This document shows positions 1 through 31,594 of a stretch of 31,594 nt of DNA, piece after piece. The position numbers were made by a program, and so were the translations under genes. Position 1 is the stretch's first letter, and the number at the start of each line of letters is the position of its first letter. The stretch comes from a virus (Duplodnaviria > Caudoviricetes): the IMG/VR virus record IMGVR_UViG_3300021080_000004, positions 1-31,594 of that record; one strand, 5' to 3'. A model generated the notes under the pieces. That model worked only from the letters and a program-made list of their open reading frames with translations. It made no database searches and was not told the origin of the DNA.

Positions 1-2
1 CG

Positions 3-197
3 CTCACGGCGAATGCGTTTGTGTTTGTGGCGGCCGACGTCGGCGTCGGGATCCACAACATCGTGCTGCAGGCGCGGATCGATCTGGGCGGCAGCGCGCA
101 AGCGGGGGAGACCAATGCGCTCGCCCTGGTGGGCAAGGGGGCGCTCGAGGTCGAGGACGTGCGGCTGATCCGGAACGGGGTGATCGATCTGTCGTGA
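3..197 (+). CDS. 3' end of hypothetical protein (truncated by window start)
   Basis: Open frame LTANAFVFVAADVGVG...VIDLS* with GC-rich third positions; its TGA overlaps the next GTG (GTGA at 194-197). Confidence 0.7.
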   Translation, partial: LTANAFVFVAADVGVGIHNIVLQARIDLGGSAQAGETNALALVGKGALEVEDVRLIRNGVIDLS

Positions 198-421
198 CGC
201 GCGACGAGCTCCGCGTCGGCGATACCCGCTACGTCGCGATCAATTCGTGGGCGGGCCTGAGCCTGCATCTTGTGCTCATCGAGAAGGTCTGTGCCGTGCG
301 GGTGAAGGTGTGCTGGTGTGACGCGCCCGCGTTCGGGCGAGTGCAGGGACAGTGCTACTACGTGCCGCCGTCGGCGCTGCGGCGGTCGCGGTCGCTGTTC
401 GATTGGGAGCCAATGAAATGA
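194..421 (+). CDS. hypothetical protein
   Basis: 75 aa ORF coupled to neighbours at both ends (GTGA, ATGA). Confidence 0.65.
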   Translation: MTRDELRVGDTRYVAINSWAGLSLHLVLIEKVCAVRVKVCWCDAPAFGRVQGQCYYVPPSALRRSRSLFDWEPMK

Positions 422-603
422 AGCGGGCCCCGCACCTGAGGGAGAACTGGATCCTCCTGACCGACGCGCAGGCGCGGCGCCTCGTCCAGGGCGACGTGCC
501 GGCGAAGGTGCGCGAGACGCTGCGGCGGATGTTGGAGTGGCGGGCTGACGATCTGCGAACGTGGCATCGCGACGAACGCGGCGACGGCCGGAGGCGCGCA
601 TGA
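418..603 (+). CDS. hypothetical protein
   Basis: ATG at 418 overlaps the upstream stop; its stop overlaps the ATG at 600. Confidence 0.6.
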   Translation: MKRAPHLRENWILLTDAQARRLVQGDVPAKVRETLRRMLEWRADDLRTWHRDERGDGRRRA

Positions 604-2297
604 AGCTCCACCTGGCGAAGGATCTCGCGCTGCCGCTCGACGCCGTCACGCAGACGTTCGCGATCTTCGGAAAACGAGGAAGCGGTAAGAGTAATGGCGC
701 GACCGTGCTCGTCGAAGAGCTCCTGACCGCCAACCTCCCGATCGTCGTGCTCGACCCCGTCGATGCGTGGTGGGGCCTGAAAGCCAGCTTCAACGGCAAA
801 GGGCCCGGCTTCCCGGTCTACGTCTTCGGCGGGCCGCACGGCGACCTCCCGCTCGAATCGACCGCGGGCGCGCTCATCGCGGACATGGTGGCAAAGGAGC
901 ATCTCTCGGTCGTGCTGTCGATGAAGGAATGGGGCGTGGCGGAGCGCGCGCGCTTCGTGACCGACTTCGCGAAGCGCCTGCTCCAGGTGAACACCGAGCC
1001 GGTCCACATGGTGCTCGAGGAAGCCGACGCCTTCATTCCCCAGCGGCCGGCCAAGGGTGAAGAAGCGATGCTCGGCGCGATGGACCGGCTCGTGCGCTGG
1101 GGGCGGCAGAGCGGCGTCGGCTGCACGATCGTGACGCAACGTTCGGCCAAGGTGAACAAGGACGTCACCACGCAGGCCGAGACGCTCATCGCGTTCCGGA
1201 CGACCGGGCCGCAGGACCGCGAGGCGATCGATGCGTGGATCAAGTATCACGCGGGCGACGAGAAGCGCCAGGAGGTGCTCGAGACGTTGCCGACGTTGCC
1301 GAACGGGACGGCGTGGGTGTGGAGCCCGGAATGGCTCGGCGTGCTGAAGCAGGTCGCGGTTCGCCGGCGGCAGACGTTCGATTCCGCGGCGACGCCGAAG
1401 GTCGGACAGAAACCGGTGCAGCCGAAGAAGCTGGCGGCGGTCGACCTCGAGCGGCTGCGGACGCAGATGGCGGAGACGGTGGAGAAGGCGAAGGCGGACG
1501 ACCCGCGCGAGCTCCGGAAGACGATCGCGGAACTGCGGAAGGAATTGGCCGGCGCGCAACAAAAAGTTGCGGATCCGCAACAGAAAGTTGCGCGGCGCGT
1601 CGAGGTCCCGGTCCTGAAGGACAGCCAGGTCAAGCGCCTCGAAACCGTGCTCACGCGCATGACGGCGGAAGCGAACCGCCACGGCAAGGCGATGGCGTTG
1701 TTCTGGGGCAACCTCGACGAGGTCTCGCTCGCGCTGCTCAACGCGATGCGCTCGGTCGCGGCTGGGCCGACACCGCCGCCACCGGTGCCGCGGCCGCAGC
1801 TCGTGACGCCGGCACCCAGGCGGTCGCCGGTCGCTCGTGCCAATGCCGCCGACAACGGCTTCGACGGGACCGCCCTCCGCATCATCGACACCATCGCGAT
1901 GCTCAACATCCGCGGCATCGACCCGAACCGCGAGGCCGTCGCTCGTTGGTTAGGGATCCACCCCAACGGCGGCCGGTACCTGTCCGCGCTCGCGTGGCTG
2001 CGCGCGAACGGCCATCTCGACGGCTTCCGGTTGACACCCGCCGGCATGACGCACGCGCACGAGCCGACGACCGGGCCCCAGGGCGTGCGGATGGCGCTCA
2101 AGGACGGCACGGCGCTCCGGAGCTTCGAGGTGCTCGTCGCCATCTATCCGAAAGCCCTGACGCGCGAGGCACTCGCAGAGGCCCTCGGGATTCATCCAAA
2201 CGGCGGCCGCTTCCTGAGCGGGCTGGCGTGGTTGCGGCAGATGGGCGTGATCACGGAGCGGTCGCCGATCAGTGTTACCGAGGGCGCGCTGCAATGA
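600..2297 (+). CDS. HerA/FtsK-superfamily P-loop ATPase (DUF87-like) with coiled coil and two C-terminal winged-helix-like repeats
   Basis: Walker A GKRGSGKS, VVLDP, Walker B MVLEEAD, GRQSG, TQR motif; start at ATG 600 (ATGA overlap, GGAGG upstream). Confidence 0.85.
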   Translation: MKLHLAKDLALPLDAVTQTFAIFGKRGSGKSNGATVLVEELLTANLPIVVLDPVDAWWGLKASFNGKGPGFPVYVFGGPHGDLPLESTAGALIADMVAKEHLSVVLSMKEWGVAERARFVTDFAKRLLQVNTEPVHMVLEEADAFIPQRPAKGEEAMLGAMDRLVRWGRQSGVGCTIVTQRSAKVNKDVTTQAETLIAFRTTGPQDREAIDAWIKYHAGDEKRQEVLETLPTLPNGTAWVWSPEWLGVLKQVAVRRRQTFDSAATPKVGQKPVQPKKLAAVDLERLRTQMAETVEKAKADDPRELRKTIAELRKELAGAQQKVADPQQKVARRVEVPVLKDSQVKRLETVLTRMTAEANRHGKAMALFWGNLDEVSLALLNAMRSVAAGPTPPPPVPRPQLVTPAPRRSPVARANAADNGFDGTALRIIDTIAMLNIRGIDPNREAVARWLGIHPNGGRYLSALAWLRANGHLDGFRLTPAGMTHAHEPTTGPQGVRMALKDGTALRSFEVLVAIYPKALTREALAEALGIHPNGGRFLSGLAWLRQMGVITERSPISVTEGALQ

Positions 2298-2340
2298 ACG
2301 AACGGGAGGCGGACGCGGCGGAGGGGGAGGCGACGCCCGC

Positions 2341-2568
2341 ATGAGGACCGGCATTTATCGCAAGCGGCGCACCGGCAACTTGTACCAGTTTTTGTTGCTG
2401 GCGCGGGAGCACTACACGGGCGAGCAGGCGGTTGTCTACATTCCCCTGCGGGTCGAACCGGAATGGGCCGGCACCGTTCGACCGTGCTACATCGCGCGCG
2501 GTGATTTTGAAAGTAAGTTCGAATACGTCGGGGAAGGGCTCCCGATGCCAGTTGAAGGGACGTCCTGA
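2341..2568 (+). CDS. DUF1653-like small protein
   Basis: MRTGIYRKRRTGNLYQFLLLAREHYTGEQAVVY resembles the GxYRHYKGxxYxVxxxAxHxETxExxVVY pattern; ends ...FESKFEY. Confidence 0.7.
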   Translation: MRTGIYRKRRTGNLYQFLLLAREHYTGEQAVVYIPLRVEPEWAGTVRPCYIARGDFESKFEYVGEGLPMPVEGTS

Positions 2569-2774
2569 TGCCCGGCGATCCCCGCCCCGCCGACGCGCCG
2601 CTGGACGAAACGTGGAACACCTGTTCGGACTGTTTTCGGAAGTGGAAGGATGCGGTGCCGACGCCTGGTGTCGTGCATCGCACGAAGCGCTGTGTGCCCT
2701 GTCAGCAGCTTCGTGACGATAGTCCAAAGTTTGATCGGTTCGGCTACTCCGGCGCGGACTACGAAGGAGATTGA
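2568..2774 (+). CDS. small Zn-finger-like protein
   Basis: Two CxxC motifs (CSDC, CVPC); TGATG coupling. Confidence 0.55.
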   Translation: MPGDPRPADAPLDETWNTCSDCFRKWKDAVPTPGVVHRTKRCVPCQQLRDDSPKFDRFGYSGADYEGD

Positions 2775-3580
2775 TGGCTGACGATCCGTCCGCCGGCGCG
2801 GGATCCGCCCCCGCCCCGTCTGATTGCATGTCGTTGGAAGAGGCGGCGCGGACGGTGCTGACGACATTTCAGCGCGACGAAGCCGCTGGTTATCGGAGTC
2901 GCGATCGACAATTTGCTATTGAACTGCTCGGCGCGGCGTTTGCGAACATGAGTTCACCCGGATCCCCCGCCCCAGCGGTCCGCGCAGGAGGAGTACATGA
3001 GAAAGAAGAAAGAAAGGAGGTGCCCTATGGACGGACGACCAACGAAAGATCACGAGTTGTTTCCGACCAAGCCCTAACCGGGGAGCAGCATCCGGATACA
3101 AACACTGCTGCGGTCGATGCCTTCGACGGCCCCGCCGCCGCCCGCCTAGATGCCGATAATTACTGGCTGAGCCGGGAGAACCGTGAGCTGCGCATCGCGA
3201 ACAAAGAGCTGCGCGCCGACGTCGCCCGCCTGACCGCTGAGCGAGATGAGTGGATTGCGCGCTTTAATAAGCTGCCGGAAATCGTGCAGCGTGCCGAAGA
3301 CCGCGGCCGACTCGGCGAACGACACACCGAGGCTGAACTAATTCACCGCGCCGAGCAGGCCGAGCAGCGGCTCGCCGCCCTCGTCTCCGCGCTGGGACAG
3401 ATGGCGACGCGATGGCAGGATCGCGAACGTGAGTGGCGGGCGCACGCCGCCGTCACGGAGTTGCGCGGGGCCAGCTCGGATTCATATGCCGCTGACTCGA
3501 AAGCGGCGATCTACGGCGGATGCGTGGAAGAACTCGCCGCGCTGCTCGCCGCCGCGCCGGAGCCGGAAGGCAAGCCGTAA
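2774..3580 (+). CDS. hypothetical coiled-coil protein
   Basis: ~268 aa ORF, GAAGGAG RBS, heptad-rich C-terminal half. Confidence 0.6.
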   Translation: MADDPSAGAGSAPAPSDCMSLEEAARTVLTTFQRDEAAGYRSRDRQFAIELLGAAFANMSSPGSPAPAVRAGGVHEKEERKEVPYGRTTNERSRVVSDQALTGEQHPDTNTAAVDAFDGPAAARLDADNYWLSRENRELRIANKELRADVARLTAERDEWIARFNKLPEIVQRAEDRGRLGERHTEAELIHRAEQAEQRLAALVSALGQMATRWQDREREWRAHAAVTELRGASSDSYAADSKAAIYGGCVEELAALLAAAPEPEGKP

Positions 3581-3793
3581 ATGTCGCGATGGTTCGAGCA
3601 GCATCGCCTGGAATGGATCGCCGAGACCCTGCGCGTGTTCGGCTTCATCAACCGCGAACACGTGCAGCGCAAGTTCGGACTGTCGAGGCCGCAGGCGTCG
3701 GCCGATCTCGCCGCGTTCATGCGCGCCCATCCACGAGCGATGACGTACGACCTGTCAGCCAAACGATACGTCGCCAAGAAAGGGATTCGATGA
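3581..3793 (+). CDS. stand-alone winged-HTH resembling the N-terminal DNA-binding domain of CapW/BrxR WYL regulators
   Basis: RLEWI...GFINREHVQRKFGLSRPQASADLAAFMRAHPRAMTYDLSAKRY; 70 aa with no WYL domain. Confidence 0.7.
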   Translation: MSRWFEQHRLEWIAETLRVFGFINREHVQRKFGLSRPQASADLAAFMRAHPRAMTYDLSAKRYVAKKGIR

Positions 3794-4011
3794 GCGCGCG
3801 TGTCGATTTCGAGCAGCGATTCGAGAGGGCCCTGCGGCGCATTCTCGCGTACATGACACCCGCGCAACTCCGGCGACGCTGCGAAAAGGAGTACGGCCTG
3901 TCCTACGAGGAAGCCCTTGAGATGACCTACAAGAACATCCAAGGCGAAGCGCGTGCAGGATTGTCAGGGGTTCGTCGGAAGAATCGGCGCAAGGAACCAA
4001 CGGAGCCATAG
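3790..4011 (+). CDS. hypothetical protein
   Basis: ATGA overlap at 3790; MSARVDFEQRFERALRRILAY... Confidence 0.65.
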   Translation: MSARVDFEQRFERALRRILAYMTPAQLRRRCEKEYGLSYEEALEMTYKNIQGEARAGLSGVRRKNRRKEPTEP

Positions 4012-4356
4012 ATGGAGACGCAAACCTTCTGGCTCTCGTTCTTCGATCCGGACCTGCCGAAGGGGGAACAATTCCTCGGAGTCGCGATCGTCGATGTCAC
4101 CACTGACGACGCCGAGGCTGTCCGTGCGGAACTGGGGCGGATACGCGCCATGAACGGCTTACGGCCGCCAGAGGCCGAGGCGATCTGGATAGCGGCGGCG
4201 ATCCGCAAAGCGCACGCGATGGCCTGCAATCCCGGCGGGGAGGTGGCCGCGATCCGCATCGACGACGCGCCGCAGTTTGCCGACATGGACGCGAACTGCC
4301 CGCGCGATCGCGTGTTGTCCGAAGCGCAACTGCGAACCCTGGGCCATCTGGAATGA
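4012..4356 (+). CDS. hypothetical protein
   Basis: 114 aa ORF abutting both neighbours. Confidence 0.7.
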   Translation: METQTFWLSFFDPDLPKGEQFLGVAIVDVTTDDAEAVRAELGRIRAMNGLRPPEAEAIWIAAAIRKAHAMACNPGGEVAAIRIDDAPQFADMDANCPRDRVLSEAQLRTLGHLE

Positions 4357-4799
4357 ACAAGTACACGAAGCTCCCGGGCACACCGAAGCCCAGACGCCGC
4401 CCGCCCCTCGACACCGAGTGGACCCCGCGCACGATCGAGCAGCCCGAGCTCCAGGCCGCCGTCCTCGACCTCCTGGCCGCCGGCCCGCTTCCGAAGCGCG
4501 TCATCCGCGAGACGCTGCACGTCCAGGAACACCACCTCGGGAAAGCCATTGACGCGTTGAAAGCGGCCAAAGAGATCAAGATGGTGGGGCACCGCCAGGT
4601 GAAGTTGATGTGGGCCCTGCGGTCGTATGTCGAACCGCCGATGGTGCACGCTCGCCCGTTCGAGGACGTCGCCTCAGCTCGCAAGGCCAAGCAGGCGCCC
4701 ACGACGTCCTGGTGGCTGGAAGCCCCGCGGGACCGCTGGACGACCGTTGTGGATGAGCGCTGGCGACGTGTGCAAAGCGGGACAGTCGCCCAGCCCTGA
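4353..4799 (+). CDS. putative winged-helix DNA-binding protein
   Basis: AVLDLLAAGPLPKRVIRETL...LGKAIDALKAAKEI pattern; ATGA overlap. Confidence 0.5.
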   Translation: MNKYTKLPGTPKPRRRPPLDTEWTPRTIEQPELQAAVLDLLAAGPLPKRVIRETLHVQEHHLGKAIDALKAAKEIKMVGHRQVKLMWALRSYVEPPMVHARPFEDVASARKAKQAPTTSWWLEAPRDRWTTVVDERWRRVQSGTVAQP

Positions 4800-4881
4800 C
4801 CCCTGCTACGCTCCCGTCAATCCCCTGCCGTTCCAGAGCCCCTCGCAGGAGGCTCAGCTAACCCCCCTAGAATCGTCAGTT

Positions 4882-4924
4882 GTGGTTGCCCAGCATTGGG
4901 GGGCGACCGCTCTAACCTTTTTTT
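4882..4924 (+). terminator. possible intrinsic terminator
   Basis: GTGGTTGCCC/GGGCGACCGC stem (with G-U pairs) followed after 7 nt by T7; the spacing is atypical. Confidence 0.3.
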
Positions 4925-4936
4925 GAGGGTATTGCT

Positions 4937-5269
4937 TTGGGCGCATCTGATAGAGATTCTGAGGGACCCGTGTGGCGGGCCGAGCGCCGGGGCCCTGGTC
5001 GCGTCACGGACGTCCCCGACAACGTGCTCAAGGCACGCTTCTGTCCGCCTGACCTCGCCGTGGGTCAGACGTTCCGCGTGAAGGCGCTGGGTGAGGCCTT
5101 CTTCCAGCTTTCCAAGCTCGTCAAGTACAACAGCCCGCACTGTCGGGAGCGCTCGAACTCCTTCGCCCGCCTCGAGGAAGCGTTCGCCTGGGCCGAGAAG
5201 GCCATCGCGCAGGAACTGGCGCCCGACGGGGGGTCCCTGACCGCGGACGCCGAACCGGACCGTCCGTGA
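4937..5269 (+). CDS. Acb2/Tad1-like hairpin protein (candidate anti-defence nucleotide sponge)
   Basis: SPHCRERSNSFARLEEAFAWAEKAIA resembles the P-x-S/C-R-E-x-S-x-A-x-T-x-L-E-E-A-x-x-W-A-x-x-A-I-A pattern; start uncertain (TTG 4937 or GTG 4970). Confidence 0.55.
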   Translation: MGASDRDSEGPVWRAERRGPGRVTDVPDNVLKARFCPPDLAVGQTFRVKALGEAFFQLSKLVKYNSPHCRERSNSFARLEEAFAWAEKAIAQELAPDGGSLTADAEPDRP

Positions 5270-5273
5270 GTCG

Positions 5274-5789
5274 GTGAGTGGGGCCAGTCCGCACGGGATT
5301 CGCCGTTCGTATGCCGCCGGGTGTCGATGTCAGCCCTGTTGTCGGTCCAACACGACCTATCTTCGCGCGCGCCGCCACGCGCGGGCCCTCGGCACGTGGC
5401 ACGGGTGCATCGCCGCGACGGCGGTGCGCGCCTACTTGCTCCGCCTGCAGCATCTCGGGCTCGGCTCGAGGCGCGTGGCGATCCTGGCCGGCCTGACCCG
5501 GCAACAGGTGCTGAATATCCGTCGCCGACGGCCGCGCATGCGCTGGGTGCACTGGTCGACGGCCGCCAAGATCCTGGCGGTCCCGCTCGCGCCGGCGCTC
5601 GGCGCGACGCGCTCGGCCGCCGCCACCGTGCGCCTCATTCGCGACCTCCGGCGCGAACGCTACACGCTGGCACACATCGCGCGCGAGCTCGGGCACCGCG
5701 CGCGCCTGCCGCATCTGCAACTCGGCGATCGCGTCACGCTGCGCACCGAACTGAAGATGCGTCGGTTGCACCGGAAAGTTCTCGAATGA
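5274..5789 (+). CDS. Zn-binding plus HTH phage protein
   Basis: HG...Y..GCRCxxC motif followed by HTH-like segments (LGSRRVAILAGL; YTLAHIARELG). Confidence 0.6.
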   Translation: MSGASPHGIRRSYAAGCRCQPCCRSNTTYLRARRHARALGTWHGCIAATAVRAYLLRLQHLGLGSRRVAILAGLTRQQVLNIRRRRPRMRWVHWSTAAKILAVPLAPALGATRSAAATVRLIRDLRRERYTLAHIARELGHRARLPHLQLGDRVTLRTELKMRRLHRKVLE

Positions 5790-5804
5790 CACGCTACCTG
5801 CGGA

Positions 5805-6128
5805 ATGCCGACATACAGAAATGCCGCCGGGACCGGCTGGCAGCGAGGGCGATCGTGGACCGAGGCGGAGCTCGACGCCGTCTTGGCATCCCTTCCCGAC
5901 AGATTCTTCCCAGCGGCGATGGATGGGGCCATGGCCGCGTACGGCTACTCGTATTACGACGGGCGGTCGTGCTGGACCGCCTTGATCGCGACCGGACGCA
6001 TCGAGCACACCAAGATCGGATGCGTGTCCGGTCACCGGCATCGCGAGCACTGGTGGATGCGCGTGTCGCGCATCGTCACGGCAAGGGACGTGCGGGCCTT
6101 CGTCCACGAGGCGGGGGCCGGGTGGTGA
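5805..6128 (+). CDS. hypothetical protein
   Basis: 107 aa; codon usage better than the overlapping Arg-rich frame. Confidence 0.5.
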   Translation: MPTYRNAAGTGWQRGRSWTEAELDAVLASLPDRFFPAAMDGAMAAYGYSYYDGRSCWTALIATGRIEHTKIGCVSGHRHREHWWMRVSRIVTARDVRAFVHEAGAGW

Positions 6129-6129
6129 C

Positions 6130-6399
6130 GTGAGCCGGCGCGGGTCGGAGATTCGGTGGATGCGGCTGTCGGCCATTCTCGTGTCGGTCGAACGGTCGAT
6201 GGAGGCGGCGTCGCGGCTCGATGCCCACGCGTCGGTGTGTCCGGCCATCGGGGACGACCACGAGGGGCTGCTCGATTTCAATGCGCGACTGACGTTCCTC
6301 GAGCAGCGGATTGATCGCGAACTCGACGTGCTGACGGCGGAGGGCTTGCGCGCCGACTTGGCGGAGAAACAACTCGCGATGACCAAGGGAGCGGCATGA
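6130..6399 (+). CDS. hypothetical protein
   Basis: 89 aa, GTG start, ATGA overlap with the next gene. Confidence 0.55.
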   Translation: MSRRGSEIRWMRLSAILVSVERSMEAASRLDAHASVCPAIGDDHEGLLDFNARLTFLEQRIDRELDVLTAEGLRADLAEKQLAMTKGAA

Positions 6400-6584
6400 C
6401 GGACACGCCGTGGATTTCGATCATGCGGGCGTGCGAGGTGGCCGGCGTCTCGCGTCGCACGATTTACAACTGGCTGGCGAGTGGGAAGATCGAATACGTG
6501 CGGACCGCAGGCGGAGCCGTGCGGATTGATCCTGCGACGCTCTTTCGGCCGCCTGAGCAACCACGGGAATGGAGTCCGAAATGA
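6396..6584 (+). CDS. excisionase/MerR-like HTH (HTH_17-type) DNA-binding protein
   Basis: ISIMRACEVAGVSRRTIYNWLASGKIEYVRTAGGAVRI. Confidence 0.85.
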   Translation: MTDTPWISIMRACEVAGVSRRTIYNWLASGKIEYVRTAGGAVRIDPATLFRPPEQPREWSPK

Positions 6585-6841
6585 AGCGGTTCGCGCTGCT
6601 GTACCTCTTGGCGCTGAGCCTGTTGACGCCGGTGTACGAACAGCATCGGGACGAGCCGCCAGCTGGCTGGTTCTGCCAGCCGGCCGGGAAGGACGTGCTC
6701 CCCGACCACGTCTGCGCGTGCAAGCGCATGGACCATTCAGAGGATTGCGACGAACCGCCGATTGAGGACAGCACGTGTGCCGTGTTCTGTCATCCGAAGC
6801 ACTGCAAGTGCAAGATTATCTGTGATCCGAGGCAGCACTGA
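6581..6841 (+). CDS. small Cys-rich protein with N-terminal signal peptide
   Basis: MKRFALLYLLALSLL hydrophobic leader; 9 Cys in the C-terminal ~55 aa; ATGA overlap and GGAG RBS. Confidence 0.6.
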   Translation: MKRFALLYLLALSLLTPVYEQHRDEPPAGWFCQPAGKDVLPDHVCACKRMDHSEDCDEPPIEDSTCAVFCHPKHCKCKIICDPRQH

Positions 6842-6845
6842 GCGG

Positions 6846-6974
6846 ATGCGGCGCTGGCGGGCCCGGCATCGCGCCGCCGACCGCTGTTGGTGTGGCCGAG
6901 TCCGTGAGCCACGGTGGAAATGTTGTCGGCGGTGTCGCCTGGCGCAGAACGCGCGGTACCGAGCCAGGCAATGA
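6846..6974 (+). CDS. small Arg/Cys-rich protein
   Basis: 42 aa MRRWRARHRAADRCWCG...CCRRC; no clear RBS. Confidence 0.35.
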   Translation: MRRWRARHRAADRCWCGRVREPRWKCCRRCRLAQNARYRARQ

Positions 6975-7058
6975 CGGTGGCTCCCTTAATGGTCCAAGCC
7001 GACTTGGAGCATCGCGTGAACACGATACAGGGGGCGAAATCATTGCCTGGCTTGATAC
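6956..7058. other. candidate structured RNA / multi-stem inverted repeat
   Basis: Perfect 13-bp inverted repeat AGCCAGGCAATGA (6962-6974) / TCATTGCCTGGCT (7040-7052) enclosing GCTCCCT/AGGGGGC, TCCAAG-ccga-CTTGGA and ATCG..CGAT stems. Confidence 0.5.
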
Positions 7059-7077
7059 GGGTTGAGACGGGTCGACC

Positions 7078-7254
7078 ATGAAGGCCCCGCTCCCGATCTG
7101 CCCGTTCTGTTTTCAACGCGGGCGACACGCCTCGGCGCGGGAGTGTCTGAACGCCCTGACGCGTGACGTCAGGCGTCCGTATGAGCGCAGCCGACGCGCC
7201 CACGCCCGCGCCGCCCAACGCGCCGCGAAGCTGAAAGGAGACCTGCAGCCATGA
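7078..7254 (+). CDS. small Zn-knuckle-like protein (not in ORF track)
   Basis: 58 aa MKAPLPICPFCFQRGRHASARECL... with C-x2-C-x5-H-x5-C; its stop overlaps the next ATG. Confidence 0.5.
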   Translation: MKAPLPICPFCFQRGRHASARECLNALTRDVRRPYERSRRAHARAAQRAAKLKGDLQP

Positions 7255-7664
7255 TGACGCGACGGGGATTCCTCGGACGGATTGCCGCCGGCGTGGCGGC
7301 GGCCGCGGTGGCCGGGACGGAGTTCGACCTCGAGCGGGCGCTCTGGGTGCCGGGGGCGAAGACGATTTTCCTACCAGAGCCGGTCGTGGCGCCGACGCCC
7401 GCGATGATCGCGGCCATCACGGCCCCGAATCCGTCGCTGTTCGGTGGGCACGTGTGGACGCTGACCAACCTGAATGGCGAGTACGACTTTGATCATAAGT
7501 GGCACCTGATCGGTGGTCGGCGCTGCGGGAAGGTGCTGACGCAAGAACAACTCGAAGACGCACAGGTCGCGTTGTTCCCTGGAGTGCCGGATTCGTTCTT
7601 CGCCCAGCGCCTCGACATCAGGCGCACTGAGCCCGGCACGTACTACGGACGAAGGAGGGGCTGA
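7251..7664 (+). CDS. twin-arginine (Tat) signal-containing protein
   Basis: TRRGFLG followed by hydrophobic IAAGVAAAAVA; AAAGGAG RBS; coupled to tatA by TGATG. Confidence 0.75.
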   Translation: MMTRRGFLGRIAAGVAAAAVAGTEFDLERALWVPGAKTIFLPEPVVAPTPAMIAAITAPNPSLFGGHVWTLTNLNGEYDFDHKWHLIGGRRCGKVLTQEQLEDAQVALFPGVPDSFFAQRLDIRRTEPGTYYGRRRG

Positions 7665-7846
7665 TGTTCGGACCACTCGGACTCCCAGAGCTGTGCATCA
7701 TCGCAGCGGTCGCGCTCCTGATCTTCGGGCCGCGCCAGCTCCCGAAGATGGGCAAAGCGCTCGGCGAGACGATCCGCGAAGTGCGCGGCGTCGCGAAAGA
7801 ACTCCATGGAGAGGATGACGATGACGTCAGACAGCAAGGTCATTGA
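7664..7846 (+). CDS. tatA: twin-arginine translocase TatA/TatE family subunit
   Basis: MFGPLGLPELCIIAAVALLIFGPRQLPKMGKALGETIREVR: TM helix, FG hinge, amphipathic helix, acidic tail; AAGGAGG RBS. Confidence 0.9.
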   Translation: MFGPLGLPELCIIAAVALLIFGPRQLPKMGKALGETIREVRGVAKELHGEDDDDVRQQGH

Positions 7847-8024
7847 CGCCGGCCGCCGACTCGCCACGATCGTCCGCACGCTGGCGCTGACCGACCACGA
7901 GCGGGACGCCGCGTTCACCATCGCCAAAGAACTGCTCTACCTGGAATATCGGGTCCGCAGCGACGCGGAGTTCGCCGAACGCGTGAAGACACCGGCGAAT
8001 GGCGACGGCGAGGACGATGAATGA
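7821..8024 (+). CDS. hypothetical protein
   Basis: MTSDSKVIDAGRRL...; GAGGA upstream; stop overlaps the next ATG. Confidence 0.55.
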   Translation: MTSDSKVIDAGRRLATIVRTLALTDHERDAAFTIAKELLYLEYRVRSDAEFAERVKTPANGDGEDDE

Positions 8025-8137
8025 TTGACCAGAGCATCGTCGAGGCCGCCCAACACGTCACGTGGCCGGGCGCGTTCGTCCTGGCGGTGCTCATCATCGT
8101 CGTCGGGTGGGTGCTCGTTCGCTTCTTCGAATCCTAA
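8021..8137 (+). CDS. 38-aa single-pass membrane protein (not in ORF track)
   Basis: MIDQSIVEAAQHVTWPGAFVLAVLIIVVGWVLVRFFES*; ATGA overlap, GAGGA RBS. Confidence 0.65.
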   Translation: MIDQSIVEAAQHVTWPGAFVLAVLIIVVGWVLVRFFES

Positions 8138-8185
8138 CCGGGCGTTTGCGCCTGGTCGTCTCCGAAGCGCACGCTGGACTCGTTC

Positions 8186-8767
8186 ATGACCAAGCGAGCG
8201 AGGAAGAAGAAGAAACGCCCGGCGAAGCCATCCCGCGCCATCGGTCGCCCGATCATCACCGTCGACACCCCCCTCACCGATCGCCAGCAGCGCTTCGTCG
8301 CGGAATTTCTCATCGACTTGAACGCCACGCAGGCCATCATGCGCGCCCTGCCGGGCAGTCGCGCGAGCTCGGCCACATCCCGAGGGTCTCAACTCCTCGC
8401 CCTACCCAACGTCGCTCTTGCCATCGCCGCCGGCAAGAACGCGCAGCTCGCGAAGTGCGACCTGTCGGCGACTCGCATCCTCGAAGAAGCCCGACGGATC
8501 GCGCTCCACGACCCGCGCACCTTCTACGACCAGCACGGCAACCTCAAACCCGTGCATCTCCTGAGCGAAGAGTCCGCGGCCGCGCTCGCGTCGATGGAGA
8601 TCATCAAGAAGAACGTCACCTCTGGCGACGGGTTCGTCGACACCATCCACAAGGTCAAGACCTGGCCGAAGGTCGACGCGCTGAAGCTCCTGTTCGAGCA
8701 TCTCGGGCTCCTCGAGCAGCGCATCAAGGTTGTCGGTGACATTGAGTACCGGTGGCGGACCGAATAG
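8186..8767 (+). CDS. terS: terminase small subunit
   Basis: LTDRQQRFVAEFLIDLNATQA N-terminal motif; K..ALKLL..HLG C-terminus; directly upstream of TerL. Confidence 0.88.
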   Translation: MTKRARKKKKRPAKPSRAIGRPIITVDTPLTDRQQRFVAEFLIDLNATQAIMRALPGSRASSATSRGSQLLALPNVALAIAAGKNAQLAKCDLSATRILEEARRIALHDPRTFYDQHGNLKPVHLLSEESAAALASMEIIKKNVTSGDGFVDTIHKVKTWPKVDALKLLFEHLGLLEQRIKVVGDIEYRWRTE

Positions 8768-10167
8768 TCACTCTGCCGTACCTCCCACGTCGGTGGGCCG
8801 GGCCCTTTCATGCCTCGTTCGCGCGGTGGTCCGCGCTCGTGCTCCATCGCCGTCTCGGGAAGACCACGGCGACCGTCAATCATCACATCCGCGCCGCGAT
8901 GAACAACGAGTGGGAGACGCAGCGCCTGCGGCATCTGCTCCCCAACCTGTCGGATGCGGACCTGAAGCCGCTGCTCCGCAACCGCTGGTACGGGCACATC
9001 ATGCCCAGCTACAAGCAGGCGAAGCTGATGGCGTGGGACATGCTGAAGTTCCACGCGCGCGACGTCGAGGGCGCGAAGCCCAACGAATCCGAGCTGCTGA
9101 TCAAGTTCGCCAACGGCTCGCGCGTGCAACTGTTCGGCGCCGACAAACCCGACCGGCTCCGCGGCTCCGGCTTCAGCGGGCTGTCCCTGGACGAGTTCAG
9201 CCAGCAGCCGCGCAACATCTTCTCCGAGGTCCTCTCGAAGTCCCTCGCGGACCACGTCGGCTACGCCATCTTCAGCGGGACGATCAAGGGCAAGGACCAC
9301 CTCTACGCGACCTTCCAGGCCGCGAAGAACGACCCGGAGTGGTTCACGCTCTGGCAGGACATCGACCGATCCCTCGTCACCGAGAACGAGCTGACTGTCA
9401 CGGTCCTGACCAAAGCGATGGCGGACGACCGGGCGCTCATCGCCAACGGCCTGATGACGCAGGCGGAGTTCGACCAGGAGTGGTACCTCAGTCCCGAAGC
9501 CGCGATCAAAGGGTCGTACTATGGGCAGGAGATGGCGGCGGCGAGGAAAGAGGGCCGCATCACGTCCGTCCCCTACGATCCCGCCCTGCCCGTCGATACC
9601 GATTGGGACCTCGGCATGGCCGACAACACGAGCATCTGGTTCAGTCAGAGCCTGCGGTCGGGCGAGGTGCGCCTGATCGACTTCCTCGAGGCCTCGGGCG
9701 AGGGCTTCCCGTTCTATGCGCGCAAGCTCCAGGAGAAGGGCTACGTCTATGGGAAGCATTGGGGCCCGCATGACATCGTGGTCCGCGAGCTCGGGTCGGG
9801 CCGCAGCCGGCAGGAGTCCGCGGCGGCGCTCGGGATCAAGTTCGAGATCACGCCGCGGCTGCACCAGGGGTCGGCGGAAGAAATCAGCGAGGGCATTCAC
9901 GCCGTCCGGCTGCTGTTGCCGCGCTGCTGGTTCGATGAGAAGAAGACCGAAGAGGGACGTACGGCGTTGCTGAACTACCGGCGCTCGTTCAACGCGTCGC
10001 TGAACGAGTTTCAGGCGACACCCGTTCATAATTTTGCGTCCCATGCGAGCGACGCGTTTCGTGGGCTCGCGGTTCGGCAGAAACCGCCGAAGGAGAAGCG
10101 CCCCGACGAAGGCTACGGCGGACGTTCGTCCGACACCAGTACGGCGCTGAGTTGGATGGGAGGCTAG
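8752..10167 (+). CDS. terL: terminase large subunit
   Basis: HRRLGKT Walker A, LRG...LSLDE Walker B, WDLG..D RNase H-type nuclease motif, H..SHASDAFR. Confidence 0.93.
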   Translation: MADRIVTLPYLPRRWAGPFHASFARWSALVLHRRLGKTTATVNHHIRAAMNNEWETQRLRHLLPNLSDADLKPLLRNRWYGHIMPSYKQAKLMAWDMLKFHARDVEGAKPNESELLIKFANGSRVQLFGADKPDRLRGSGFSGLSLDEFSQQPRNIFSEVLSKSLADHVGYAIFSGTIKGKDHLYATFQAAKNDPEWFTLWQDIDRSLVTENELTVTVLTKAMADDRALIANGLMTQAEFDQEWYLSPEAAIKGSYYGQEMAAARKEGRITSVPYDPALPVDTDWDLGMADNTSIWFSQSLRSGEVRLIDFLEASGEGFPFYARKLQEKGYVYGKHWGPHDIVVRELGSGRSRQESAAALGIKFEITPRLHQGSAEEISEGIHAVRLLLPRCWFDEKKTEEGRTALLNYRRSFNASLNEFQATPVHNFASHASDAFRGLAVRQKPPKEKRPDEGYGGRSSDTSTALSWMGG

Positions 10168-10169
10168 GG

Positions 10170-10370
10170 ATGTCCGACGGTCTACTCAGTTATGGTCTGT
10201 CGCACCGCTTCACACTGAGCCTGCACGCCGTGTGCGTGATCGCCGTCGAGCGTGCGCTCGATCGGATCTTCGATACGTACGGCGCTTACGAGCACCTGAC
10301 CAACCGGGCGCTGGCCGAGAAGATCGTGCAGTACGTCTCGGTCTGGTCCGACGTCGACGTCACCGAATAG
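10170..10370 (+). CDS. hypothetical protein
   Basis: 66 aa, ATG 2 nt after the TerL stop, GGAGG upstream. Confidence 0.5.
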   Translation: MSDGLLSYGLSHRFTLSLHAVCVIAVERALDRIFDTYGAYEHLTNRALAEKIVQYVSVWSDVDVTE

Positions 10371-10456
10371 TCGCCCGCGCGTTCGCGCCGCTTCTACTCT
10401 GCCCGCCACACTGGTCCTCGGAATCTCGAATCCCCACCACATCACGAGGGCCGCAT

Positions 10457-10891
10457 GTGACCGCTGCTCGCCTGTCTGCCAGTGCCCGCCAGGAAGTCAT
10501 CTGTCTCGTCCGCGCGCTCGCGCACGGGCGCCTGCCTGATTACCCGACGCGGGGATTCCGGTCGAAGGATGCGCGGGTGATCTGGACGGCGGCGCGCGAC
10601 CTGCGGCGCGCGGACCTGCCGTGCAGTCTGCTCGACGTCGCGCAGCTCCTGGGTATGGTGCAGGCGCCTACCACAGAACCCGAGGGCATTTTCAGACAAC
10701 GTGACGCCGAAAACGAGTCGGGATGCGGTCCGAAAACGGCCGGCGACAACTGTGCGGCATTCGAGGTGCGCCTGGTGCCGGACGAGGACGAGTTACCAAC
10801 GGCCTACCAACGCCCTACCAATGACGAGACCGCCGTCGGCGGCATGGACGCTGACGTCCCGGTGCGCCCTGCGGAGCCCGATGCCGTTTAA
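10457..10891 (+). CDS. hypothetical protein
   Basis: Probable GTG start at 10457 after GAGGG, in the 10232..10891 frame. Confidence 0.45.
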   Translation: MTAARLSASARQEVICLVRALAHGRLPDYPTRGFRSKDARVIWTAARDLRRADLPCSLLDVAQLLGMVQAPTTEPEGIFRQRDAENESGCGPKTAGDNCAAFEVRLVPDEDELPTAYQRPTNDETAVGGMDADVPVRPAEPDAV

Positions 10892-11234
10892 GCCGGCACT
10901 GGGCTCCCCGGCGCATCTCACCGAGCTCGCCGTCCTCGAGACGTTCCGGACCGTCGTCACCGACCGGCTGCTGATGCTCCTGGTGATCGCGAATGGCCCG
11001 TTCCTCTGGCGGCAGCGCTTTCTCCGGAACCTCGCCGGCCACACCGTGAACGACGACATGGCGGACCAGATGTTCGCCTACTTCCTGCAGAAGTACGGCG
11101 GAACGGCGGAGGAAGCCCGCAAGGAGCTCGACCTCGAACTCGAGGTGATGGAGCTGAACCGGCGCGAGAAGCGACGGCTGGCGGACGAGGCGGACGACTG
11201 GAACGCGACGTCGGCGGGGGACCGCGTTCACTGA
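10881..11234 (+). CDS. hypothetical protein
   Basis: MPFKPALGS..., GGAG RBS, strong GC3 bias, TGATG coupling to portal. Confidence 0.7.
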   Translation: MPFKPALGSPAHLTELAVLETFRTVVTDRLLMLLVIANGPFLWRQRFLRNLAGHTVNDDMADQMFAYFLQKYGGTAEEARKELDLELEVMELNRREKRRLADEADDWNATSAGDRVH

Positions 11235-13810
11235 TGGGCGTCATCGACGGCATCACGACTCGCCTGTCCCGCGCCGCGCGTGCCCTCGTCACCGACGACG
11301 ACGACGCCGTCGAGACGCCGGAGCAGAAGGACACCAAGGCTGACATCACCCGGAAGCGGAAGCTCCTCGAGCGCTCGCTCGACCGGTTCAAGCTCGCGGC
11401 CGAGGCGGAAAACGAGGGCCGCCGCCTCGAAATCGACGACCTGAAGTTCGACGCCGGCGAACAGTGGCCCGACGACATCAAGAGCGAGCGCGCCGGGAAA
11501 GCCGGCCCCGGCCTGCTCGGGGTGCCCGCTCGGCCGTGCCTCACGATCAACAAGCTCGATCAACCCATCCTCCAGCTCACCAACACCCAGCGCGCGGCGC
11601 ACCTCGCCATCCAAATCAGCCCGAAGGGCGGCGGCGCGACGAAAGAGACCGCCGAGACGCTGCAGGGCCTCATTCGGAACATCGAGGTCGAGAGCCGCGC
11701 GCAGATCGCCCGCGGCTGGGCGTTCGAGCGCGCCGTCAAGTGCGGCCGCGGCTGGTACCGCATCGTCAAGACCTACGCGAACGACGGCGACTTCGACCAG
11801 GACCTGCAGATCAAACGCATCCTGAACCAGGCGTCGGTCTATGCCGACCCGTTCGCCATCGAGCCGGACTGGTCCGACGGCGAGTGGCTGTTCGATGTCG
11901 TCGATCTGCCCGCGGAGCGCTTCGCGCGGATGTTTCCGCGGTCGATCCTCACGCAGTCCACCGAGTCGGAGCTCTCGAGCATCGGGGACACGGCCCCCGA
12001 CTGGATCGGCGGCGACAAGACGAGCCGCACCTTCCGCGTCGCCGAGCACTACTACGTCGAGACCGAGACCAAGACGCTCGTGCAGCTCGGGACGGCCGCC
12101 GGCGCAATCGGGCCCCCGGTCCTCAAAGACGATCTGCCCACGACGCTGCCGCCCGGCCTCGCCATCATCCAAGAGCGGGACTACGACAAGAAGACCGTTC
12201 ACTACTGCCAGCTCTCCGCGGCGGAAATCCTCAAGGAGACCGTATGGGAAGGGCGGTACATCCCCTACATCCCCGTCATCGGCAAGGAATACAACATCGA
12301 CGGGAAGCGGACGTTTGCCGGCATCGTCCGCGGGGCGAAGGACGCGCAGCGCTCCTACAACGTGATGCGCTCCGCACAGGTCGAGGCCGTCGGGCTCGCG
12401 CCGAAGTCCCCGTGGGTGATGGCCGAGGGCCAGGACGAGGGCTTCGAGACGATGTGGAAGCTCGCGAACGTGCGCAACTTCTCCAGTCTCAAGTACAAGG
12501 CTATCTCGATTGGCGGCGCGGCGGTGCCGCCCCCGCAGCGTAACGTCGTCGAGCCCGCCATCCAGGCGATCACCTTGGCCGCGCACGAAGCGGACATGGA
12601 CATCAAGGCGACGACGAACACGTTCGACCCGTCGCTCGGCAACATCGACCCGCGCGCACGCAGCGGGAAAGCCATCCAGGCGCTGCAGAAGCAGAGCGAG
12701 CAGGGTAACAGCAACTTCATCGACAACCTCGGGACCATCTCGATGGTGCACGAGGGCCGCGTCCTGCTCGACCTCATCCCCTACGTCTACGACCGCGAAC
12801 AGCGCGTCGTGCAGCTCCTCGGGCTCGACGACGAGCCGCAGCACGTCATGCTCAACGCCCCGTTCGTGCCAGGGGAGAACGGCGCGCCGCTCGCGATGAT
12901 GAAAGGGCCTGACGGCGCCTACGCCATGCCCGCGGGCGCACCGGGCCCGCCGGCGGGTGGGCCTCAGCCCAAACCGAAGCATTTCGACCTGAAGCAGGGG
13001 CAGTACGGCGTCGTCGTCGCGGTCGGCAAATCGTTCTCGACCCGCCGCGAAGAGACCGTGACGGCCGTCGGAGAGCTCATCATCGCCGCCCCGCAGCTCG
13101 CCCCGCTCATCGCGGACCTCTGGGTCGCGCAGATGGACTTCCCGCAGGCGCGTCAGATGGCCGACCGGCTCCGGAAAGCGCTCCCGCCGGGAATGGCCGA
13201 CGAGACCGACGGCCCCGACCCGAGGGTGCTCGAGCAGAAGGTGCAGTCCATGACCATGCAACTGCAGATGGCCATGACGGACCTCGCGGAGAAGACGCGG
13301 CTGCTCGACAACGAGCGCGAGAAGCTCGCGTCGAACGAGCGCATGAAGGCGGCGGAGATCGAATCGAAGGAACGCATCGTCATCCACCAGGTCGAAGCGC
13401 AGCTCCTGGCGGTCCAAGCCAAGATCGACGCGGCCCGCGCCGACGCCACGATCACCGCCGAATTGAACGCCGCGCAACAGGAACTTGATTTGCTCCACCA
13501 ACGCGTGCTTCAGCACACTGGACAGGCGCACGAGGCCGGGATGCAGGCGATGGGCGCGGTCCACGATCAGCAGGCGGCGGTCGGCGAACAGCAGGCGGAT
13601 GCGGCGCTGGCGGCGCAACAGGCGGGTCACGACTCAGCCTCGATGGCGCAGCAGGCCGGGCACGACGCGCAGGCGACCGACCAGCAGGCGGCACACGATG
13701 CGGCCGCGACCGATCAGCAGGCAGGACACGCGGCCGACGCGCAGCAGCGGCAGGCAAAGATTGACGCGGCGGCCGCGAAGGCCGCACCGAAACCCACGGG
13801 AGGGCCGTAG
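11234..13810 (+). CDS. portal protein, P22 gp1-like
   Basis: GEQWP, RPCLTINKL, GRGWYRI, YIPYIPVIG, GIVR.AKDAQR.YN, SGKAI motifs and a long C-terminal helical barrel; position after terminase. Confidence 0.92.
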   Translation: MGVIDGITTRLSRAARALVTDDDDAVETPEQKDTKADITRKRKLLERSLDRFKLAAEAENEGRRLEIDDLKFDAGEQWPDDIKSERAGKAGPGLLGVPARPCLTINKLDQPILQLTNTQRAAHLAIQISPKGGGATKETAETLQGLIRNIEVESRAQIARGWAFERAVKCGRGWYRIVKTYANDGDFDQDLQIKRILNQASVYADPFAIEPDWSDGEWLFDVVDLPAERFARMFPRSILTQSTESELSSIGDTAPDWIGGDKTSRTFRVAEHYYVETETKTLVQLGTAAGAIGPPVLKDDLPTTLPPGLAIIQERDYDKKTVHYCQLSAAEILKETVWEGRYIPYIPVIGKEYNIDGKRTFAGIVRGAKDAQRSYNVMRSAQVEAVGLAPKSPWVMAEGQDEGFETMWKLANVRNFSSLKYKAISIGGAAVPPPQRNVVEPAIQAITLAAHEADMDIKATTNTFDPSLGNIDPRARSGKAIQALQKQSEQGNSNFIDNLGTISMVHEGRVLLDLIPYVYDREQRVVQLLGLDDEPQHVMLNAPFVPGENGAPLAMMKGPDGAYAMPAGAPGPPAGGPQPKPKHFDLKQGQYGVVVAVGKSFSTRREETVTAVGELIIAAPQLAPLIADLWVAQMDFPQARQMADRLRKALPPGMADETDGPDPRVLEQKVQSMTMQLQMAMTDLAEKTRLLDNEREKLASNERMKAAEIESKERIVIHQVEAQLLAVQAKIDAARADATITAELNAAQQELDLLHQRVLQHTGQAHEAGMQAMGAVHDQQAAVGEQQADAALAAQQAGHDSASMAQQAGHDAQATDQQAAHDAAATDQQAGHAADAQQRQAKIDAAAAKAAPKPTGGP
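13616..13747 (+). repeat. 33-bp (11-aa) tandem repeat in portal C-terminus
   Basis: QQAGHDSASMA / QQAGHDAQATD / QQAAHDAAATD / QQAGHAADAQQ. Confidence 0.8.
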
Positions 13811-13855
13811 GTTGGTTTCGCGATTGCATCGTGGTCTGGTCATTGGAGGCCAGTG

Positions 13856-14383
13856 ATGTCGAGTAAACCCAAAACGCCGCTACGAGCGATGACCGTGGAG
13901 GAGGCTGCCTACATAGCAGGTTTCTTCGACGGCGAGGGTTGTCTCACGATGCGCCGATCGAATCGTCATTCCCGCGGTAAAGCAGGCTCCGGCGTGGCGT
14001 CGGTTCACTATCGACTCGCGCTGGACTTTGCGAATCGTCATCTTGGTGTTCTCCGCTGGATTCAACAGTTCACCGGAGGAGCGATCTATTCGAAATATGG
14101 GCCCGCGAGGTCTTCAAGGTGGGCACCGGCCTTCGCGCTCATCATGTGGAACAAGGCGGACATCGAGCGCCTGTTACGAGCCATTCAGCCGTACGTGAAA
14201 GTAAAAACCGAACAAGTTGCCCTCGGGCTCGACTTTCTTTCTCTTCCGCCAGTCCGCGTGTCGTTTCACGCGCGCGGCAAAACCTGGCCGAGACGGGTGT
14301 CGATTCAGGAAGACCTCGATGTGCGGGAAGAGTACAAGCAGCGGCTGAGCGCCTTTAATCAACGAGGGCACCGTGCCAGCTAA
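13856..14383 (+). CDS. LAGLIDADG homing endonuclease, free-standing
   Basis: EEAAYIAGFFDGEGCL motif, ...IQPYVKVK.EQ; visibly lower GC than flanks; GGAGG RBS. Confidence 0.88.
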   Translation: MSSKPKTPLRAMTVEEAAYIAGFFDGEGCLTMRRSNRHSRGKAGSGVASVHYRLALDFANRHLGVLRWIQQFTGGAIYSKYGPARSSRWAPAFALIMWNKADIERLLRAIQPYVKVKTEQVALGLDFLSLPPVRVSFHARGKTWPRRVSIQEDLDVREEYKQRLSAFNQRGHRAS

Positions 14384-14582
14384 ATCAAAGGCGCAACAGA
14401 GACTCTTTGCTGCCGCCGACCACGGCGCCACGTTCCCGAAGGCGGTGAACCTGCGCCAGTCCCTCAGCCACGCCCAACTCCACGACTTCGCCGCAGGCTC
14501 GATGGCAGGGAAGCCGGAGCGCGTCGCGCACCCGCACCGGAACCTTGGGACATTCCTGCATCCGCCGAAGAGGGGCAAGTAG
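14373..14582 (+). CDS. small basic phage protein (DUF3008-like)
   Basis: MPAKSKAQQR...LS..QLHDFA...KPE pattern. Confidence 0.65.
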   Translation: MPAKSKAQQRLFAAADHGATFPKAVNLRQSLSHAQLHDFAAGSMAGKPERVAHPHRNLGTFLHPPKRGK

Positions 14583-14872
14583 TGCTGTCGCGCCGCACGT
14601 TCTTCGGCAGCCTGCTCGCGCCGCTCGTGGCGCGTTTCCTGCCGGCACCCGCCGCGCCGCCGTCGGTCGCGTTCCATCCCGACGCGTTCTCGCTCGCGTT
14701 CCCGCAGATTCCCGAGCAGTACCGCACCGGCGGGATGAGCGTGCCGGTCCGCTTCGACGTGCTCTACGGCTGGGGGAGGGTGCGGCCGGAGATGGCGTGT
14801 CGCATCAGTGGCGGGACCGGCTGGGCCGATCCGTGCGTCGTGACGTCGGCCCAAATGAACAACCGGCGATGA
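14582..14872 (+). CDS. Tat-signal protein containing capsid-protein-like motifs
   Basis: SRRTFF Tat motif; RFDVLYGWGRVRPEMACRI aligns with coat C-terminus RLDVLYGYAALRPELAVRI (12/19 identical). Confidence 0.7.
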   Translation: MLSRRTFFGSLLAPLVARFLPAPAAPPSVAFHPDAFSLAFPQIPEQYRTGGMSVPVRFDVLYGWGRVRPEMACRISGGTGWADPCVVTSAQMNNRR

Positions 14873-15099
14873 CGAAGCACTTCTGCGACCGCTGCGGCAA
14901 CCAGCTCGGGGAGGATTGCGTGGCCGTCTTCTCGGTGAATCCGTGGCCGTCGGGGATTCGCTACGACGCTGCCAGGGATCGCACCGTGTTGTCCGCCGCC
15001 CGCGATGCGGAGGGGGGCGTCAAGGAACTCTGTTTCGTGTGCGCGTCGGGGCTCGGGGGGTACTTGAAGGCGCAACCGAGGAGCGCCGTACTGACATAG
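14869..15099 (+). CDS. small Zn-ribbon protein
   Basis: MTKHFCDRCG...ELCFVC; ATGA overlap. Confidence 0.7.
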   Translation: MTKHFCDRCGNQLGEDCVAVFSVNPWPSGIRYDAARDRTVLSAARDAEGGVKELCFVCASGLGGYLKAQPRSAVLT

Positions 15100-15178
15100 A
15101 CCACACATTGCACGGGTCACTAGCGCGCGAGTAATTACCGCGCGCGAACGTCGCCGCCCAGCGACACGTGATTCGGAC

Positions 15179-15273
15179 AGGGCTGATCCAAGCGAAGAGG
15201 GCCGCTTGATCGATCGCGCGATATCTGCGCGGCAGGTCAAGCGGCCCTTTTCGCGTTTCAGTCCTCATTTTTT
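15179..15273 (+). promoter_or_regulatory. long leader hairpin upstream of the scaffold/capsid genes
   Basis: GCGAAGAGGGCCGCTTGA (15192-15209) pairs with TCAAGCGGCCCTTTTCGC (15237-15254); outer AGGGCTGA/TCAGTCCT; followed by a T run. Confidence 0.6.
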
Positions 15274-15321
15274 CGACGGGCCGTTTCACGCGCACGCAGC
15301 GCGCGCCGCCAGGGGTTGAGC

Positions 15322-16365
15322 ATGTCTGAACCAGTCAGCGTCACGGAAGGCGACCTCACGATCACGTCGACCACGTCGACGGAGGCGCAGATCCGCGAGT
15401 CGCTCAAGCCGACCCTGAAGGAAGAGGCGGCCGCGGCCGCGAAGGTCCCGGCGGAGCCGCCAGTCACCGAAACCCCCGACGAGAAGCCCGACCTCTCTGA
15501 GGCCGGTCGTACGCTCGCCGCCGGCAAGAAGGGCACCGCCGCCACCCGCAAGGACCAGATCCAAGCCGAGATCAACGCGCTTGTGAAGCAGAAGGGCGAC
15601 ACCGTGCGCGAGCACGACGCCTTGGTCGCGCAGCGCGATGCGCTGAAGCGCGAACTCGACGAGCTCGCCGCGAAGAAGCCCGCCGCCGACGTGAAGCCCG
15701 TGGCCGAACCTCCAGTCGCCGCGGCCGCCGCCGCTGCGACCGCCAAACCGAAGCTCGCGGACTTCGATGACATGGACGCCTGGTCTGACGCCGTCGTCGA
15801 CTGGACGAAAGCCGAACTCAAACGCGAACACCTCGAGGCCGCCGCTCAGCAGACCGCTGCCGAGCAGGCGGCTCGTGCCGCTGCGGACAAGAAGACCGTC
15901 GAGGACAACGACACCCGCGCCGCGCAGGCCCTCTTCAAGGAACACCAGACGCGCATCGAAGAAGCCAAAGCGCAGCACGCCGATTTTGACGAGGGCCTGC
16001 GCAGCGTCGACCACCTCGCCCTCACGCCCGCCATGAACTACGAAATCGTCCACTCCGAGCTCGGGGGCGAGATCGCCTACTACCTCGGCCAGCACCACGA
16101 CGAGTTCGCCGCCATCGCTGCGCTCCCGACGCCGGACGCGCAACGCAAAGCCATGAACAAGCTCGAAGCGCGGATTGAGGCTGCTCGTGTTCCTGCCAGC
16201 GGCCCGGCCTCTCCCGCTCGACCCATCACCCGAACCGCTCCACCAGTGAAGCCGCTGGGCGGTTCAGGCAACGCCTCTCCCGACACTGATCCCGCAGACA
16301 TCCCGTTCGGGCCGGACTACGTCCGGCGCATGAACGCGCGTGAACGCGAGCTCCAACGTCGCTGA
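15322..16365 (+). CDS. capsid scaffolding protein
   Basis: Ala/Glu-rich coiled coil, PKLADFDD, IAYYLGQH, ITRTAPPVKPL; immediately upstream of the coat gene. Confidence 0.8.
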   Translation: MSEPVSVTEGDLTITSTTSTEAQIRESLKPTLKEEAAAAAKVPAEPPVTETPDEKPDLSEAGRTLAAGKKGTAATRKDQIQAEINALVKQKGDTVREHDALVAQRDALKRELDELAAKKPAADVKPVAEPPVAAAAAAATAKPKLADFDDMDAWSDAVVDWTKAELKREHLEAAAQQTAAEQAARAAADKKTVEDNDTRAAQALFKEHQTRIEEAKAQHADFDEGLRSVDHLALTPAMNYEIVHSELGGEIAYYLGQHHDEFAAIAALPTPDAQRKAMNKLEARIEAARVPASGPASPARPITRTAPPVKPLGGSGNASPDTDPADIPFGPDYVRRMNARERELQRR

Positions 16366-16385
16366 GGCAACACGAGAAGTGACCG

Positions 16386-17612
16386 ATGCCTAATTCCATC
16401 GTGACCCCGAGTTGGGTCACTAAAGAAGTCGCCCGAATCCTCGTCAACGAGCTCCACTTCGCGAACACGATCAACCGCGACTACGACGACTCCTACGTCG
16501 TCGCCGGCGCGAAGGTCGGCTACACCGTCTCGGCCCGTCTGCCACAGCGCTACGTCGTCAACAAGGGCCAGGCGCTGAACCCGCAAGCGGTCAGCGACCA
16601 GGTTGTGCCGATCACCCTCACCGACCAGGCCAACATCGGGATCGAGTTCTCGACCGCCTCGTTGACGATGGAGATCGACAACTACCGCGAGCGGTACATC
16701 AGACCCGCGGTCGCGGCGATTATCAACCAGATCGACTTCGACGGCCTCACGCGCATGACGCCGCTGGTCGCACAGTCCGTCGGCGTACCCGGCGTCGTCC
16801 CGAACCTCAACCTCACGTACCTGCAAGCAGGCGTGAAGCTCTCCAATGCGTCGGTCCCGATGGACGGCCGCATCGGGATGCTCAACGCGATGATGCAGGC
16901 GACGCTGGTCAACGCCAACGCCGCCGTCTTCAATCCCGCCGCGCAGATCAGTGAGCAGTACCGGTCCGGTCAGTTCGGCGCGCAGGCGCTGGGCGTCAGC
17001 CGCTGGTACATGGACCAGAACGTCTACACGCACACCGTCGGTCCGCTCGGCGGGACCCCGACCGTCAACGGTGCGAACCAGGTCGGCGCCTCGATCATCA
17101 GCCAGGCCTGGACCGCTGCGGCGGCCAACCGGCTGAAGCGCGGGGACGTGATTCAGTTCGCGGGCGTTTTCGGCGTGAATCCGCAGAACCGGGTCTCGAC
17201 CGGGCAACTGCAGGACTTCGTGGTCACCGCGGACGTGAGCTCGGACGGCGCCGGCGCGGCGACCATTCCGATCTCGCCCGCGATCATCACCGCGGGCGCG
17301 TATCAGACCGTGACGGTGTCGCCGGCCTCCGGCGCGGCGATCACGATCTTCGGCAGCGCGTCGGCGTACGCCAGTCTCGCGACTCCACAGGGGCTCATCT
17401 ACAACCCCGACTTCGCGGCGCTCGTCATGGCGGATCTCGATCTGCCGCAGGGCGTGTGGGCCGCGGAGCGGGTGTCGAGCAAGCAGCTCGGCATCTCGGT
17501 GCGGTTCATCAAGGACTACAACATCATGACCGACCAGTCGCCCGCGCGACTGGATGTGTTGTACGGCTACGCGGCCTTGCGGCCGGAGCTCGCCGTTCGG
17601 ATCGCGTCGTAA
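16386..17612 (+). CDS. major capsid protein, P22 gp5-like
   Basis: N.L.F...INRDYD, KVG.TV..RLP, MDQNV..HT.G, I-domain LKRGDVIQFAGV..VNP, RLDVLYG...RPE.AVR. Confidence 0.92.
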   Translation: MPNSIVTPSWVTKEVARILVNELHFANTINRDYDDSYVVAGAKVGYTVSARLPQRYVVNKGQALNPQAVSDQVVPITLTDQANIGIEFSTASLTMEIDNYRERYIRPAVAAIINQIDFDGLTRMTPLVAQSVGVPGVVPNLNLTYLQAGVKLSNASVPMDGRIGMLNAMMQATLVNANAAVFNPAAQISEQYRSGQFGAQALGVSRWYMDQNVYTHTVGPLGGTPTVNGANQVGASIISQAWTAAAANRLKRGDVIQFAGVFGVNPQNRVSTGQLQDFVVTADVSSDGAGAATIPISPAIITAGAYQTVTVSPASGAAITIFGSASAYASLATPQGLIYNPDFAALVMADLDLPQGVWAAERVSSKQLGISVRFIKDYNIMTDQSPARLDVLYGYAALRPELAVRIAS

Positions 17613-17621
17613 ACAACGATC

Positions 17622-17664
17622 GGCGCGCGTGGCGAGACGCCTCGCTCCTCACGCGCGCCCTTTT
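17622..17664 (+). terminator. stem-loop/terminator after the capsid gene
   Basis: GGCGCGCGTG...CACGCGCGCC 10-bp stem with inner GCGAG/CTCGC stem, then CTTTT. Confidence 0.55.
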
Positions 17665-17682
17665 CAAGAGAGAACATCGATC

Positions 17683-18411
17683 ATGAAGCGCATCACGACT
17701 CTGCTCCTCGGCCTCCTGGCCGTCTTCGCCCTGGCGATTCCCGCCGGCGCGCAGACCGCCGTCACGCAGACCACCCTCAACGGGGCGGTTGCCGTCGGCG
17801 ACCAGTCCCTCACCCTGACCTCCGCGACCGGCGTTGTGGCGGGCTCGCAACTGTTCGTCGACCGCGAAGCCATCCAGGTCGTGTCAATCAGCGGCACCCT
17901 CGCCCAGGTTCGACGCGGCGCGGACGGCACGACGGCTGGCGCGCACGCCACGTTGTCGATCATCTACGCCGGCCCGACCGCCGGCGTCATCGGCACGCCC
18001 TACGTCGCGTCTGACCCGGCGCTTGGAACCTGCGTCGCGTCGACCGAGGTCTACACCCTCCGCATCAACGTCCGGAACGGGTTCGTGTGGAAGTGCATCA
18101 CGAGCCAGTGGGCCGTCGTCTCGCAGCCGTACCCGTCGCCCTCGATTGCTGGTCCCGTGCTGGGCACCGCCATCGCGTCGGCGACGACGATCGCGCCCGT
18201 GTCGTACGTCACGCATGTGACAGGCACTGTCAACCCGGTCACCACGATCACCGTTCCCGCCGGCTGCGCGCTGACCTGTCAGATCGTGCTGATTCCGGAT
18301 GGCGCGTTCGTCACAAGTGCTGCGGGCAACATCTCGCTGGCCACGACCGCCGTGGTCAACAAGGCGTTGATCATGACCTGGGACGGAAGTAAATGGAACC
18401 CGAGCTACTAG
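17683..18411 (+). CDS. putative virion decoration/structural protein with Sec-type signal peptide
   Basis: MKRITTLLLGLLAVFALAIPAGA|Q; Thr/Ala/Val-rich beta-type composition; first gene after the coat. Confidence 0.7.
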   Translation: MKRITTLLLGLLAVFALAIPAGAQTAVTQTTLNGAVAVGDQSLTLTSATGVVAGSQLFVDREAIQVVSISGTLAQVRRGADGTTAGAHATLSIIYAGPTAGVIGTPYVASDPALGTCVASTEVYTLRINVRNGFVWKCITSQWAVVSQPYPSPSIAGPVLGTAIASATTIAPVSYVTHVTGTVNPVTTITVPAGCALTCQIVLIPDGAFVTSAAGNISLATTAVVNKALIMTWDGSKWNPSY

Positions 18412-18845
18412 CTCGCCTTTGAGTACGTGCGTCGCGGTTTGTGAAGCTTCATGTGCGATTCGCGCGTATGAAGTTCGAGGTTGGACGGATCGTTATTCGC
18501 GGGGTTGCCGTCTCGATGATGAACAATTTCTGTCGACAACAGCGGGCGACCAAGGACCTGCTCCATCACAGCTCGATGGCCGCGCACCCTTCGCCCTTTG
18601 ATGCTTTGCAGAAAATAGCCGTCCGGTCGAAACGAGCCTTGTCCGTTGCGGCGTCGTTCGTCTTTGGTGGGGTCGCCGTACTTCAGCAAGCGGCGATAGT
18701 GGCGACGACACAGACCCTTCGCCGAACCGCGAACATTCGTTTCACCCGAACAGTCATGCACCGAACACGGCTCTGGTTTCACGTGTGTAAATGGCACGGC
18801 CAGAGGATACCAAAGTTGAGCACGAAGTGGAATCCGAGTTACTGA
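18391..18845 (+). repeat. imperfect direct repeat (both copies encode KWNPSY*) flanking the HNH gene
   Basis: aaatggaacccgagctactag (18391-18411) vs aagtggaatccgagttactga (18825-18845); differences are synonymous. Confidence 0.85.
18408..18797 (-). CDS. HNH homing endonuclease
   Basis: CS..DC...AKGLC..HY.R..KYGDP Zn motif; HR.VMEQ.LGRPL...EIVHHRDGN..NN..SNL; lower GC; only credible minus-strand gene; start uncertain (GTG 18797 or 18782). Confidence 0.88.
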   Translation of the reverse strand: MPFTHVKPEPCSVHDCSGETNVRGSAKGLCRRHYRRLLKYGDPTKDERRRNGQGSFRPDGYFLQSIKGRRVRGHRAVMEQVLGRPLLSTEIVHHRDGNPANNDPSNLELHTRESHMKLHKPRRTYSKAS

Positions 18846-18885
18846 CCCGCGCAATTCCGCGCGCCGCTTGAAAGGGATCTGACTC

Positions 18886-19230
18886 ATGGGCATCGTGCCG
18901 CACGTGGCCGGCGAGTATCCGCTCTACATGTACCACCCGACGGAGAAGCCGCAACTCGTCGAGACCAAAGAACGGCGCGCCGAGTTGGGGCATCAGGGCT
19001 GGTCAGAGACCTACATCCAACAGGTGTTTCCGCGGATGTTCTACCGGCTGACGAAGAAGAAGGATGCCGACGGCCAGCCGATCGTCGAGCAGCGCACGGT
19101 CGAGACCGCCGAAGCCGAGAAAGTGCTCGGCCCGGCCTGGCTCGGTGCGCCGCCCGCGGTGGACCTCGACGACGTCGGGTCCGCGCCAGTCGCTCCGCCG
19201 CCCGCGACGAAGCCGCCGAAGGCCGCCTGA
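18886..19230 (+). CDS. hypothetical protein with two internal repeats
   Basis: EYPLYMYH...VETKERRAELG..W and VFPRMFY...VETAEAEKVLG..W. Confidence 0.7.
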   Translation: MGIVPHVAGEYPLYMYHPTEKPQLVETKERRAELGHQGWSETYIQQVFPRMFYRLTKKKDADGQPIVEQRTVETAEAEKVLGPAWLGAPPAVDLDDVGSAPVAPPPATKPPKAA

Positions 19231-19316
19231 CCACCGACACGTCCCAACCCGTGAGGCGCACGCCCTCTCGTGCGCCCTCGCGCCGTGTTCTCCGCTGCGA
19301 CGACTAGGGAGTCCGT

Positions 19317-19670
19317 GTGAAGAAGGTCCGCCGTCTGCTCCTGGTGGCGATGGTCCTCGCGCTCGCCGTGTGCGTGCAGGCCGATGTCGTCACGTACGAA
19401 TCGATCACGGTCGCCGCGAGCTCCATTGGCTTTACGTCGACGACCATCACCCCGCTCGGGCTACCGCAGAAGGAACGCTGCGTCGGGCGACTCGAGACCG
19501 GGGAGATCCGGTACCGCGTCGACGGCACGGACCCGACGACCACGGAAGGGATTCTCGTGGAGCCACTCGAGGTGATCGAGATTACCAGGCACGAATTTCT
19601 GTTCAAGTTTCGCGCGATTCGCACGACGGCCACGAGCGGGACGCTGAAGTTTCAGTGCTTCGACCAATAG
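19317..19670 (+). CDS. putative structural protein with Sec-type signal peptide
   Basis: MKKVRRLLLVAMVLALAVCVQA|D; IRYRVDGTDPTTTEG motif; GGGAG RBS. Confidence 0.7.
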   Translation: MKKVRRLLLVAMVLALAVCVQADVVTYESITVAASSIGFTSTTITPLGLPQKERCVGRLETGEIRYRVDGTDPTTTEGILVEPLEVIEITRHEFLFKFRAIRTTATSGTLKFQCFDQ

Positions 19671-19678
19671 GAGTGCCG

Positions 19679-20323
19679 ATGTTGACGTTTTCCAATCTTC
19701 GGACGGCGCTGCTCGCCCTGACGCTCTTCGCGGCCGCGGCCGTCCTGAGCGCGCAGGTCAAGACCACGCCGGGGACGTCGGCGTATCTGTTCAGGGATGG
19801 CACCTCTGGCGTGCCGAGTCTTGCGTTTGCGAGTGAGCCGACGTTGGGGTTCTGGCGCAGTGGGGCGGCGACGGTGACCGTGCAAGCGTCGTCATTCATC
19901 GCGTCTGGAGACATCTATGCGGCCGTGAACTCGTCATTGGCGGTGTTGGGTCGGCTCTCCATCAAAGCCCCGGCCGATGGGCGAATGACCATCACGAATA
20001 ACGCCGCCACCTTCGGCGTGTCGGTCAAGGTGGACGCGCTGCCCACCGTGTCGAGCGGGTTCGGCACCACGCCGAGTATCACTGCGGGATCGACGCCGTT
20101 CGCGGGGAGCGTGAACGTCGGGACGGGCGGCGCGGCGACGACCGGCGTGATCGACTTCAACGGCACGGCGTGGCCCTCCGCGCCGTTTTGTATTGCCACG
20201 CCCACCCTGACCAACGTACCGACGCGGGTCACGACGATCACCACGACGCAAGTGACGCTCACGACGTCCACTGCTTGGACGGCGAGCGACGTCGTGAATT
20301 TTATTTGCGTCAGCAGCAAGTAG
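19679..20323 (+). CDS. tail-fibre-like protein with Sec-type signal peptide
   Basis: MLTFSNLRTALLALTLFAAAAVLSA|Q; DGTSGVPSLAFASEPTLGFWRSG fibre-type motif; C-terminal F...W.SAPFC...VNFIC; AGGAG RBS. Confidence 0.65.
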   Translation: MLTFSNLRTALLALTLFAAAAVLSAQVKTTPGTSAYLFRDGTSGVPSLAFASEPTLGFWRSGAATVTVQASSFIASGDIYAAVNSSLAVLGRLSIKAPADGRMTITNNAATFGVSVKVDALPTVSSGFGTTPSITAGSTPFAGSVNVGTGGAATTGVIDFNGTAWPSAPFCIATPTLTNVPTRVTTITTTQVTLTTSTAWTASDVVNFICVSSK

Positions 20324-20335
20324 GAAGGACGAATC

Positions 20336-20710
20336 ATGCGCCGTCTGTTGAGTCTCTCGCTCGCGCTCGTGCTTCTGACCGCGACAAGTTTCGCGCAAGA
20401 GGCGATCAGCCGAACGGTGCCGATCGCGCGGCCGTCGATTGATAACTACGTCCCCGGCGCGCTGCATATCGAACTGCTGCCAAACCCGCGGATCTCCGTG
20501 ACGATTGTGCATATCGCGAGCGGCGTCCAAGAGACCTTCTCCTGGCCGTGTACGTCGCCCTGCACGACCACGACCGATGCGCAGACGGCTGCGCTCATCA
20601 CCGCGCTCAACACCGCGAACCTGACGACCCGCACCCTGTGGCGCCGCGTGTTCGACAAGATCATCACGGACTACCCAGGCCGGTTCCCCGGCGGGGCGTC
20701 GGTGCAATAA
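20336..20710 (+). CDS. hypothetical protein with Sec-type signal peptide; paralogue of the next gene
   Basis: MRRLLSLSLALVLLTATSFA|Q; ALNTANLT shared with 20711..20986. Confidence 0.7.
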   Translation: MRRLLSLSLALVLLTATSFAQEAISRTVPIARPSIDNYVPGALHIELLPNPRISVTIVHIASGVQETFSWPCTSPCTTTTDAQTAALITALNTANLTTRTLWRRVFDKIITDYPGRFPGGASVQ

Positions 20711-20986
20711 GTGCCGGAGCAGCTCGATCTGACGGCGCCGACACGCACCTTCTACCAGGTGACGTTGCTGCATTGCGATTGGCCGCGCGCGCACATCGAC
20801 GTCGGCGTCACGGGCTCGGACGGCATCGAGATCATCAAGACCTATGACGGCGACCCGGCCACCACGCGGATGCTGGCGTTGAACACGGCGAACCTCACCG
20901 TGAAGTCGCTCGACAAGCGACTCCTCGAGATGCTCGTCACCGACGGGAAGCTCCCGCCGGGCTCCGTAAGCGGCGTGCCCCGCTGA
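20711..20986 (+). CDS. hypothetical protein; signal-less paralogue of the preceding gene
   Basis: ALNTANLTVKSLDKRLLEMLVTDGKLP aligns with ALNTANLTTRTLWRRVFDKIITDYPGRFP. Confidence 0.7.
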   Translation: MPEQLDLTAPTRTFYQVTLLHCDWPRAHIDVGVTGSDGIEIIKTYDGDPATTRMLALNTANLTVKSLDKRLLEMLVTDGKLPPGSVSGVPR

Positions 20987-21204
20987 TGGCGTCCGACTAT
21001 GCGATCCAGATCGTGCACGTGGCGACCGGCGAGGTCGTCCACCGCTGGGCCCCGGGCCTCGCGGTGGAAGTCGAACTCGTCGAGAACCTCTGCGCGCGCA
21101 TTGCGGCGAAGGGCGTCGGGGTCGGACGGACCGAGGCGCATGTCATCGCCGACGTCCGTGAGGCGGTCGGGGAACTGCTCTTGGATTTGAAGAAACGCGT
21201 CTGA
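20986..21204 (+). CDS. hypothetical protein
   Basis: TGATG coupling at both ends. Confidence 0.65.
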   Translation: MASDYAIQIVHVATGEVVHRWAPGLAVEVELVENLCARIAAKGVGVGRTEAHVIADVREAVGELLLDLKKRV

Positions 21205-21836
21205 TGTCGATTCCGCAACCGAGCTTCCAGGTCGTCACCGCCCTCGGGCACATCTGGGATGTCCCCACGCTCGATTGGGTGCGCGACACCGGCGGCGGCG
21301 GCGCGGCGGGCGGTGACCTCGTGCTCGTGAGTCCGGACGACCCTGCGGTCAAGGCCTCGGTACGGAGCTACGGCGGCGGGAACCCGCTCGCGGTGGCCCT
21401 CACGGACACCTTCGGCAACACGTACGTCTCTGGCGGGGGCACGCAGTACGCGGAAGACGCGACGACGGCGCCCGCGACCGGGACCGTCGCCCTCGGCCGG
21501 CACGCCGATGGACGGCTCGTGCCGATCCCGATCGATGAGACGAACGTCGTGCCGGTGTCGCTCAGCTCGTCGCTCCCGGTCGGCGTGAACGCCCTCGGCT
21601 CGGTGAAAGTCACGCAGGACCCGAGCTACACCGAGACGTTCGAGTGGGACGGCAGCGGCGTGAATCCGATCTACATCGGCTGCGCGCTGCAGGGCAGCAG
21701 TAAAGCGTCGGCGCTCTGGCAGATTCGGAAGCTGACGTACGACGGGGCGAACAACCCGACCGACGTGCAATACGCGAACGGCTCGCCCCTCTTCAACGCC
21801 ATTTGGAACAACCGCGCCGCCCTCAGTTACTCGTAA
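21204..21836 (+). CDS. putative virion structural protein
   Basis: GGGTQYAED motif; C-terminal YIG.A..G......WQIRKLTY....YANG...F..IW.NR..LSY. Confidence 0.65.
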   Translation: MSIPQPSFQVVTALGHIWDVPTLDWVRDTGGGGAAGGDLVLVSPDDPAVKASVRSYGGGNPLAVALTDTFGNTYVSGGGTQYAEDATTAPATGTVALGRHADGRLVPIPIDETNVVPVSLSSSLPVGVNALGSVKVTQDPSYTETFEWDGSGVNPIYIGCALQGSSKASALWQIRKLTYDGANNPTDVQYANGSPLFNAIWNNRAALSYS

Positions 21837-21850
21837 AAGGAAGTGCCCGC

Positions 21851-22711
21851 GTGAGACTCCCGAAACTCCCGACCGTGCTCTGGCGATCCAAGGGCTACGC
21901 ACTCGTCCGCGATCCGCGCACGTGGGGCGTCCGCCTGGTCCGTGATCCGCACGGTGCCGCCTCGGGGTTCCCCGGCGGCATTTCGTTCCACTCGCACCTC
22001 CGGGCGACGCATGTCCGCGGCGGCCAGGTGCTCAAGGACTACGACCTCGGCTCGGGCATGGTGACCAACGTGGGGGTGCTGGCGCTGGCGAATGACTACG
22101 CCTGGGCCGCGCCGTCGGCGGCGGCCGTGCGCGCGCTCGGGATGATGAAGTATCACGCGTCCGGCACCGGGACCGTCAACGAAGCGACCACCGACATCAA
22201 ACTCGGGACCATCTCGACGCAGGGCGGGCAGACGCCCGTCGCCGGCACGCAGGTCCTGGTCAGCGCGGCCAACCTGCAGAAGTACCAGACCGTCGCGGTC
22301 ATCCCCTACACCGGCGTCGAAGCCGTCACGGAGTGGGGACTGTTCGCTAACGGCACGATTTCCGCGACGACCGGCTCTCCGTTCACCGCAGGCAGCGCCA
22401 CCACCGGTACCGTGACCGGCACGCCGCTCACCGCGTCGAGTGCCTCGCTCCAGGGCCACCAGATGTTCATCTTCGAATACACCGCGGGTGGACTCGGGTG
22501 GGGACTGGACCTTTCGAACACGACCAGCGTCGTCACCGTGCCCGCTTGGTACAAGGTCTCCGACGGGACCGTCGCCACCGCGCCGGTCAACACCGACCCG
22601 TATCTGATCCGACCGGTGATGTGGGACCGCCGGAAGTTCGCCGCCATCAACGTCGTAAATTTGGACAGCATCTCTTACACGTACACGCTCTCGATCACGG
22701 CTGGAGGCTAG
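21851..22711 (+). CDS. putative virion structural (tail-associated) protein
   Basis: VTNVG, YHASGTGT, AVTEWGLF, MWDRRKFAAINV...DSI.YTY.L motifs; AAAGGAAG upstream of GTG 21851. Confidence 0.65.
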   Translation: MRLPKLPTVLWRSKGYALVRDPRTWGVRLVRDPHGAASGFPGGISFHSHLRATHVRGGQVLKDYDLGSGMVTNVGVLALANDYAWAAPSAAAVRALGMMKYHASGTGTVNEATTDIKLGTISTQGGQTPVAGTQVLVSAANLQKYQTVAVIPYTGVEAVTEWGLFANGTISATTGSPFTAGSATTGTVTGTPLTASSASLQGHQMFIFEYTAGGLGWGLDLSNTTSVVTVPAWYKVSDGTVATAPVNTDPYLIRPVMWDRRKFAAINVVNLDSISYTYTLSITAGG

Positions 22712-22715
22712 TCGC

Positions 22716-22928
22716 ATGGTGACTGTGCGAGACACCACGGGCGCAACGGTCCATCTGGACGCGTCGAAGCTCGTCGCGATCGTGATGCCGGCAATGGCCG
22801 GCCCGGGCACGCCGTGCCAACTCGTCCTGACCGGCGTCATGGTGGCGGTCGAGTACATGGACGCGCTGCAGTTCAAACACGACGTGGACGCGCTGGCGGC
22901 GAGCGCGGCGCTCGTCCAGATCGACTAG
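22716..22928 (+). CDS. hypothetical protein
   Basis: 70 aa, GGAGG RBS. Confidence 0.6.
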   Translation: MVTVRDTTGATVHLDASKLVAIVMPAMAGPGTPCQLVLTGVMVAVEYMDALQFKHDVDALAASAALVQID

Positions 22929-22937
22929 GACCCACAC

Positions 22938-23525
22938 ATGGACCGCGTCTATCTCATGCCGACCGTCGGATCGGGTTCCAGTAGTCAAGATCCAAGGAAG
23001 CCGAAGTACGCCGATCTGATCGACGCCGTCAGTGGCGCGCGCTGGGACATGGTCGATTACGGACGCGAACCCGTCATGCTCGTGAAGGCGACCGCCATCG
23101 ACGCGTCCACGCACGCGACCATCGCAGCAGACGCCGAGGTGTCGGCACTGCCGCTGGATCTCACCCAGCAGATCGGCGCGAACCTCGGGCTGGTTCAGAC
23201 CGCCTTGGAAGACCGCAACATCCCCGGCTCCAACCTCGTGCCGGCGTCTTGGACCTATCGGCAGTTGGTGCGGGGCGTGATCATCGTCTTCCAGTTTACG
23301 CAGCGCCTGGATGGTCAAGGCGTGCGGCTCTTCACGGGCGGCGTCACGGTGGGGAGTCAGTGGTCGACGGTGCCCACGGCGACGCAGACCGCGCTTCAAG
23401 ACATGGCGGCCTCATTTGGCTTCGGGCTGACGGTCACCGGGACCACGACGGTCCGGCAGATTCTGCGGCAACTCTACGACCAATGGCCGGTCACGTTTCT
23501 CGTGTTCGGCGGGGAGCAGTGGTAG
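22938..23525 (+). CDS. hypothetical protein
   Basis: 195 aa, AGGA RBS, typical codon bias. Confidence 0.7.
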   Translation: MDRVYLMPTVGSGSSSQDPRKPKYADLIDAVSGARWDMVDYGREPVMLVKATAIDASTHATIAADAEVSALPLDLTQQIGANLGLVQTALEDRNIPGSNLVPASWTYRQLVRGVIIVFQFTQRLDGQGVRLFTGGVTVGSQWSTVPTATQTALQDMAASFGFGLTVTGTTTVRQILRQLYDQWPVTFLVFGGEQW

Positions 23526-24122
23526 ATGGCACTGCCCGCGACCGATGCGTTCACCGACACGAATGGCGTCACGTTGCCGACCCATAACGCGAATTGGGTC
23601 ATGAACAATGGCGCGTTCCAGATCCAGAGCAACACCCTGCAGACGAACTCGGCGGGCGCGGAGATCGCCGGGCACTGGACCGGGGACACGTTTGCGGACA
23701 ACCAGTACGCGAAGCTGACCCTCGCCAGCGCCTCCGCCGCCGGCGTCATCGGGCCGGCCGTGCGCTGTGCCGCCGGGGCCACGGCGACCTATTACGGCGT
23801 GTATTCGGGAACAGTCGGCGGGGCTGGGCTGACGCAATTTTTCAAGAACGTGGCCGGGACGTGGACGCAGTTCGGCAGCAACATCTTCGGGGCGGCGGTC
23901 AATGACATCTACATGATCGACGCGAACGGTACAACCCTGACGGCCTACAAGAACGGCAGCTCGATCGCGACGACCACCGATAGCGCGATTACGTCAGGGT
24001 CGGCCGGGGTGACCGGGTTCGATTCGAACACGACGCGAGGCGATGACTGGGAAGCCGGGAACTTAGCCGCCGCAGTGGTCTACCAGCCGTATCAGATGGC
24101 CGTGCAGATGAGGATGGACTGA
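23526..24122 (+). CDS. putative lectin/beta-sandwich virion protein
   Basis: DAFTDTNG..L..H, DNQYA, GTTLTAYKNG...TDSAITSGSAG, DDWEAG. Confidence 0.55.
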   Translation: MALPATDAFTDTNGVTLPTHNANWVMNNGAFQIQSNTLQTNSAGAEIAGHWTGDTFADNQYAKLTLASASAAGVIGPAVRCAAGATATYYGVYSGTVGGAGLTQFFKNVAGTWTQFGSNIFGAAVNDIYMIDANGTTLTAYKNGSSIATTTDSAITSGSAGVTGFDSNTTRGDDWEAGNLAAAVVYQPYQMAVQMRMD

Positions 24123-24123
24123 C

Positions 24124-25152
24124 ATGCTCGTCCTCGACACGACCACGGCGCTGGCGCGGCTCGTGACGTCCGCCGTCTGCGACGTGCAGGTCAATGCGTC
24201 GTACATCGACTTTACCGCGCCGAGCACGTTCACCTCGGACGGCCAGAACACGCTCATCACGACGGCGACGACCACGACGATCATCGGATCGCCAGGCGCG
24301 TCCATCAAACGGAACGTCAAGAGCATCAGCATCCGCAACGCGCACGCGACGACCGCCGTCACGATTGGGGTCGAGATGACCGACGGCACGACGGCCGTGA
24401 AACTGCTGTCGTTCACGCTCGCGGCGGGCGAGTACGCGCTGATGAATGACGCCGGGACCTGGTACCTCTACGACGTCAACGGGGCCGTGAAGGCTGGCGT
24501 GGGGACCGGTCGCTGGCTGAAGACGTCGGTGCTCACGAGCGGCACGACGTTCACGACGCAGCCGGGCACGACGTCCCTCTACGCCAGGCTGGTGGGCGGC
24601 GGAGCGGGTGGCGGGGGCTGCTCGTCTGTGGCGTCCGCGGCGGCGGCGGCGGGAGGCGGCGGCGCGGGCGGCTACGCCGAGAAGACGTTCACGGTGACCG
24701 GGAATACCGCCTACACCTACGCCATCGGCGCGGCGGGCAACGGCGTCTCGGGCGCCGCGGGTGCGAATGGCACGTCGTCGACGTTCACGGTGGGCGGTGT
24801 GACCGTCACGGCGCTCGGGGGCACCGGCGGACCGCTCGCCACGGCGATCACCACGCTGGGGTCGTTTCGCGGTGGCGCGGGCGGCACGGTCTCGACCAAC
24901 GGCGATGTCAATAGCGCCGGCGCGCATGGCGAGTATGGCGTCACGCTGATTGTGGCGACGCCGATTGTGGCATCAGGCAACGGGGGGAATAGCCCGTTCG
25001 GCGCGGGCGGGCTTGGCTTGGTCGCGGTGGGCGCCGGCACCAACGCCGTGGGCTTCGGTGCGGGCGGCAGCGGGAGTGCGACCGGCGCGAGCACGGTCCG
25101 GACCGGCGGCAACGGGAGCGCCGGCGTGATCGTGGTGGATGAGTTCTCGTAA
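24124..25152 (+). CDS. glycine-rich tail-fibre-like protein
   Basis: LVGGGAGGGG...GGGGAGGY...IGAAG...GTSSTF, FGAGGSG...GNGSAGVIVVDEF glycine-rich domain. Confidence 0.7.
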   Translation: MLVLDTTTALARLVTSAVCDVQVNASYIDFTAPSTFTSDGQNTLITTATTTTIIGSPGASIKRNVKSISIRNAHATTAVTIGVEMTDGTTAVKLLSFTLAAGEYALMNDAGTWYLYDVNGAVKAGVGTGRWLKTSVLTSGTTFTTQPGTTSLYARLVGGGAGGGGCSSVASAAAAAGGGGAGGYAEKTFTVTGNTAYTYAIGAAGNGVSGAAGANGTSSTFTVGGVTVTALGGTGGPLATAITTLGSFRGGAGGTVSTNGDVNSAGAHGEYGVTLIVATPIVASGNGGNSPFGAGGLGLVAVGAGTNAVGFGAGGSGSATGASTVRTGGNGSAGVIVVDEFS

Positions 25153-26126
25153 TGGCGGGAGGACTCTACGACGCCGCCGTCACGCCAGCCGGATCGTTTG
25201 ACGCCGCGTTGAACGAAGGCGGGCAGTTTGATCCGGACCTGATCACGGACACCAGTGGCTCGGTCTTCACCCAGGACCTCCTGGCGGCGCTGTCGTTCGT
25301 GGGGGTCGTCAGTAAACAGACGATCTACCCGTTGACGGGTGGCCTGTCCTTTGTCGGGACCACCGCGAAGCAGACAGGTCGGGGCCTGACGGCAGGCCTC
25401 ACGTTCATCGGGGCGGTGCGAAAGACCACGGCGCAGCTCCTGACGGCGGCGTTGTCGTTTATCGGCGTGATGACCCCGTCGCATCTGGTGATCGTGCTGT
25501 TCACCGCGGCACTCTCGTTCGCCGGGAGCGTCAGTAAGCAAACCCGGAAGTCGCTCACCGGCGGCCTCACGTTCGTCGGCACGGTCTCGAAGCTCACGAC
25601 CCATCTGCTGACCGCCACGGTGTCGTTCGTCGGGGCGATCGCGAAGCGGACCAGTCGGACCCTCACTGGCGCGGTGAGCTTCGTCGGGACACTCAGTCCG
25701 TCGCGATTGGCGTTGGTGTTCTTCACGGCCTCCGTGTCGTTTGCGGGGGAGGTAAGGAAGCAGACCGGAAAGTCGCTCACCGGGGGCGTGTCGTTTGTCG
25801 GCAGCGTGGCGAAGCGCACGATGCGCGGCTTGACGGCCACCGTGTCGTTCGTGGGGCTGATCGCGAAGCGGACGGGCCACGCGTTCGTCGCCGCGCTGGC
25901 CTTCGTCGGGACGTGGAGTGGCGTCCTGTCGGTCGGGCAACTTTTCTTTCAGGCGTTTACCGCCTCGGTGGGCTTCGTCGGCGCGATGGGGAAGCAGACC
26001 AAGCGGGGGTTTACCGCCGCCCTCGGGACGAGCGGCGGAATCGGCGGCGTTGGCCCGCGCCTGATCCTGGTCGGCACACGGCTCGCGATCCGGCTCAAGG
26101 GCATCCTCTACGAGTGGTTGAACTGA
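25152..26126 (+). CDS. repeat-rich putative fibre/structural protein
   Basis: 13 copies of an (L/F)T(A/G)x(L/V)SFVG motif at 18- or 20-aa spacing. Confidence 0.7.
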   Translation: MAGGLYDAAVTPAGSFDAALNEGGQFDPDLITDTSGSVFTQDLLAALSFVGVVSKQTIYPLTGGLSFVGTTAKQTGRGLTAGLTFIGAVRKTTAQLLTAALSFIGVMTPSHLVIVLFTAALSFAGSVSKQTRKSLTGGLTFVGTVSKLTTHLLTATVSFVGAIAKRTSRTLTGAVSFVGTLSPSRLALVFFTASVSFAGEVRKQTGKSLTGGVSFVGSVAKRTMRGLTATVSFVGLIAKRTGHAFVAALAFVGTWSGVLSVGQLFFQAFTASVGFVGAMGKQTKRGFTAALGTSGGIGGVGPRLILVGTRLAIRLKGILYEWLN

Positions 26127-26127
26127 G

Positions 26128-26844
26128 ATGAAAGCCAGCGACCTCATCACGCGCGCGATGCGCCGCATTGGCGTCCTCGCGGCCGGCGCCGTGCCGACCG
26201 CCGACGAGATGACCGACGGCTTCTCGATCCTGAACGAGATGATCGATAGCTGGACCCTCGAGCGCCTCATGCTCTACGCCGAGGTGCGCGCGCTCTTCCC
26301 GCTGACGAACGCGGTCAACACGTACACCATCGGGGTGGGTGGCGTGTTCAATGCCGCGCGGCCGCTCGCGATCTCGAAGGCGGGCCTCGTCCGCGCCAGC
26401 CCCCCCGCCGTCGAAGTGCCCCTGCACATCTTCACCGACACCCAGTACGAGCGCATCCCGGTCCGGTCGATCACGGGCGAACCCCAGGGCGTGTACCTCA
26501 TTCGGACGTGGCCCCTCGCCACGGTCTTCCTCCTGCCGATTCCCGACAGCACGGGCCTGCAGCTCGCGCTCTCGGGGCCGACAGCGATCGCCCAGTTCGC
26601 GGACATCAGCAGCACGGACTACACGTTCGCGCCGGGCTACGCGCGAGCCATCCGGTACAACCTCGCGGTGGAGCTCGCCCCGGAATACGGCGTCACGGCC
26701 GATCCCGTCGTCATGGCGATTGCGGCCGAAAGTAAGGGCAAGATCAAAGCGGCCAACATTCAACTCGATGACCTCGGGTTCGACCCGGCGTTGCTCGGGG
26801 TCGGCGCGCGCTACGACATCTACACCGACTCGGTGCGGCAGTGA
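26128..26844 (+). CDS. head-to-tail adaptor (P22 gp4-like)
   Basis: DLITRAMRRIGVLAAG..P...E..DG...LNEMIDSW; PGYARAIRYNLAVELAPEYG. Confidence 0.8.
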   Translation: MKASDLITRAMRRIGVLAAGAVPTADEMTDGFSILNEMIDSWTLERLMLYAEVRALFPLTNAVNTYTIGVGGVFNAARPLAISKAGLVRASPPAVEVPLHIFTDTQYERIPVRSITGEPQGVYLIRTWPLATVFLLPIPDSTGLQLALSGPTAIAQFADISSTDYTFAPGYARAIRYNLAVELAPEYGVTADPVVMAIAAESKGKIKAANIQLDDLGFDPALLGVGARYDIYTDSVRQ

Positions 26845-28340
26845 GACTGCCGGGCTTCGTTGGCGGTAGTTATGTCAGTCAATCCCAGACCGCCGACGCG
26901 CAGCGCTCGGTGAACCTCTTTCCCGAGCTCGATGAGCGCGGGCCGGACAAGCGCTTAGTCCTCGTTGGGACGCCTGGCCTCGCGCTCTTCGCCACGCTGC
27001 CGGTGGGGCCGGTGCGCGCCCTCTTCTGCGAGGACGGCCGCTGCTTCGCGGTCGGCGGCAATGCGTTCTGCGAGATTCTGAGCAGTGGCGTGGTCATCCA
27101 GCGTGGCGGCGCCCTCGCCGCCGATGGCGCGCCTGCGACGATCTGTTCCAACGGGAAGCAGCTCTTCATCACGAGCGGCGGCAGCGGCTACATCTTCGAC
27201 CTCAGCACCAACGGCCTGTTCCTGATCACGGCCTCGGGCTTTCCCGCCGCGGTCGCCATGGGCGCCTTCTGCGACGGCTACTTCGTCGTCCTGGTGAAGA
27301 ACTCCGCGACGTTCAACATCTCCGCGCTCTTTAACGGCCTGCAGTGGGACAGCCTGGACTTCGGCACCCGCTCGGAAGGATCGGATCGACTCCTCGCACT
27401 CAAGGTCGACCATCGCGAGCTCGTGCTCATGGGGAGTCACAGCACGGAAATTTGGAACAACCAGGGTGATGCGAACTTCCCATTCGCCCCGGTGCCTGGC
27501 TCACTCATCCCGCAGGGCATCGGCGCCCCGGCATCGTTGACGCTCTTCGACAACACGTTTGCGTGGATCGGGGCGGACGAGCGCGGCCACGGCATCGTGT
27601 ACCGCGCGAATGGCTACAAACCGGAGCGCTTCTCGGACCACAGCCTCGACCGGGCGATGCAGAACTACAGCACGATCGCCGACGCTGAAGGTTGGGCGTA
27701 CCAACAGGACGGCCACGACTTTCTCACCTTCTGGTTTCCAACAGCCGACACGACCTGGACATTCGACGCGGCGACGCAGATGTGGCACGAGCGCGCGTGG
27801 TGGGGCTCCGGAGCCACGACGCCCGGCCCGCCGATCCCGCCGCCCGTCTTCGTGGGGGTGCCTGGCGTCACACCGGTCGTCCCGAGCTTCCACGCGCATC
27901 GTGCGCGCTGTCACGCGTTCGCCTTCGGCCAGCACCTCGTGGGCGACCGCCTCCTCGGCAGCGTGTATCGCCAGTCGCCACTCGTGTACGACGACGCCGG
28001 CGTGCAGATTCACCGCCTCCGTCGCGCGCCGCCGGTGCGCGCCGAGAAGTCGCCATTGCGGCAGTCGGTCTTCGAGCTCGACATGGAGACGGGGCTCGGC
28101 CTGACGACGGGACAAGGCATTGACCCCCAGATCAGCCTCTCATTCAGCGACGACGGCGGCGGCATTTACTCGTCCCCGCAAGCGGTCAGCGCCGGGGCCA
28201 TCGGCCAGCGTGGGACGCGTGTCATGTGGCGGCGGCTCGGCATGTCGCGCACACGGAACGACCGCATCTATCAGGTCGAGATGAGCGACGCGGTGAGTTG
28301 GCGATTGTTCGATGCGTACTTGACGGCGGGAGGGGCCTGA
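26841..28340 (+). CDS. packaged-DNA stabilisation / tail hub protein (P22 gp10-like)
   Basis: RSVNLFPE, LVGTPGL, DGYFV, STEIW, YQQDGH.F, TW.FD.AT..WHER, SDDGG, WRRLG. Confidence 0.85.
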   Translation: MRLPGFVGGSYVSQSQTADAQRSVNLFPELDERGPDKRLVLVGTPGLALFATLPVGPVRALFCEDGRCFAVGGNAFCEILSSGVVIQRGGALAADGAPATICSNGKQLFITSGGSGYIFDLSTNGLFLITASGFPAAVAMGAFCDGYFVVLVKNSATFNISALFNGLQWDSLDFGTRSEGSDRLLALKVDHRELVLMGSHSTEIWNNQGDANFPFAPVPGSLIPQGIGAPASLTLFDNTFAWIGADERGHGIVYRANGYKPERFSDHSLDRAMQNYSTIADAEGWAYQQDGHDFLTFWFPTADTTWTFDAATQMWHERAWWGSGATTPGPPIPPPVFVGVPGVTPVVPSFHAHRARCHAFAFGQHLVGDRLLGSVYRQSPLVYDDAGVQIHRLRRAPPVRAEKSPLRQSVFELDMETGLGLTTGQGIDPQISLSFSDDGGGIYSSPQAVSAGAIGQRGTRVMWRRLGMSRTRNDRIYQVEMSDAVSWRLFDAYLTAGGA

Positions 28341-28954
28341 TGGCCAACGTCGCCACGATTCCCCTCGATAAACCGATCATCGACCGGAGCACGGGGCTCC
28401 TCACGCGTGTGTGGGCGGGATTTTTCCAGACGCTTCGGGAGACCGCGCGCGACGTCGTCGAGGCCCCCGTCGTGCTCCAGGGCACCCACTTCACGCGCCT
28501 CGCGACGACACCGGCCGGCACGTATCCGGACGGGACCCTCTTCTACGAGACCGACCGCGGCGTGACGTACATCAGCCTGAGCTCGCGCTGGCGCTACGCC
28601 GATGGCGTCATGCGTGGATCGTTCGACACGGCCCCGATCGATCTCACCGGCGACGACGTCGGCTTCCTGTTCGAGAGCGCGGACTTCGGCCATGTGCTGC
28701 GCTGGGCTGGGACCGACGGTCTCGTCGCGGGCCTGAGCGGCGAGTACTTTCGACAGCCTGGGTTCGTGACGGGCTGGCAGTTCGCGCTCGGGGACGGCGG
28801 CAATGGGTACTACGCGACGTTCGCGATTGCGCCGAGTGCCACAGGGTGGCAGCTCTGTGACGGCTCGGCCGCCACGTATCTCAAGCTCGGGGCCACGCTC
28901 ACGACGCTTTCGTTCACGACGCCGGTCGTCGCCAATCAGTACTTCCGGAGATAG
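28340..28954 (+). CDS. putative tail protein
   Basis: PIID..TG.LTRVW..FF N-terminus typical of the gene after gp10-like; GWQLCDG collar-like motif. Confidence 0.6.
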   Translation: MANVATIPLDKPIIDRSTGLLTRVWAGFFQTLRETARDVVEAPVVLQGTHFTRLATTPAGTYPDGTLFYETDRGVTYISLSSRWRYADGVMRGSFDTAPIDLTGDDVGFLFESADFGHVLRWAGTDGLVAGLSGEYFRQPGFVTGWQFALGDGGNGYYATFAIAPSATGWQLCDGSAATYLKLGATLTTLSFTTPVVANQYFRR

Positions 28955-29464
28955 ATGACGCTGCACCTGGTCGAACCCTTTCCGCCGTCGTGGGTGCCGC
29001 GCTTGTGGTGCTGGCTGCACGAGTGTCCAGAGAGCAATTTTGCGGACGACGCGCCGACGACGTTCGCGGCATTCGCCACGGAAATCGAGCAACGGCAGCG
29101 CCTCGAGCGGACGTGGGGCATCGTCGTCGACGACGAACCAGCGGGCTACATCGGCTACCTGCCGATCACCACGCGCTTAGGCAGCCTGCACGGGATCTGT
29201 CTCGCGGGCGCGGTCTGTCACCGCGGGCTCGGGAAGATCGCGCTCACGCAGGCACTTGAGTCCGTCTGGGCGAGCGGCGTCGAGAAAGTCTGCGCGACGT
29301 TCTTCAACGACAACCTCGCCGTGAGCGCGATGTTGCGGCGCGTCGGATTCTGCGAGGAAGGGTTGCTCGTCGATCACGTCGTGCGTGACGGCCAGCCGGT
29401 GTCGATGCGGATCGTGGCGATGTTCAAACCCGTCCCGATCGTGTTGAAAGAAAGAGTGAGCTAA
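28955..29464 (+). CDS. GNAT-family acetyltransferase
   Basis: HRGLGK acetyl-CoA motif, DNLA...LRRVGFCEEG; position equivalent to P22 gene 14. Confidence 0.8.
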   Translation: MTLHLVEPFPPSWVPRLWCWLHECPESNFADDAPTTFAAFATEIEQRQRLERTWGIVVDDEPAGYIGYLPITTRLGSLHGICLAGAVCHRGLGKIALTQALESVWASGVEKVCATFFNDNLAVSAMLRRVGFCEEGLLVDHVVRDGQPVSMRIVAMFKPVPIVLKERVS

Positions 29465-30126
29465 TGCCTGCGGGAGGACTCGGAACCGTCGGACTACTGG
29501 CGATGTTTGGCATCGGGGCCGCCACCAACTTGATCGGCAGCTATTTGGCTGCTGGCGCGTCGCACGATGCGGCCGGGTCGCAAGCCGACGCGACAAACCG
29601 CGCGACGCTGGCGCAATTTCAGGCGATGCAGGATGCGCTCGCGTTTCAGAAGCAAGCCTGGAAACAGGGGCAGCAACAGAGCGAGCCGTGGGTGGCGGCC
29701 GGTCGCGGAGCCGTCAACAAGCTCTCCTACCTGATGGGCGTGACGCCCGATCACGCGCCGATGGTGACAGACACGCCGCCGACGACGGGGGGCTACGGGC
29801 CAAGCGGCAAGGGCGGTCTTCCGGTGCCTGGGATGCCTGGCGGCGTGTGGACGGGCGAGATCGCCGTGCCGCGTCCCGGCACGAGCCCCGGCGGACCGAT
29901 CCCCGCGCACCAGCCACCGACCGTGCCACCGCCCTCGCACGGTGGTTCGCCGACCACGCTGAGTGGTGCGACGCGCTTCACCTCGAACACCGAGCCGACC
30001 AAACAACCAGGACCGACGAACGGGGCCACGGTGCTGATGCGCGGCCCGAACGGAGTCACCGCGCCCGTGCCGGTTGATCAGGTCGACCTCTTCAAGTCTC
30101 TCGGCTGCACGGTGGTGAACGCATGA
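29464..30126 (+). CDS. DNA ejection protein, gp7-like N-terminal part
   Basis: Gly/Ala hydrophobic N-terminus, AA..QA.A...A, PW..AG..AV..L..LMG, then a Pro-rich tail. Confidence 0.55.
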   Translation: MPAGGLGTVGLLAMFGIGAATNLIGSYLAAGASHDAAGSQADATNRATLAQFQAMQDALAFQKQAWKQGQQQSEPWVAAGRGAVNKLSYLMGVTPDHAPMVTDTPPTTGGYGPSGKGGLPVPGMPGGVWTGEIAVPRPGTSPGGPIPAHQPPTVPPPSHGGSPTTLSGATRFTSNTEPTKQPGPTNGATVLMRGPNGVTAPVPVDQVDLFKSLGCTVVNA

Positions 30127-30686
30127 ACAGTCGTCACTGGACCGGCCTTGCGAATCTCCTCCAGTCGGTGACCGGTACCGCGCCGCCGGAGACCGCCTCC
30201 ATCGAGGACCTCCTCAACAGCCTCTACGCGTACTCGCAAGCGCACCCCGTCGCCGCCGGACCTGAACCCGCCGTGACGCAGGGGCTGACGTTCGGCGCGC
30301 CGAATCCGGACGAGGCGCGCTTCTGGGCTCCTGCGCCGCCGCCGGTGCCGGGCTATGACCCGAGCTTCACGTCCTATCCGCAGCCGCCACCTGGTCCGCC
30401 CGCGCCGCCGCCAACGCCGGGCCCGTTGACGCTGCCGCCTGGCCGTGTGCCGCCGGGACAACCGGTGCCCCCTGGTAACACGAGTCCCGCAGGGCCGGCG
30501 CCGCCGGCGGGAGGACCGCAACCCACGCAACCTGCTCCGTATGCCCCCAGTATGCCCGGCGGGAATTACTTCAAGAGCTTGTCGGCCACGACGGGGCGCG
30601 TCCGCACGCCGTGGGCGTCGAACACCAGCGCAAGCGCGTACGGCTCAAGCCGTCTCTCGCAGTTGATGGGAATGGGGCGGTACTGA
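30123..30686 (+). CDS. proline-rich hypothetical protein
   Basis: 187 aa, ATGA overlap, long Pro-rich tract. Confidence 0.6.
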   Translation: MNSRHWTGLANLLQSVTGTAPPETASIEDLLNSLYAYSQAHPVAAGPEPAVTQGLTFGAPNPDEARFWAPAPPPVPGYDPSFTSYPQPPPGPPAPPPTPGPLTLPPGRVPPGQPVPPGNTSPAGPAPPAGGPQPTQPAPYAPSMPGGNYFKSLSATTGRVRTPWASNTSASAYGSSRLSQLMGMGRY

Positions 30687-30687
30687 C

Positions 30688-31594
30688 ATGGCGTTGCCCA
30701 CCCGCGAACAAATCGCGGCGACCTACAAGAAATATCTCGGTCGCCCCATTCGCGATCAGGAGTACGCGTCGTGGCTCGGGAACGCGAACTACGACCAGGA
30801 GATTTACAACAGCCCCGAAGCGACAGCCCTGCGGGAGATCGCGACAATCGATCCGAACACCGGCCAGATCACCTATCTGCCCGGGAAGGGCCCGACACTC
30901 GATCCGAACAATCCGATTCCGCCGGATGTCTTCAATCCGGGGTTTCCGCCGCCACCGAACACGCCGGGCACGCCCAAGGGGTCGGCGCAAGATTTCATCA
31001 AGCAGTGGCAGCAAACGCACAAGGCGAGTGAGGGCATCGGCCCCCTGGCAGAGGCCCTGAAGGCCGCCGGGTTCGATGTCCCGCGCTTCATGTATGGCAC
31101 CACGCCCTCGAATAACGAGCTGGTGGTGGACGGGCAGAAGTTCAAGGTCCTCGGCGCGGAGGACTCCCCCAATACGGCCTACTGGTATACCGGCGGCAAC
31201 GATTCCTCGGGAGGCGGTGGTGGAGGCGGCACGAACACCGGCGGCGGCGACGGCAACGTTGATTTCGGCGCGTGGGGCTCGCTCCTCGCCCCGTGGACCG
31301 AACCCTTCTCGTTTCGGGACTTCATCCCGCCGACGTCGGCCACTGAAGCCAACGATCCCGGCTACCAATTCCGGCTCGATCAAGGCCACAAGCAGATCGA
31401 GCACTCGGCGGCGGCGCGCGGGACCGTGCTCACCGGCGGCACGTTAAAGGATCTTTCCCAATTCAACCAGGACTATGCGTCGTCCGAGTTCGACAAGGTC
31501 TACGCGCGCAGTCTAGGCGAGTACCAACAGGCGTACGCGAAAGCGCTTGGTGAGTACGACCAGAAGTACAACATCTTCTCGAATTCGCAATCCA
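30688..31594 (+). CDS. DNA ejection/transfer protein (runs off window end; not in ORF track)
   Basis: Open from ATG 30688 (MALPTREQIAATYKKYLGR...) to the end; DPGYQFRLDQG...SAAARG..L.G.TLK.L..F.QDYAS.EF motif. Confidence 0.7.
   Translation, partial: MALPTREQIAATYKKYLGRPIRDQEYASWLGNANYDQEIYNSPEATALREIATIDPNTGQITYLPGKGPTLDPNNPIPPDVFNPGFPPPPNTPGTPKGSAQDFIKQWQQTHKASEGIGPLAEALKAAGFDVPRFMYGTTPSNNELVVDGQKFKVLGAEDSPNTAYWYTGGNDSSGGGGGGGTNTGGGDGNVDFGAWGSLLAPWTEPFSFRDFIPPTSATEANDPGYQFRLDQGHKQIEHSAAARGTVLTGGTLKDLSQFNQDYASSEFDKVYARSLGEYQQAYAKALGEYDQKYNIFSNSQS

What the first reader, a model, noticed from the sequence alone, without database searches (positions are those of the whole stretch)
7251..7846. 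Phage-encoded TatA coupled to a twin-arginine substrate
Seen: a TRRGFLG-signal protein whose stop overlaps the start of a clear TatA/E homologue, just upstream of terminase. No tatC is in the window, and a second Tat-signal gene lies at 14582. Known: TatA oligomers form the membrane-weakening translocation element and need host TatC. Inference: the phage boosts, redirects or jams host Tat export. Alternatively it uses TatA as a membrane-permeabilising factor at the position where lambdoid phages keep lysis genes. The usual F of the amphipathic helix (IREFK) is V here (IREVR), which could change its activity.
Basis: partly seen in the sequence, partly recalled or inferred. Interest (0 to 1): 0.8.

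Follow-up and report, generated by a model that had tools for sequence, protein, structure and literature searches.

The report
Phage TatA paired with export-tagged cargo
An uncultured phage carries its own copy of tatA, the pore-forming gene of the bacterial system that exports folded proteins, overlapping a gene with that system's export signal; the pairing recurs in most relatives, so these phages likely borrow the host's export machine to move their own small proteins, many of which resemble pieces of the phage shell, an arrangement I found in no paper.

Summary
Observation confirmed. 7664-7846 is a TatA/B-family gene (PF02416, 57 bits) whose start overlaps the stop of a twin-arginine-leader gene (7251-7664) in a P22-like phage with no tatC.

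It is not a sporadic capture. It belongs to a phage-type group of short TatA proteins (at least 120 clusters) under purifying selection. In 19 of 28 distinct loci a twin-arginine (RR) gene abuts tatA, on either side; none holds tatC. The RR leader defines a far larger phage family that usually lacks TatA (0 of 32 records). A third of its best hits carry capsid-protein pieces. RR proteins beside TatA are larger (median 162 vs 96 aa), and one TatA-linked cargo family is predicted to have a shrunken capsid fold.

Best reading (0.55): the phage supplies the high-copy Tat subunit so that host TatC can handle its larger cargo, probably capsid decoys. Jamming and receptor rewiring remain open; lysis is unlikely. 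The F-to-V change is a minority variant (3 of 40). This window's own cargo has no assigned fold, and nothing is tested functionally.

The scan noted this pairing before on other DNA (e1-9782320).

The parts
7251..7664 (+). RR-leader protein, 137 aa: TRRGFLG, Ala-rich h-region, conserved D-x-E-R-x-L-W-V-P-G-x-K-T-I-F-L-P motif (res. 26-42), then ~95 aa cargo of unassigned fold
   Evidence: TIGR01409 above cut-off; family alignments; no Pfam or PHROG match; model pTM 0.24
7652..7666 (+). Shine-Dalgarno AAGGAGG and TGATG stop/start overlap (likely translational coupling)
   Evidence: Sequence; similar purine-rich SD in all 11 loci printed that have the RR gene upstream
7664..7846 (+). Phage-type TatA/B-family protein, 60 aa: short TM helix with E9, FGP hinge, amphipathic helix, VR at the FK site, short acidic tail
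   Evidence: PF02416 and NF011430; alignments; tree; dN/dS
14582..14872 (+). Second RR gene, 96 aa, weaker leader, carrying a copy of the coat C-terminal strand
   Evidence: PHROG 283 res. 53-78, E 9e-5; 59% over 22 aa to own coat; no TIGR01409 match
16386..17612 (+). P22-like coat protein, source type of the copied pieces (context)
   Evidence: PF11651, PHROG 283
8186..10167 (+). Terminase small and large subunits (context)
   Evidence: PF03592, PF03237

Best explanation
The two overlapping genes belong to a recurring phage pairing of a short TatA with twin-arginine-tagged proteins, and the phage TatA likely works with the host's TatC to export or membrane-anchor the phage's larger tagged proteins, many of which probably act as capsid decoys. 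Shown: family identity, gene coupling, recurrence, purifying selection, no tatC in the loci, capsid-derived tails in the family, larger cargo where TatA is present. Inferred step 1 (about 0.8): the leader docks on host TatC like a signal peptide. Inferred step 2 (about 0.65 given step 1): phage TatA tops up the subunit needed in large excess, or escorts its cognate cargo, and this matters only for larger or folded cargo. Inferred step 3 (about 0.35): the cargo mimics capsid surfaces to bind capsid-recognising proteins (host sensors or a rival's assembly factors) and holds them at the membrane or carries them out. The cargo of this window's adjacent gene is not shown to be capsid-like; its second RR gene is.
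For: Linkage: 19 of 28 distinct loci have an RR-type gene within 105 bp and 21 within 300 bp; without the window 18 of 27 against a null of 0.036 (loci are not phylogenetically independent; 3 of the 19 rest on cut or RR-less genes). All 5 other IMG/VR records with this TatA carry RR leaders, and L137 has five RR genes in a row. No TatC in 28 loci versus 44 of 105 cellular control loci, nor in 6 whole records. TatA dN/dS is 0.09-0.37 in 7 pairs; E9, F21, G22, P23 are invariant in 40 of 40. Asymmetry: 0 of 32 RR-leader records found by the leader alone have TatA, 9 of them at least 90% complete. Cargo size: median 162 aa (22 genes) vs 96 aa (35 genes), per locus 164 vs 99, P 1e-5; for the main leader type only, 147 (11 genes) vs 97 (150 database hits), P 3e-4. 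Capsid pieces: 50 of 150 tails, 0 of 150 reversed; 16 of 67 locus tails, 0 reversed. A cargo family in 6 of the 28 TatA loci gives a model (pTM 0.53) whose top 31 structural matches are all capsids or encapsulins, best P22 capsid Z 6.1, rmsd 5.3, 126 aligned. Literature: TatA is in roughly 20-50-fold excess, binds substrates without TatBC, and has substrate-preferring paralogues (PMC13673990 section 8); Tat co-exports signal-less partners (PMC4273604 abstract).
Against: No functional data and no known host. 6 of 28 loci show no RR gene (five are 1.5-13.5 kb; the sixth has two elsewhere in its record). The FK motif reads FR in most of the group and VR here; E. coli TatA F39A is inactive and E. 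coli TatB has LR at this site (PMC13673990 section 9), so pore function is not assured. The leaders are short, with about 2 residues before RR and 15 uncharged residues, followed by a conserved acidic motif, which could mean tight binding rather than export. The window's adjacent cargo has no coat match (profile comparison probability 1.8%). Sequence-detectable coat pieces are no commoner in TatA loci (5 of 31) than in others (11 of 36). The capsid-fold match is Z 6.1 on a model of mean pLDDT 55, and its Foldseek E-values are 0.3-0.5. Size differences may follow phage lineage.
Confidence: 0.55

Rival explanations
1. Jamming: the RR leader is a tight, poorly transported ligand of TatBC and the phage TatA is a dominant-negative subunit; together they shut down host Tat export, for example of periplasmic defence or envelope proteins.
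For: Short leader with a near-invariant motif after the h-region and RR-to-D spacing of 17 in 140 of 150 hits. In the TatBC-MdoD structure the c-region helix keeps contact with a TatB helix (PMC13323110 passage). F-site changes to V, L or M in 8 of 40.
Against: F is kept in 32 of 40. A jammer needs neither selected tails (dN/dS 0.08 and 0.17 in the two closest pairs), nor capsid-like tails, nor bigger cargo when TatA is present. [quoted passage not shown]
Confidence: 0.17
2. Receptor rewiring: the phage protein acts like TatB, taking TatA/B sites on host TatC so that the receptor prefers phage leaders; it is not a pore subunit.
For: FR/VR/LR at the FK site resembles TatB. TatB helices clamp the h-region, and TatA and TatB compete for the same sites (PMC13323110). 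Leaders beside TatA are longer (RR-to-D median 20, n 16, vs 17, n 31; P 5e-4).
Against: Length (median 55 aa) and model scores favour TatA or bifunctional TatA. The nearest cellular relative is a short tatA directly before tatC. E9 does not discriminate.
Confidence: 0.13
3. Lysis or depolarisation: TatA oligomers, triggered by RR proteins, weaken the membrane like a holin.
For: TatA assemblies destabilise membranes, and incompletely folded Tat fusions caused growth defects. Position near terS here and in L039 and L135. No lysis gene was recognised in the window.
Against: Position varies: between terminase halves (L137), between terL and portal (L019 directly before portal; L047 after terL), among recombination genes (L041, L138). 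No holin or endolysin family among 100 neighbours. Most RR phages lack TatA. The record is only about 81% complete, so lysis genes may lie outside it.
Confidence: 0.07
4. No functional link: tatA and RR genes are both accessory genes that gather at the same insertion hotspots.
For: Both often sit among small accessory genes near terminase; 6 of 28 loci lack an RR gene.
Against: Direct abutment or overlap in 19 of 28 loci on both sides with different cargo families; matching biochemistry; purifying selection.
Confidence: 0.05

Closest known systems
Cellular TatA/TatE and bifunctional TatA (PF02416; B. subtilis TatAd 2L16, plastid Tha4 7B7O, E. coli TatA)
   Same: TM helix with polar residue, FGP hinge, amphipathic helix; profile matches at E 2e-17 to 1e-7; stand-alone tatA away from tatC resembles TatE.
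   Different: Phage-borne, no tatC, median 55 aa vs 91 aa for the Acidobacteriota-sample proteins, RQLPK for RKLPE, FR/VR for FK, coupled to phage cargo genes. Nearest cellular copy is a Solibacteraceae tatA-tatC pair, weakly supported.
TatB
   Same: Non-FK motif, Glu in the TM helix.
   Different: Much shorter; TIGR01410 below cut-off.
Twin-arginine signal peptides (TIGR01409) and hitchhiker export (HybOC, PaoABC)
   Same: Z-R-R-x-F-L motif and uncharged h-region; helix then short helix, as in bound MdoD.
   Different: Very short n-region, near-invariant acidic and aromatic motif after the h-region, tails derived from capsid protein; export not shown.
Phage morons and counter-defence decoys (Ocr, sponge proteins)
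   Same: Small accessory genes in phage operons; mimicry as a strategy (PMC12409349 passages).
   Different: I found none that uses a captured translocase subunit or export-tagged capsid pieces.

Membership tests
TatA/B/E family (PF02416) | Profile match above curated cut-off | tested here: met
   57.1 bits vs 21; NF011430 67.3 vs 62
TatA/B/E family (PF02416) | N-terminal TM helix with polar residue, FG hinge, amphipathic helix | tested here: met
   E9, F21, G22, P23 invariant in 40 of 40; aligned to solved structures; hydropathy 2.1 over res. 5-23
TatA (pore subunit) | [quoted passage not shown] | tested here: not met
   VR here; FR in most of the group; motif described
TatA vs TatB | Subtype model above cut-off | tested here: inconclusive
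   tatAE 46/53.9, tatB 39.8/56.5
TatA (pore subunit) | Oligomerises and complements tatA/tatE loss with TatC | not testable with these tools
   Needs experiment
Complete Tat system | tatC encoded with tatA | tested here: not met
   0 of 28 loci; 0 of 6 incomplete records; a host copy would be needed
Tat substrate (7251) | Z-R-R-x-hydrophobic-hydrophobic motif and h-region | tested here: met
   TRRGFL; 13 uncharged residues; TIGR01409 above cut-off
Tat substrate (7251) | Signal peptidase I site | tested here: inconclusive
   A-x-A-type sites exist, e.g. A19-V20-A21, but the region is Ala-rich
Tat substrate (7251) | RR- and TatC-dependent translocation | not testable with these tools
   Needs experiment
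Tat substrate (14582) | Signal model match | tested here: inconclusive
   SRRTFF motif present, no TIGR01409 hit at E 0.1
Holin-endolysin cassette | Linked muralytic enzyme and fixed lysis position | tested here: inconclusive
   No lysis family hit among 53 window ORFs and 100 neighbours; position varies; records incomplete
HK97-fold capsid mimic (cargo of 7251) | Sequence or fold likeness to capsid protein | tested here: inconclusive
   No sequence match; model too poor to search. Met for 14582 by sequence, and suggested by fold for the L046 family

The most novel reading that the evidence does not exclude
A phage deportation system: export-tagged capsid mimics act as bait for capsid-sensing immune proteins or a competitor's assembly factors, and host TatC, enlarged by phage TatA, carries the bound complex out of the cytoplasm by the hitchhiker route. 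It would be a virus-encoded protein-translocase subunit serving counter-defence by relocalisation.
Probability: 0.2. Interest if true: 0.93.

Novelty: categorically new. Interest (0 to 1): 0.76.

Why it matters
I found no description of a phage-encoded Tat subunit in the papers searched. If functional, it shows phages reshaping a host translocase for folded proteins, and it gives a handle on a family of over a thousand uncharacterised phage proteins (1,299 clusters at E 1e-10). It also offers natural TatA variants (FR, VR, LR, MR at the FK site) paired with their own leaders, which bear on open questions of Tat mechanism: what separates TatA from TatB, and whether TatA supply scales with cargo size. 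The key tests are simple reporter and complementation assays in laboratory E. coli or B. subtilis.

Tried and rejected
(1) Terminase Walker-A mimic in the 7251 cargo (GGRRCGK): not conserved in the homologous tails; rejected. (2) TatA in cultured phages: the only 4 hits among 50,697 records are unannotated Listeria entries at 33% identity; the one inspected is marked unverified and has tatC about 210 bp downstream, so likely host DNA. The leader has no match there. (3) Host assignment: no phage-type TatA among 67 loci from 185,579 genomes (pattern-limited); best 80.5 bits in 301 genomes of the Solibacteraceae genome's phylum; leader not found in 401 of them. Host unknown. (4) Structure of the 7251 protein: pTM 0.24, not searched; Atlas hits all under 0.9; no usable Atlas hit for the L046 cargo. 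(5) Profile comparison of the L046 family with coat proteins: 18 columns, E 0.04, not significant; no member found in viral contigs. (6) Expression: one RNA run gave patchy contigs at low depth, with zero in the bin over most of 7251; no evidence either way. (7) No sigma-70 promoter or terminator match in 6500-8300. (9) The 150-row tree did not resolve the group: 37 of 43 rows in one branch at support 85, six in a polytomy. (10) The geNomad paper's 'tata' hits are TATATA motifs.

Full report
OBSERVATION. The window is an uncultured P22-like phage fragment: terS, terL, portal, scaffold, coat and gp4/gp10-like genes match Pfam or PHROG. The record is about 81% complete. ORF 7251-7664 starts MMTRRGFLG and passes TIGR01409. 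ORF 7664-7846 is PF02416 (E 1e-15). They overlap by one base, with a strong SD. Two small ORFs separate tatA from terS. No tatC is present. V40 corresponds to E. coli F39. The gene at 14582 has an RR motif but no signal-model match; its tail matches the coat C-terminus.

A PHAGE-TYPE TATA GROUP. Scans of viral and metagenome contigs gave 28 distinct loci, the window counted once. I dropped copies of the window (L001, L002, L018, L022), repeats of one contig or gene (L020, L021, L025, L033, L035, L043, L048, L050, L206) and the loci scoring under 75 bits (L049, L051, L052, L054-L067). The 28 score 85-103 bits on the group profile and the best cellular protein 79.5. This is partly circular: 25 of the 28 (or their duplicates) built the profile; the three that did not score 88-91. 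A protein search lists 120 clusters at 95 bits or more, 49-96 aa long, nearly all singletons, without context. Terminase, portal or coat genes lie in 8 of the loci scanned, and other phage-type genes in 4 more; L136 holds a coat gene. The 1-2 kb contigs are not shown directly to be phage. No locus has TatC, against 44 of 105 cellular controls. A 64-row, 51-column tree puts all 28 in one group (SH-aLRT 91) with three intruders from unassigned contigs; holding the 28 together is not rejected (p-AU 0.74); the sister is Solibacteraceae tatA, which precedes tatC. A 150-row tree was less resolved. One old capture from an Acidobacteriota-like donor is therefore plausible but unproven. dN/dS is 0.09-0.37 in 7 pairs. 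At the F39 site the 40 aligned rows have F 32, V 3, M 3, L 2, followed by R in 38.

LINKAGE. An RR-type gene lies within 105 bp of tatA in 19 of 28 loci (11 upstream, 8 downstream) and within 300 bp in 21. Three of the 19 rest on 5'-cut genes or on the leader motif without RR. One more has an RR gene 2.6 kb away. Six have none in the locus; one of these has two elsewhere in its record. All five other IMG/VR records with this TatA carry RR leaders. L137 has five RR genes in a row behind tatA, between two halves of a split terminase gene. The P value of 3e-20 ignores relatedness, but the swapped order and the different cargo families argue against a single inherited junction.

THE RR FAMILY. The leader consensus is M-N-R-R-x-F-L, 15 uncharged residues from RR, then D-P-E-R-L-L-W-V-P-G-x-K-T-I-F-L-P. 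A profile finds 3,510 clusters at E 0.001 and 1,299 at 1e-10; weak hits may include ordinary Tat signals. It was not found in 103 cellular control loci, 401 genomes or cultured phages. Most carriers lack TatA: 3 of 36 leader loci are TatA loci, one being the window's copy, and 0 of 32 other records have it. Tails vary. 50 of the best 150 match a P22-like coat profile, from the N-arm, middle, insertion domain and C-terminus, against 0 of 150 reversed. Six tails match the coat gene in their own locus. Tails are under purifying selection in the two closest pairs (0.08, 0.17) and weakly or unclearly in distant ones (0.15-0.86, two saturated). PHROG scans of 148 hits found five coat matches, one terminase match and one match to unknown families.

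WHAT TATA ADDS. RR proteins in TatA loci are longer: 162 vs 96 aa, or 164 vs 99 per locus. The TatA-less set was found by one leader pattern, so I repeated the test on 11 TatA-locus genes of the main leader type against the 150 database hits of unknown TatA status: 147 vs 97 aa, P 3e-4. Their leaders are about one helical turn longer. A 230-280 aa cargo family occurs in 6 of the 28 loci. Its model (pTM 0.53) returns P22 procapsid at Foldseek ranks 1-3 and 5 with non-significant E-values, and capsids or encapsulins in all of the top 31 rows of a wide search, best Z 6.1, rmsd 5.3, 126 residues aligned. That these share the HK97 fold is my own knowledge. Z under 8 alone is weak; the uniform list is the evidence. 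The window's adjacent cargo is a different type. It shares a segment with two database proteins and has no assigned fold.

MECHANISM. TatA is the subunit needed in large excess, can bind substrates without TatBC, and has substrate-preferring paralogues (PMC13673990, sections 6-9 and passages read; PMC4361764, abstract). Capturing tatA alone therefore fits a need for more capacity or an escort, with TatC borrowed from the host. This is inference. The leader's helix-plus-short-helix layout resembles bound MdoD (PMC13323110, passages and section 9 part 1). Capsid proteins trigger some defences (bioRxiv 10.64898/2026.06.04.730250 and PMC12409349, passages and reference titles), and Tat carries signal-less partners (PMC4273604, abstract and introduction). 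Hence the decoy reading, and its bold form, bait-and-export. Jamming (0.17), TatB-like rewiring (0.13), lysis (0.07) and chance clustering (0.05) are set out under rivals. No binding, export or expression was shown.

NOVELTY. Nine literature searches were run; for all papers not named above I saw listings only. None showed a phage-encoded TatA or this family. The 2026 Tat review mentions phages in four places, none about this. The library lacks most subscription papers, and supplements were not read; annotation tables there could list viral tatA. Three genomes's sample are unpublished; they enter only the tally. Earlier AI notes of this scan report the same pairing and the capsid-fragment family on other DNA. 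I had noted the coat pieces before that look-up and treat those notes as agreement, not support. One of them names Planctomycetota as the closest cellular source, a phylum I did not sample. New here are the locus counts, the asymmetry, the cargo-size link and the fold result.

VERDICT. Real, recurrent, selected and apparently undescribed; function untested. Interest 0.76.

Noticed in passing
window 4937-5269 (+): Weak match to the Acb2/Tad1 sponge hairpin (PF24729, E 4e-5, 24.1 bits, under the cut-off of 27): a candidate counter-defence gene 2 kb upstream.
   Followed up: no
window 6569-6841 (+): 90-aa protein with a Sec-type signal and a Cys/His-rich body; no family match. Signal-bearing small proteins also flank tatA in L036, L037 and L137.
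   Followed up: no
window 8021-8137 (+): 38-aa single-TM protein between tatA and terS (hydropathy 2.7); no family match.
   Followed up: partly
window 561-2297 (+): HerA/DUF87-type ATPase; a relative also lies near tatA in L135.
   Followed up: no
window 13853-14383 (+): LAGLIDADG endonuclease between portal and the second RR gene.
   Followed up: no
L137 3428-10826: Terminase large subunit split in two, with tatA, five RR genes and other small genes between the halves; N-half-only genes also precede the cassette in L036 and L045.
   Followed up: partly
L203 231-578: One RR tail joins the coat N-terminal helix directly to the coat C-terminal strand.
   Followed up: partly
L176, L178, L180, L181, L184, L191: A tail family that does not hit the P22-like coat profile and may copy the N-terminus of another capsid type (my recollection, untested).
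   Followed up: no
RR family: RR-to-D spacing clusters at 14, 17-18 and 20-22, steps of about one helical turn.
   Followed up: partly
L135, L137, L041: DUF3307 membrane protein (PHROG 2470) occurs in three TatA loci.
   Followed up: no
window 15995-16001: A 19-kb contig of run X1 differs from the window by two substitutions and a compensating indel inside the scaffold gene: possible assembly error or strain difference.
   Followed up: no
OR846728.1 (L214): Unverified 'Listeria phage' record holds a tatA-tatC pair and is probably host DNA.
   Followed up: yes

Follow-up and report, generated by a model that had tools for sequence, protein, structure and literature searches.

Short phage proteins that place coat-protein motifs behind a twin-arginine-type leader

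Results

The window analysed here is a linear virus record of 31,594 bases (CheckV completeness 81%), whose sequence was also found in freshwater-sediment runs. It carries a P22-like head block composed of small and large terminase, portal, LAGLIDADG, scaffold and coat genes, among which the P22-like portal (11234-13810, PF16510), the head scaffolding protein (15322-16365, phrog_8865) and the phage's own major coat protein (16386-17612) all lie on the plus strand. The coat is of the P22/Sf6 type by profile (PF11651, 118 bits), and the top Foldseek matches of its structure model are Sf6, CUS-3 and P22. In the interval between portal and scaffold sits a plus-strand gene (14582-14872) for a 96-residue mini-protein, in which a twin-arginine-type leader is followed by a collage of coat motifs. 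The preliminary description of this DNA had placed the ORF at these positions, with a protein starting SRRTFF, and had described the gene as intact and translationally coupled on both sides; both statements hold. The stop codon of the upstream ORF (TAG, 14580-14582) overlaps the start of the mini-gene (TAGTG), an ATGA overlap joins it to its 3' neighbour, and a Shine-Dalgarno-like GAGGGG (14570-14575, plus strand) lies 6 nt upstream of the GTG start. Its GC3 of 0.90 is the same as that of portal and coat. A metatranscriptome contig matches 14506-15028 without differences, which is no proof of expression since a contig of this kind reveals neither the transcribed strand nor the transcript level, and the sample may have contained DNA.

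The coupled upstream neighbour (14373-14582) is a 69-residue ORF with a weak likeness to DUF3008 and to a virion-protein N-terminus, and the downstream one (14869-15099) encodes a 76-residue CxxC..CxxC protein. The LAGLIDADG endonuclease that follows the portal (13856-14383) is free-standing and has a GC3 of 0.63; an HNH endonuclease lies on the minus strand past the coat region (18408-18893). Upstream of the scaffold gene is a 63-nt inverted repeat (15192-15254) with no T-run, and the region 15100-15330 has a folding z of -5.9, making it a possible regulatory RNA or processing site. Within the scaffold gene, a long contig from run X1 differs from the window at 15995-16001 by two substitutions and a compensating pair of one-base indels. 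Elsewhere in the window we noted a HerA-like ATPase gene (561-2297) and a small ORF (6396-6584) that by eye resembles an excisionase-type HTH protein.

Three pieces of the mini-protein resemble coat segments, and the corresponding coat sequences, which serve as their source family, are encoded at 16944-16979, 17394-17426 and 17541-17606 (plus strand). Piece 1 (residues 29-39; 14666-14698, plus strand) holds an FHxDAF motif and aligns to coat 337-347. Piece 2 (residues 42-53; 14705-14740, plus strand) is an apparent out-of-order copy of coat 187-198 that is unconserved across the family described below. Piece 3 (residues 55-76; 14744-14809, plus strand), RxDVLYG...RPE..CRI, corresponds to the last two predicted strands of the coat (386-407). 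The tail that follows (residues 77-96; 14810-14869, plus strand) had no match in the related loci compared.

The likeness is strongest in piece 3, for which 12 of 19 identical residues had been reported: over coat 386-407 we count 13 of 22 identities, 12 of 19 in the core (BLASTP E 9e-8), a score reached by none of 5000 shuffles. The PHROG match of the mini-protein is likewise to a major head protein, at the very end of the profile (phrog_283, E 9.4e-5, positions 359-384 of 385). Six of the 13 residues identical to the own coat are encoded by different codons, suggesting that the likeness is maintained at the protein level. The other two pieces fared less evenly. QIPEQYRTG (residues 42-50) shares 7 of 9 residues and 22 of 28 nucleotides with QISEQYRSG of the coat (187-195). 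When residues 1-53 are shuffled, this score is reached 27 times in 5000. Among 98 aligned coats two match piece 2 at 8 of 12 positions at coat 187-198, as against a maximum of 3 of 12 at the collinear site, and 6 of 1000 shuffles reached an 8/12 match anywhere in 109 coats. The earlier claim that the EQYR segment is out of order relative to the coat is thus moderately supported; the QYRTG motif also occurs in one other family member (P0056). As for AFHPDAFSLA, its proposed likeness to the phage's own coat is not significant (319 of 5000 shuffles reach the score), and what stands is a likeness to the coat family, seen in LAFHRDAFTLA of L001 and in the profile alignment. On sequence comparison, then, the pieces are closer to the coat family at large than to the coat of the phage that carries them.

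In a profile alignment, hhalign matched the 46-member mini-protein family to a profile of 35 coats at a probability of 99.5% (E 2.4e-22), pieces 1 and 3 being collinear with coat 333-351 and 375-408. The mini-protein reads as two C-terminal coat strands with the middle deleted, plus an apparently displaced piece of coat 187-198. It gave no PF11651 match in Pfam at E<=0.1 and is not a full-length coat by that profile; a Pfam match to PB4_spike (E 0.13) was taken as chance. Its AF2 model, of low confidence (pTM 0.29), contains one helix (residues 4-17), no strands and no visible HK97 fold, with predicted disorder after the leader helix, so that the cargo has no predicted fold.

A search with phmmer over 1.84 billion protein representatives (E<=0.001) returned 54 matches, 53 of them non-self and all in distinct 50% clusters. 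Forty-four of the 53 are short proteins (62-157 residues) that have RRx[F/L] within their first 20 residues, and every one of these carries the D-x-x-aromatic-G motif of the coat; the other nine are five coat fragments, one permuted sister protein without RR and three unrelated proteins. The RR pair is therefore kept together with the capsid motif in 44 of 53 homologues, a co-occurrence that is partly built in because the search favours proteins having both parts. Together with the profile match to P22-type coats, these homologues support the core of the preliminary description, a condensed capsid fragment behind a twin-arginine leader. An alignment of 46 members (the 44 matches, the query and L092, chosen for RR) has R4, R5 and G63 invariant and F7, R57, D59 and Y62 conserved in at least 90%. 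The interval between the two C-terminal motifs spans 10-33 residues in 25 of the 26 members scored and 43-46 in all 79 coats scored, so that the motifs persist and the linkers are lost. At the variable position of FHxDA, 22 of 31 scored members have P as against 6 of 88 coats, a search-biased comparison.

We also searched DNA patterns in 210 loci blind to RR. Of 207 motif matches, 202 fall in what appears to be another capsid lineage with a natural 25-residue spacing; the remainder comprise one coat with short spacing, two chance matches and two RR-bearing mini-proteins, one identical to that of the window. The only independent mini-protein found in this way, L433, does have RR. Pattern searches of 237 loci added just two members (L123 and L181), and in a search of related loci with the mini-protein the motif ended a full or contig-cut coat in 77 of 80 loci, three being unmatched by the pattern. 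A word-index search with the single protein recovered only itself (1 of 15 candidates) and with the alignment 13 of 8000 candidates. The ESM Atlas gave no usable match to the mini-protein, the best 20 of 77 GenBank phage records held no mini-protein match, and a second RR-leader ORF of the window had none either. One 367-residue coat ORF (L360:5951-7051) shows an internal deletion like that of the mini-proteins, with 17 residues between FHKDAF and RLDILYG, and may be an assembly error or a natural variant.

These data bear on one alternative, a decaying coat-gene duplication or a chance likeness. Compared with the own coat, piece 1 falls short of significance and piece 2 attains it only moderately, and no divergent allele of the mini-gene itself was found in the related loci and run contigs searched. 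The design is nevertheless common to 44 related clusters, the codons of piece 3 differ as described, and the frame, coupling and GC3 are those of an intact gene; we consider this reading largely refuted and highly improbable.

A second twin-arginine-leader ORF of the window (7251-7664, plus strand) represents a sister family marked by WxPG(A/E/Q)KTIFxP. Its members carry different parts of the coat behind the leader, such as the N-arm (L091, L578, L599, L605, L546), the insertion domain (L095-L097, L566) and pieces judged by eye to be spine-helix-like, alone or permuted. In P0023, P0056, P0059, L609 and L611 the motifs stand in a changed order or are combined with portal pieces, and P0019 adds a portal piece (E 5e-7 against portal). 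In L565, a single record, the leader carries the N-terminus of the phage's own non-P22 capsid (phrog_14242; 24 of 56 identical, E 4e-14). A large WxPG subgroup with cargo like the phrog_14242-type N-terminus comprises L550, L557, L565, L573-L576, L580, L597, L603, L606, L607 and L610, the comparison with the carrier's own capsid having been made for L565. Three WxPG ORFs of tatA-bearing records (7251-7664 of the window; L609:9580-10128; L623:1049-1486) appear by eye to have an F-D/N-x-x-W cargo motif in common.

The cargo of the sister genes is under purifying selection. In 9 of 12 close pairs dN/dS is 0.08-0.24 (finite non-zero values), while of the other three one has only synonymous change, one only non-synonymous change and one is saturated; these pairs exclude the mini-gene itself, are non-independent and several have dS above 1. 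Based on our analysis, the gene family is real, selected, apparently undescribed and diverse in uncultured phages. To relate cargo to carrier, we ranked the own coat of nine ORFs among 85 coat C-termini, a tenth being excluded as its own coat is absent from the set. The ranks were 68, 3, 1, 81, 25, 28, 5, 46 and 13, the 68 of the window being biased because the set was largely gathered with the window query. By this measure the cargo follows the capsid family of its carrier and not its exact own coat.

Cargo and placement together bear on a second alternative, that the pieces bind coat by strand complementation, thereby tethering the phage's own subunits or procapsids to the membrane or tagging them for quality control. 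What the mini-protein retains corresponds, in the model of the coat, to strands 332-339, 344-349, 384-397 and 403-407, which flank the deleted part, as this reading would have it; these arms presumably pair in the HK97 fold. A predicted complex of residues 25-78 and coat 1-331 scored 0.26 against a mark of 0.32, from which we draw no conclusion. The majority of mapped members are located within or adjoining the terminase-portal-coat block, either immediately ahead of the portal gene or in the stretch from portal to coat, and portal pieces also occur as cargo. The cargo, however, tracks the own coat loosely (ranks 1-81 of 85, in a set biased towards query-like coats), most related coat loci have no such gene within their 5-kb flanks, and very different coat parts are used. 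We regard a coat tether as unlikely.

Placement also has its exceptions, with the mini-genes of G041 on the strand opposite the head genes and the gene of L616 among neck genes. L609 has five consecutive RR-leader ORFs beside tatA (L609:9580-13216), one of which combines portal-like motifs with others of the coat C-terminal, insertion-domain and spine-helix-like kinds.

The leader (residues 1-24; 14582-14653, plus strand) consists of S-RR-TFF, 12 uncharged residues, R18 and A-P-A at 22-24, a possible cleavage site. S3-R4-R5-T6-F7-F8 fits the S/T-R-R-x-F-hydrophobic motif, and the leader shares with Tat signal peptides this S/T/N-RR-x-F-hydrophobic motif and a hydrophobic helix, whereas the passenger of usual Tat substrates is a folded enzyme and here a short virion-protein fragment predicted to lack structure. 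Searching PF10518 and TIGR01409 with the mini-protein, we found no match of its leader to either Tat HMM; 11 and 14 of the 46 family members, respectively, match the two at E<=0.1. The TATFIND rule asks for 13 or more uncharged residues after the RR pair (PMC8047123). In a stretch taken as 22 residues, this number is attained by 37 of 46 members, and the window copy has 12 before R18 and an uncharged run of 15 after it. Among the weak PDB matches of the family profile is the chain of 9e04 that represents the CueO signal peptide (E 0.55). Tat targeting is thus likely for the family, and we are less sure of it for the window copy.

In 28 of 46 members an A-x-A comes after the hydrophobic stretch, consistent with a protein that is exported and cleaved so that its capsid-like peptide would serve as a periplasmic or extracellular signal or blocker. 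Set against this are the 18 members that lack A-x-A there, the fact that we recognised no receptor gene nearby, and the variety of the cargo, which would suit a signal poorly; a released peptide seems to us very unlikely.

The second RR-leader ORF stops where a gene for a short phage-borne TatA of 60 residues starts (7664-7846, plus strand; PF02416, 57.1 bits against a cut-off of 21). The closest relatives of this protein are also short (53-71 residues, 58-72% identity), longer ones lying at about 50%, and it belongs to a short-TatA group with IFGP(R/S)QLPK. The co-occurrence of tatA with these mini-proteins, which had been suggested as a check, does exist but is partial: tatA is present in 5 of 49 RR-leader records (from 52 chosen loci) and 0 of 40 coat-bearing controls (the longer 40 of 80 loci; two-sided Fisher p 0.062), in a comparison without host matching in which many records are fragments. 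None of 13 records at least 90% complete has it; of ten records that carry the C-terminal piece, four do (the window, L433, L578 and L609). We conclude that tatA is weakly linked to RR-leader genes. The family member P0019 and the close TatA relative P0066 are both Logan contigs of 3718 bases and possibly the same contig.

A distinct short TatA group in RR-leader phages would fit a further alternative, in which the leader is the active part, occupying host TatBC and, with phage TatA, blocking or reshaping export or membrane integrity, while the coat pieces are filler. The leader is indeed the constant part, and the cargo of many sister ORFs has no recognisable coat likeness, 41 of 48 having no PHROG match at E<=0.01 and the other seven all matching phrog_283. 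In the window TatA the FK motif is replaced by V-R (positions matched by eye), and in E. coli the F39A change there is dominant negative (PMC13186574). Yet F is kept by five of seven phage TatAs, one having M, and filler would hardly show the purifying selection seen in sister pairs or the conservation of R57, D59, Y62 and G63. Unfolded, untranslocated substrates reportedly do not block Tat (PMC13186574). We consider an active leader unlikely, if somewhat less so than a coat tether.

Discussion

What could a selected, shuffled set of virion motifs behind an export-type leader do? We tentatively favour a decoy that is routed by Tat and aimed at host factors recognising capsid motifs, a possible reading that stops short of probable. 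The mini-protein would be made alongside the head genes, its coat pieces would capture such factors, and the leader would carry the bound factors to or through the Tat translocon and off the real coat, a routing in which phage TatA may help. That the pieces bind something is suggested by the selection on their cargo, and cargo without a predicted fold fits short linear baits. Sensors that read the major capsid protein through short motifs are reported, namely Lit and CapRel (10.64898/2026.01.04.697583). Tat lets partners that lack a signal hitchhike on its substrates (PMC8047123), and it turns away unfolded cargo or transports it inefficiently (PMC9251779, PMC13186574), so export of the cargo might need a bound folded partner. 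The RR genes are also optional and can form arrays, as in L609.

Several observations count against such a decoy. The leader matches no Tat HMM and has 12 uncharged residues before R18, the near-complete records are free of tatA, and the G041 genes lie opposite the head genes. The retained pieces, as predicted core strands, are probably buried in the folded coat. Avs7, 8 and 10 are described as wrapping the folded HK97 domain through broad surfaces (10.64898/2026.01.04.697583), and a 55-residue unfolded piece is unlikely to present a surface of that type.

The same features could instead describe dominant-negative pieces aimed at rival phages that share the capsid family, whose head assembly they would poison while removing captured subunits via Tat. 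Such an activity would be in keeping with cargo that follows the family consensus and not the own coat, and assembly interference by prophages and satellites is known for tails (PMC11364771). The motifs are, however, also conserved in the own coat (13 of 22), and the gene overlaps its head-region neighbours, so that a poison would likely harm the phage's own assembly; we found no sigma-70-type promoter in 13700-15400 that would suggest separate expression. Rival poisoning is in our view rather unlikely, more so than a coat tether. The decoy fits better than such a poison, which would hit the own coat, since the family motifs are optional, multi-copy and shuffled near head genes. A bolder form, 'deportation', in which shuffled capsid and portal baits export sensors or rival coat subunits as Tat hitchhikers and phage TatA enlarges the pore supply, is about as doubtful as rival poisoning.

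The mini-protein stands apart from the systems that it recalls. Its pieces 1 and 3 are collinear homologues of the P22/Sf6/CUS-3 coat (PF11651, phrog_283, HK97 fold) and piece 2 resembles coat 187-198, but it has 96 residues to the coat's about 410, with an internal deletion, shuffling and an N-terminal RR leader. DSAD1 of SPbeta mimics the tail tube protein and blocks DSR2 (PMC10973363); the likeness lies in the proposed principle, a look-alike of a sensed virion protein, and implies no sequence relation. Unlike DSAD1, the mini-protein is a recognisable shuffled coat copy with an export-type leader, and its sensor is hypothetical. The Tai tail-assembly inhibitors of prophages and satellites share their principle with the poisoning of rivals but act on tails, and a fragment-of-target or Tat-leader design is not described for them in the accessible portion of that source (PMC11364771). 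We did not find the design in the literature on Tat, capsid fragments or mimics in anti-defence, including the consulted part of a 2026 review (PMC13728456), within a scope lying mostly outside subscription journals. In that literature, phages are not known to assemble proteins from conserved capsid motifs joined to a Tat-type leader, nor to combine such proteins with a TatA of their own.

Whichever reading is right, these phages hold a gene family, selected and shuffled, whose clear design still wants an explanation. If the pieces bind coat, they would be natural capsid-assembly modulators. If they are decoys, they would amount to a list of the capsid and portal motifs sensed by bacteria of soil and sediment, each a testable short peptide. 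Were 'deportation' true, it would constitute a new class of counter-defence, and the collection of baits would be a map of the virion motifs that bacteria sense.
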